A stretch of 63,832 nt of DNA, the filler included, from Octopus bimaculoides (lineage: Eukaryota), in the NCBI RefSeq assembly GCF_001194135.2. It is 9 parts of 6 records of this genome, joined end to end, with 100 filler letters (N's around TTAATTAATTAA, not from the genome) between each part and the next. Parts side by side here need not be neighbours in the genome. Positions count along the whole stretch, not along the records: positions 25,435 to 50,820 come from NC_068981.1; 8 more parts are not named here. One strand, 5' to 3'. Shown piece after piece: positions 1-63,832 of the stretch (position 1 is the stretch's first letter; every line of letters starts with the position of its first letter). A program made the position numbers and the translations under genes. The notes beneath the pieces are model-generated. The model ran no database searches, was not told where the DNA came from, and saw only the letters and a list, made by a program, of their open reading frames with translations.

Positions 1-31
<31 letters not shown>

Positions 32-667
32 CACTGTGTGAATGTATGACCTGAAGGCGCTGGAAGAAAACACTGTTCACAAGGGCGGGGCAATCTATTC
101 TAACCGACGGTTATCAGAACATACGTCACAACTTGATAAAGAATGAAACAAAAACTCTAGGTTCAATCTCCGTCACTCGGTCCAACATAAAAGTCTCCGA
201 TAGACAATGCCTGAAGTCTCTGGTAGACAATACCGATCGAAAGGTTATGCCAAATTCTAAGATGACAAACATCCAACAAGATGAGGGAAGAAAACATTTT
301 TCGAACCCAAACATATATCAAAATACAATTCTTCTCTGAATAAAAAAAAGAATCACATTCAGAACATCCAACTGATAATTCTGTAACTTCCAAATTTTTT
401 TATGACCAATCTCGTAATTCTATGGAACACAAGTTAAATCTATGATAACCTGATTACTCGTTCTTCCATTGCAGTGTTATAAAACCAAAATAAAATCCAA
501 TAAAATAGGAAGATCTTGATAAATTATTCATTGCTCTGGTGTGTAAGGTGTTTTCGCTAAATACTTTATTACAATATTGTTTACAACAGTTTTGATAAAT
601 TCTCTCTTGCATTCAGGTATGAAACAGCTTCGATAAAAGTGTATCTGTGCTGTAGTGGTTGTGGCAG

Positions 668-671
<4 letters not shown>

Positions 672-740
<69 letters not shown>

Positions 741-865
741 CGCGCGTGGATATGTGTGTGCATATGTGTGTATGTATATATGTGTGTATGTAAGTGTGTG
801 TATGTAAGTGTGTGAATGTGTGGGGTGTGTATACTTTTAAATATGCGCGTGTGAGTCGGTATATA

Positions 866-898
<33 letters not shown>

Positions 899-908
899 AT
901 ATATATAT
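672..908. repeat. (TG)n / (TA)n / (TATG)n microsatellite cluster, representative of dozens in the window
   Basis: Direct reading; most N gaps are flanked by such tracts. Confidence 0.98.
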
Positions 909-1219
909 NNNNNNNNNNNNNNNNNNNNNNNNNNNNNNNNNNNNNNNNNNNNNNNNNNNNNNNNNNNNNNNNNNNNNNNNNNNNNNNNNNNNNNNNNNNN
1001 NNNNNNNNNNNNNNNNNNNNNNNNNNNNNNNNNNNNNNNNNNNNNNNNNNNNNNNNNNNNNNNNNNNNNNNNNNNNNNNNNNNNNNNNNNNNNNNNNNNN
1101 NNNNNNNNNNNNNNNNNNNNNNNNNNNNNNNNNNNNNNNNNNNNNNNNNNNNNNNNNNNNNNNNNNNNNNNNNNNNNNNNNNNNNNNNNNNNNNNNNNNN
1201 NNNNNNNNNNNNNNNNNTA

Positions 1220-1255
<36 letters not shown>

Positions 1256-1733
1256 TCAATAAATCAGCTATAGAATATATCTACGCCAGTCAGTTTGAAA
1301 ACATCTCTTCCAGTTTTCCTCCTTTTCATTTTTATGATTTCAATACCACCCTGATATATTGAATCGTTTATATATCTTTTAAAACATTGCTATATAATAT
1401 ATTTTGATATATTCCTTTTCTTTACAACGGCTCTTTTATAATATATTTCTATAAATTCTTCTTTTTATAGCATAAGCATATAACACGGCTTTGATAATTT
1501 CGTCATTGCACCGGTGTATTGGAGAGTGAGATAACATTTCTGTTTTATTACAGTCCAATGTCTAAGTGTTTATGTGGTTTTGTGCGTCTGTGACTTTGTG
1601 AAATACACAGTCGATAAAACAACATACATACATATATGTACGCATGTATGTATACATATATGTACGCATGTATGTATGTTATGCTAATACATTTATGTAT
1701 GTATCTGTAAGTATTTATGTATATGTATCTATG

Positions 1734-1783
<50 letters not shown>

Positions 1784-1961
1784 TAGGTATTATTGTAAAT
1801 TTTTGGTGTTTTTGTTATTGTATGTATTACTCATGTAATATCAAATATTTTGATAAATTCTTTATGGCATTGGAGCATAACGTATTTTGATAAATTCTAC
1901 GAAGCATTAGTGGCATATGAAATCTACACACACATACACACACACACACATACATACATAC

Positions 1962-1992
<31 letters not shown>

Positions 1993-3126
1993 TTGGTATG
2001 TGTGAATATATGCATGTATGTATTACGCACAAACACACACACAAACACTACATATACACATGCACACTCACACACAAACATCCATATGTATATATATATA
2101 TATATATANNNNNNNNNNNNNNNNNNNNNNNNNNNNNNNNNNNNNNNNNNNNNNNNNNNNNNNNNNNNNNNNNNNNNNNNNNNNNNNNNNNNNNNNNNNN
2201 NNNNNNNNNNNNNNNNNNNNNNNNNNNNNNNNNNNNNNNNNNNNNNNNNNNNNNNNNNNNNNNNNNNNNNNNNNNNNNNNNNNNNNNNNNNNNNNNNNNN
2301 NNNNNNNNNNNNNNNNNNNNNNNNNNNNNNNNNNNNNNNNNNNNNNNNNNNNNNNNNNNNNNNNNNNNNNNNNNNNNNNNNNNNNNNNNNNNNNNNNNNN
2401 NNNNNNNNNNNNNNNNNNNNNNNNNNNNNNNNNNNNNNNNNNNNNNNNNNNNNNNNNNNNNNNNNNNNNNNNNNNNNNNNNNNNNNNNNNNNNNNNNNNN
2501 NNNNNNNNNNNNNNNNNNNNNNNNNNNNNNNNNNNNNNNNNNNNNNNNNNNNNNNNNNNNNNNNNNNNNNNNNNNNNNNNNNNNNNNNNNNNNNNNNNNN
2601 NNNNNNNNNNNNNNNNNNNNNNNNNNNNNNNNNNNNNNNNNNNNNNNNNNNNNNNNNNNNNNNNNNNNNNNNNNNNNNNNNNNNNNNNNNNNNNNNNNNN
2701 NNNNNNNNNNNNNNNNNNNNNNNNNNNNNNNNNNNNNNNNNNNNNNNNNNNNNNNNNNNNNNNNNNNNNNNNNNNNNNNNNNNNNNNNNNNNNNNNNNNN
2801 NNNNNNNNNNNNNNNNNNNNNNNNNNNNNNNNNNNNNNNNNNNNNNNNNNNNNNNNNNNNNNNNNNNNNNNNNNNNNNNNNNNNNNNNNNNNNNNNNNNN
2901 NNNNNNNNNNNNNNNNNNNNNNNNNNNNNNNNNNNNAGTGTTGATCTCGGCAGTATTTGAAAGCCTGGAAATTCTGGAAATCGTCTCCACTAAAAGCATC
3001 TTCTATAAACGTATAACGTTAAAATGTTAAAATTCACAGAAGTATGTCCTGATGCTTTTTCGAAATGAATACTGCAGTTTCAGGCTCTGAGCAGTACATC
3101 TGCGTTAAGTTCGATATACAGAATAG

Positions 3127-3159
<33 letters not shown>

Positions 3160-3673
3160 TACGAGGCATGGATCTCTATTTTAATTTGATATTTTCTCAA
3201 TTGTGTAACCAGACATATATGCGTGTGTGAGCGTGTATATGTATTTGTGCGTACGTATATTACTATACGTAGAATAAACATTAGCATGTGTGTGTGTGTG
3301 TGTGTGTGTGTTGTAGACATAAATATAGCTTGATTGATAAATTCAGGCGTCTCTGCATTTGTTCATGCGTACATGCATTTGACATAGGTATACGCAGGCA
3401 CACACGTTCAAACATACCCAGGTCTTCACTCACACACACACACATGCATGATTGCTACTGTTTCACATGCTGTGATTTCTCCGTGTCGTGTCCGATGACT
3501 TAATCTTCAATCTCTCAGATTATTGCCAATTTAATCCGGGGATTTATTCCAAAATAAGTCTTTGAATAGCCATTATCAGAACTGTCCATTTCCAGAAATA
3601 TCAAGCTGAGAGTTTGGTCATTTGCAGTTGCATCGCAAATGCCAACCAATACATTTCCGCATGGCTATGTGGC

Positions 3674-3737
<64 letters not shown>

Positions 3738-4194
3738 NNNNNNNNNNNNNNNNNNNNNNNNNNNNNNNNNNNNNNNNNNNNNNNNNNNNNNNNNNNNNNN
3801 NNNNNNNNNNNNNNNNNNNNNNNNNNNNNNNNNNNNNNNNNNNNNNNNNNNNNNNNNNNNNNNNNNNNNNNNNNNNNNNNNNNNNNNNNNNNNNNNNNNN
3901 NNNNNNNNNNNNNNNNNNNNNNNNNNNNNNNNNNNNNNNNNNNNNNNNNNNNNNNNNNNNNNNNNNNNNNNNNNNNNNNNNNNNNNNNNNNNNNNNNNNN
4001 NNNNNNNNNNNNNNNNNNNNNNNNNNNNNNNNNNNNNNNNNNNNNNNNNNNNNNNNNNNNNNNNNNNNNNNNNNNNNNNNNNNNNNNNNNNNNNNNNNNN
4101 NNNNNNNNNNNNNNNNNNNNNNNNNNNNNNNNNNNNNNNNNNNNNNNNNNNNNNNNNNNNNNNNNNNNTTATTATTATTATTATCGTTACGGTT

Positions 4195-4402
4195 TTGAGC
4201 TGGCAGACTCGTTAGCATGCCGGACGAAATGCTTAGCAGTACTTCGCCCGTTATTACGTTTTGATTTCAACTTCTACCGAGTTCGACCTTGCTGTTCATC
4301 CTTTGGCGGTCGGTAAATTAAGTACCAGTGAAACACTGGGGTCGATGTGACCAACTAGTCCCCTCCCCCAATTTCAGGCCTTGTGACTATAGAAGAGAAG
4401 GA
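4195..4402 (+). mobile_element. SINE family B (tRNA-derived)
   Basis: Head GAGCTGGCAGA..GTTAGCA..AAATGCTTAGC, body TTCATCCTTT..TAAATTAAGTACCAG, tail CAGGCCTTGTG; many homologous copies in the window. Confidence 0.85.
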
Positions 4403-4419
4403 TTACTACTACTACTACT

Positions 4420-4454
<35 letters not shown>

Positions 4455-5857
4455 TATTGAATTCTGTTTATTGGCCACATGCGCTGAAGAACTTTTGAGA
4501 CATTTCAAAAAAAGGCGCAAAACAAATAAAAAAGGAGAAAAAAAGTAACGAGAATAGATTATGGTATTGTACCAACAGGTGGAGCTCGTCAAGAAAGCTG
4601 ACAACAGATCCAGAGTTATCCTGACCACTGAGTTTCAAGGGAACTCACCCAACCGTCATTCCCCAGGGTACCGCTACGTACCAAGAGTAAATTCATTCAT
4701 TCGAGTCGTGGTCGTTATTTCTGTTTGTCTTCTGTCTTTTCCTTCCGCTCAGCACACGATTTCTTTTGCGATGACCACCACCAACAAGGAGATACCTGCC
4801 TGTCCTTCCTACGCGAAGGAAAGCGGTTGATCTTCATAAACGGCTTGATTAATAATTAGATTCATTTTACATCGACAGCAGTTTGTTCGGTAAAACTCCA
4901 CCAGTCAGCAATGTTTGAGCACTGAGCGAAATGGTTGCACCTCGGCCAAGCGCTGCAGGCAGCACTTCCCTGTCTATAGTGTTTGTCTCCAACCGACAAT
5001 GATCAATTCCCACCCAAGTACCACTGCCAAATAAGGTATTTCTGAAAGCTATAGGCAGTCTGCAGACTGAATTCCCTCTGGAACAAAAGACACAAAGGAC
5101 TCTCATCTACATCCAGTGTTTCTCGGAGAAGCTCTGGATATCATAACGTTTCCCACCTCTAGTCCTTCATAGAACGTTAGCGAACGAGTCCCATTGAGCC
5201 AATTGCCTCACAATTAGAGAATCGTCAGCAACTTGAAGTATTCCTGATGTCAGACGCTTACTGCGGGACAACAGTTCCATCCGAGAGTTGAGTCTGACAA
5301 ATAGCGACCTGCTCACTTTTTCCGAACCTCTGGGTAGATGGCGCTACTTCAGTGCCCAACTGGGTATCGTAATCTAAGGAATAACGAGCGCTTTGCACAG
5401 CGGACGGAATGCCTGACCATTAGGCTTGACTCCAATTGCTTTCTCTGTATGACATATGCGCCATTTGTCAAGTGCGCCATCTACAGCTATTTCCCTCGTA
5501 CATTTGTTGGAGCGTCAGTTGTGGTGGTGTAACAACGGTTTCGAATGTTGACTGGTGATGGAGGTGGTGGTGGTGGTGGTGGTGGTGGTGGTGGTGTCAT
5601 TGGTGATTGTGATGTTGTTGAGGTTGGAAAGGACACCGGTGGCGACGTTTGTGTACTTGTAGAAGTAGTAAACTAATGATGATGCTTGTGTTTCAGTAGT
5701 GGTGGAGGTGGGTTGTTGGTGGTGTTGGTGGTAGTGTGCCGTGGTTGCTACGGTGATAAATAACGAAGTTAAGTAGAAAGCTGATTACTGTAATCTCCGG
5801 CGGGAAAATAGGAAATCTTAGAATATTGGTCGTTAAGGAAAATAAGTGGATTGATTT

Positions 5858-5871
5858 GTTGCCATGGATAC
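5858..5871 (-). promoter_or_regulatory. RFX X-box motif
   Basis: GTTGCCATGGATAC; reverse complement GTATCCATGGCAAC fully matches GTHNYYATRRNAAC. Confidence 0.45.
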
Positions 5872-6024
5872 TGATTGATGACCATTTGGTCATCAATCAG
5901 TAGCCATGAAGTATCCACTGCGAATCTATATGAGTGTGTATGTGTGTGTGAGAGAGAGTGTGTTTTTATGTTGTGTCTGTATGTGTATATACGTTTATGT
6001 ATCTGTATCTCTATTTCTGTTTCC

Positions 6025-6084
<60 letters not shown>

Positions 6085-6469
6085 NNNNNNNNNNNNNNNN
6101 NNNNNNNNNNNNNNNNNNNNNNNNNNNNNNNNNNNNNNNNNNNNNNNNNNNNNNNNNNNNNNNNNNNNNNNNNNNNNNNNNNNNNNNNNNNNNNNNNNNN
6201 NNNNNNNNNNNNNNNNNNNNNNNNNNNNNNNNNNNNNNNNNNNNNNNNNNNNNNNNNNNNNNNNNNNNNNNNNNNNNNNNNNNNNNNNNNNNNNNNNNNN
6301 NNNNNNNNNNNNNNNNNNNNNNNNNNNNNNNNNNNNNNNNGGGGGAGAGGGAGAGGCAGTGAGTATGGCTGTGCGTCTGGGTCGGTAGAAGCATGCGTGT
6401 GTCCCTGTATATCTATAGTGTGTGTGTGTGTGTGTGTGTGTTTGCGTGTGTGTGTGTTTCTTTGTGTCT

Positions 6470-6670
6470 GCATTTGACCCCTGCTGCTGCCTAACAACCG
6501 GTATCGGTGTGTTTACGTCTCCGTAATCTGCAGAACAGACCGACAGAACAAGTAACAGAATTTTATTTTTTTAATGGTAAGTCCTGTTGCCGATTCCTTA
6601 ACTAAAAATTCTTGAAATCGGTGCCCCAGCATGGCCGCAGTGCATTGACTGAAACAAGTAAAAGATAAAC
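6470..6670 (+). mobile_element. SINE family A, 3' half
   Basis: GGTGTGTTTACGT..; tail GGTGCCCCAGCATGGCCGCAGT..GACTGAAACAAGTAAAAG. Confidence 0.8.
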
Positions 6671-6784
6671 GGTAAATGATAGACTCAGAAATAGGGTGAT
6701 TTCCAAGAAAGGGAAAGTCAGTCATCACCTGGATGTGAATCGAAACCGATCTGGGATATTCCGAATGAGCAATATCGTCATTTG

Positions 6785-6975
6785 GTTACCATGGAGAGAA
6801 ATGTAGTGATTATTATCTGGTTGCTATGGTCACAGATCGACAGGAGTAGGGGCAGCGGGTGAAAAGATGAAAGCAAAAAGAGAAGAAGAGGAGGAAGACA
6901 ATAATGGAAGACGGTGTAAATCGCTGTTACCATGTTGATGGATTGGCAGAGGAACAAAACCGTTGTTATGGAAAC
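6785..6975 (+). promoter_or_regulatory. Cluster of RFX X-box-like motifs in a CpG-retaining, microsatellite-free region
   Basis: GTTGTTATGGAAAC (6962-6975, full match), GTTGCTATGGTCAC (6820-6833, one mismatch), half-sites GTTACCATG at 6785 and 6926. Confidence 0.45.
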
Positions 6976-7504
6976 GGGAAAATCGATAAAAAAAAATATG
7001 GGGAGAAAACGAAATAGATTCGGTGTTCAATCAAGCATCTTTTGTGTTTGTTTTTTCGTTTGTTGTTGCCTGTTGTTGTTGTTTTGTTTTGCTTTCTTTT
7101 TGCAACACAACTGCGATATATCATTATATTATATGATGTACTCCGGTTGGTATCTTTATCGCACATTATTAAACCGCATTTGTTGTGTGAGAAACGTGGA
7201 AAGAGGTTGCTTTAAGCAGCCACCATGTTATTTTATATTAGATGATTATCACGTGGTTATCATGTGACAGTTTCATGTCAAAGCAGATAATCGATCGATC
7301 TGTGTGATGTAATAATGATCCACGATCGGCAAACGGAATCGATTACGCGTCGTACTTTCGTTTATTATTTAAAGAGCATAAGGCAGCAAGCTAGTAAAAT
7401 CGTTGGCACGCCGGACAAAATGCTTAGCGGCATTTCGTCCGTCATTAGGTTTTGAGTTCAAATGTATGTATGTATGTATATTTGTATGTATGTATGTATG
7501 TATG

Positions 7505-7537
<33 letters not shown>

Positions 7538-7544
7538 TACTGGT

Positions 7545-7745
7545 CCTCCGCCCGTTACGACGACGAGGATTCCAGTTGATCCGATGAACGGAACAGCCTG
7601 CTCGTGAATTAACCTGCAAGTGGCTGAGTACTCCACAGACAAGCATATCCTTAACGTAGTTCTCAACAAGAGTTAGCATGACACAGAATGCGACAAGGTT
7701 AGCCCTTGTGAATTACAGGTACTACTTATTTTTGGCAACTGAGTG
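7545..7745 (-). mobile_element. SINE family D, 3' part
   Basis: Reverse complement of the 3' half of the full copy at 23990-24367. Confidence 0.85.
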
Positions 7746-8317
7746 AACCCTAACAACTAAGCCACGCACCTTGACGTAGAATGTTGCTGGACACAAGAAT
7801 TGAACACACGAAATTAGGATTTGTGAGTCGAACACCATCACTACCCGAGCAGGCGTCACCTCTGTATGTAAAGCTGTTGCACAGACCGCGTGGATCTGAA
7901 GCATCGGATCGTTGTTGTGTGGATGAGGTGACTTTTGACATATCTTAAAACACTGAGATATGAGGAAATGTAATTGTTATGTGCCTTAATATAAAATGAT
8001 ATCCCTCAGATACGATATATTAGATCGTACTAATGGACGCTTGTCGTTGCAACAGTGGGATCTATTTATTTATGGCAAATCTATTCGATAGCAATTGAGA
8101 CTGAGTGAAGACAGCTTTGACAGTTTTGATCGATATTTATGTTATATGATATCCTGTGGATATCCTATATTAAATCATCTCTCTTTTCGGACGCTCAGCC
8201 GATCGTTTACATTGTTCAGATTTATCTTCCTTTAATATGATATCCTACGATAACCTATAGAGTTGTTTTTAATATTAAGTCATTGAAGAAACAAAGGGAT
8301 TACACTGATAACCATAA

Positions 8318-8352
<35 letters not shown>

Positions 8353-8452
8353 NNNNNNNNNNNNNNNNNNNNNNNNNNNNNNNNNNNNNNNNNNNNTTAA
8401 TTAATTAANNNNNNNNNNNNNNNNNNNNNNNNNNNNNNNNNNNNNNNNNNNN
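8353..8452. other. Artificial scaffold linker (44 N + TTAATTAATTAA + 44 N)
   Basis: Exactly 100 bp; the 12-mer gives stop codons in all six frames; identical at 8 sites. Confidence 0.97.
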
Positions 8453-8971
8453 TATATATATATATATTATGCATGCTTACATACATACGTACGTACTAAC
8501 CTATGTATATTATACATCATACATACATATATACATACATACTTGCATGTATGCATTCATACATACATACGTACGTACGTACGTACGTGCGTGCGTACAC
8601 ATGCGTACTTACACGTACGTACATATACAGATACCAATAAAGATGTAATCACTCATTCCATATTGCTGCAAGAAACAACACAAGGGCAGCAGGATTAAGA
8701 ATTGTTGGCGACGAAAGTTTTGTAAGAGTGGACGATCCAAACAGATATATTGACCGAATGACCTGACATAAAAGTCTTTCAAATCAAAATTACGAATGTT
8801 AAAAGAATATGTATTATGTCTGACAGCAAGAAAGCCGATCAATAAACGGGGGATCGAAGGGCGGCTAAGTAAATGCTGTAGAATGCTGAAGAAAGAATTG
8901 ATGGGTTTCTGGCTTTGTGTAACTTTTGAACGAAGTTAGTGGTTTGTATAACGACTTACACGTACGCGCGT

Positions 8972-9036
<65 letters not shown>

Positions 9037-9223
9037 TATATTATGTGTATGTACATACGTACACATATATATCGGTAGATCTACATACACATACACGTTG
9101 ATGGTGTCAGTAAACTACAAAGGAAGTATGCAAAGGAAGGACTTCGTAAATAGAAATATTTCGAAAGATGTCTAGTGAGAACGATATATATATAAAACAG
9201 AATGACTTTCTCCATAAACAATA

Positions 9224-9287
<64 letters not shown>

Positions 9288-9451
9288 GTTTATGAATTTG
9301 TGTTGCACGATTCCTGATGCGAAACCGTGTGTTAAAATAGATGTTGAATTTTGCGATGGTCATTTTTGCTTTTAGTTTCCAAATAAACAGACACACTATA
9401 TATTCATTCTTCACTCGTTCATTACTGTTCTTATTCTAACTCATGTCCATT

Positions 9452-9496
9452 GTCTGGAAATCTTTCGTCACACATCTGTGACCTCTTCAGCGAAAC
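9452..9496 (-). ncRNA. Minimal type I hammerhead ribozyme motif (Penelope-type)
   Basis: Minus strand guuucg-CUGAAGA-G-GUCACA(gaug)UGUGAC-GAAA-gauu-UC-cagac: core, 6-bp stem II, short stem III, bulged stem I. Confidence 0.6.
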
Positions 9497-9539
9497 TTTC
9501 CCTTCTCGTGTGTGCTCCTGCTCTGCTTAGTCCAACAAA

Positions 9540-9718
9540 TTCCGGGGAGAGACTAAGTTGAGTACATCGAGCTCAATACTCAACTGTTACTTATTTTATC
9601 GGCCCTGAAAGAATAAAAGGCAAAATCTACCGGGGCGGAATTTGAACTCGGACGTAAAGACGGACGAAATAACGCTAAGCATTTGGTCCGGCGTGCTAAC
9701 GATTCTGCGAGCTCGCTA
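9540..9718 (-). mobile_element. SINE family B
   Basis: GAATTTGAACTC (reverse B box), CTAAGCATTT..GCGTGCTAACG. Confidence 0.8.
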
Positions 9719-9880
9719 AATCTCCCTCAGTTCATAGTCAACTGATATAGAAAAGAACACTTTAAAAAAACGCAGTGTTTGAGCTTTCGGCCGATAGGAA
9801 GAGACACGTGTCGGTCACGGTTGGAAGGCCTTTCATGATAAGTGTGTTCGATCGGAAATGACCTTGGGCTAAACAACAGC
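9712..9880 (+). mobile_element. SINE-like family F, (CAA)n tail; other copies 22915-22980 (-), 40380-40540 (+), 46250-46460 (+)
   Basis: Shared CAAATCTCCCTC head motif and GACCT.GGGCTAAACAAC tail. Confidence 0.6.
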
Positions 9881-11193
9881 AGCCACTAACATCATCATCA
9901 TCATCATCAACATCATCATCATCATAACAGACATCACAAACATTATGTCACAAGCTATATTCACATGGCCATCATCATCATAAACATTATGACAACTATC
10001 ACCACCACCACCACCACCACCACCACCACCACCGCCACCACCAGNNNNNNNNNNNNNNNNNNNNNNNNNNNNNNNNNNNNNNNNNNNNNNNNNNNNNNNN
10101 NNNNNNNNNNNNNNNNNNNNNNNNNNNNNNNNNNNNNNNNNNNNNNNNNNNNNNNNNNNNNNNNNNNNNNNNNNNNNNNNNNNNNNNNNNNNNNNNNNNN
10201 NNNNNNNNNNNNNNNNNNNNNNNNNNNNNNNNNNNNNNNNNNNNNNNNNNNNNNNNNNNNNNNNNNNNNNNNNNNNNNNNNNNNNNNNNNNNNNNNNNNN
10301 NNNNNNNNNNNNNNNNNNNNNNNNNNNNNNNNNNNNNNNNNNNNNNNNNNNNNNNNNNNNNNNNNNNNNNNNNNNNNNNNNNNNNNNNNNNNNNNNNNNN
10401 NNNNNNNNNNNNNNNNNNNNNNNNNNNNNNNNNNNNNNNNNNNNNNNNNNNNNNNNNNNNNNNNNNNNNNNNNNNNNNNNNNNNNNNNNNNNNNNNNNNN
10501 NNNNNNNNNNNNNNNNNNNNNNNNNNNNNNNNNNNNNNNNNNNNNNNNNNNNNNNNNNNNNNNNNNNNNNNNNNNNNNNNNNNNNNNNNNNNNNNNNNNN
10601 NNNNNNNNNNNNNNNNNNNNNNNNNNNNNNNNNNNNNNNNNNNNNNNNNNNNNNNNNNNNNNNNNNNNNNNNNNNNNNNNNNNNNNNNNNNNNNNNNNNN
10701 NNNNNNNNNNNNNNNNNNNNNNNNNNNNNNNNNNNNNNNNNNNNNNNNNNNNNNNNNNNNNNNNNNNNNNNNNNNNNNNNNNNNNNNNNNNNNNNNNNNN
10801 NNNNNNNNNNNNNNNNNNNNNNNNNNNNNNNNNNNNNNNNNNNNNNNNNNNNNNNNNNNNNNNNNNNNNNNNNNNNNNNNNNNNNNNNNNNNNNNNNNNN
10901 NNNNNNNNNNNNNNNNNNNNNNNTTATCATCATCATCATCATCATCCTAGCAAACGCCGCCGCCACCTCCTCGACCAACACCACCACCATGACCACCACC
11001 ACCAAAACCACCACCACCACCACCAGCATCATCTTTATCATCACAATCATCATCACAATCATCATCACAATCAAGCAACGTGATCATGATCATCAACATC
11101 ACCACCTCCATCATCTTCCTCCATCACCCTCCTCCATCTCGTTCCTCCGCCACCCCCATCTTTACCACCATATCCATAATTACCAGTATCTCT

Positions 11194-11237
<44 letters not shown>

Positions 11238-12256
11238 CACACACAGACACACACACACACACATCCCACCAATGACAATAACAACGGCAACAACACCAGC
11301 ATAATCACCTCAACACACGTCCATTATCATCCACAGCCGCCACCACNNNNNNNNNNNNNNNNNNNNNNNNNNNNNNNNNNNNNNNNNNNNNNNNNNNNNN
11401 NNNNNNNNNNNNNNNNNNNNNNNNNNNNNNNNNNNNNNNNNNNNNNNNNNNNNNNNNNNNNNNNNNNNNNNNNNNNNNNNNNNNNNNNNNNNNNNNNNNN
11501 NNNNNNNNNNNNNNNNNNNNNNNNNNNNNNNNNNNNNNNNNNNNNNNNNNNNNNNNNNNNNNNNNNNNNNNNNNNNNNNNNNNNNNNNNNNNNNNNNNNN
11601 NNNNNNNNNNNNNNNNNNNNNNNNNNNNNNNNNNNNNNNNNNNNNNNNNNNNNNNNNNNNNNNNNNNNNNNNNNNNNNNNNNNNNNNNNNNNNNNNNNNN
11701 NNNNNNNNNNNNNNNNNNNNNNNNNNNNNNNNNNNNNNNNNNNNNNNNNNNNNNNNNNNNNNNNNNNNNNNNNNNNNNNNNNNNNNNNNNNNNNNNNNNN
11801 NNNNNNNNNNNNNNNNNNNNNNNNNNNNNNNNNNNNNNNNNNNNNNNNNNNNNNNNNNNNNNNNNNNNNNNNNNNNNNNNNNNNNNNNNNNNNNNNNNNN
11901 NNNNNNNNNNNNNNNNNNNNNNNNNNNNNNNNNNNNNNNNNNNNNNNNNNNNNNNNNNNNNNNNNNNNNNNNNNNNNNNNNNNNNNNNNNNNNNNNNNNN
12001 NNNNNNNNNNNNNNNNNNNNNNNNNNNNNNNNNNNNNNNNNNNNNNNNNNNNNNNNNNNNNNNNNNNNNNNNNNNNNNNNNNNNNNNNNNNNNNNNNNNN
12101 NNNNNNNNNNNNNNNNNNNNNNNNNNNNNNNNNNNNNNNNNNNTATATATATATATATATATACATATACGTATATATATATACATATAAACAGGTTTGC
12201 GTAACCATATATGGATGGTTGCGTATATCTGCGTATATACTGTATAACTATAACTC

Positions 12257-12295
<39 letters not shown>

Positions 12296-12470
12296 AATAT
12301 ATATATAGAAATATATATAGATATAGATATATATATGTATATATGTATATATGTGTACATGTATATATGTACTTGTGTATACATACATACATATAAATAT
12401 ATATTTATATATGCATATTTGAATATATGTACTTATAAATGCGTAAATATATATATATAAATAAATATAA

Positions 12471-12513
<43 letters not shown>

Positions 12514-12878
12514 AACGTTCATGTGCGTGTGTGTATACATACATATATATGTATGTATATGTATGTGTGTGTCGATGCGTGTATGTGTTGTATTATGTGT
12601 GTAGTACGAAGGTGGGATTGATGGTAATTTCGTTAATAGACGAAAGGCAAGTGAAAAGACGTGACTATCGACTTTATCGGGGAAACTGGAGGCAGACAAT
12701 AACGACAAAGTTTCACAAGATTAAAGCAAAGCTCGGTAATAAATCTTCTAGTATTTATTTTACATCTTCTCTAAATCACTTTGACAATCTATGTTGGTGC
12801 TCAACGCCACTTTCTAGCTCCGTTTTCTCATTCTCTCTCTCTCTCTCTCTCCTTCATACACTCACTTTCTCTTTCTTA

Positions 12879-12914
<36 letters not shown>

Positions 12915-12924
12915 NNNNNNNNNN

Positions 12925-12965
<41 letters not shown>

Positions 12966-13030
12966 TAACTCTCTCTCTCTCTCTTTCTCAATGTCTTTCT
13001 TATTTCCTCTCTGTTGTCTCCATGTCTTTG

Positions 13031-13065
<35 letters not shown>

Positions 13066-13884
13066 CTTAATCTTTCTGGGGCTTTCACTCTCTACATATT
13101 TATCTGTATGTATGTATGTATGCATGTATGTATGTTTATATGTATGTATGTATGTTTTTATGTGTGTATGTTTATATGTGTATATCTATGTATGTGTGTA
13201 TATATTTATGCATGTGTTTTTATGAATGCATGTATGTATTTATGCTTGCATGCATTTAAGTATATACGTATGTAGAAATATATGTACGTACGTATGTATG
13301 TATGTATGTATGTATGCATGTATGTATGTGTCGATTTTCCTTTACTTATTGTTTATCAGAAACAGAATCTTCTTCATCACCACCACCACCACCATCACCA
13401 CCACCACCACCACCACCACCACCACCATCCACCGCCGCCGCCGCCGCCTACAAGCTGGATAAAATTCCTTGCAGAAATAATGAAGCTTTTATTATTTTTT
13501 TAATTGGTCTTCCTCTTTCTTTTTTGTTATTGCTGTTGTTGTTGTTGTTGTTTGGTAGCCTTTTGTTTCAAAATATCGCTGTGGTTAACTTTTTGCTTGT
13601 CGAAACTTTTAGGGGTTCGATAAACTGAAATTGCCGGTTTCGATTGAATCGGCTACCCCTTCACTACACCCCTTTTTTTCTTTCTATTACAGTTTTATTC
13701 CTCCAACACAGACGATTATTAACGCCATTGTTATTCTTGCACTGAGTTCAAATTCCTCCGAAGTACTTATTTTATCGACCTTTTTTGGGTTTATAAAATG
13801 ATTCACCGGTTCAACAATGGAGTCGATGTAATCGACCAGCCTTCTATCCCTAAATATCAGAGCTTGAACCGATTGCAGAAAGGA

Positions 13885-13886
13885 TC

Positions 13887-13918
<32 letters not shown>

Positions 13919-14151
13919 CATCATCACCATCATCATCATCATCGTCATCGTCGTCGTCGTCGTCATCTTCTTCTTCTTCTTCTTCTTCTTCTTCTTCTTC
14001 TTCTTCTTCTTCTTCTTCTNNNNNNNNNNNNNNNNNNNNNNNNNNNNNNNNNNNNNNNNNNNNNNNNNNNNNNNNNNNNNNNNNNNNNNNNNNNNNNNNN
14101 NNNNCTTCTTCTCCTCCTCCTCCTCCTCCTCCTCCTCTTCTTCTTCTTCTT

Positions 14152-14182
<31 letters not shown>

Positions 14183-14195
14183 TTATTATTATTAT
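13885..14195. repeat. Compound trinucleotide microsatellite (CAT/CGT/CTT/CCT/TTA)
   Basis: Direct reading. Confidence 0.97.
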
Positions 14196-14656
14196 TATTA
14201 TTACTATCTGTATGTATATGTATGTATATGTATATGTAAATATGTCTACATATATATGTGTGTGTGTGTGTGTATACATATGTTATCATATCAGCCATGA
14301 TCGTAAAAAGTGGAATTCCACGTGAAGAGGGGGTGGTGGTATGGATGCGTGACTGTTGGTCTTCCATAAAAAAACCTTGCCTGGACTTGTGCCTCGGAAC
14401 TTTCTAGGTCCAATCCCATGCATGATTGTATATACATACAAACACACACAATCTAGGTCCAATCCCATGGTCAGTCATGGCCGAAGGAGGTCCTTTACAC
14501 TTTATGTGTGAGTGTATGTATATATGCATGTGTGTTTGCATGTATGTATGTATACATGCATATATGTACGTACGTATGCATGTATGTATATATGTATATA
14601 TGTTTGCCTGTATGTATGTACGTACGCATGTGTGTTTGTTTGTATGCATGTATGTA

Positions 14657-14709
<53 letters not shown>

Positions 14710-15065
14710 CTGTATGTGTATGAATGCATGTGTATGCATGCATGAATATGTACGTTTTGGTTTTAATTAGATTTGTCACAATTAGACAAAATGTCAGCTT
14801 CCAACAGAAAACGAAGGCACTTTATTAGAATTTGATCAACACAGACTTGGTAGCCATCTGTGTATACCTGTATTTATGTCTGTATGCATTTACATGTGTA
14901 TGCATACATGTATGTTGGTATGCACGCATGCACGTACGCGTGTATGCATATATGTATGTATACATGTATGTATACATGTGTGCATGCTTGTATGTATGTA
15001 TGTATGTATGTATGTATAACTATGTAACTGCTAACGGAGGAATAGGCAAATATCTCCGTCATTGC

Positions 15066-15106
<41 letters not shown>

Positions 15107-15933
15107 ATGTGTGTGTGTTTGTGTGTATATACATACATGCATATATATATGTGTGTTTATAAATATGTATATATATANNNNNNNNNNNNNNNNNNNNNNN
15201 NNNNNNNNNNNNNNNNNNNNNNNNNNNNNNNNNNNNNNNNNNNNNNNNNNNNNNNNNNNNNNNNNNNNNNNNNNNNNNNNNNNNNNNNNNNNNNNNNNNN
15301 NNNNNNNNNNNNNNNNNNNNNNNNNNNNNNNNNNNNNNNNNNNNNNNNNNNNNNNATATATATATTTATTTATTTATTTATTTATATGCATACATATTTA
15401 TATACACACACATATATTCATATGCATGCTCACACACACATGTATACAAATACAGATACATCAGTACCGATAATAATAGACACTCATTATGCGCACAATC
15501 TTCACCAACCAAACACTTCCCCACTTATTCTAAGTATAACAATTCTTTATCTTTCTATTGACCTTTTCTTACTAAACGACATAATGGTTAGAATGAACGA
15601 GTTCTATAAAGTATATTTGTATCATTGTTTTGAAAGAGAACCTTGTTGAGAACTTTGACATCTTGTATGTCCACAACTCTAAAGACCTTTCCACATATAC
15701 ATAAGTTCCTCCTATTTGTTTCCGCAACAGAAAGTACAGAAATATTATGTTTACATTGTTATCATTTCCTCTCACAGCTAAAGGAATTTCAATATTAAAA
15801 TTTGCTTCATAAGGTTTTTCTAATGCCCGCTATGTTGTTGTGCTAAAAATACATGTAGTTTCCTTCATTAAGATCCGTCTAAATCACAAATATTCAAATT
15901 CAGCTGTCCACTGCTCTGGTAGGGTAATCTCTC

Positions 15934-16401
<468 letters not shown>

Positions 16402-16699
16402 CATTATTATTATTATTATTATTCGTCAGTTACGTACTATCCTGCGAATGAACTTATTTTGCCTACATAGGTTCGTGGCGCAATTTCTTTTTGCTAAGAT
16501 CGGTAAATTTGAATTAAGAAATAATGAAATAGTTAAACGTACTCTAGAGTACTAATATAAAAGTGATTTTTAAGAAAATAATTCTTCTTTCTTGTGGCAT
16601 CATTGAATTAACTAGTTTATTTGTTATTGTATTCTTACTATAGATAGAATTTTTTGAATTTCTATTGTAGCTCATTAATTTTACAGCATTTCAACTCTT

Positions 16700-17050
16700 G
16701 ATGCTGGGAGAAAAACAATGCTGGCCAATATTGGCAAGAATATTTGGAATTCGGTTCTATTCTTTCAGCATTAATGAGATAATATCCTTGTGCTTGTTGT
16801 GGAAAAAGACATTTGGAAATGGTGCAGTGAAGTCTTTGAACATGAAAGACCATTTTGTGAAGTTGCATTCAGAAATGAAAAACAATGAATTTTTTAAAAA
16901 CATCGAAAGGAAACAATTGGAAGACATCCAACTTAATGCCATTTCTTAAGTCACCTGTGTTTGACGAGGAATTATTTTTTCAATAAACTTCACATGAATT
17001 AGTTATATCCGCGAGTTAGTTTCCTGTAACATTGTCTGAATTCAGATATC
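16700..17050 (+). mobile_element. Degenerate hAT (Buster/Charlie-type) transposase N-terminus with BED zinc finger
   Basis: Frameshifted KQC..Y.QEYLEFG then SLCLLWKKTFGNGAVKSLNMKDHFVKLHSEMKN, resembling CLLCxKxFSNxAMKPSxxKxHxxxxH. Confidence 0.75.
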
Positions 17051-17280
17051 ATTAAACGAGAAAATTAAAAGAAAAATAGAGCAGAACTTAAAAGGAGCGG
17101 TTGGCGATTTTAGAGTTTATTGAAGTAAATTTATAAGAAGGTTTTTGCCATGTTTTGCATTCATAAGACCAACCAATTAATCATAAAGTACAATCTACCA
17201 ACGTTTCAAATGAGAAACATTTGACATTGTTGGAAAAATTACTGAAACAATTAAAGAATAGGAAAGAATATACACATATA

Positions 17281-17676
17281 GGCGTAGGAGTGGCTGTGTG
17301 GTAAGTAGCTTGCTTACCAACCACATGATTCCGGCTTCAGTCCCACTGCGTGGCACCTTGGGCAAGTGTCTTCTGCTATAGCCTCGGGCCAACCAAAGCC
17401 ACGTGAGTGGATTTGGTAGACGGAAACTGAAAGAAGCCCGTCGTATTTATGTATATATGTATGTGTGTGTGTATGTTTGTGTGTCTGTGTTTGTCCCCCA
17501 GCATCACTTGACAACCGATGTGGATGTGTTTACGTCCCCGTAACTTAGCGGTTCGGCCAAACAGACCGATAGAATAAGCACTAGGCTTACATAGAATAAG
17601 TCGTGGGGTCGATTTGCTCGACTAAAGGCGGTGCTCCAGCACGGCCGCAGTCAAATGACTGAAACAAGTCAAAGAG
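17281..17676 (+). mobile_element. SINE family A, full length (tRNA head, CORE-like CCTTGGGCAAG, TA/TG spacer, LINE-like tail)
   Basis: A box TGGCTGTGTGG, B-box-like GGCTTCAGTCCC, tail GGCGGTGCTCCAGCA.GGCCGCAGTCAAATGACTGAAACAAG. Confidence 0.9.
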
Positions 17677-18301
17677 ACATACGTGTACAGACACGCACGA
17701 GCGCACACATACACACCCACCCATGGTCGGTTTGACCCGGGCTCTAATCCTCTGTGTCCGCTTTCGCCGCAGTACCCTCCTACTCGACCGGACATCGCCG
17801 GCGATGGTACAATCCAAGATTTTAGGTCCAATAAGGTTTGCACAACACCTCACAGACCCTCTTATGCCTACATACAAGGTCCACTATATTGATTTCACCG
17901 TGGGCCTATAACTGCTGAAATAACCCTGCACATCTCACAACATTACTCTACAACAAAACTGCATTACACCCTATCGATACTACAACAACCACAACCGCAA
18001 CAACAAACCACACAACACTACACCGAGCTACATCTACACCACACATCACCAAAACACACAGACTTGACTACACCAAAATAAACACAACGCCACACCAGAT
18101 CCACAACGAACTACACTACTGACCACATCATACCAATACCATAGCACCACTTCCGCACCTCAGTGAACTGCTGCGCCGCACCTCCGCAATGATGGTGTCT
18201 CTAAGGAGTCAGTGAACTTGTTAAGAATAGCAACCAAAATCCCCGTTTATATCAACGGCCCTACCGGCGAAAAACAGAAAAGAAATGAAGAACTGGATCC
18301 A

Positions 18302-18401
18302 NNNNNNNNNNNNNNNNNNNNNNNNNNNNNNNNNNNNNNNNNNNNTTAATTAATTAANNNNNNNNNNNNNNNNNNNNNNNNNNNNNNNNNNNNNNNNNNN
18401 N
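18302..18401. other. Artificial scaffold linker
   Basis: Same 44N-TTAATTAATTAA-44N structure. Confidence 0.97.
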
Positions 18402-18424
18402 ATATATATATATATATATATATA

Positions 18425-18895
<471 letters not shown>

Positions 18896-19739
18896 ATATA
18901 TGTATATATATATATGTATATACATATACATATGTATACATATGTGTATAAATATATATATATGTATATTTGTATATATATATATGTATGTATGTATGCA
19001 TGCATGTATGTATATGTGCGTGTGTCAGGTACGTTTGTGATTGCACATGTATGTGCGCGTGTCTATGTATGCGCGTTCTCCGATTTTTATGTGTATAACG
19101 GTGTAATATAGGCATTGCAAACAAAAATCCCTATCTTGTGAAATTATTTTAAGCTATGTTTGTTCCAAAATGCATTTGTGTATGTGCTTATGTGCCAAAA
19201 TCGATCAAATTTCTTGAATATAACGACCACTATGGTCATATTGTAATGAGGAAAACCATTGAAAGAATCAAAGAAAATAATATGCATAAGATGATGTAAA
19301 CAAAATGATATCTCAATAAATTATTGCGTCAACGCACTTCACATTTTTACTGTTTTAAAGACTTGCAAAATTGCATGTTTATCCTAAATTTCTCAAGTCT
19401 TCAACAATCTCCTCTTACCCATCCTCTCACATGTATACAATAATTGTTTTAGTTTCAAGTATCTACATTTAATTCCTCTTGTCAAATATCTATATTTAAT
19501 TCCTGTTGTCAGTAGGTTTTGAAGAGATATTTATTAAAAGGAAATCAGTAAATGAACAAATAAAGCCAACTAATAACCAAATATATACATGAGTAATGGT
19601 AACGAAGAAGAAAACAGGGGCAAATTGATGATGGGGGAAGAAGATAACGGTTGCAAGGAGAACAGCAGCAGCGACAACGACATCAGCAGAAGTAGCAGCA
19701 GTAGCAACGACACCAACAACAATAATAACAATTTCAAAT

Positions 19740-20450
<711 letters not shown>

Positions 20451-21690
20451 TCTCAATAACAACACCGATAACAACAACAGCAACAACAACAACAATAATT
20501 CTTGGATTTTGACAGAATAATTGGATACTATAGACCACATAGCATTATATATAATGTAGAAAATTAGAATGTCTCTTAACAGACGCTACAATTACAAGAA
20601 ATAAAACCCTTGCAATGCAGGAAAGACGTTGAAATATGCTGAATTAAAAGTAGATATATAAAATGTGATCATACCAGTTATCATCCAAGCATTAGTTTTA
20701 AATAAAAAAAAAGGCGGGATGGAGAGGGAGAGAGGNNNNNNNNNNNNNNNNNNNNNNNNNNNNNNNNNNNNNNNNNNNNNNNNNNNNNNNNNNNNNNNNN
20801 NNNNNNNNNNNNNNNNNNNNNNNNNNNNNNNNNNNNNNNNNNNNNNNNNNNNNNNNNNNNNNNNNNNNNNNNNNNNNNNNNNNNNNNNNNNNNNNNNNNN
20901 NNNNNNNNNNNNNNNNNNNNNNNNNNNNNNNNNNNNNNNNNNNNNNNNNNNNNNNNNNNNNNNNNNNNNNNNNNNNNNNNNNNNNNNNNNNNNNNNNNNN
21001 NNNNNNNNNNNNNNNNNNNNNNNNNNNNNNNNNNNNNNNNNNNNNNNNNNNNNNNNNNNNNNNNNNNNNNNNNNNNNNNNNNNNNNNNNNNNNNNNNNNN
21101 NNNNNNNNNNNNNNNNNNNNNNNNNNNNNNNNNNNNNNNNNNNNNNNNNNNNNNNNNNNNNNNNNNNNNNNNNNNNNNNNNNNNNNNNNNNNNNNNNNNN
21201 NNNNNNNNNNNNNNNNNNNNNNNNNNNNNNNNNNNNNNNNNNNNNNNNNNNNNNNNNNNNNNNNNNNNNNNNNNNNNNNNNNNNNNNNNNNNNNNNNNNN
21301 NNNNNNNNNNNNNNNNNNNNNNNNNNNNNNNNNNNNNNNNNNNNNNNNNNNNNNNNNNNNNNNNNNNNNNNNNNNNNNNNNNNNNNNNNNNNNNNNNNNN
21401 NNNNNNNNNNNNNNNNNNNNNNNNNNNNNNNNNNNNNNNNNNNNNNNNNNNNNNNNNNNNNNNNNNNNNNNNNNNNNNNNNNNNNNNNNNNNNNNNNNNN
21501 NNNNNNNNNNNNNNNNNNNNNNNNNNNNNNNNNNNNNNNNNNNNNNNNNNNNNNNNNNNNNNNNNNNNNNNNNNNNNNNNNNNNNNNNNNNNNNNNNNNN
21601 NNNNNNNNNNNNNNNNNNNNNNNNNNNNNNNNNNNNNNNNNNNNNNNNNNNNNNNNNNNNNNNNNNNNNNNNNNNNNNNNNNNNNNNNNN

Positions 21691-21955
21691 CAGTTACGCA
21701 CTGTGGTCGATGTAATCGACTTAATCGCTTTGTCTGTCCTTGTTTGTCCCCTCCATGTTTAGCCCCTTGTGGGCAATAAAGAAATAGGTATTTCGTCTGT
21801 CTTTACATTCTGAATTCAAATTCTGCCGAGGTTGACAAAGCCTTTCATCCTTTCGGAATCGATAAATTAAGTACCAGTTGCGTACTGGGTTCGATCTAAT
21901 CGACTGGCCCCTCCCCCAAAATGTTGATCCTTGTGCCTAGAGTAGGAAAGAATAT
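21691..21955 (+). mobile_element. Family-B SINE dimer remnant (tail b followed by a 5'-truncated tail-a copy)
   Basis: CCCCTTGTGGGCAATAAAGAAATA joined to GGTATTTCGTCTG..GAATTCAAATTC..CCTAGAGTAGGAAAGAAT. Confidence 0.85.
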
Positions 21956-22279
21956 CATGGTTATATATATATATATATATAAATATATATAAAGACAGAC
22001 GAAATACCGCTGAGCATTTCGCTCGCCGTGCTTATGTTTCTGCCAGCTCGCCGCCTTATAACAATGATATTCTATGGATCTGATGAGCTAGCCTTCTATA
22101 CCAGTAAAACGTACAATATATAATTTATAACATATGCTCTAGTGCAGACATGGAAAATAACTTGTTATATATTAAAATATGTTATTTTCTTATATTGGCT
22201 GCCAAACGATCGAAATCTTATGGATGTCAACTGGTGAAGTACATATACTCATCTCATATATTCTGATTTGCTTTATATT

Positions 22280-22315
<36 letters not shown>

Positions 22316-22324
22316 CCATACACG

Positions 22325-22382
<58 letters not shown>

Positions 22383-22482
22383 NNNNNNNNNNNNNNNNNN
22401 NNNNNNNNNNNNNNNNNNNNNNNNNNTTAATTAATTAANNNNNNNNNNNNNNNNNNNNNNNNNNNNNNNNNNNNNNNNNNNN
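22383..22482. other. Artificial scaffold linker
   Basis: Same structure. Confidence 0.97.
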
Positions 22483-22504
22483 CAACACCAGCACCACCAG
22501 CACC

Positions 22505-22536
<32 letters not shown>

Positions 22537-22864
22537 CATCAATACCAACAGCAACACTTATCAGTCAATGAAAATGAGGTCCTATTATTTCGTTCATGTC
22601 CCCGTTAACTCTTTCGTAAAATTCATTGACGAAATAATTGTTGTTGCTGTTGTGCTTGCTGTGGTTATTTGTCTTTGTTGTTGTTGTTGTTGTTATTGGC
22701 GGGGGTGGAGATGGTGTTGACGTTATATAGTTCGTTGCTGCTGTGCTACAGCTGCTGCCGATGCTGCTGTCGATGATGCTGTTACTACCGCTGTTACAGT
22801 CATTCATGAATATACTTATCGATTCTGCTTGTCACAGCTATTGCTTATACTAACTTATTACAGC

Positions 22865-22913
<49 letters not shown>

Positions 22914-23001
22914 CAACCCCAAGTCGGCCCAGAATGATCAAACCTATGATCAGGCACCTTCCAGGAATGTATATCCTGTGGCTTTCTCTATCTACCTATC
23001 G

Positions 23002-23033
<32 letters not shown>

Positions 23034-23048
23034 CTGTTTGTCAGTCAT

Positions 23049-23099
<51 letters not shown>

Positions 23100-23279
23100 C
23101 ACTCTCTCTCTCTCACTCTGTGTGTGTATATATATATATATNNNNNNNNNNNNNNNNNNNNNNNNNNNNNNNNNNNNNNNNNNNNNNNNNNNNNNNNNNN
23201 NNNNNNNNNNNNNNNNNNNNNNNNNNNNNNNNNNNNNNNNNNNNNNNNNNNNNNNNNNNNNNNNNNNNNNNNNNNTATT

Positions 23280-23316
<37 letters not shown>

Positions 23317-23939
23317 CCAGGACTAAATTGTCCAGTAGTCCCTTTTTGAAGACAAAATTCACCTCTTAATACAAATGTATGCAAAGAGATAATGGGCTGG
23401 CTGCTACTTCTAGCCGACTACAAGACTTCGTCGAGGCCTTATCATTAACACTTGCTGTTGTTATTGTTGTTGTTGTGGCTGTTGTTCTTGTTGTTGTTCA
23501 TACTGCTAGTGCACTGTTACTGCTGTTGCAGCCGCAGCCGCTATTAGTGTGAATTGCCGTCGCTGCCACGTTACCGGTGTGCAGCGGTTGTCTCCTTTGA
23601 TGTTGCTTGCCTGCTTCTGCTGCTACGGTTCTCTGCTGCTACTCTGCCGCTGTCGTTGCTTTGCTGACGTTATCCACTTCCGTTGCAGCAGTGAATGCTG
23701 TTACTGATATATATAGTCACATCTGCTTTGTGCTTGTACTACTACTATCACACTTGTTGCTGCTGTTTCTACTACTACTGCAGCTGCAAATATATTTGCA
23801 AGTGTTTCTCCATGCTGCGGCTCTTGATATTTGCACACGATTGCTAATTCATTTGCTTTAAAATATCTGCTATTGTTCGAAATAAAATTCTTCTGCACTT
23901 TCCCCTACCGTCGTGGGGGGAAAGTGCAGAGGTATTGTT

Positions 23940-23989
<50 letters not shown>

Positions 23990-24367
23990 GTGGAGGCGCA
24001 ATGGCCCAGTGGTTAGGGCAGCGGACTCGCGGTCATAGGATCGCGGTTTCGATTCCCAGACCGGGCGTTGTGAATGTTTATTGAACGAAAACACCTAAAG
24101 CTCCACGAGGCTCCGGCAGGGGATGGTGGCGAACCCTGCTGTACTCTTCCACCACATCTTTCTCTCACTCTTTGTTTCTGCTGTACCTGTAATTCAAAGG
24201 GGCCATCCTTGTCACACTGTGTCACGCTGAATATCCCTGAGGAACTGCGTTAAGGGTATACGTGTCTGTGGAGTGCTCAGCCACTTGCACGTTAATTTCA
24301 CGAGCAGGCTGTTCCGTTGATCGGATCAACTGGAACCCTCGACGTCGTAAGCGACGGAGTGCCAACA
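23990..24367 (+). mobile_element. SINE family D, full length, inside a (CTA)n tract
   Basis: A box TGGCCCAGTGG, B box GGTTTCGATTCCC, 3' end CGTAAGCGACGGAGTGCCAACA; (CTA)n on both sides. Confidence 0.9.
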
Positions 24368-24413
<46 letters not shown>

Positions 24414-25067
24414 GCCGACGCTGTCGTCGTCGTCGTCGCGCTGCCGCTGCTGCTGCTATTGCGTTGCTATTTGTGGCTGTCTCTTTACCTGTTGTTCTTG
24501 TCCATAACGCCTCGAATATAACCACTTCCGGTGTTGCTGTTACTGTTGCAAATGTTGTTGCTTTTGTTGTTATTGTTAGCTATGATGGTGATGGTGGTGG
24601 AGTTTGTTTAGCCTTAGGCCCTCGTAAAAAACTAACAAAAAAAAAAACTAACAAAACACATACTAAGTGTAGCCATTTCATTTATTTTATTTTATACCCG
24701 TGGTAAGTCAGATTACCGTTTCACAACGGGGTACAATTTTTGAGAGACATTCGACTCCCATTTCAATAAGGTCAAACGACCTCATAAGAATTTCCATTTG
24801 CTGGCTGCCATTTATTACTGCTGCGATGCTTTCTGCTGCTGAGGTGCAACCAGTGCCAGTTGTTCCCCTGCTGCTATCTCCAAGTATGTCTGGTGTCTGC
24901 AGATTTCAATGTCATAAGCTATTTACATGCCAAGAAGTCGCTGCTGTAAGTAAACGCAGTAACACGATGTACTCGCAGCCACTAGCAACAAGCTAGATAA
25001 TGATTATAATCGTTATTGAATTGAAAGGCGAAGTTTGGAGGAGTGAGATGACAACAATGGGGCTGCG

Positions 25068-25129
<62 letters not shown>

Positions 25130-25334
25130 CACTACTACTGCTGTTGCTGCTGCTACTACTACAGCTACTAATAATACTACCACTACGACTATCACTACTA
25201 CTACGGTGGTTGTATAGCGTTTGTGGTGGTGGTGGTGGTGACGGTGGTGACGGCAGCGGTGATGGTCGTAGTAGTCGTAGTAGTAGTTGTAGAGGTGGCG
25301 GCGGCGGTGGTGGTCGTGGCGTTAGCGGTGGGGT

Positions 25335-25434
25335 NNNNNNNNNNNNNNNNNNNNNNNNNNNNNNNNNNNNNNNNNNNNTTAATTAATTAANNNNNNNNNN
25401 NNNNNNNNNNNNNNNNNNNNNNNNNNNNNNNNNN
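25335..25434. other. Artificial scaffold linker
   Basis: Same structure. Confidence 0.97.
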
Positions 25435-26349
25435 TATATATATATTTACATGCAAGTTATCCATGTGTGCTTTTTCCTGGTTCTCCATTCCTATTTCTTC
25501 CCTCCATTCTTTTTCCTCTTCCCTGGACATTTTTCTGTATATCTGATGAAATGTCTGAAACATTATACTCTATTACTTCTCCTTTATAACTTTTTCCCTT
25601 CTTTGATGCATGTTTAAATGTGTATCTGTGTGTGTGCATGTGGATATGTATGTATATATCGGCAGTTGCCATGATAGATCGCTGACCACGACATTTAATT
25701 TTTTTCCTCCTTGTTTTTCTCCTTATTTCTTTCTGTTGATGAGTGTAGCTTGAAACATTAAAGACTTTCTCTATTCCCGAGCATTAAACTAATACATCCT
25801 TTTGTTGTTTACACCACCTGTTCTCGTCTGTTGTTGTTCTTTTCGTAAATTCTCCCATATATATGTGTGTGTGTGTGCAATTGTGTTTCCGTCTCTTTGT
25901 CTTGATATCGTATGATAGTCATAAATGAGTGTCACTGTAATACAAGCACTACCATTCATTTCCAATATCCTGTGAATACATGTTTGGCAATGAGGAAATA
26001 TTATCTTGCTTGAAAATAGTAGAAGGTTGGTGAAAGGAAAGGCACCCAGTCATAGAAACTCCATTCAACTCATGCTAGCATGAAAAAATGGAAGTTTAAA
26101 CTGATGATAATGATGATCATATATCATATGGCACCAACACCAGAGAGGTAGTTATATCCTCACAAGACTAAGGAGGTCTCTCTACAGTGTCACCAGAGTA
26201 AGAAAGTAATAGAAAGAACAATGGAAGAGAACAAGAGCTCCCATCTCTGAAATGTTTTGCCATTAAAACATATAGTTATGCTTATTTAATTATATATACA
26301 TATGCTTTAATATTTCAAAACATTCTGTACTGCCTGACTGGTCCTGATC

Positions 26350-26652
26350 ACATTCAATCACCATTCGAATGTGATCATTGCCAGTGCCGCCAGACTGGCT
26401 CCTGCGCCGGTGGCATGTAAAAAGCACCATTCAAGCATGGCCAATGCCAGTACCGCCTGATTGGTCCTCGTGCTGGTGGCATATAAAAAGCATGCACTAC
26501 ACTCTTGGAGTGGTTGGCATTAGGAAGGGCATCCAGCTGTAGAAACATTGCCAGATCGGATTGGAGTCTGGTGCAGCTTTCTGGCTTGCCAGCCCTTAGT
26601 CAAACTGTCCAACCCATGCCAGCATGGAAAGTGGACGTTAAATGACGACGAT
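26350..26652 (+). mobile_element. SINE/LINE-tail family C, (GAT)n tail; other copies 33891-34110, 39214-39367, 45925-46105, 46688-46830, 59265-59378 (+) and 43513-43690 (-)
   Basis: Shared GGAAGGGCATCCAGCTGTAGAAA..TCCAACCCATGCCAGCATGGAAA..GGACGTTAAA(TGA)n. Confidence 0.88.
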
Positions 26653-26659
26653 GGCAAAG

Positions 26660-27105
26660 GTAGCAAGCTGGCAGAAACGTTAGCACACTGGGTGGTGAGC
26701 TGGCAGAAACGTTAGCACGCCGGGCAAAATGCTTAATGGTATTTCGTCTGCCTTTACGTTCTGAGTTCAAATTCCGCCGAGGTTGACTTTACCTTTCATC
26801 CTTTCAGGGTCGACAAATTAAGTACCAGTTACGCACTGGGGTCGATGTAATCGACTTAATCCTTTGTCTGTCCTTGTTTGTCCCCTCTATGTTTAGCCCC
26901 TTGTGGGCAATAAAGAAATAGGAAACGTTAGCACGCTGGGCGAAACGCTTAGCAGTATTTTGAGTTCAAAGTCCGCCGAGGTCGACTTTGCCTTTCATCC
27001 TTTCGGGGTCGATAAATTAAGTACCAGTTGCATTCTGGGGTCGATCTAATCAACTGGCTCCCTTCTCAAAAATTTCAGGCCTTGTGCCTAGAGTAGAAGA
27101 GAATA
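26660..27105 (+). mobile_element. Family-B SINE dimer with duplicated head
   Basis: Two B boxes (GAGTTCAAATTCC, GAGTTCAAAGTCC); tail b then tail a. Confidence 0.9.
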
Positions 27106-28099
27106 TATTCTAATTTATATACCTCTATATTTTAGAATACTTTACTATATATACTTTCATATTTTAATACATTCTAATTTACAGGCTTCTATATTCTAAT
27201 ATATATTCTAATTTATACACTGAAGTATATATATATATATATATATATATATGCTTATATATTCTAATATATTGTAATATATTTTAATAAATATAAATTT
27301 ACAACACCCAAAGTACTTGGCTCTAGAGGATCTTAGCCATCCAGGAGGATTGCAATGCAGACAAATTGCACAGAATGTGATAGCAGATGGGTATCCAGGA
27401 GTCATACCCTAGACACAGTCCTACTTCCTTTGAGTGTAAGGAGTTAAGAGCTGAAACCCTAGTATGAGGGGCTCTTGTTCTCTGAAGGCCTGCTACTGTT
27501 CAGCTCTCCTTAGAGTTTCTTTCTACCTTATATAGACATTTATATATTTTTATATGTGCACATACACACACACATACATTAATTTACATTTGTAAATAAT
27601 ATAATTTTAAAATGTGACATTATATCTTGAGCTACATTAAACCTCACCATTACACATGCCTGAATGACAGACTTTGTGTGTATAAGTAGTACAGTCAAGT
27701 TTCTTTTTAAATAAGTCATCCACAAAGCTTTGCTTGTCCCCCTTTACAAGTTGTAAACAGGAAAATAAATGTGAACAGGTAAGACACTCCAGAAAGTTAA
27801 ATATTTTGTGAGGAACAATAGAACAGTGAAGTGTTTCAGTAGAACACTTGGAAGAAAGATACTATAGGAGTAACAAAAGAAGAGATTATTGTGTCTGTTA
27901 TGCTTGGCTGGAGGAAATATGCAGAGGTTATTGCACTCAATGATAGAACTTGAAGTTTATCGTTGAGTGAATCTTTGCTAACCATTTTAACAGTTTTCTT
28001 TTGGATGTAGTCTCAAATGTTTGCATGTGTGTAGCAGAAGCAGTATCCCACACATGTACTCACACACATACACACATATGTAAATAATCATCATTATTT

Positions 28100-28503
28100 A
28101 ATACTCTTTTACTCTCTTTTACTTGTTTCAGTCATTTGACTGCGGCCATGCTGGAGCACCGCCTTTTAGTCGAACAAATTGACCCCAGGACTTATTCTTT
28201 GGAAGACTAGTACTTATTCTATCGGTTTCTTTTGCCGAACCACTAAATTATGGGGACATAAACACACCAGCATCGGTTGTCAAGTGATGCTGGGGGGACA
28301 AACACAGATACACAAATACACACACACATACATATATACGATGGGCTCCTTTCAGTTTCCGTCTACCAAATCCACTCACAAGGCTTTGGTTGGCCCGAGG
28401 CTATAGTAGAAGACACTTGCCCAAGGTGCCACACAGTGGGAATGAACCCGGAACCATGTGGTTGGTAAGCAAGCTACTTACCACACAGCCACACCTGCGC
28501 CTA
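28100..28503 (-). mobile_element. SINE family A, full length
   Basis: Reverse complement of 17281-17676; other partial copies 32855-33090, 36130-36330, 48200-48420, 50160-50370, 50595-50810, 50940-51155, 55325-55640. Confidence 0.9.
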
Positions 28504-29188
28504 TGTCCACCTTTCCAATGCTTGCATGGGTAGATGGAACATTTTGAGGCAAATTTTCTATTTTTGTACAGTCAAATGCCTTTCCTGTTGCCAACTCTGA
28601 CCTGTTGCCAAGCAAGGTAATACACATACACTCACATGTATGTTTTAGAATACATTGCTCAAAAGCTGTTAGGTAATATTAAGTTAGTTCAACCTAATTA
28701 TGTGGCCCCATTTAAGTTAACAATCAACATCTTGCATGGATAAGATCTGGTGTATCCATCATGAAAAGAAGATATGCCTTGCACAGTCTCACACTATCTT
28801 ACTTGGTCATAGTTAAACATTGGCAGTACTAAGTACTAAGCAATACTAAGATCTTGGGGCATTACAAATGATTGCAGATCAAATATTAAAATGGTTTGAC
28901 CTACTAAGCTTTTATTTAGAGAGACTGTCTCCTAAACAAACTATCTTCACATTGATTAAAGAGCAGAAATCATTTGGTGGACTTACATTGTGCTTGTTCA
29001 TCCTCTTGAGTATTTCTAACTTTTCAGGTGTCATTGTTAAATAGCTGTTGACCTTACATTGGGTTCGTCACCCTTTGACATGTCTTATTTTTGTTTTGCT
29101 GGATTGTAGCAACCCTCCTCATCAGGCTAGCCTTGTGGGTGTGTTAGTTTAGTCACTGACAATCAGATCATGTAATAGATTGCACATT

Positions 29189-29364
29189 TTCACTAGCAGT
29201 CAGTGGCCTGACTTGCAACAAAAGGTGGTCTTGTTAACCACTTAGGAATACATGAACCAAACCATGCTAATACTAAATCATTGCAACCTGAAAGAACATA
29301 TGCTTGTCAGTAATGCAATAAATGCCTTTCTATTGGTGGTCTGAAGATACATATGTCTGTACAC
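29189..29364 (+). pseudogene. Two degenerate C2H2 zinc fingers of retroelement type
   Basis: 29215-29364 reads ATKGGLVNHLGIHEPNHANTKSLQPERTYACQ*CNKCLSIGGLKIHMSVH; GLxxHxxxH with no TGEKP linker. Confidence 0.55.
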
Positions 29365-29689
29365 AATGCCAAATATCATGATTCTGCATTGTATTTAACT
29401 GAAAAGGATGTTTATGTATATGCTTCAAATTATCAGCAGTATATGCTTCAAATTATCAGCTGGGTTAAAAAGTCAGTTTTACCTTGTTAAAGTGCATAAA
29501 AACTGTAGGTCTCAACCATCCACTCAATGTCTTGTGCAACTTGGTCCCCAATGGTGAATGAACATCTGTATTGTCTACAGATAAGGCCACATTTAGAGAT
29601 GTATCCTAATACAATGCAGCATTAAAAACAGTGGCTTTTCTCAAATAGATATAATACTGTCAAATACTAATAATTTGTGACATAAGAAT

Positions 29690-30330
29690 ATAAAATAAAG
29701 GATCTTAAGATATAATCCTGTCTTCAATCTAGCTGTAAGACTTATATAGTTAGGGAATTCCTCAAGGTAATCTATCATTTTCTGGCACACAATATATGTC
29801 TTATGAAATTCTTATCAAAATAAACTGCTATGCATGAAAGGATTTTGCAGCTTGTTTTAGGAGTTTCAACATTAAACTGATTACTCAAAATATTTGTAAT
29901 TCAAATACTGCACCTACCCAACATCTGTTACCAATCCCCTACAGTATCCCAAACATAACTCTTCCAACACCTGTTTCCTGATGTTACCACACTTCATTGT
30001 AAGTACATCTGCTGATATCTGCAAGGCCATCCACAGGAAAGGTCTAGACATACAGCTGGCCTGCTAAGGACTTCCCCCACCGAGATATCTATCTAAGAAA
30101 TGGCTCACCAACAACAGATACCTATGCATGCTGGCCAACTACCCTATTTGCAGCATTGATATGTGCCTGTAAACTTATGCTGACTACTATAGCATCAAAT
30201 GCAGAGAATATTACCTAGACTTAGGCAATACAATTTGGTCATTACAAATCTGAATCAAGGAACATCACTCAAAAATTATTATAACAAATGCAGGAACATG
30301 AAAATTGCAGTTACTTTATTAAAGCTTTTG
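29690..30330 (+). mobile_element. Degenerate Penelope-like element: RT thumb remnant, Cys linker, GIY-YIG endonuclease
   Basis: Frame from 29942: FLMLPHFIVSTSADICKAIHRKGLDIQLAC*..YLSKK..LCMLANYPICSIDMCL*TYADYYSIKCREYYLDLGNTIWSLQI*IKEH (TGA probably from CGA, giving RIKEH). Confidence 0.7.
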
Positions 30331-31536
30331 AGCATAACATTGGTAACTTATGAATTAAAGAAGCCATTCTGACATATGTAAAATGAAAAAAAAACCCCAG
30401 CTCCTAGAACACAATCTACTGCCCGAAATTCCATGTCTTTTCACTTCTGGTCATTTGACCATTATTACACAAACACAGAACTAGTATGCTAGGTGAATGG
30501 AATTATTTCTCTGGTTCTTTTAACACTTCTGAAAAGGAGTACTTTATTCAAAATATCAGGACTAATTAAATACTTATAATGTAACATTTCAATAGCTTTA
30601 TTATTGTTGTTATCGAGGTCTTATGGTCAATCTGCATTGCTATAGTCTTCAATACCATACTAAAAGTCTGCCTGTCTGTGTGTTTCTCTCCCCCCCCTCT
30701 CTCTCTCTCTCTACACACACACATACACACACGAAGACATACACATGCATACATAGAAATGTGACATATAAAATTTTCGATAACATAAATGGAATATTTT
30801 CGGTGTTTCAAAAAATGTTTGGAAAAACATAATCAACTAAAAAAAAAACTAAAGAAACATCTAAGAACAGGAGATAAAAATGACTTTTTAAAATAAAATT
30901 ACAGTGATTTTTTTGTCAAATTAAAATAGATTGCTTATTCCATTGTGTAATTATGGTGTATAACACTGGCAAAAAATAAAAGTCCAGTTATTGCGGAAAA
31001 CAGTGGTTAACAAAATTTGCTTTGTATCAGTTGGTGATATTAAATATACACAAGTTCATGATTATATATGGTTTTTACTAAAATCACATTAGCATATTAC
31101 TGTTCAATGTATATTATATTTCAAATGTTTAATATATATATATATAAATATACACACATGTAATATAATATATGCAATATAATATATATGTAATATAATG
31201 AACGTAACAAAATATAACAATATATATATATATCATAGAGTTTACTATGAAATATCTTTAGTTTTAAATTAAGTCTGTCTACTTTGAAGATTTCACTTTG
31301 AACAGCATGAATGGTAAATTCTAAAATGCACTAAAAATTAATTTTTACTAAATATTACAAAACAAATACTTGATAAATTATATAAGGCACTGGGTTCTGG
31401 CCAGTTTTGACTTCCACTAGTCCAAATGCTTTTCCTTTTTTTCATTTCGTTATTGAAAATTTACTGCCGATTTTAATGTCTCTTTTGTATTGATATTTAA
31501 GCTTCATTTTTTTTTTCACCTTTTTATGATTTACAG

Positions 31537-31597
31537 TATTGATTTGATGGCTCATGTGCAAAACTTTGAATTATTATTTGACTTTTTGAAGTTAAAA
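31537..31597 (+). CDS. Candidate internal exon, product unknown
   Basis: Polypyrimidine tract + TTACAG acceptor, GTAATT donor; open frame IDLMAHVQNFELLFDFLKLK. Confidence 0.3.
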
Positions 31598-31914
31598 GTA
31601 ATTTATAAAATGGAACTCCTACATGCTACATATATCTCTGTCAAATTACATTAGTCAAAAACATTTTTCCAAGGTAATATAGCTGCTGTCCCCCTCCCCA
31701 CTCGACAAGACTGTTAAAAAATAAATTCTTGGTATTGAATAATTATGCAAATTCACATGTGGTTAAGAAGTTTGTTTTGTAACCACAAGGTTTAGGGTTT
31801 GTTTCCACTCTATAGGATTGTGGGCAGGTATGTTCTACTATAATCTTGGGCTGACCAATGCCTTGTAAGTATAAATGGGAGCAAAAACTCTAAGCTTGTT
31901 CTATATACATATAC

Positions 31915-31948
<34 letters not shown>

Positions 31949-32045
31949 ATAATAATATTAGGGACAAAATCCAAAATTACAGGTAAAAACTCAATTAAAA
32001 TCAATTTATAAAAAATTAAAATTAAATTGAGCTTTATATATAAAA

Positions 32046-32752
32046 TATATATAAAATATATAGTTTTAGGGAAAATAACCAAGTTTCAAGAACTCATCGA
32101 TGAAAATCCACTATCACATATAGAAAAATTAATAATTAAAAGCACAATAAATGAGTATAATATAAAGTAAAGTAAATATCATAAGATAAATATAATAAAA
32201 AGATTACACGTGTTTCATAACTAATTTTCAAATANNNNNNNNNNNNNNNNNNNNNNNNNNNNNNNNNNNNNNNNNNNNNNNNNNNNNNNNNNNNNNNNNN
32301 NNNNNNNNNNNNNNNNNNNNNNNNNNNNNNNNNNNNNNNNNNNNNNNNNNNNNNNNNNNNNNNNNNNNNNNNNNNNNNNNNNNNNNNNNNNNNNNNNNNN
32401 NNNNNNNNNNNTATTTCATATTAATTCATTTGGTACTTATTGTTGGTTGAGAGATATATATATCTAATTATTGTTCTACTTACGATCTGACGAGTAGCTA
32501 TATTTTTGTATAGAATTTATTTTCGATAATTTTAATTGATTTTAATCGATTTAAATTTCTTTTCTATTTGAAAATTAGTTATGAAACACGTGTAATCTTT
32601 TTATTATATTTATCTTATGATATTTACTTTACTTTATATTATATTCATTTATTGTGCTTTTAATTATTAATTTTTCTATATGTGATAGTGGATTTTCATC
32701 GATGAGTTCTTGAAACTTGGTTATTTTCCCTAAAACTATATATTTTATATAT
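32046..32752. repeat. AT-rich fold-back element, about 190-bp inverted arms (32046-32234 / 32565-32752)
   Basis: Arms near-identical (one substitution and one 1-bp indel seen); left arm runs into a gap. Confidence 0.8.
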
Positions 32753-33076
32753 ATATATATATATGTATGTATGTTGTAATCCAATGTCAGACTGTTATAA
32801 TGTCCACTCTGGTATAGCAGTATAGTTAGTTAGACAAGTAAGACATGACAATCTATTCTTTATTCTTTTACTTGTTTCAGTCATTTGACAGTGGTCATGC
32901 TGGAGCACTGCCTTTAGTCAAACAAATTGACCCCAGGAGTTATTCTTTGTAAGCCTAGTACTTATTCTATTAGTTTCTTTTGCTGAACTGCTAAGTTATG
33001 GGGATGTAAACACACCAACATTGGTTGTGAAGCAATGGTGAGCAAACAAACACAGACACACAAACATATACATATA

Positions 33077-33136
<60 letters not shown>

Positions 33137-34521
33137 NNNNNNNNNNNNNNNNNNNNNNNNNNNNNNNNNNNNNNNNNNNNNNNNNNNNNNNNNNNNNNNN
33201 NNNNNNNNNNNNNNNNNNNNNNNNNNNNNNNNNNNNNNNNNNNNNNNNNNNNNNNNNNNNNNNNNNNNNNNNNNNNNNNNNNNNNNNNNNNNNNNNNNNN
33301 NNNNNNNNNNNNNNNNNNNNNNNNNNNNNNNNNNNNNNNNNNNNNNNNNNNNNNNNNNNNNNNNNNNNNNNNNNNNNNNNNNNNNNNNNNNNNNNNNNNN
33401 NNNNNNNNNNNNNNNNNNNNNNNNNNNNNNNNNNNNNNNNNNNNNNNNNNNNNNNNNNNNNNNNNNNNNNNNNNNNNNNNNNNNNNNNNNNNNNNNNNNN
33501 NNNNNNNNNNNNNNNNNNNNNNNNNNNNNNNNNNNNNNNNNNNNNNNNNNNNNNNNNNNNNNNNNNNNNNNNNNNNNNNNNNNNNNNNNNNNNNNNNNNN
33601 NNNNNNNNNNNNNNNNNNNNNNNNNNNNNNNNNNNNNNNNNNNNNNNNNNNNNNNNNNNNNNNNNNNNNNNNNNNNNNNNNNNNNNNNNNNNNNNNNNNN
33701 NNNNNNNNNNNNNNNNNNNNNNNNNNNNNNNNNNNNNNNNNNNNNNNNNNNNNNNNNNNNNNNNNNNNNNNNNNNNNNNNNNNNNNNNNNNNNNNNNNNN
33801 NNNNNNNNNNNNNNNNNNNNNNNNNNNNNNNNNNNNNNNNNNNNNNNNNNNNNNNNNNNNNNNNNNNNNNNNNNNNNNNNNNNNNNNNNNTGCCAGTATC
33901 GCCTGACTGGCCTTCGTGCAGGTGACACGTAAAAGCACCTACTACACTCTCTGAGTGGTTGGCGTTAGGAAGGGCATCCAGCTGTAGAAACTCTGCCAAA
34001 ATTAGATTGGAGCCTGGTGTTGCCATCCGGTTTCACCAGTCCTCAGTCAAATCGTCCAACCCATGCTAGCATGGAAAGCGGACGTTAAACGATGATGATG
34101 ATGATGATGATATACAGAGAAAGAGGGGGGAGGGAGAGAGCTTTGTATCTGCCTGTTGTGAGGTAATCTATTGACAGATGTATATAATAGGCCTGCATAT
34201 GAATGCATACATATGTGGGCGTGTGTCCTGTATAGTCTGTTGACAGATGTTTATAGTACAGTATTTGTGTGTGGATGTGTGGCAAGAGTCTAATCTGTTA
34301 ACCTGCCACCCTATCTTTTACCCTCCCTTTTTTCTCCCTCATCAATTCTCTTTACCACCCTCTAACTTTCCCCCAATAAAAACTTGTAACACACGTTTTC
34401 TTTTCTTTCTGTCACATCTTTTTCTTTCTTTATCTTCTCTTCCTCCACCTTTGTGAGGGTGTGTTGAGCTGCTGCACATTCTAGACTTTCTCCCATTCCA
34501 TTTTCATCCCCCACCAATCTA

Positions 34522-34562
<41 letters not shown>

Positions 34563-34563
34563 G

Positions 34564-34600
<37 letters not shown>

Positions 34601-35730
34601 AAATAATATGTGAGTATATGCATATATATATATGTACATGTATGTACATACCTACATCTACATGTATATATATATAGATGCATATCTGGGTACNNNNNNN
34701 NNNNNNNNNNNNNNNNNNNNNNNNNNNNNNNNNNNNNNNNNNNNNNNNNNNNNNNNNNNNNNNNNNNNNNNNNNNNNNNNNNNNNNNNNNNNNNNNNNNN
34801 NNNNNNNNNNNNNNNNNNNNNNNNNNNNNNNNNNNNNNNNNNNNNNNNNNNNNNNNNNNNNNNNNNNNNNNNNNNNNNNNNNNNNNNNNNNNNNNNNNNN
34901 NNNNNNNNNNNNNNNNNNNNNNNNNNNNNNNNNNNNNNNNNNNNNNNNNNNNNNNNNNNNNNNNNNNNNNNNNNNNNNNNNNNNNNNNNNNNNNNNNNNN
35001 NNNNNNNNNNNNNNNNNNNNNNNNNNNNNNNNNNNNNNNNNNNNNNNNNNNNNNNNNNNNNNNNNNNNNNNNNNNNNNNNNNNNNNNNNNNNNNNNNNNN
35101 NNNNNNNNNNNNNNNNNNNNNNNNNNNNNNNNNNNNNNNNNNNNNNNNNNNNNNNNNNNNNNNNNNNNNNNNNNNNNNNNNNNNNNNNNNNNNNNNNNNN
35201 NNNNNNNNNNNNNNNNNNNNNNNNNNNNNNNNNNNNNNNNNNNNNNNNNNNNNNNNNNNNNNNNNNNNNNNNNNNNNNNNNNNNNNNNNNNNNNNNNNNN
35301 NNNNNNNNNNNNNNNNNNNNNNNNNNNNNNNNNNNNNNNNNNNNNNNNNNNNNNNNNNNNNNNNNNNNNNNNNNNNNNNNNNNNNNNNNNNNNNNNNNNN
35401 NNNNNNNNNNNNNNNNNNNNNNNNNNNNNNNNNNNNNNNNNNNNNNNNNNNNNNNNNNNNNNNNNNNNNNNNNNNNNNNNNNNNNNNNNNNNNNNNNNNN
35501 NNNNNNNNNNNNTATATAAAGTCCTTGGTAAAGTGTTATATACTTGAAAAAATAGAATTGGCCTTTCTGATAATTTTTCCACTTTAATAATTAGATGTTT
35601 CTAAATTGTATAAAGATAGATGCACACAAATGCAATTTATTTAATTTTTGCCTGATGGCTTATTGAAGCAATTGGTGAAACTAAGTTTCCATTCAAAACG
35701 AATTTCATTCCACCCATTATTGATGTGCAG

Positions 35731-35809
35731 TGCTACTGGACAATTTGTTAACAGGAGACAACAGACAACACTGTCTATACCTCAGCTATTTTTTAAGTAG
35801 ATGCAGAGT
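35731..35809 (+). CDS. Candidate internal exon, product unknown
   Basis: GTGCAG acceptor, GTAAGC donor; open frame LLDNLLTGDNRQHCLYLSYFLSRCR; in-frame stop just upstream of the acceptor. Confidence 0.4.
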
Positions 35810-36699
35810 GTAAGCATTCATACATACAGACATCAGACATACACACAGACACGCATGGCAGTCTATTAAATTCACTCATTAGACATTGATACAACCCGGA
35901 CTATCATAGAAGACATCAATGATGCCCTGCAATGAGACTTGAACCTGTTGCAAAGTGAGCGACTTGACCACACAGTAACACCTGTACCTATATGTGTGTG
36001 TTTATATATATATATGTCCCTTTGGGTAATATTTCCCCATGACTGGACATGTTTTTACAGTTGATTGGAAGTGAAGGATTGCACTTTGTGATGGTGAAAT
36101 TCATTTACAACTACAGCATGATGTCGAGGCAAGGAGACAAACACACACATACATACATATATGCACATATGACAGGCTTCTTCTTTCTACCATCTACCAA
36201 ATCCACTCACAAAGCTTTAGTCAGCTCTGAGCTATAGAACGCATTTGAACAATGTGCCATACAATGGGAATGAATCCAAAACCATGTTGTTGGGAAACAA
36301 ATTTCATAACTACACAACTATGCTTGTGCATATTGTTAAACACTAATGCTTCAAAAATTACATTCTAATGGGAAGAATATGATAAAATTCCAAATTTAGA
36401 TGAACTCTAAGGATTTTTTGCAAATAAACAACGTTATTGGCCATTGATGCAATTGATTTTAGTCGTACATTTTAGACTTCACATATAGCTTTTTCCATAT
36501 CTTGATACATAAATACAAGTGATTGAAATGGGGGTCCCTCCAAAGGGTCTCTGGAGTAACATTACTTGACAGGGTTTGGAGCTTGGAGATTAGGGAATCT
36601 CTCTAGGTGAAGCTACTACTCTGCATTGAGAAATGCTCTTGACCCGCTCCCCCTCCCACCATCTTGACTCAGTGGAACATCTAGGTTTTGACAACTCAA

Positions 36700-36870
36700 A
36701 GGAGAGTACCAGAGTTTGGCTGGTATTCATCTTCAGCCAAGTAAACCAGAGCAATGTGAAATGAAGTGACTTGCTCAACAGCACAGTTAACTACCAAATC
36801 CAGAAATTGAACTCATGACTTTATGATCATGAACTCAACACCTTAACCACTAGGCTATATGCCTTAGGCA
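36700..36870 (-). mobile_element. SINE family E (tRNA head + TTGAGCAAG core); other copies 38465-38620 and 50385-50595 (+)
   Basis: Head GGC.CATGGCT.AGT.GTTAG, B box GAGTTCA.TTC, TTGAGCAAGACACTTT. Confidence 0.75.
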
Positions 36871-36924
36871 TTGTAGGGTTAAACAAATCTTGATTTAGCT
36901 ACTTCCCTACAATATATATATATA

Positions 36925-37880
36925 TTCTTTTCTACTCTAAGCACAAAGCCTGAAATTTTTGGGGAGGTGGTGGTGGTGGTGGTGGGGGCAGTCGATTAGA
37001 TTGAGCCCAGTACAGAACTGGTACTTAATTTATTGACCTTGAAAAGATGGAAGGCAAAGTCGACCTCGGCAGAATTTGAACTCAGAATCTAAAGACAGAC
37101 GAAATACCACTAAGCATTTCGCCTGGTGTGCTGTTTCTACCAGCTCGCCACCTTCCTACAATATATATATATATATATATATATATTTATTTCTTTTATT
37201 GCTCACAGGGGGCTAAACACAGAGGGGACAAACAAGGACAGACAAAAGGATTAAGTCGATTACATTGACCCCAGTGCATAACTGGTATTTATTTAATCGA
37301 TCCCGAAAGGATGAAAGCAAAGCAACCTCAGCAGAATTTGAACTCAGAATGTAATGGCAGACGAAATACCGCTAAGCATTTCGCCCGGTGTGCTAACAAT
37401 TCTGCCAACTCACTGCCTTCCTACAATATATATATTCTTTTCTAATCTAGGCACAAGGCCTGAAATTTTTGAGGAGGGGGCAATCGATTAGATTGACCCC
37501 AGAATGCAACTACTACTTAATTTATTGACCCCGAAAGGATGAAAGGCAAAGTCAACTTCAGCGGAATTTGAACTCAGAATGAAAGACAGAGACGAAATAC
37601 TGCTAAGCATTTCGCCTAGCATGCTAATGTTTCTGCCAGCTCGCTGCCTTCTACACTATATTTATTCTTTTCTACTGTAAGCACAAGGCCCAAAATTTTG
37701 GGGGAGGGGGCCAGTCGATTAGATCAACGCCAGTACGCAACTGGTGCTTAATTTATCGACCCCAAAAGGATGAAAGGCAAAGTCGACCTCAATGGAATTT
37801 GAACACAGAATGTAAAGACAGATGAAATACCACTAAGCATTTCGCCTGGCATGCTAACAATTCTGCCAGCTAGTCACCTT
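36925..37880 (-). mobile_element. Four head-to-tail family-B SINEs separated by copies of one target sequence
   Basis: Four GAATTTGAAC B boxes; CCTACAATATATAT at 36906, 37155, 37420, 37881 and a degenerate copy at about 37649. Confidence 0.92.
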
Positions 37881-39774
37881 CCTACAATATATATATTGAA
37901 GTACTGATGATCATGTTGAGAGACCACTCAACAATAACAATAAGAATTCAACAACTACAACAATAAAAATGTCCAAGTGTTTACTAGTTTTCATTTTAGA
38001 GTTAATCTTGCTTGACCTTGTCCACTCAGTGGTCAGTACTTATTAAGAGACAGTTAAATCACTAGCCATTGTACATTCCAACCATTTTACTTTATCAGAC
38101 TTGAAAACGTTTTTTTTTTTGTTTTTTTTTTAAAAGTACAAGTTTTTTTGTTGTCTTTTTTTTTTTCATGGACAACTCCTCCTACTTGCTGGCTATGGCT
38201 ATTTATTCCCTCTGAAACAAAGATCTGCTGCAGTTGTGTAAATGTCAATGAAAACTAAAGAAGTAAAATAAGAAAAAGGTACTTTTTGTTTTATTATTTT
38301 GCAATGAAACAATAAAATCCAAGGAAATTAGTGATGGTCTGTATTAACAAGCATTAGTAATCACATAAAGTTTGCAATTCTTATCTTTTCTGTATCTTGG
38401 GAGGGTCATTATGCCAATAATAAACACACACACTGGTTATATTTCACTTTCTTATTTGACAATGTGGAGGTATGCATCTTAGTGGTTAGGGTGTCAGACT
38501 CATGATTGTAAAATTGTGGTTTAAATTCCTGGACTGGACAATATGTTGTAGCTTTGAGCAAAACACTTCATTTTATGTTGCTCCAGGTTCACTTAGCTGG
38601 CAAAAATGGGCAATCTTGTGACAGACAGTCATCCCATCCAGTGGGGAAATATATGTGCCATGGAAAAAAAGTCATATGAGTCTATATGACTTGGGGAGTT
38701 ATAAAGATTCACATCAAGAATCTTGGAAAACCAAATACAAAAACGAACCAGCACTGATAGCAAGCTATCACATCACATGCAACAAGGATTGGATCTTGTG
38801 ATGGTGGGACTCATAAAGCTGGAGGTTAACATGGTTTCCATGAAACATAACTTACCTGAAATTACAACACTACCTCCTGAATGGGATGCTGGTCTGTTAC
38901 AGGTCTTTCCAGTCATTGATGAAATTTGTTTACAATTGAGTGGCTTGTAGTGACATGAAATGAAGTGTTTTGTTCAAGAACACAATGCAAGGTGCCAAGT
39001 GATGGTATTAGATCAGATGGTGGATTATGTCTACCACCTAAGTATTGAGATAGTTAGGCAGAAAGAGAAGAAAAAATGAAACAGCCTTAATATATTTTTA
39101 TTGTAAGTTAGTTAAGATAGTAAGTTAGTAAGTTAGTAAGATAGTAAGATAGTAAGTTAGTAAGATAGTAAGTTAGTTAAGGTTGTAAGTTATTGTAGAT
39201 AGTTATTGTAGTTAGTTGGCGTTAGGAAGGGTATCCAGCTGTAGAAACTCTACCAAATCAGATTGGAGCCTGGTGTAGCCATCTGGTTCACCAGTCCTCA
39301 GTCAAATCGTCCAACCCATGCTAGCATGGAAAGCGGACATTAAACGATGATGATGATGATGATGATGAGTTAAATAAATAAAGAAAATGTGCAGGGGACA
39401 AGTGAAGGAGGAGATTGGGAGGGTTGGCTTGAGGAGGGAGGATGCTCCAAACTGAGCAAGATGGCGAAATTGTGTGAGAGCGGTTGCTGTAGGAGTGAGG
39501 TAGACCTGGCCAGCCCCGTTAAGGGGGGGGGGGGGAACAGACCCCCCCCCCCCGGATTTAAAATATTGGAATTCATTCATCATACATCATGAATATTTCA
39601 TCAACATTATCATCATCAAGATTAATATCATCATTGTTGTTGGCATTATCACTTCATGATGATGATCAATACTGTCATCACCTTATCATCGTTATCATCA
39701 TCATCATCATCATCAATGTTATCATCATCTTCATGTCATTATCATTATGCCTACATCATCATTATTACCACCAC

Positions 39775-39990
39775 CAAGGCGGCGAGCTGGCAGAACTGTT
39801 AGCACACCAGGCAAAATGCTCAGTTGTATTTCGCCCGTAGCTATGTTCTGAGTTCAAATTCTGCCAAGGTCGACTTTGCCTTTCATCCTTTTGGGGGTCA
39901 ATGAATTAAGTACCAGTCAAGTACTTGGGTCAATGTGATTGACTCACGCCCCCCCCCCCAATATTTCAGGCCTTGTGCCTACAATAGAAA
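39775..39990 (+). mobile_element. SINE family B; others at 41580-41945, 58460-58710 (-) and 59385-59590 (+)
   Basis: GGCGGCGAGCTGGCAGAA head, GAGTTCAAATTC, CAGGCCTTGTGCC tail. Confidence 0.88.
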
Positions 39991-40089
39991 CGATTATTAC
40001 TTCCACTATTGTTGTCATCAATGGTATTGCCATTGTCATCATCATCATCATCACCAGCACCAGCAGCAGCACCACCACCACCTCAGTTG

Positions 40090-40350
40090 TTGTCCTAACA
40101 TCTAAGTCTGTATGCTGGTATGGGTTGGGTTGGATTGGATTGGTTTGATATACAACACATTGTCAGTTGTCACAACACTTGTCATCTCATCCACGAGGTC
40201 CAATGTTCTGAGATCTGACATCAACACATCTTCCCATGACTTCTTTGGTTTTCCTCTCCTATGGATACCTTCTTCCTCTCTCTCTCCCCTCCCTGGCAAT
40301 CAGCACATGGCCTTCACCCACCCACTGCACCTCCCATCACTCATTCTAAT
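40090..40350 (-). mobile_element. RTE-clade LINE 3' remnant
   Basis: RMSDGRCSGWVK..RRGKPKKSWEDVLMSDLRTLDLVDEMT fits the RTE RT C-terminal RGRPKKTW motif; followed by CCAACCCATACCAGCAT. Confidence 0.7.
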
Positions 40351-40533
40351 ACATAAACAAGCCAGAAAGGGAGTCTCTATGTGGTTGTTCGATCCGTTAG
40401 AAATAACAGCTAATTCTCCTACCCATCCTGTACAGCCTTCTTAAAATGAAGGATATATCTCGGACAAAGTTGTCTCTGGCATATAAAAATGACAGGGTGA
40501 TCACAGCTGAAATGTCTTTAGATGTATTTATCC

Positions 40534-40564
<31 letters not shown>

Positions 40565-42389
40565 GGAGGAGGAGGAGGAGGAAAGGAAGAGGAGGAAAGG
40601 AGGAGGAGGATGACATCAGTGGAAGCAGCAATGATGATGATGAAAATGATGGGGGAGTGAAAATAGGGGGGAAGGATCAGTGTTAAAATATTTTNNNNNN
40701 NNNNGGAGGAAAGGAGGAGGAGGAGGAAAGGAGGAAAGGAGGAAAGGAGGAAAGGAGGAAAGGAGGAGGAGGATGACATCAGTGGAAGCAGCAATGATGA
40801 TGATGAAAATGATGGGGGAGTGAAAATAGGGGGGAAGGATCAGTGTTAAAATATTTTTATTTCAAGGAAGAAGGTGATGCTGATGATTGTCATCCATGAC
40901 TTTCAGTCTTTCTGGACATCTTACAAAGCAAAACACTAAATATTATATTCATACTTTTCAGCTCTCTCTCTCTCATGAAGGTTTATTGCATTAGCATTGA
41001 TCAGCACAAGGTTACAGATCTTTAGTGGAGGGGAAGGAGGAGAAGGAAACTGGTTGTGTGAGGAAGTAGGAGGGGTGCACAGTCAATTGAATCAAACAGT
41101 ACTTGACATAAACAATAACACTGGTATAATGGGTGAAGACCTGGTTGTTAAAAGTAATCACTGTAGTTTATAAATTCATAAACTTTCAGCCATATGTGAA
41201 ATGTCTAAACATGGCCTATATTGGAGAAAAAAAAACAAAAACAAAACAAAAAACAAGAAAACACATATGCCATCCCCCAACCAATCTTTAGTTAATAATC
41301 ACCTCTCTTCACACTTTCAAAGAAGGTCATTCTCTTCACTCTCTGTCACAACACAAGATTAAATGGACAATATCTTATCAATAATGGAAGTGTTGTCATT
41401 CAAAAGGCCAAAAATATAAACAGTCATAAATTGTGGAAGTAATCCTTGTGGTGGTGGTGGTGTGGTGGCAGTTGATCTTTGATGGAACCAAAGAAACAAG
41501 GTTTGTATTTGTATTGGCTTTTTCAAATTGCTGATATTATCTGTCAGTCACAACTGCAACTTTTAAAAGAAGTGTGTCACTGATTTTCAGAGTTGTGGTA
41601 GGATGTGAACTTTGTATGTACAGAATCAGAAGAGCTACTGCAAGGCATCCTGTCCAATGCTCAATCTATTTTGCCAACCCACCAACTTGGATTGGCACTT
41701 TGCCTTTTCATTCTTTCAGGGATAAAAAAAAAAACAAAAACAAAGTTGACCTTAGTTGTATTTGAACTCAGTATGCACAAAGTCAAGGCAACCTCTCCAA
41801 AGCTCTAACAATTCCACCAATGCACCAGCTTGGACTGGTACGTTTTTTTCTATTGACCTCCTCCAACCAAAAGATATGAAATGCAAAGTTGACCTTGGCA
41901 GGATTTGAACTCAGAGCTCATAGAGTCAGAACAAATACCTGCCAATTTATCACTTAAAATTTCCTGACAAAATGCAAGCAACACTTGGGACTCTATTGAC
42001 AGTTGTCATCATGCATAACTTCTAATATTAACTACAACAGTGTTTCTCAAGGTGTAGATGGGTGAAGATTGAAATGAAGGCAGAGAAATTACCATGTTTA
42101 GTAAAATTAAGATAGCTTTAAACTGTTTGTCCAACACCATGGTGAAGAAAGAAGAATTATAAGTGGGGAAGCAAACTTCATTTTGTCTTCTCATTAGTAA
42201 AGAGCAGAAAGTTAAAAAGTTTCACTAATATGCTTTTGGGGGCTGGGGCTAGGGGTTAGTATTTGTCAGTTTGAGAACTCCTGAACTATGAACCAATGAG
42301 AGAACCTCTATATAGTAGCTCAACTTACTGCTTATAAAAAACACCAAAAATGTCTAGCACATGTCATACAGGCCTAGTTGTGGCCAGAT

Positions 42390-42790
42390 ATTTTGATTCC
42401 AAGACAAGGCAATTAATCCTGTTGGAGAACCCAGGGAGAAGAGGATGAAGGAGGCACAAGAGAAGAAGAGAGCTCAGTGGCAGGAGTTGGTGGAGGACTA
42501 GAATGGGCAGAGAACAAGGTGTCTGCCTGTGGAGGTTGGCAGTTGAGGTACACAAGTCATATCCTGAGTAAGGAGTCATCAAGAACAATATAGAGGCTGC
42601 TGAAAAAGCATCTAAATGGTTCTGGCTAAAAACAGGTGACCAAGGGAGTCAGTAGAATGCTGCTTAGACACCAGTTTAGGTTTGTTCAACCTAGATTGGG
42701 CCACCTGGATAAAGGTATATATTACAAGACTCAAGACACTCAGTGATCCTAGTATACAACACTAATGATGTATCCAAGTATAGCATCTAT
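42390..42790 (+). mobile_element. HERO-like RLE non-LTR retrotransposon, 3' remnant
   Basis: Frameshifted SKTRQLILLE / PREKRMKEAQEKKRAQWQELVED*NGQRTRCLPVEVGS*G / IKNNIEAAEKASKWFWLKTG, then 3' UTR GGGCCACCTGGAT..CACTAATGATGTATCCAAG. Confidence 0.8.
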
Positions 42791-44183
42791 ATGTGTAGCA
42801 AAGAGCTACAAAATGTCTAAGACAAGATTTGAAACCAAATCCACAATTTCATACCAAGTCCTTGGCCTATTGTTCCTGCCTTTGCACTAAGAGATTTATG
42901 AGCATTGTTACAGATGTATGCTGAACTAGTCTGGAAGTAGATCATCTTTCTTTTATATCTGCTTTCCATGTTGGTATGGGTAGGACAGGTTGTTATTGCT
43001 TTCTTAGAAGGATCTAGCTTGGAGCACCATATCTTGATCATAAATTTCCTTTCCAGCTTTGTGAAAAAAAAAAAAAAAATCTTAAAAGATTAAAAAAAAA
43101 AAAAAGTAGAATAGCCATTGGTAGAATATCTTTGTTTATAAGTCTACTTAATCAGGATCAACCTGAGGCTAAACTACATACCAACTTATATAAACTTCCC
43201 AGTTATTCATTATATAAACATAAATATTTCTAGCTCATAGCTAGCATTTGATATTTTTATCCATACATAAATTTTAGATAAATCTTTGCTAATGTGCCTA
43301 AAACACTCACAGCATTGAAGTATAATATGAACTTATATATTTAAAAAAAATTAACAACAATTATAAAAAAAAACATTAAAAAACATTTCACACATTAATT
43401 AACCTAAGAAATAGTTCTCTCTTGAACTCCCCCTCTTTCTCTCTCTCTATATACATAATATTTGTACATACATAGATACATATATGTATGCATGTGTGTG
43501 TATACACATATCACCATCGTCATTTAACATCCGTTTTCCATGCTGACATGGGTTGGACAGTTTGACAGGAGCTGGCCGGCCAGCGAGCTGCAGCAGGCTC
43601 TAGTTTTGGCACGGTTTCTATGATTGGATGCTCTTCCTAACACCAACCACTTTACAGAGTGTACTGGTGCTTTTTCATGACATCAGCACCACAGAGGCTG
43701 CTAGATAACTTGCAAGACAACAAGCCCCTTCAACTAAGTGAGTAGTGAGAGATGCAGCTTTATTCAACTAAGTAGTGAGAGATGTAGCTTTATTCCAGGT
43801 GTTGAGAGGCTATAAAGAAGATACTATCCCCATATCATAAAGGACAGAAGTAACTAGGAAGAAGACAATGGAAATGGTGATGATGAGGTGCTAGAGCATA
43901 CTCTCAAGATACAAAAAAGTGAATATATGAGAATATACTTAAAGATGTGTGTAGAGGTGAATGTAGTGGATGGAATCAAAGGTAGAAGTGTTGTCAATGG
44001 CAAATATCAGTATAGGGGTAGAATGTGAAAGAAACAGGAGTTGCCGAGGAAGAGGAAAATGATTAATGGCAATACAAGGAAGTTGGAGGGGCACCAACTA
44101 TAATAAACTTGTAGACAGATCAGAGATATGTGGGATAGAAGAATGATGGTGGTGGTGAGGAAATCATACACCACATACACATA

Positions 44184-44400
44184 CAAGGGGTTGTTGAAAA
44201 GTTCCTAGTTTTGGGTACAAGAAATTACAGGAGGATCAGTTAATTATGATTTTATTCAACATATCCCCCGCTCAGATTCTCACACTTATTGCAGTGGTCC
44301 GTCAGTTTTGCTAAGCCCTGTAAAAGAACTTGGAAGGTTGGGCCTCCAACCAGGCCTTTCATGACACCTTTAAAGTCAAGAACTTTTCAGCACCCCCTCA
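44184..44400. mobile_element. Tc1/mariner-type MITE
   Basis: TIRs CAAGGGGTTGTTGAAAAGTTCC / GAACTTTTCAGCACCCCCTCA; TA on both sides (44182-3, 44401-2). Confidence 0.85.
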
Positions 44401-44728
44401 TACTATCTCTTTGTTTTACAATAGTTATTCCAATAGAAAGTTTGATTCATATTTGACTGCTGAATTGTTTGAGCAAGAATTGTTATAGCTCTATATATTC
44501 TTCTCCTTTGCTACCTACACAATGAAGAAATGTAGGTGATAACATTTTTTTGCAGTTAGAATAATGTCTTGCCTGAAATAAAAATATATAGTGAATGTAG
44601 TAAAATTTGTGCTAATTACCATTTGATTAATAGTTCATTGTTATTTCACTGTTAGTTCACAGTTATTTCTAGCTTCGCATCAACTTTGACTTTTACCAGT
44701 CAATGAGAGAGAGAGAGAGAGAGAGAGC

Positions 44729-44950
44729 TTAACCCGTTTGTTCCCATATTTATGTTGAAATACACTGCTGTTGTTTCAATTAATTTTGAAAATAATGAAG
44801 AATTTAGGAAAAAAAAATGTTTGTTGTTACTAAGCTGGTGTTTGGAATATGACAGGATCAAACATTTTAATTTAGATCACTTTTAAACATGAAGTTTAAA
44901 GTATTCTGACTAGGGGACAGTCTCAAGTGGGTTAGTATCAAAAGGGTTAA
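44729..44950. mobile_element. piggyBac-type MITE
   Basis: TTAA-CCCGTTTG at the left end and CAAAAGGG-TTAA at the right end. Confidence 0.6.
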
Positions 44951-45052
44951 ACATGGGATCTGTCCAGTTAGAAATAACAGCCAAATCTGTTTCACAACAT
45001 TACCATAGTGTATCTAAAACACTTTTTTCTTTACTTGCAGTACACTTTAGAG

Positions 45053-45580
45053 CAGGGGTGAGGAAACTTTTTAGTGTGGTGGGCAAAAATTTCCAAAGAG
45101 AAAAGGTCCACATGTGGGTCACAAGTTCTAACTCTTATATTTGTGTACGTCTTGTATATATCTATGTATAATTCGATATACATTAATAAAGGTAAGTTTA
45201 ACACATTAAATTAATGTGTAACATCTTCATTAATGCCACCACTGAATTTAGGATGTTTATATTACTTATGAGGTATTCTATATTTTTCAACTAGAGTTTA
45301 GATGGGTCTCAAGCAGGAGGTACAAACATAACAATATGTGCTTTATAGTGATAACAAAATTTCCATTCAAATGACAATTACTGGATGATTTCTGTTCAAG
45401 CTTGACTATTTTAAATGACAGTGGAAATGCGACCTATGTCTCAAATAGGCATACGAATATTGTATAAATTTTATAATTGAAAAATTTACTATATTTTGTA
45501 CATACATGTATATCAGCCAGTGCAATAAAATGGGCTCACGGGCGCAAGTGTGCCCGCAGGCGGGGATTGCCCCACCCCTA
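45053..45580. mobile_element. hAT (Charlie-type) non-autonomous element
   Basis: TIRs CAGGGGTGAGGAAA / TTGCCCCACCCCTA; perfect 8-bp TSD CTTTAGAG (45045-52, 45581-88). Confidence 0.92.
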
Positions 45581-46830
45581 CTTTAGAGTAATGTTTCTCA
45601 AATTGAGGGGAGATTTGCATGCAAAGACATATGTCAGTTTTCGACAAAAAAATCTTGCATATGGGCCTGTGCATAAAGATGTAGATAAATGTTTGAGTTG
45701 ACCTGATGGGAGCCCTAAAGTCCTAGGTACACTATACCTGGAAATAAGGGGTAAAAAGAAAAAGACTATGGTCACTGCTGAAAGACCCCAATGATCCTCC
45801 ACCATCTTCTCTCTCCTCTCACTTTCCCAACTGGGGTGGCCATATGTCTCCTTGATATCAAGACATTTGTGTTTGTCCCTCTATCATAATTTAGTTTCCC
45901 AACAATCTGGCATAAAGCCACATTCTCTCTCTCCCAATATCACACACTTCCTTAGTTGAGGTGGCATGATAAAAATACCCACAACACACTGTAGAGTGGT
46001 TGGCATTAGGAAGGGCATCAACCATAGAAACCATGCCAAAGTTGACTTTAGAGTTTGTTGAAGTCCTGTAGCTCATTAGATTCTGTCAGACCAGCCAACC
46101 CATTTCTGTGTAGGAAACAGAAGTGAAATGAAGGTGATGATTCTATTCAATGCTCTATTCACTCAGACCAATTCACTGCATTATTCAGTATTTGGATGTT
46201 TACTAAATAATCAATCAAAATTAGTAATCAGCTGGGGAGGCAATGAAGGAGATTCTATGTGGTCATTCAACATGCTAGAAATATCAGCCAAATCTCCTTC
46301 AAATGATATTTGACTGTTGTAATAAACAAGAGAGATATTGAATAATGTAACCTTAGATACACAGTGTCTGATTAAAAAGACAGGTAGAAGATCAATACAA
46401 CTGGAATATCACTGATCATAGATCTGCATTATTGGAGCTGACCCAAGGCTAGACAGCAATATCAAGCATGTAAGTAACCTTACCGAGGAGAATGGCTGTG
46501 GTTAGGTCTGCTTCACATCTTCAATGCTCATATTAGAAATATGATGATGATGATGATTATGATGAAAGTACTGATGATGGTGATGATGACATATGCTTTG
46601 TGTCCTAGTCAAGATTAACTAATATAAATAACAAAAATGTTGGCAGATAGAAATTGTATGAAAGCCTGTTGTATATAATATATAGTGGTTTGCGTTAGGA
46701 AGGGCATCCAGCCATAGAAACCATATTAAAACAGACATTGGGGTACAATGCAACCCTTGACTCATTGGATCTTTGTCGAACTGTCCAACCTATGCCAGCA
46801 TGGAACATGGATGTTAAATAATGATGATTG

Positions 46831-46870
<40 letters not shown>

Positions 46871-46875
46871 TATAC

Positions 46876-47295
46876 ATGTTGTTATATTTGGGGTCATATT
46901 GCCAGCCAGTTTAGCCAATAAAAACACATGCACTGTATATTTGGTGTTAATTTGCTTCAGCTTTATATTACATTACATTAATCCTATTTCGGCCAGAGTT
47001 CTTTTGTCACACTTCTGTGACCTCATCAGTGGTCCTTTGCTTTCTTCTTTCTTATGTGTGTCCCACCTAGCTAACTATCAGCCATTTTGTATTTTGTATT
47101 CCTATTGTATGTGTCTACGCATGCGTATCCCTCTTTGTGTGTCCATGTTTTGTAAGTGCATGTGTGTGTATGGCCGAAATAGGATTAACGTAATGTAATG
47201 TAATATAAAGCTGAAGCAAATTAACACTAAATATACAGTGCGTGTGTTTTTATTGGCTAAACTGGCAATATGACCATCCCCAAATACAACAACAT
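46876..47295. mobile_element. Fold-back element with about 120-bp inverted arms and an internal hammerhead motif (probably Penelope-derived)
   Basis: Arms 46876-46995 and 47171-47295; hammerhead on the minus strand at 46991-47035. Confidence 0.8.
46991..47035 (-). ncRNA. Type I hammerhead ribozyme motif, probably inactivated (GAAA>AAAA at a CpG)
   Basis: ggacca-CUGAUGA-G-GUCACA(gaag)UGUGAC-AAAA-gaac-UC-uggcc; stem I 5 bp with one bulge. Confidence 0.65.
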
Positions 47296-47333
47296 CTGTT
47301 TCAACACACAATTTCACATAAAAAATCTTGCAA

Positions 47334-47375
<42 letters not shown>

Positions 47376-47691
47376 ACAGATTATGTGACATATGAGTGTT
47401 CAGTGAGAAGACAGAAAAAGAAAATCCAACCTAACAGATAATCAGCAACACACTCACATTACTACTATTACCATTCACCAGTGTTTACAATTCATTCACT
47501 TCATCTGGTGACTCCACATGTGAGTTCTCAAACCACGAAAAACAATATGGATTTGAACATGAGCATGACTGATTAATCCAGTACATGATTTAGCTGAGAA
47601 AGCATAATGTGGACAATGGTGATTTGCAGGAAGACTGTTTTCTGTTTGTTTTTTTTTTCATGCTTTCCTGTAACTGCTCTTGATGTTTTAC

Positions 47692-47775
47692 CCTTTGAGT
47701 TTTGAAATTTTGAAGTTAGAAAAAGCACTCTCTCCTCCAGCATGGTTTCTCACAAGATTTTCAAAGTTTTCTTGC
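47692..47775 (-). CDS. Weak candidate exon
   Basis: TTAG acceptor, GTAAAA donor; only open frame QENFENLVRNHAGGESAFSNFKISKLK. Confidence 0.2.
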
Positions 47776-47945
47776 CTAAGACTCAGATATTTCAGTAGAA
47801 GTGGCTGGCCTACATTAAGTCATGAATTTACAAGTTAACCATAAAATATTTGCTTTGTCATTCGACCACTATTTGTGCAAAAGATGTGTGTGTGTGTGTG
47901 TGTTGGTTTTGTCCATCCCATGCCAGCAGGGACAATGGGCGTTAA

Positions 47946-47983
<38 letters not shown>

Positions 47984-48545
47984 ATATATATATATATATA
48001 TATGTATTCAATGATAATGGCACGAAACCATGATGATATTTTGGCTCATTGGCTGACGAGGAAAACTCAGCTGTGAATATTCCGTGCACCATGTCTTTGT
48101 CTATATTCCCCGTCCATTAAGTTTTTGTCTAGTCTCCTGTTTACTCTGCTTTCATCTAACTTTTTCTCTTTGTTGTTTTCTTTCTGTTCAACCCTTGATA
48201 TATATGTGTGTGTGTGTGTGTGTGTTTGTCCCCCATTACTGCTTGACAACTGGTGTTGATTTGTTTACAGCTCTGTAACTTAGCACTTCGGCAAAAGAGA
48301 CTGAATAAATAAATACCAAACTTAAAAAGAAAATAAGTACTGGGGTCAAGTTGTTTGACTAAACCCTTCAAGATGGCTTGCTAGCATAGCTGCAGTCCAG
48401 TGACTGAAATGAGTAAAAGATAAAAAAGATAGAAAAGACAAAAGATACACACACACACACAATCTACATTAGATTCTATTTTTGAGTAACATATTTACGT
48501 CCCAAATTTTTGCTTGATGAAAGAAGTAAATAAATAAATAAATAA

Positions 48546-48582
<37 letters not shown>

Positions 48583-49173
48583 NNNNNNNNNNNNNNNNNN
48601 NNNNNNNNNNNNNNNNNNNNNNNNNNNNNNNNNNNNNNNNNNNNNNNNNNNNNNNNNNNNNNNNNNNNNNNNNNNNNNNNNNNNNNNNNNNNNNNNNNNN
48701 NNNNNNNNNNNNNNNNNNNNNNNNNNNNNNNNNNNNNNNNNNNNNNNNNNNNNNNNNNNNNNNNNNNNNNNNNNNNNNNNNNNNNNNNNNNNNNNNNNNN
48801 NNNNNNNNNNNNNNNNNNNNNNNNNNNNNNNNNNNNNNNNNNNNNNNNNNNNNNNNNNNNNNNNNNNNNNNNNNNNNNNNNNNNNNNNNNNNNNNNNNNN
48901 NNNNNNNNNNNNNNNNNNNNNNNNNNNNNNNNNNNNNNNNNNNNNNNNNNNNNNNNNNNNNNNNNNNNNNNNNNNNNNNNNNNNNNNNNNNNNNNNNNNN
49001 NNNNNNNNNNNNNNNNNNNNNNNNNNNNNNNNNNNNNNNNNNNNNNNNNNNNNNNNNNNNNNNNNNNNNNNNNNNNNNNNNNNNNNNNNNNNNNNNNNNN
49101 NNNNNNNNNNNNNNNNNNNNNNNNNNNNNNNNNNNNNNNNNNNNNNNNNNNNAGTAAATAAATAAATAAATAA

Positions 49174-49204
<31 letters not shown>

Positions 49205-49205
<1 letters not shown>

Positions 49206-49775
49206 GGTCACCCCACAGTGTAAAATTAACAGCGGACCTTGAAGCAATCCAGTGAAGCTTCATAATGATCGTCACATTGTAACAACTCAGCTACTGGAAT
49301 AGGCTGAAAGAGTAAGACTTTATTCACTGGAGCAAAGGCAGGAGAGATATGCAGTAATATACATCTGGAAGATCCTGGAAGGGATTGTACCAAATTTTAG
49401 GCATTGAAAGCTACACAAATTCCAGAACAGGTTACCACAGCACAGTGCCAAAGTCCCAGCAATGCCATTGAGCTTCAGGACCAGTTACTGCAACAGCCTG
49501 GGTTTCAGGGACCCACAGCTTTTTGATATTCTCCCAAAGAGCCTGAGGGACCTACACAAAGTGGATGTAGGTCTTTTCAATTCAAAACTGAATCGCTTCT
49601 TGTTGAGAGTCCCAGATATACCTATCTCATGGCAAGAGGTGCAAATGAGGGTACTGACATCAAACTCCCTTATTCACCAAATGCCACGTATTAGAGGAGG
49701 CTCTCAATAATAACAGTGTAGCAAAACAGCAGTGCTCCAGCATGGCCCCAGCATTGAGCTGAAACTGACAAAAAA
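49205..49775 (+). mobile_element. CR1-group LINE 3' remnant (RT C-terminus + 3' UTR)
   Basis: WSPHSVKLTADLEAIQ*SF..LSYWNRLKE / RLYSLEQRQERYAVIYIWKILEGIVPNF / SYCNSLGFRDPQLFDILPKSLRDL..KLNRFLLRVPDIP; stop at 49710. Confidence 0.88.
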
Positions 49776-50820
49776 TAAAATTATATATATATATATATAT
49801 ATACACACACATATTTATATACAATAAATACATTTGGATAACAAATCTACATTTGGACCTATTTGTCAAATATCAGATATTGCAATTGTTCTTTGTTAGA
49901 ATTGGAAGCATTTCTTGCATCTTCCAAGTAATTTCAGAAAGAGACTTGAGATCTCATCTTCTAACCTGTTTCCATGGTTATTTGATTGATGTCATTATTA
50001 CATCAATAAAATAAGATTGACATATATATTTTATTTTACTTCATTTTTTAAAATTATTTTCTTGCCACAGTTTCAGTCTATTATTCATATTAAAATCATG
50101 GAATATGTTACAATACAAGTATGGAAAAATGGAGGCTGAAACAATGATATATATCTTTTTCTCTTATATTTCTTTCAGTCATTAGACTGTGGCCATGCTG
50201 AGGCACTGAGTTGAAGACTTTTTAGTCCAATGAATCGACCCTGTATTTATCTTTTTTAAGCAGGTACTTATTCTATCAGTCTCTTTTGCTGACCCACTAA
50301 GTTATGGGGACATAAACACACCAACACTGGTTGTGAAGCAGTAGTGGGGGACAAACACATACACATGTGTATGCGCATACGTGAAGGCACATGGCTCAGT
50401 AGTTAGTGCGTCGGGCTCACAATCATGAAGTAGTGAGTTCAGTTCCCAGATCAGGCTGTGTGATGTGTTCTTGAGCAAGACACTTTATTTCATATTGCTT
50501 CAGTTCAATCAGCTGTAGAAATGAGTTGCAGCATCACTGGTGCCAAGCTGTACTGGTCACTGCCTTTCCCAAGCTGTACTGGTCACTGCCTTTCCCTTTA
50601 CTTGTTTCAGTCATTTGACTGCGTCCCTGCTGGAGCACCACCTTTAGTCGAACAAATCAACCCCAGGACTTATTCTTTGTAAGCTTGGTACATATTCTAT
50701 CGGTCTCTTTTGCCAAATCACAAAGTGATGGGGACGTAAACATACCAACATTGTCAAGTAATAATGGGGTGGGGGCAAACACAAACACAAATAACAAACA
50801 CACACACACATACATATATA

Positions 50821-50920
50821 NNNNNNNNNNNNNNNNNNNNNNNNNNNNNNNNNNNNNNNNNNNNTTAATTAATTAANNNNNNNNNNNNNNNNNNNNNNNN
50901 NNNNNNNNNNNNNNNNNNNN
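50821..50920. other. Artificial scaffold linker
   Basis: Same structure. Confidence 0.97.
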
Positions 50921-52165
50921 CACCCACACACATGTATATATCCATGTATGTGCCTTTGTGTCTGTCTTCCCATCACCACTTGACAGTCAGTGTTGGTGTG
51001 TTTACGTTCCCGTAGCGTAGCGGTTCGGCAAAGGGACCGATAGAATAAGTAACGAGCTTTAAAAATAAGTCCTGGAGTCGATTTATTCGACTAAAACCCT
51101 CCAAGGCGGTGCTCCAGCATGGCCGCAGTCAAACGACTGAAACAAGTAACAGAATAAATTCCTGTGTAAAACAACATAAAATAACCAAAAAGAAGCAATC
51201 ATTGCTTATCATCAGGTTATGTTATAATCATGCAAATATGCAGCCATTCTTCTTGTTCTTTTTAGTTTGTGAGGATTGTTAGTTGCAATTGTGTTAGAAC
51301 AATGAATTGATGCGTCATTATCTTTTTCCAAAAATATGTTATCATCATCATCGTTATTGCATGTGTGGGAGTATTTGCTTAGGTGAGAGAATGGCATAGC
51401 CAAAGGTTTGCAGTGTTATCTTGAATTATAAATTCAGAAGTCCGAGAGAATTGGTCTGTTGAAAGTGTATCATACCTCTGCTGCAAATTGAATTCCGATT
51501 TGGCAGTACGACAAAATATCAATGATGGGAATTTCAAACTAATGGATCACTTCTGATAAATATGGTAAATATTCTGATCTTTCCAGTTTTCAACGATAGG
51601 CAAAAGTTTAAATATCACGCTTTCATGATGTCATCCTTAAAGCTTTATGCCCCAACACAGCCACGGCTTTAGGGTTGAAACGTGTAAAAGAATAAAAGAA
51701 TAAAGCAAGTAGGGCTTTTTTTCATGCTATATTTTTGTGTCTTCTTTGTTTGAATTAAAACAGATTAGTTTTCTATTTCTCTCCATTGCATCCAACATTT
51801 TTTTGTAAGAAATCTTTGTAGTCATCTGCTTACAAAATCGAAAAATTCAGTATTTTTAAATTGAGTGTTACAGGTAACAGAGATTGGAATACAGAACAAG
51901 GTTAATATTGACGGAAGTCATTAAATGATTGCTTGAAAAGTAGCTTTTGTTTATTGAACACTGTCATAATGTAAATGTAGTCCCTTTCGCTCCCTTTCAG
52001 TCCTACAAATTCAAGTGATTATAAAGATATTAATGATTATATGGATTGGTCACTTGTGATCTTCAGTTAGTGAATATTCGACGTTTTAAAGATTTGTTAA
52101 ATATGCTATCAAATTTTGCATCAATACGTATAACAGAAAGCATCGAAGTTTACTAATATGTTCAG

Positions 52166-52285
52166 TTTGAAGAGCTGGACGGATGATGGTGGAAGAATCA
52201 GATGTTCCTTGAACATCAAAATTTTCCCTCGCAAGGCAACAATTATTTCAATATCAAACCCTGAATTTAAACTTGTTTCCCCCAA
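52166..52285 (+). CDS. Probable exon of a cyclic-nucleotide-binding-domain protein (CNBD1/2-like)
   Basis: TACTAAT branch-like site + TTCAG acceptor, GTACGT donor; LKSWTDDGGRIRCSLNIKIFPRKATIISISNPEFKLVSP; phase 2/2. Confidence 0.6.
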
Positions 52286-52614
52286 GTACGTCTTTTGAAG
52301 TAATTAAAACGAAGTGTTTTTAGCAATGTCCTTGCAAATCAAAGACCTCCATTACCTCAATAACTACCCTTCATTGTGCCCATTTATTGTGTCTAAACAA
52401 AATCTCCATTTCGGTGTTTGACGGGAGGATGCTGTTGATAATATTTAGTTTTCAGTATTCCTTTCAAAACATGCTATCATTTGAAAATTCAGACGTCGTT
52501 TATCAACAGCAAGACATTTTCTATGGCTATATAACTACTAAAACCAGGTTTTGACTTGACTTGAAGACGATTTCCCTTTGCAGCAACATAAAGTTTATTG
52601 TTTTGTTTTCGTAG

Positions 52615-52709
52615 CAATGCTGTCCATTACATTAATAGTGGACTCTGTTACGTGAGATACAGAAATGGCACCCTACAGCGTAAAGGTTTTTCTAGTTTTA
52701 TGAGACAAG
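52615..52709 (+). CDS. Probable next exon of the same protein
   Basis: TTTATTGTTTTGTTTTCGTAG acceptor, AAG/GTAAAG donor; NAVHYINSGLCYVRYRNGTLQRKGFSSFMRQ(G); phase-compatible with 52166-52285. Confidence 0.6.
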
Positions 52710-53129
52710 GTAAAGCGTTGGCAACCTCTTACAGAAATGATATAAAAATTTTACAAAATTATGATGTTTGTCTGAGAGAAACAATAGAGTTAATATTCAT
52801 GTTTCAATAAATATTGTCTTAGTCATTTATCTACTGAGTGTATTTTTACTGCGAGTAAATTTAGATCCAATGAAAAGTTTTACTCTTGAACTGTATGTAA
52901 ATGCTACCTTCAGCCTCTCCTTTTACAATTTCAGGCCATTCTATTTCATTATAGTCATCGGTTNNNNNNNNNNNNNNNNNNNNNNNNNNNNNNNNNNNNN
53001 NNNNNNNNNNNNNNNNNNNNNNNNNNNNNNNNNNNNNNNNNNNNNNNNNNNNNNNNNNNNNNNNNNNNNNNNNNNNNNNNNNNNNNNNNNNNNNNNNNNN
53101 NNNNNNNNNNNNNNNNNNNNNNNNNNNNN

Positions 53130-53167
<38 letters not shown>

Positions 53168-53229
53168 TGCATATGTGTGTATGTATATGTGTGTTTGTGT
53201 GTGTAGGTATATATATTGTCATATATATG

Positions 53230-53269
<40 letters not shown>

Positions 53270-53279
53270 NNNNNNNNNN

Positions 53280-53316
<37 letters not shown>

Positions 53317-54233
53317 TGTGCCTGTGTGGGTGTTTGTGTGTGTGTGTGTGTATGTGTGTGAATACGCAGATGTGTGCCTATCCGTTGTGAGCTGAAGTAT
53401 ATGTGTATTACACACATAGACACAAATACAGAACTACGCTCGTAGAATAATGCACAAGCTCACACACATAAACACACACACACATACACACATACGCACT
53501 AGCACACATACTCACACATATATTTATATATACATATAAAGTTCATCCTACTAAAATATATATGCGTTTATTATACAGGCACTCACACATTCTTGTATAC
53601 ACACATATACATACGCACTGGCTACAAATCTCCGCTTGTCATATAAACTTCCCTAGATACTAGTAAAAATCATCATCATAAACAACATCGCTATAGTTTT
53701 TCTTTTACATATCACATTAGAAACGCCCATGTTTTTTTTTTTATTTTTACCAATATTTTGTAATTTCCTCTTTTGTTTTTAACAGTGTGTACGCATCGTC
53801 CGGCCAAGATATAATTTCATTCAACTGGACAACCATCACCATCACCATCACCAACACCAACACCAGTACCAACACCGACACCACATTTTTGGCGTTGTTA
53901 ACATCTCTGTTGGCAGATGATGTTGTTATAACTTGCTGCATTGCAGAAGTAGTTAACCCCCTTCCTACCATCCAAACCTAAACATTACACACATTGTTAT
54001 ATCTCAGTCTGTTTCCTACCATTAGCCAACGTCATTTACGCAATTCAATAGATAGAAGCAACTCCGCTGAAATATTTTATATTCACCTTCCCAGGCATTT
54101 TACTTCGACCCGTCTCACTACTCCATCCACCCACTTCATATAGCCACAAACGTACATATACACCCTCGTTCATTTGTACATACGTTCATTCATACATTTA
54201 TACATACTCATATACAAATATATATATGTGTGT

Positions 54234-54264
<31 letters not shown>

Positions 54265-54785
54265 ATGAAAAATATTTCAATACAAATGTATTAATACAAA
54301 TGTATCAATTTCCAGCAAATATCGGTACCTTGTACCNNNNNNNNNNNNNNNNNNNNNNNNNNNNNNNNNNNNNNNNNNNNNNNNNNNNNNNNNNNNNNNN
54401 NNNNNNNNNNNNNNNNNNNNNNNNNNNNNNNNNNNNNNNNNNNNNNNNNNNNNNNNNNNNNNNNNNNNNNNNNNNNNNNNNNNNNNNNNNNNNNNNNNNN
54501 NNNNNNNNNNNNNNNNNNNNNNNNNNNNNNNNNNNNNNNNNNNNNNNNNNNNNNNNNNNNNNNNNNNNNNNNNNNNNNNNNNNNNNNNNNNNNNNNNNNN
54601 NNNNNNNNNNNNNNNNNNNNNNNNNNNNNNNNNNNNNNNNNNNNNNNNNNNNNNNNNNNNNNNNNNNNNNNNNNNNNNNNNNNNNNNNNNNNNNNNNNNN
54701 NNNNNNNNNNNNNNNNNNNNNNNNNNNNNNNNNNNNNNNNNNNNNNNNNNNNNNNNNNNNNNNNNNNNNNNNGTTGTTAGTATTA

Positions 54786-54908
<123 letters not shown>

Positions 54909-55274
54909 GATCGTTTTCACATTTCCTATCATTCTTTCCGTCTTTGTTTCAGTTATTCATTCCTTCTTCATTCATTTATCATTTCGTTCAAACATTGTTT
55001 CACTGTTTTCTTGCTTTCGTTGTTTGTCTGTTTTCTCTCTCTCTTTTTCTTTATAAGATTTTATTTTTCGTTTCCATTAGCTTACTTTCTTAACTGTCCG
55101 CTTTCCGCTTTCCGTGTGTTTATTATGTTGCATACAAACAGATTTCGACCAAATATCTCTATCCGTATCTATTCTGTTTATATCCATCTAATAATCTTTG
55201 GGCTTGGATGAAGACGTATGCACACGCAGACACAAATGCACTCACACACAAACACATGCAAGTTTCTATGTGTG

Positions 55275-55320
<46 letters not shown>

Positions 55321-55521
55321 GTTCTTTTATTCTTTTACTTGTTTCAATCATTTGACTGCAGCCATGCTGGAGCACCGCATTAGAGGGTTTTTAGTCGAAG
55401 AAATTAACCCCAGGACTTATTCTTTGTAAGCCTGGTACTTATTCTATCTTTCTCTCTTGCCGAACCGCTAAGTTAGGGGACGTAAACTCACTGAGATCGG
55501 TTGACAAACACAGACACAAAG

Positions 55522-55579
<58 letters not shown>

Positions 55580-56269
55580 TTATATATATATATATGACTG
55601 GCTTTTTTCAGTCTCCGTCTACTACTAATCTTAGTGAAATTCATGGTTTTAACGTATTGTTAATAGCTTTATTTGCTTCAAATTAGATCGTTTTCAAAAA
55701 GAATTACGCATGCATACATATATTACACACACACACATACAGACACACGCATACACTCAGACATACATACGAACTCGCGAGCACGCGCACACACACACAT
55801 GTAGGCCTACGATGCGTCAAACTGTTTTTACTGCGTCTCATCTGCGCGGTACCAATGCAGGATGGGTAGGAACGATCGTAGTGAATAATAAAGAGTTTCG
55901 TGAATTCCATTTTCTTTCTCTCATATTTTATGAAGTCTACGGACACGAAGGAATTCCTGAAGTGAAGCCAGTCACATTTAAATTCCTGCTGCTGTTGACA
56001 TTAGGTCGCCGAATATTGTGAAGGGGTCTTAAACGGCACACCACAAGGTGCATACTCGAATATAAGATTATTACTTACGTATATTTACATATATACGTGC
56101 GTATGTGTGTGTGTGTGTGTGTGTGTGTATGTATGCGGCATCTTGGAGAGGTGTCTTCTACTGAAGTTCCGATTCGACCCACATCTTGTGAGTGAAATTT
56201 GGTGGAACGGAAACTTTGTGAAACTCGTCGTATATATCTGTATAAAACGTACATATCATTACTGACAAT

Positions 56270-56700
56270 ATTCTTTTCTACTCTAGGCACAAGGCCCGAA
56301 ATTTTTGGGGAGGATACAGTTGATTAGATCGACCCCAGTACGCAACTGGTACTTAATTTATCGACACCGAAAGGATGAAAGGCAAAGTCGACCTCGGCGG
56401 AATTTGAACTCAGAACGTAAAGACAGACGAACTACCGCTAAGCATTTCGCCCGGCGTACTAACGTTTCTTGTTTCTTTACTGCCCACAAGGGGCTACACG
56501 CAGAGGGGACAAACAAGGACAGACAAATGGATTAAGTCGATTATATCGACCCCAGTGCATAACTGGTACTTATTTAATCGACCCCGAAAGGATGAAAGGC
56601 AAAGTCGACCTCGGTGGAATTTGAACTCAGAACGTAGCGGCAGACGAAATACCGCTAAGCATTTCGCCCGGCGTGCTAACGTTTCTGCCAGCTCGCTGCC
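56270..56700 (-). mobile_element. Family-B SINE dimer, CpGs retained
   Basis: Reverse complement of the 26695-27105 arrangement. Confidence 0.92.
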
Positions 56701-56953
56701 TTCATTACTGACAATATTGATATCGAATGATAATCTTTATATCCTTTTTAATAGGGGTGTTTTATTAGAACACCAAACATTGCGGTATTAATACTTTTTC
56801 CGTCGCTAATATATATATATACATATATATATATGTGTGTGTGTGTGTGTTAATGTTTAAAATAAACTTACTGGCCATTTGCGACATCAGTGACTCCCAG
56901 TCACTGTTATTCTATATATTGCTGGCAGTGAAATTTGGCTTGTATGCGGCTAG

Positions 56954-57119
56954 CAGACGCCTGCTGCTGAGGAAGCGCAGTACATCGAAGACACGGGATC
57001 TGACAGTTTCGGGGCCCATACCAGATGGCTCTCGCCTGCTAGTCATATATGTCTACACGAGAATATCTTTCAAGACGAATATCGCAGCCTTCAGCGTTCT
57101 AATAATACATTCACGTTAA
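56954..57119 (+). CDS. Weak candidate exon in a GC-richer island
   Basis: 55 open codons QTPAAEEAQYIEDTGSDSFGAHTRWLSPASHICLHENIFQDEYRSLQRSNNTFTL; GTAAGA donor; weak TAGCAG acceptor. Confidence 0.22.
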
Positions 57120-57124
57120 GTAAG

Positions 57125-57174
<50 letters not shown>

Positions 57175-57401
57175 GGACGGACGGTAGACGTGTCGGCTCT
57201 GTAAGTTTTGCCTTTTTCATGTTTTAAAAAGTTTGTTTGTAAAATTTATTTTATATACAAAGTTGTATAACAACTTGTAGACTCTCTGGTGCAAGTTTTT
57301 TGCGACGGAAATCTGCCCTGTGTGGCACATTTCCAGGATATAAAAACCAATTTCGGCTTTCTAGCCATTTTTTTTTGAGACGATGGCGTCTTGTAGCCAT
57401 G

Positions 57402-57501
57402 NNNNNNNNNNNNNNNNNNNNNNNNNNNNNNNNNNNNNNNNNNNNTTAATTAATTAANNNNNNNNNNNNNNNNNNNNNNNNNNNNNNNNNNNNNNNNNNN
57501 N
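57402..57501. other. Artificial scaffold linker
   Basis: Same structure. Confidence 0.97.
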
Positions 57502-57825
57502 AAAAAAAAAAAAAAAAAAAATATTCGTTTGTTTTTATGTCTATTTTTCCATGCTTTCATGAGTTAGGGGAGTACATAATATTTTATATATATACTATCT
57601 GGTCTACCTTCCTTCTTGAGCTGCTGCTATTTCTCTCACCTCACCCCACCAATCATACTTATACCCTTGCTCGTCAATCAATTCATAACCCCACCACATT
57701 CTTATGAAACTATCCACTTTACCCCCTCTCCCCACCAAGTCCTCTTTTATGCTCATCTGCTTTGAGAGTTTGCTCTGGTACACCATCGTTTCTTCTGTCT
57801 TTCTTCTCCATCTTCATTTTCCTAC

Positions 57826-57909
<84 letters not shown>

Positions 57910-58158
57910 CTTCTTCTATTCCTGCTGCTTTTGCTCAGTGGGGCTGGAGTCATCCCAGGTTAATGGTCCTGGTAGAATTCCTCTCAACACACGGCTACGA
58001 TGCACCCCCAACTACTTCTGCTCCTGATCAGAGATGCACATATCGTCATCCACCAAGGGACATGCTCAACTGATTAAGATCAAACAACTGAGAAGCAAAA
58101 TCTATGGTACTGAGCAGAATATTTGCTGTAGCCCATCTTTTATACCATAACAATACAA

Positions 58159-58203
<45 letters not shown>

Positions 58204-59624
58204 CATGATCATCATCATCATCATCATTAGTAAAACAACTATACCCTTGATGATTTTTCAGGCTGACCTCTCTCCCACGGATGGATCACACTCAACAGCT
58301 TGAGTCACTCAATGTAAGTGACAACCAGCTTACAGGTGAGTTTGAGTGAGACACACAGTACACGTAGATGCCTGCGCATGCGCACACAAACGAACACACA
58401 CCCACACACGCACACAAACAAACACACATACAAAAACATGTATAGACGCACACATACACACACCTAGAGACCCTGGGAAGATGAAAGGCAATGTCGACCT
58501 TGGCGGAATTTGAACTCAGAACGTAGCGATGGGTGAAGTACGGCTAAGCATTTCGTCCAGCACGCCTTAACAACAACAATAATTTTTTCTATTATAGGCA
58601 CAAAGGCTGAAATTTTGAGGGGATGGCATTAATTGATAACATTAACCCCCAGTAATTAACTGGTACTTTATTTTGTCAGCACTGAAAGGATGGAAGGCAA
58701 AGTCCACCTTGGCTCGCTACCATTTCTCTGCTCTTAATGAAGCATTTTTTTCTTCTGTTTTTTGTTTTTCAGACATTCAAGATATTGTGGGTTCTGTGTT
58801 TTATTGTTCCTCTCTCACAGATATTTATACGGCTGGTAACCCCTGCTCTGAGGAAGAAGGCTTCAGGTTGGTCCCTGCTGTGATCTTGTATTACACTGAC
58901 ATATGCACACAGATATATGCACCTGCACACATACACATGCATACAGATCAGTATAGGCACACACAAAATTATGCATACTCACACACACACACACACACAC
59001 ACACACCAACACACACACACACAAAGGCTCACATGCACACACATGCACATATACATACATACACATACACATCAACATGTGCACACATACGCATGCACAA
59101 ACACATACATCAAAATATGCATACGCAGACACACGCATACTGACACACAGAGACACACATACACATCTACGCACCAACAGACACATGCACAAACACACGC
59201 ATACATCAAAATGTGCATACATATACACACACACATACACATACACACAGACAGCTGCAGAAACACTGCCAGATCAAATTGGGGCCTGGCGCAGCCTCCT
59301 GGCCTCCCAGACCCCAGTCGAACCGTCCAACCCATGCCAGCATGGAAAACGGACGTTAAATGATGATGATGATGATGATTAAGGTGATGAACTGACAGAA
59401 TCATTAGCATGTTGGGCGAAATGCTTAGCGGTATTTTGGCCGTTGCTACTTTTGAGTTCAAATCCTGCCAAGGGCAGTATAGCCTTTTATCGTTTCGGGG
59501 GTCGATAAATTAAGTACCAGTGAAACACTGGGGGGTCAATGTAATCGACTAGTCCCCTCCCCTCAATTTCAGGCCTTGTGCCTTTAATACAAAGCAGAGA
59601 TAGAGATAAATAGATAAAGAGAGA

Positions 59625-59724
59625 NNNNNNNNNNNNNNNNNNNNNNNNNNNNNNNNNNNNNNNNNNNNTTAATTAATTAANNNNNNNNNNNNNNNNNNNN
59701 NNNNNNNNNNNNNNNNNNNNNNNN
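59625..59724. other. Artificial scaffold linker
   Basis: Same structure. Confidence 0.97.
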
Positions 59725-60084
59725 GGAACGGGCGTGTATTGGAGTTGTGCATATTTACATATATTTACTTGTATGGATCTCCGTGAATCCTACTCATAAA
59801 GGCGGGAAAGAAATTCGCTCGGTGGGTGCCAGCCAATTTTCCCAAGAGGACGTTCAAAGCGTTTTCATTGACCCCCACCACCACCCAGGCCTTCCAAAAT
59901 TTTAGGGGATGCAGTTGCATTTCATGCACCCCTGCTCCACTTGCATTCCCTGTTTCAGAGTCGATGATTCGGCTGTCGTTCTTACCTTACCCTATATATA
60001 CCTGTGTATACCACACATACACACGGAGGCACCCGCGTATGCATACTGCGTGGGTGGTAACAGTGGTATTGTGGTTCTAATACC

Positions 60085-60346
60085 TATTATCTTTAATCTT
60101 TTACTGGTTTCAGTGTTTAGACAGCGGTCATGCTGGGGTACCGCCTTGAATTTTCAGTAGAATGAATCGAATCCAGTACTTATTTTCTTCTTAAGCCTTG
60201 TACTTATTCTATCATTACGGGGATATAAGCACACCAATACCAGCTGTGAAGCTGGCTGGGGGGAAAACACAGACACAAAGACACACGCACACACATAGAT
60301 ACACACACACACACACACACTCACATAAGTGTGCGTGTGTGTATGC

Positions 60347-60381
<35 letters not shown>

Positions 60382-60555
60382 GTTGTGTCTGTGTTTATCC
60401 CCTATCACCGCTTGACAACCGGTATTGGTGTGTTTATGGCCCCATAACTTAACGGTTCGGCGAAAAGACCGATAGAATAAGTGCTAGGCTTAAAAATAAA
60501 TAAGGTTATGCTCCAGCATGGCCGCTGTCAAATCACTGAAGCAAGTAAAAGAATA
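60085..60555. mobile_element. Two family-A SINE 3' halves in inverted orientation around a (CA)n/(TG)n centre
   Basis: Minus copy 60085-60290, plus copy 60370-60555. Confidence 0.8.
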
Positions 60556-60679
60556 AATGAATATACGATGGGTATCTTTCAGTTCTGTCTATTAAACCCA
60601 CTCACATGGCCTTGGTCGGCTGGAGGCTATAGTACAAGACGCTTGCTCATATTTTCTTTTTCTATATATATGTGTGTGT

Positions 60680-60720
<41 letters not shown>

Positions 60721-60730
60721 GAGTAATGTA

Positions 60731-61430
60731 AACACATTAATTAAGATTATTTATGTTATGAATATATAAATGGCCAAACATGTCATCATAAAATATAAAG
60801 AAGAAAAACGTTTATAATTATGAACATGTTAAAATTATAACTAAGAGGGTTTTAAAAAAACCCTTACATGTTAAAAATAGCAGCCAAAACCGCTATAAAG
60901 CCGTTATATCACTCATATTATTTCTCCTCGCGATAAAAATTCTCTTCGGGTGACATGGCAAATAGAATCCACAACTTGAAAATAACTGGTTAATTCCCCA
61001 TTGCAATTTCGGCGTTAGGGACCACTTAAGAAACTCATTCGCCTTGTCAGGGGAAATATTCCTGTAGATAGAAATCAAAACAAGACTTTACCTTGGGGCT
61101 AGCACGAATCTCGACCGGCAACAGAAATGTTTTCACCTCTATCTACACAATCAAGTTTTGAATTCAAATGCCATGCACAGCGTTTATGTGAAAAGACCGT
61201 TAATTTCGAGCCATGGCAAAATCACCAGATATTAGGAAAATTTAATCTAGTAGAGAGTAATGTAAAAACATTACGGAGGACATATTATAAATAATTAAGA
61301 TTATTTATTAATATATCAACGGCCAAACATGTTATCATAAAATATAAAGAAGAAAAGCGTTTATAATTATGAAAAAGCCACAATTATAACCAAGAGGGTT
61401 AAAAAAAACCTTACATGTTAAAAATAATAT
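60731..61430. repeat. About 150-bp imperfect direct repeats (60731-60880 / 61281-61430) around about 400 bp of unique sequence
   Basis: Shared AATTAAGATTATTTAT..GGCCAAACATGT.ATCATAAAATATAAAGAAGAAAA..CCTTACATGTTAAAAATA. Confidence 0.85.
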
Positions 61431-61770
61431 ATATATGTATGTATAACTGCTAACAAGTATGACATTGTTTGATGGCAACGACTCCCATTCTGTTACATCA
61501 TAGGAAGAAATATTTGACCTGATATTAACCAAAACTTGTGTTGTATGAAGGCAAAGTTATCTATTATTGTTTATTATGCTGAGACCTTGTAAAATAGGTA
61601 GAAGGTTATCCGAAGGAAACCGTGCTTCAATGCACCTGTGTGTATTAACGTATTTTCATTGTGGTTTGTCTTTTATTTATTTATTTTTTTTGTATTACCG
61701 GTAATATATTCAGTATAATCAACGTTGAATTAGCCCTTGAGTCTCTATATTTAAATCACACCCAAAAGAA

Positions 61771-61811
<41 letters not shown>

Positions 61812-61947
61812 CAGTGCTAAAATTACGAAGTAAAAAATTGTAGTTGGTGCAATAGCTGAAATTACCTGGTAATACCCAATGATTTGCATATATGCAGTCT
61901 AACTTCGTGATTTTTGGCTTGTCATATGTATATATATATATATATAT

Positions 61948-62047
61948 NNNNNNNNNNNNNNNNNNNNNNNNNNNNNNNNNNNNNNNNNNNNTTAATTAAT
62001 TAANNNNNNNNNNNNNNNNNNNNNNNNNNNNNNNNNNNNNNNNNNNN
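61948..62047. other. Artificial scaffold linker
   Basis: Same structure. Confidence 0.97.
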
Positions 62048-62115
62048 ATATATATACATATATATATGTGTGTGTATGTATATATTATATATACATGCAT
62101 ATATACTTCATATGC

Positions 62116-62155
<40 letters not shown>

Positions 62156-62266
62156 CCATCAATTGAAAAACAAAAGGAGTACCAGTATTTTATTTCTTCG
62201 ATTGTAATATTAATAATAATTAATAATTGATGATGATTATAATTGCAATACAATGGAGAAACCGCA

Positions 62267-62290
62267 ATGATGACGACGATGACGATAATA

Positions 62291-62362
<72 letters not shown>

Positions 62363-62500
62363 GCAAACATTATCGTCCTTATCAGCGAGAGGACGACGGC
62401 GACAACGACGACGATGATGATGATGACGGTGATAATGATGATGACGGGGATGATGATGATGATGATGATGATGACGGTGATGATGATGATGATGATGATA

Positions 62501-62537
<37 letters not shown>

Positions 62538-63021
62538 CGGCGATGATGATAAATAGATGAAGACAAAGTAGTAGTTAATGAGAAATCAGACGGCGAGCAG
62601 TGTGAAGCGTTTGGTTGGAAAGAAGTGGATGACAGAAGGGAGGGAGAGTGGATTCGGGTGAAGGTGGAGGCGGAGGAGGAGGGGAAGTGGAGGAGGAGTA
62701 TAGTGGGAAGGAGAAGAAGAAGAAGAAGAAGAAGAAGAAGAAGAAGACGAAGAAGAAGAAGAAGAAGAAGAAGAAGAAGAAGAAGAAGAAGAAGAAGAAG
62801 AAGAGGAGGAGGAGGAGGTGGAGGAGGTGTGGCGACGAGGCTAAAGAAACAAACAAACGCACCATAATGTTTAATTGAACAAAAAGAAATTGGTGTAACG
62901 AAGGTAATGAATTGTCCACAGACGGTGAATATATTGGAAATATGAATAGAAAGAAAGGAAGGAAAGAAGGAAGGATGAAAGACTGGATGAAAGGTGGGAA
63001 GGAAGAAACTAACTCTGACAA

Positions 63022-63062
<41 letters not shown>

Positions 63063-63168
63063 AGGGAAAATGAAGTGACGAAAGAGAAAGAAAACGAAGA
63101 TTATACACAGGGAAAGAAAAGAAGAAAGGAAATAAAAAAGACTGAATGAAGGAATAAAAATACAACGA

Positions 63169-63215
<47 letters not shown>
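62267..63215. repeat. (GAT)n, (GAA)n, (GGA)n and (GAAA)n microsatellites
   Basis: Direct reading. Confidence 0.97.
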
Positions 63216-63218
<3 letters not shown>

Positions 63219-63832
63219 CAAAGAGAAAAAGGAAGAGAAAGGAATATAAGAGGAAGAAGAAAAGAAAGAACACAAGTAGATTCACCGCTTTATTTTCTAA
63301 TTCTTTTATTCATTTTTTTTTCAAACTCGGAGTAAAATTATAAATGCATGCAACTGAAAATATAAATTAACTTGATATGTAATTAACTTCACACCGAAGT
63401 GCACTAACTATAGCCGTTTCTTGGTTTGCTATTGTTGTTGTTGTTGCAGTTGTTGTTGCTGTAGTTTTTGTTGTTGTTGTTTTTGTGGGTGACGGGATTC
63501 GGGCGGGGAGGGAGTGTCTCCGGTGATGAAAAATAACAAAAACAAGAAAATGAAAACTTGGAGTTCACCGGAGTCACTTCGATATTGCGTTCACTGCACA
63601 CGCACACGCACACGCACACGCATACACCCACGCACACATACTCATTCATACGCACACTCATACGCACACACGCATGAATGCGCACGCACATTCATTCATA
63701 CGTACGCACACGCAGATACACACAGACACGCACTCATGCACACACAATCACTCATGCATACGTACGAATAGTTACACTCGTGCACGCACAAACACACACA
63801 TACACATACATAGACAGCATTCATAAACATAT

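What the first reader, a model, noticed from the sequence alone, without database searches (positions are those of the whole stretch)
36906..37896. SINE stack: four insertions at one target with the target repeated at all five junctions
Seen: flank-T-SINE-T-SINE-T-SINE-T-SINE-T-flank, with T = CCTACAATATATAT(AT)n (one copy degenerate). The copies are co-oriented and mutually diverged, and the second has the alternative tail b, so simple tandem amplification cannot explain all units. Established: target-primed reverse transcription creates TSDs. Inference: the same nick site was reused, each insertion regenerating the target, i.e. a self-renewing hotspot at an (AT)n edge.
Basis: partly seen in the sequence, partly recalled or inferred. 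Interest (0 to 1): 0.7.

Follow-up and report, generated by a model that had tools for sequence, protein, structure and literature searches.

The report
Four SINEs stacked at one target
Four copies of a short retrotransposon lie head-to-tail at one spot with the same 16-base target copy at all five junctions; at least three arrived separately, so this is an unusually deep example of the already described re-use of a regenerated target site.

Summary
On the + strand the layout is T(36906-25) u1 T(37155-86) u2 T(37420-35) u3 T'(37651-65, degenerate) u4 T(37881-96). The exact 14-mer CCTACAATATATAT occurs only at these junctions in the piece. The units are 215-233 bp SINE-like elements with their sense on the minus strand. 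Three more copies lie elsewhere in the piece.

Recent tandem amplification is excluded:
- u2 is tail-b type throughout and pairs with a tail-b copy 10 kb away.
- u3 groups with another distant copy at 86-97% bootstrap.
- The three tail-a units never form a clade.
- CpG decay directions among stack units agree at 20 of 39 sites, which is random.

The best reading is at least three, possibly four, separate target-primed insertions into (AT)5TGTAGG. Each one duplicated the target and so preserved it.

I cannot exclude an early duplication giving u1 and u4, or serial insertion in a single episode. Nineteen other (AT)n tracts in the piece carry no copy, so an (AT)n edge alone does not explain the hotspot.

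The principle is already published as target-site triplication, TE double insertion and TSD-(SINE-TSD)n arrays. This is a clean, deep new example of it, of modest interest.

The parts
36906..36925 (-). T1: target copy CCTACA(AT)7. On the element's sense strand it reads (AT)7TGTAGG. It lies 3' of u1 and abuts the unique flank.
36926..37154 (-). u1: full-length tail-a SINE copy of 229 nt, with an internal (GGT)6 expansion at 36963-36983.
37155..37186 (-). T2: target copy CCTACA(AT)13.
37187..37419 (-). u2: full-length tail-b SINE copy of 233 nt. It carries the b-type diagnostic bases in the core (alignment columns 62, 144, 147, 160) and the b tail.
37420..37435 (-). T3: target copy CCTACA(AT)5.
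37436..37650 (-). u3: full-length tail-a copy of 215 nt. Its closest relative is c5 at 26.9-27.1 kb.
37651..37665 (-). T4: degenerate target copy CTACACTATATTTAT, with one base lost and two substitutions.
37666..37880 (-). u4: full-length tail-a copy of 215 nt.
37881..37896 (-). T5: target copy CCTACA(AT)5. It lies 5' of u4 on the sense strand and abuts the unique flank.
26693..26920 (+). c6: tail-b copy elsewhere in the piece. It is nested in the head of c5 and flanked by a 19-20 bp TSD, GAAACGTTAGCAC(A/G)CTGGG, at 26673-26692 and 26922-26940.
26657..27102 (+). c5: tail-a copy split by c6. The head fragment is 26657-26692 and the rest is 26941-27102. It has an 18-nt internal deletion. Its 3' end abuts ATATATTCTAAT-type AT-rich repeats.
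39776..39992 (+). c7: solitary tail-a copy with a ~15-bp TSD. The two copies are ATTATTACCACCACC at 39761-39775 and ATTATTACTTCCACT at 39993-40007 (12 of 15 identical). It lies inside an ATC/ATT-rich simple-repeat tract.

Best explanation
The stack is a multiplied target site made by repeated target-primed reverse transcription (TPRT) at one place.

Inferred mechanism, read on the element's sense strand (window minus strand):
- The empty site was ...CAGTACTTCA | (AT)5TGTAGG | GAAGTAGCTAAATC....
- A partner LINE's endonuclease nicked the bottom strand at the left edge of the (AT) run.
- The freed 3' end (...CCTACAATATATAT-3') primed reverse transcription at the SINE RNA's A-rich 3' end.
- The top strand was cut about 16 nt downstream, just after TGTAGG.
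- Fill-in left one copy of T on each side of the insert.
- Both T copies keep both cut sites, so later insertions could use either copy and reproduce the same TSD and the same orientation.

Shown:
- The five T copies and the four co-oriented full-length units.
- At least three different source lineages among the units: b type (u2), a type near c5 (u3), and a type (u1, u4).
- Independent CpG decay in all units.
- TSDs of 15-20 bp for other copies of the family.

Inferred:
- The positions of the nicks and priming on the (AT) run.
- That u1 and u4 are also separate events.
- Why this site, rather than other (AT)n tracts, was hit repeatedly.
For: - T occurs only at the five junctions.
- T is not part of the element. 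Copies c5, c6 and c7 elsewhere lack (AT)nTGTAGG at their 3' ends and lack TGTAGG before their AAGG heads. The outermost T5 stands next to unique flank with no element upstream of it.
- Other copies have ordinary TSDs of 15 bp (c7) and 19-20 bp (c6). A 16-bp T is therefore a normal TSD for this family.
- u2 shares the ~65-nt tail b and four non-CpG core positions with c6, giving a 100% bootstrap on all columns.
- u3 groups with c5 at 86-97% bootstrap, and the stack's tail-a units never form a clade.
- Core divergence within the stack (16-20%) is no lower than to copies elsewhere (11-23%).
- Among stack units, CpG sites that decayed in both members of a pair went the same way in 20 of 39 cases, which is the random expectation. 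The units were therefore already separate while their CpGs were intact.
- T conservation, with 4 of 5 copies intact, is compatible with neutral decay at 4-8% per site (P = 0.04-0.29).
- Published precedent for the mechanism: PMC1687206 (target site triplication by consecutive retroposition) and 10.1101/158386 (an insertion preserves its target while generating a new one).
Against: - Only seven copies were available to define lineages. Part of the u3-c5 signal sits at CpG-derived positions, which are prone to parallel change.
- The four units have the same CpG retention (28, 28, 33 and 35%), so there is no sign of insertions spread over time.
- u1 and u4 share one private non-CpG base (alignment column 221), so they could be an early duplicate pair.
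- TSD length in the family varies from 15 to 20 bp, so exact re-use of the second cut site three or four times needs an explanation that I cannot supply.
- Nineteen other (AT)>=5 tracts in the piece are unoccupied.
- No empty-site allele, orthologue or partner LINE could be examined. Searches found no further copies in the collections at hand.
Confidence: 0.55

Rival explanations
1. Mixed origin. Two or three independent insertions into T, plus one early unequal exchange or replication slippage between T copies that duplicated a tail-a unit and gave u1 and u4. u2 and u3 then inserted into the T between them.
For: - u1 and u4 share one private non-CpG base (alignment column 221) and the AAGGTG head variant.
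- All four units have equal CpG age.
- Unequal recombination between TSDs is the explanation proposed for the bivalve TSD1-(SINE-TSD1)n arrays (PMC11481361).
Against: - The u1+u4 clade has only about 20% bootstrap support.
- Their core divergence (16%) equals that to unlinked copies.
- Their CpG decays agree at 3 of 6 sites, which is random. Any duplication must therefore have come almost immediately after insertion.
- This model still needs exact re-use of T by u2 and u3.
Confidence: 0.2
2. One episode. The LINE ribonucleoprotein, or a burst of them, re-cut the regenerated target and inserted several different SINE RNAs in quick succession. The four units are then the same age but come from different source genes.
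For: - The four units, including the tail-b one, have equal CpG retention (28-35%), whereas c5 and c6 elsewhere retain 61-67%.
- The units belong to different lineages.
- The possibility was raised for L1-driven target site triplications in PMC1687206.
Against: - There is no direct evidence for it.
- CpG retention based on 16-18 sites is a coarse clock.
- c7, a solitary copy, has the same retention (28%), so the shared age may simply reflect a family-wide burst.
Confidence: 0.12
3. A single insertion amplified by unequal crossing-over between its TSDs. The units then diverged over a long period, and ectopic gene conversion turned one unit into tail-b type.
For: - The periodic T-unit-T structure.
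- TSD-mediated array growth has been proposed for Alu and for bivalve SINEs (cited in PMC11481361).
Against: - u2 is b type over its whole length, including a ~65-nt non-homologous tail that a conversion tract would have to span.
- u3 groups with c5 and not with u1 or u4.
- There is no shared CpG decay.
- The bivalve arrays consist of highly similar units, and these units are not similar in that way.
Confidence: 0.05
4. Assembly artefact. The stack is a chimeric path through repeats in a draft assembly.
For: The piece is a draft with N gaps, several of them next to AT-rich repeats (32235-32411, 33137-33890, 34694-35512, 48583-49152).
Against: - No gap lies within 1.3 kb of the stack.
- The units differ by 16-20%, so each junction is anchored by unit-specific sequence.
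- T is 16-32 bp, shorter than ordinary reads.
- A chimera would require several other loci that also carry T next to this SINE, and T is absent elsewhere in the piece.
Confidence: 0.03

Closest known systems
Target site triplication by consecutive retroposition (snoRNA retroposons with Alu/B2/ID elements, PMC1687206; Alu target site triplication, Lee et al. 2015, as cited in PMC11481361)
   Same: - Different non-autonomous retroposons sit in tandem with the identical TSD at every junction.
- This is read as two retroposition events at one site rather than template switching.
   Different: - Here there are five target copies and four elements, not three and two.
- The elements have no poly(A) tail.
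- The target is (AT)5TGTAGG, not the L1 TT|AAAA site.
- The partner LINE is unknown.
TE tandem dimers by double insertion (McGurk and Barbash, bioRxiv 10.1101/158386; R1 array with 33-nt rDNA duplications)
   Same: - The principle is the same: an insertion that makes a TSD preserves its target and creates a second one.
- Elements with site preference therefore stack with the TSD in the junction.
- Distinct units, there distinct 5' truncations and here distinct subfamilies, argue for separate events.
   Different: - Those cases are mostly dimers, later expanded by unequal exchange into homogeneous arrays.
- Here there is no sign of expansion by exchange.
- Their evidence comes from a Drosophila population survey, whereas this is a single fixed-looking locus.
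TSD1-(SINE-TSD1)n arrays of tRNA-related SINEs in the bivalve Scapharca broughtonii (PMC11481361)
   Same: - A SINE array with the same architecture, where the same TSD separates every unit.
- Arrays that mix families are also recorded there (137 structures).
   Different: - The bivalve arrays are described as highly similar units truncated at the same 3' position, and are attributed to unequal recombination between TSDs.
- Here the units are full length, 16-20% diverged and from different lineages.
Microsatellite-targeting non-LTR retrotransposons (for example Dong in (TAA)n, and R1-clade elements in (AC)n, (TC)n and (ACAY)n; own knowledge and the abstract of PMC4640811). Dong-R4 LINEs are reported as abundant and recently active in Octopus vulgaris (PMC13282606).
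   Same: - The insertion is at a simple repeat.
- Two other tail-a loci of this family also lie in or at simple repeats (c5, c7).
   Different: - The family is not strictly site-specific. c6 sits inside another copy's head, c7 in an ATT/ATC tract, and 19 (AT)n tracts are empty.
- The endonuclease type of the partner LINE is unknown.

Membership tests
SINE (non-autonomous non-LTR retrotransposon) | Short, non-coding, dispersed copies with defined ends | tested here: met
   There are seven copies of 215-235 nt at three loci on both strands. They share a head starting AAGG(Y)(R)GC(G)AGCTGG and end in ...TAGAAAAGA (tail a) or ...AAAGAAATAA (tail b). No terminal inverted repeats were seen when reading the ends.
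SINE (non-autonomous non-LTR retrotransposon) | [quoted passage not shown] | tested here: inconclusive
   A box-B-like GTTCAAATTC and a loose box-A-like TAGCACGCCGGG lie about 50 nt apart. ARAGORN finds no tRNA at default settings, and Rfam gives no tRNA match even at E<=10.
SINE (non-autonomous non-LTR retrotransposon) | Target site duplications of variable sequence around individual copies | tested here: met
   c7 has a 15-bp TSD with 12 of 15 identical. c6 has a 19-20-bp TSD with one mismatch at a CpG. The stack has T of 16 bp or more. c5 has no recognisable TSD.
SINE (non-autonomous non-LTR retrotransposon) | 3' tail shared with a partner LINE | not testable with these tools
   No LINE carrying tail a or tail b is present in the piece. 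No eukaryotic genome collection was available.
Target-site multiplication by repeated insertion (double insertion / target site triplication) | The same TSD at every junction and at both outer ends, with units co-oriented | tested here: met
   There are five T copies, four exact over the 14-mer and one with three changes. All units are sense-on-minus.
Target-site multiplication by repeated insertion (double insertion / target site triplication) | Units of demonstrably independent origin | tested here: met
   This is met for u2 (b type) and u3 (groups with c5 at 86-97%) against u1 and u4. It is unresolved between u1 and u4.
Target-site multiplication by repeated insertion (double insertion / target site triplication) | Empty site or intermediate alleles in other haplotypes or species | not testable with these tools
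   No other individual or species can be reached. Exact-pattern scans of the metagenome, prokaryote-genome and viral collections found no copy of the family.
SINE tandem array by unequal recombination between TSDs | Units are each other's closest relatives, with shared private mutations | tested here: not met
   The tail-a units form no clade. Within-stack divergence is no lower than between loci. CpG decay directions agree at 20 of 39 sites, which is random.
Sequence-specific (microsatellite-targeting) retrotransposon | All or most copies inserted in the same target sequence | tested here: not met
   The three loci have three different targets, and 19 other (AT)>=5 tracts are unoccupied. In 6 of 7 copies the base pair after the tail is AT, which is a weak hint of AT-start targets only.

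The most novel reading that the evidence does not exclude
Resident copies attract new ones. The seven copies in 25 kb sit at only three loci (4+2+1). c6 landed within the first 36 nt of c5, and every stack insertion landed within 16-32 nt of a resident copy's end. An (AT)n edge alone does not predict occupancy. The family's retrotransposition complex might therefore be guided to existing copies. Possible guides are Pol III factors bound at the head, as for Ty3 or the Dictyostelium TRE elements, or pairing of the SINE RNA with its genomic homologue. That would make stacks a regular product of the family rather than an accident.
Probability: 0.12. Interest if true: 0.6.

Novelty: new member of a known kind. 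Interest (0 to 1): 0.3.

Why it matters
Exact re-use of a retroposon target by separate events has three consequences:
- It bears on SINE insertions as homoplasy-free phylogenetic markers.
- It shows how dispersed elements can seed tandem arrays and satellites.
- It constrains the nicking rules of the still unidentified partner LINE: both cuts were reproduced to the base, although the family's TSD length varies from 15 to 20 bp.

A four-deep stack that mixes subfamilies is a convenient natural experiment. Intermediate alleles in relatives would give the order of events and show which T copy is re-used. The principle is already established, so a single locus adds an example and not a new concept.

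Tried and rejected
- **T as part of the element's consensus end or head.** Rejected. c5, c6 and c7 lack it, and T5 abuts unique flank.
- **The flank beyond T1 (GAAGTAGCTAAATC...) as a decayed fifth head.** Local alignment to the heads is no better than shuffles (p = 0.09-0.72).
- **A hairpin at the site.** ATTGTAGGG (36871-79) and CCCTACAAT (36905-13) are inverted repeats. The DNA fold gives -8 kcal/mol and z = -2.15, with 8 of 200 shuffles folding as well. This is too weak to build on.
- **More copies from public collections.** One 21-mer of the core was scanned in the metagenome, prokaryote-genome and viral contigs. It returned two metagenome contigs sharing only 45-51 nt of the core, and one chance 21-mer. 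No family members were found.
- **Sequence strings in the literature.** No useful hit.
- **tRNA origin.** Rfam and ARAGORN were negative.
- **Age ladder from CpG retention.** None was seen.
- **T conservation as evidence of youth.** Not significant.
- **Identifying the organism from coding sequence.** There is no credible ORF in the piece. From memory the repeat content looks cephalopod-like, but this was not tested.

Full report
**What is there**

On the + strand:

| Feature | Coordinates | Note |
|---|---|---|
| T1 | 36906-36925 | CCTACA(AT)7 |
| u1 | 36926-37154 | tail a |
| T2 | 37155-37186 | CCTACA(AT)13 |
| u2 | 37187-37419 | tail b |
| T3 | 37420-37435 | CCTACA(AT)5 |
| u3 | 37436-37650 | tail a |
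| T4 | 37651-37665 | CTACACTATATTTAT, degenerate |
| u4 | 37666-37880 | tail a |
| T5 | 37881-37896 | CCTACA(AT)5 |

- The exact 14-mer CCTACAATATATAT occurs four times in the window, only at these junctions.
- Tandem Repeats Finder sees a 231-nt period at 81% matches.
- The piece is a draft with N gaps, several beside AT-rich repeats. None lies near the stack.

**What the units are**

- BLAST of one unit against the piece finds three further copies.
  - c7 is 39776-39992 (+).
  - c6 is 26693-26920 (+).
  - c5 is 26657-27102 (+), split by c6.
- All copies share a head (AAGGYRGCGAGCTGGCAGAA...) and a 170-nt head plus core.
- They end in one of two unrelated tails. Tail a ends ...GGCCTTGTGCCTAGAGTAGAAAAGA. 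Tail b ends ...TTAGCCCCCTGTGAGCAATAAAAGAAATAA.
- The sense strand of the stack is the window minus strand.
- Other copies have ordinary target site duplications. c7 has 15 bp (12 of 15 identical). c6 has 19-20 bp, and its insertion split the head of c5.
- This is SINE behaviour.
- A tRNA origin is not confirmed. Only a box-B-like motif and a loose box-A-like motif are present, and ARAGORN and Rfam are negative.
- A 45-51-nt piece of the core recurs in two metagenome contigs. This suggests a conserved SINE core domain, which I could not name with the tools at hand.

**T is target, not element**

- On the sense strand each junction reads ...AGAAAAGA | (AT)nTGTAGG | AAGG....
- c5, c6 and c7 have neither (AT)nTGTAGG after their tails nor TGTAGG before their heads.
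- The outermost T5 stands between unique flank and u4 with no element upstream of it.
- T was therefore in the genome before the elements. At 16 bp it is a normal TSD for this family.

**Duplication or separate insertions**

Four tests were possible with the seven copies.

1. Core divergence within the stack is 16-20%. This is no lower than to copies elsewhere (11-23%). The nearest relative of u3 is c5 (11%), and the nearest relative of u2 is c6 (15%).
2. Neighbour-joining with 500 bootstraps:
   - u3+c5 gets 86% on the core and 97% on tail-a copies at full length.
   - u2+c6 gets 100% on all columns.
   - u3+u4 gets 1% and u1+u4 about 20%.
   - The stack's tail-a units never form a clade.
3. 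u2 carries b-specific non-CpG bases in the core (alignment columns 62, 144, 147, 160) as well as the b tail. It is a b element throughout, not a converted a unit.
4. At 16 ancestral CpG sites, pairs of stack units that both decayed went the same way (TG or CA) in 20 of 39 cases. That is the random expectation. The units were therefore already separate while their CpGs were intact, and they have not been homogenised since.

- At least three source lineages used the same target with the same boundaries.
- This holds in any model. Recombination between alleles would also need independent insertions at the same site.

**What stays open**

- u1 and u4 are unresolved. They share one private non-CpG base.
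- CpG retention is 28, 28, 33 and 35% in u4, u3, u2 and u1. It is 61-67% in c5 and c6, and 28% in c7.
- The four stack units are therefore equally old, and no age ladder is visible.
- This fits spaced insertions within one burst, an immediate duplication of one unit, or serial insertion in one episode. The last possibility was raised for L1 in PMC1687206.
- T conservation (4 of 5 intact) is within neutral expectation (P = 0.04-0.29).

**Mechanism**

- The mechanism is inferred from the known course of target-primed reverse transcription.
- The bottom-strand nick falls at the left edge of the (AT) run. The exposed ...ATATAT-3' end primes on the SINE RNA.
- In 6 of 7 copies the tail is followed by AT. 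This means either that the RNA ends in AU or that targets starting with AT are preferred.
- The top-strand nick falls 16 nt downstream, after TGTAGG. For L1 the two nicks lie a nearly constant 15-16 bp apart (PMC2836564). The TSDs here are 15-20 bp.
- Fill-in duplicates T, and both copies keep both cut sites.
- Because T is asymmetric, exact re-use also forces the same orientation, as observed.

**Why this site**

- An (AT)n edge is not enough. Nineteen other (AT)>=5 tracts in the piece carry no copy, including one with a similar edge (TCTACC(AT)18 at 34518).
- Four hits on one of about 20 equivalent tracts would have a probability near 1e-4.
- The family's seven copies sit at three loci (4+2+1). 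One is nested in the first 36 nt of another.
- Some feature of this site, or of resident copies, must raise the local rate.
- I tested two candidates. A 9-bp inverted repeat pairing T1 with a sequence 26 nt away gave z = -2.15. Similarity of the flank to the SINE head was not significant. Neither is convincing.

**Comparison with what is known**

- The principle is published. 'Target site triplication' describes consecutive retroposition of different elements at one site (PMC1687206).
[quoted passage not shown] They show TE dimers with the TSD in the junction (10.1101/158386).
- Bivalve SINEs form TSD1-(SINE-TSD1)n arrays, attributed there to unequal recombination between TSDs (PMC11481361).
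- This stack differs in three ways. It has five target copies. It mixes lineages. It shows no sign of recombinational expansion.
- It is not a member of the microsatellite-specific retrotransposon class, because other copies use other targets.

**Verdict**

- The feature is real and correctly described.
- It is a new and deep example of a known phenomenon. I score interest at 0.3.
- The most novel reading still open is targeting guided by resident copies. I give it a probability of about 0.12.

Noticed in passing
window 26657-27102: A second cluster of the same family. The tail-b copy c6 (26693-26920) is inserted in sense orientation into the first 36 nt of the tail-a copy c5. It is flanked by a 19-20 bp duplication of the c5 head (GAAACGTTAGCACRCTGGG). 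c5 also has an 18-nt internal deletion and no recognisable TSD of its own.
   Followed up: partly
window 26600-26656 (+) and about 40060-40130 (-): Another repeat family (...CCAACCCATGCCAGCATGGAAAGTGGACGTTAAATGACGACGA...) ends in a GAC/GAT-type simple repeat. c5 abuts the end of one copy, and c7 lies inside the trinucleotide-repeat tract that follows the other. So all three tail-a loci are at or in simple repeats.
   Followed up: no
window about 36500-36865 (-); weaker copies at 38480-38599 and 50384-50499 (+): A different SINE-like element lies 40 nt from the stack, in the same orientation. Its head reads GGCATATAGCCTAGTGGTTAAGG...GAGTTCAATTTCTGG. From memory, a ...TTGAGCAAGTCACTT... stretch resembles the Deu core domain. 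The other two copies are about 71% identical.
   Followed up: partly
window 36871-36879 and 36905-36913: A 9-bp perfect inverted repeat, ATTGTAGGG / CCCTACAAT, pairs the non-(AT) part of T1 with a sequence 25 nt away in the unique flank. The DNA fold gives -8 kcal/mol and z = -2.15. It may be chance.
   Followed up: partly
window 36963-36983: u1 carries a (GGT)6 expansion, (ACC)n on the sense strand, in place of the C-rich run that the other tail-a copies have there.
   Followed up: no
L002 6536-6586 and L001 1785-1865 (metagenome contigs Ga0066187_1002493 and Ga0209339_1041834): Between 45 and 51 nt of the SINE core (GGTCGACTTTGCCTTTCATCCTTTCGGGGTCGATAAA...) recur at about 90% identity, with no similarity outside that stretch. 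This suggests a conserved SINE core domain shared with other eukaryotes. I did not identify the domain.
   Followed up: partly
window 32235-32411, 33137-33890, 34694-35512, 40695-40704, 48583-49152: These are assembly gaps (runs of N). Two directly follow long (AT)n tracts, and others lie in AT-rich repeats. This is typical of a short-read draft, and whatever lies at those microsatellite edges cannot be seen.
   Followed up: no
all seven SINE copies: More than half of all differences between copies fall at CpG sites. The older copies retain only about 30% of ancestral CpGs, while non-CpG divergence from the consensus is 5-11%. This points to germline methylation of these elements.
   Followed up: partly
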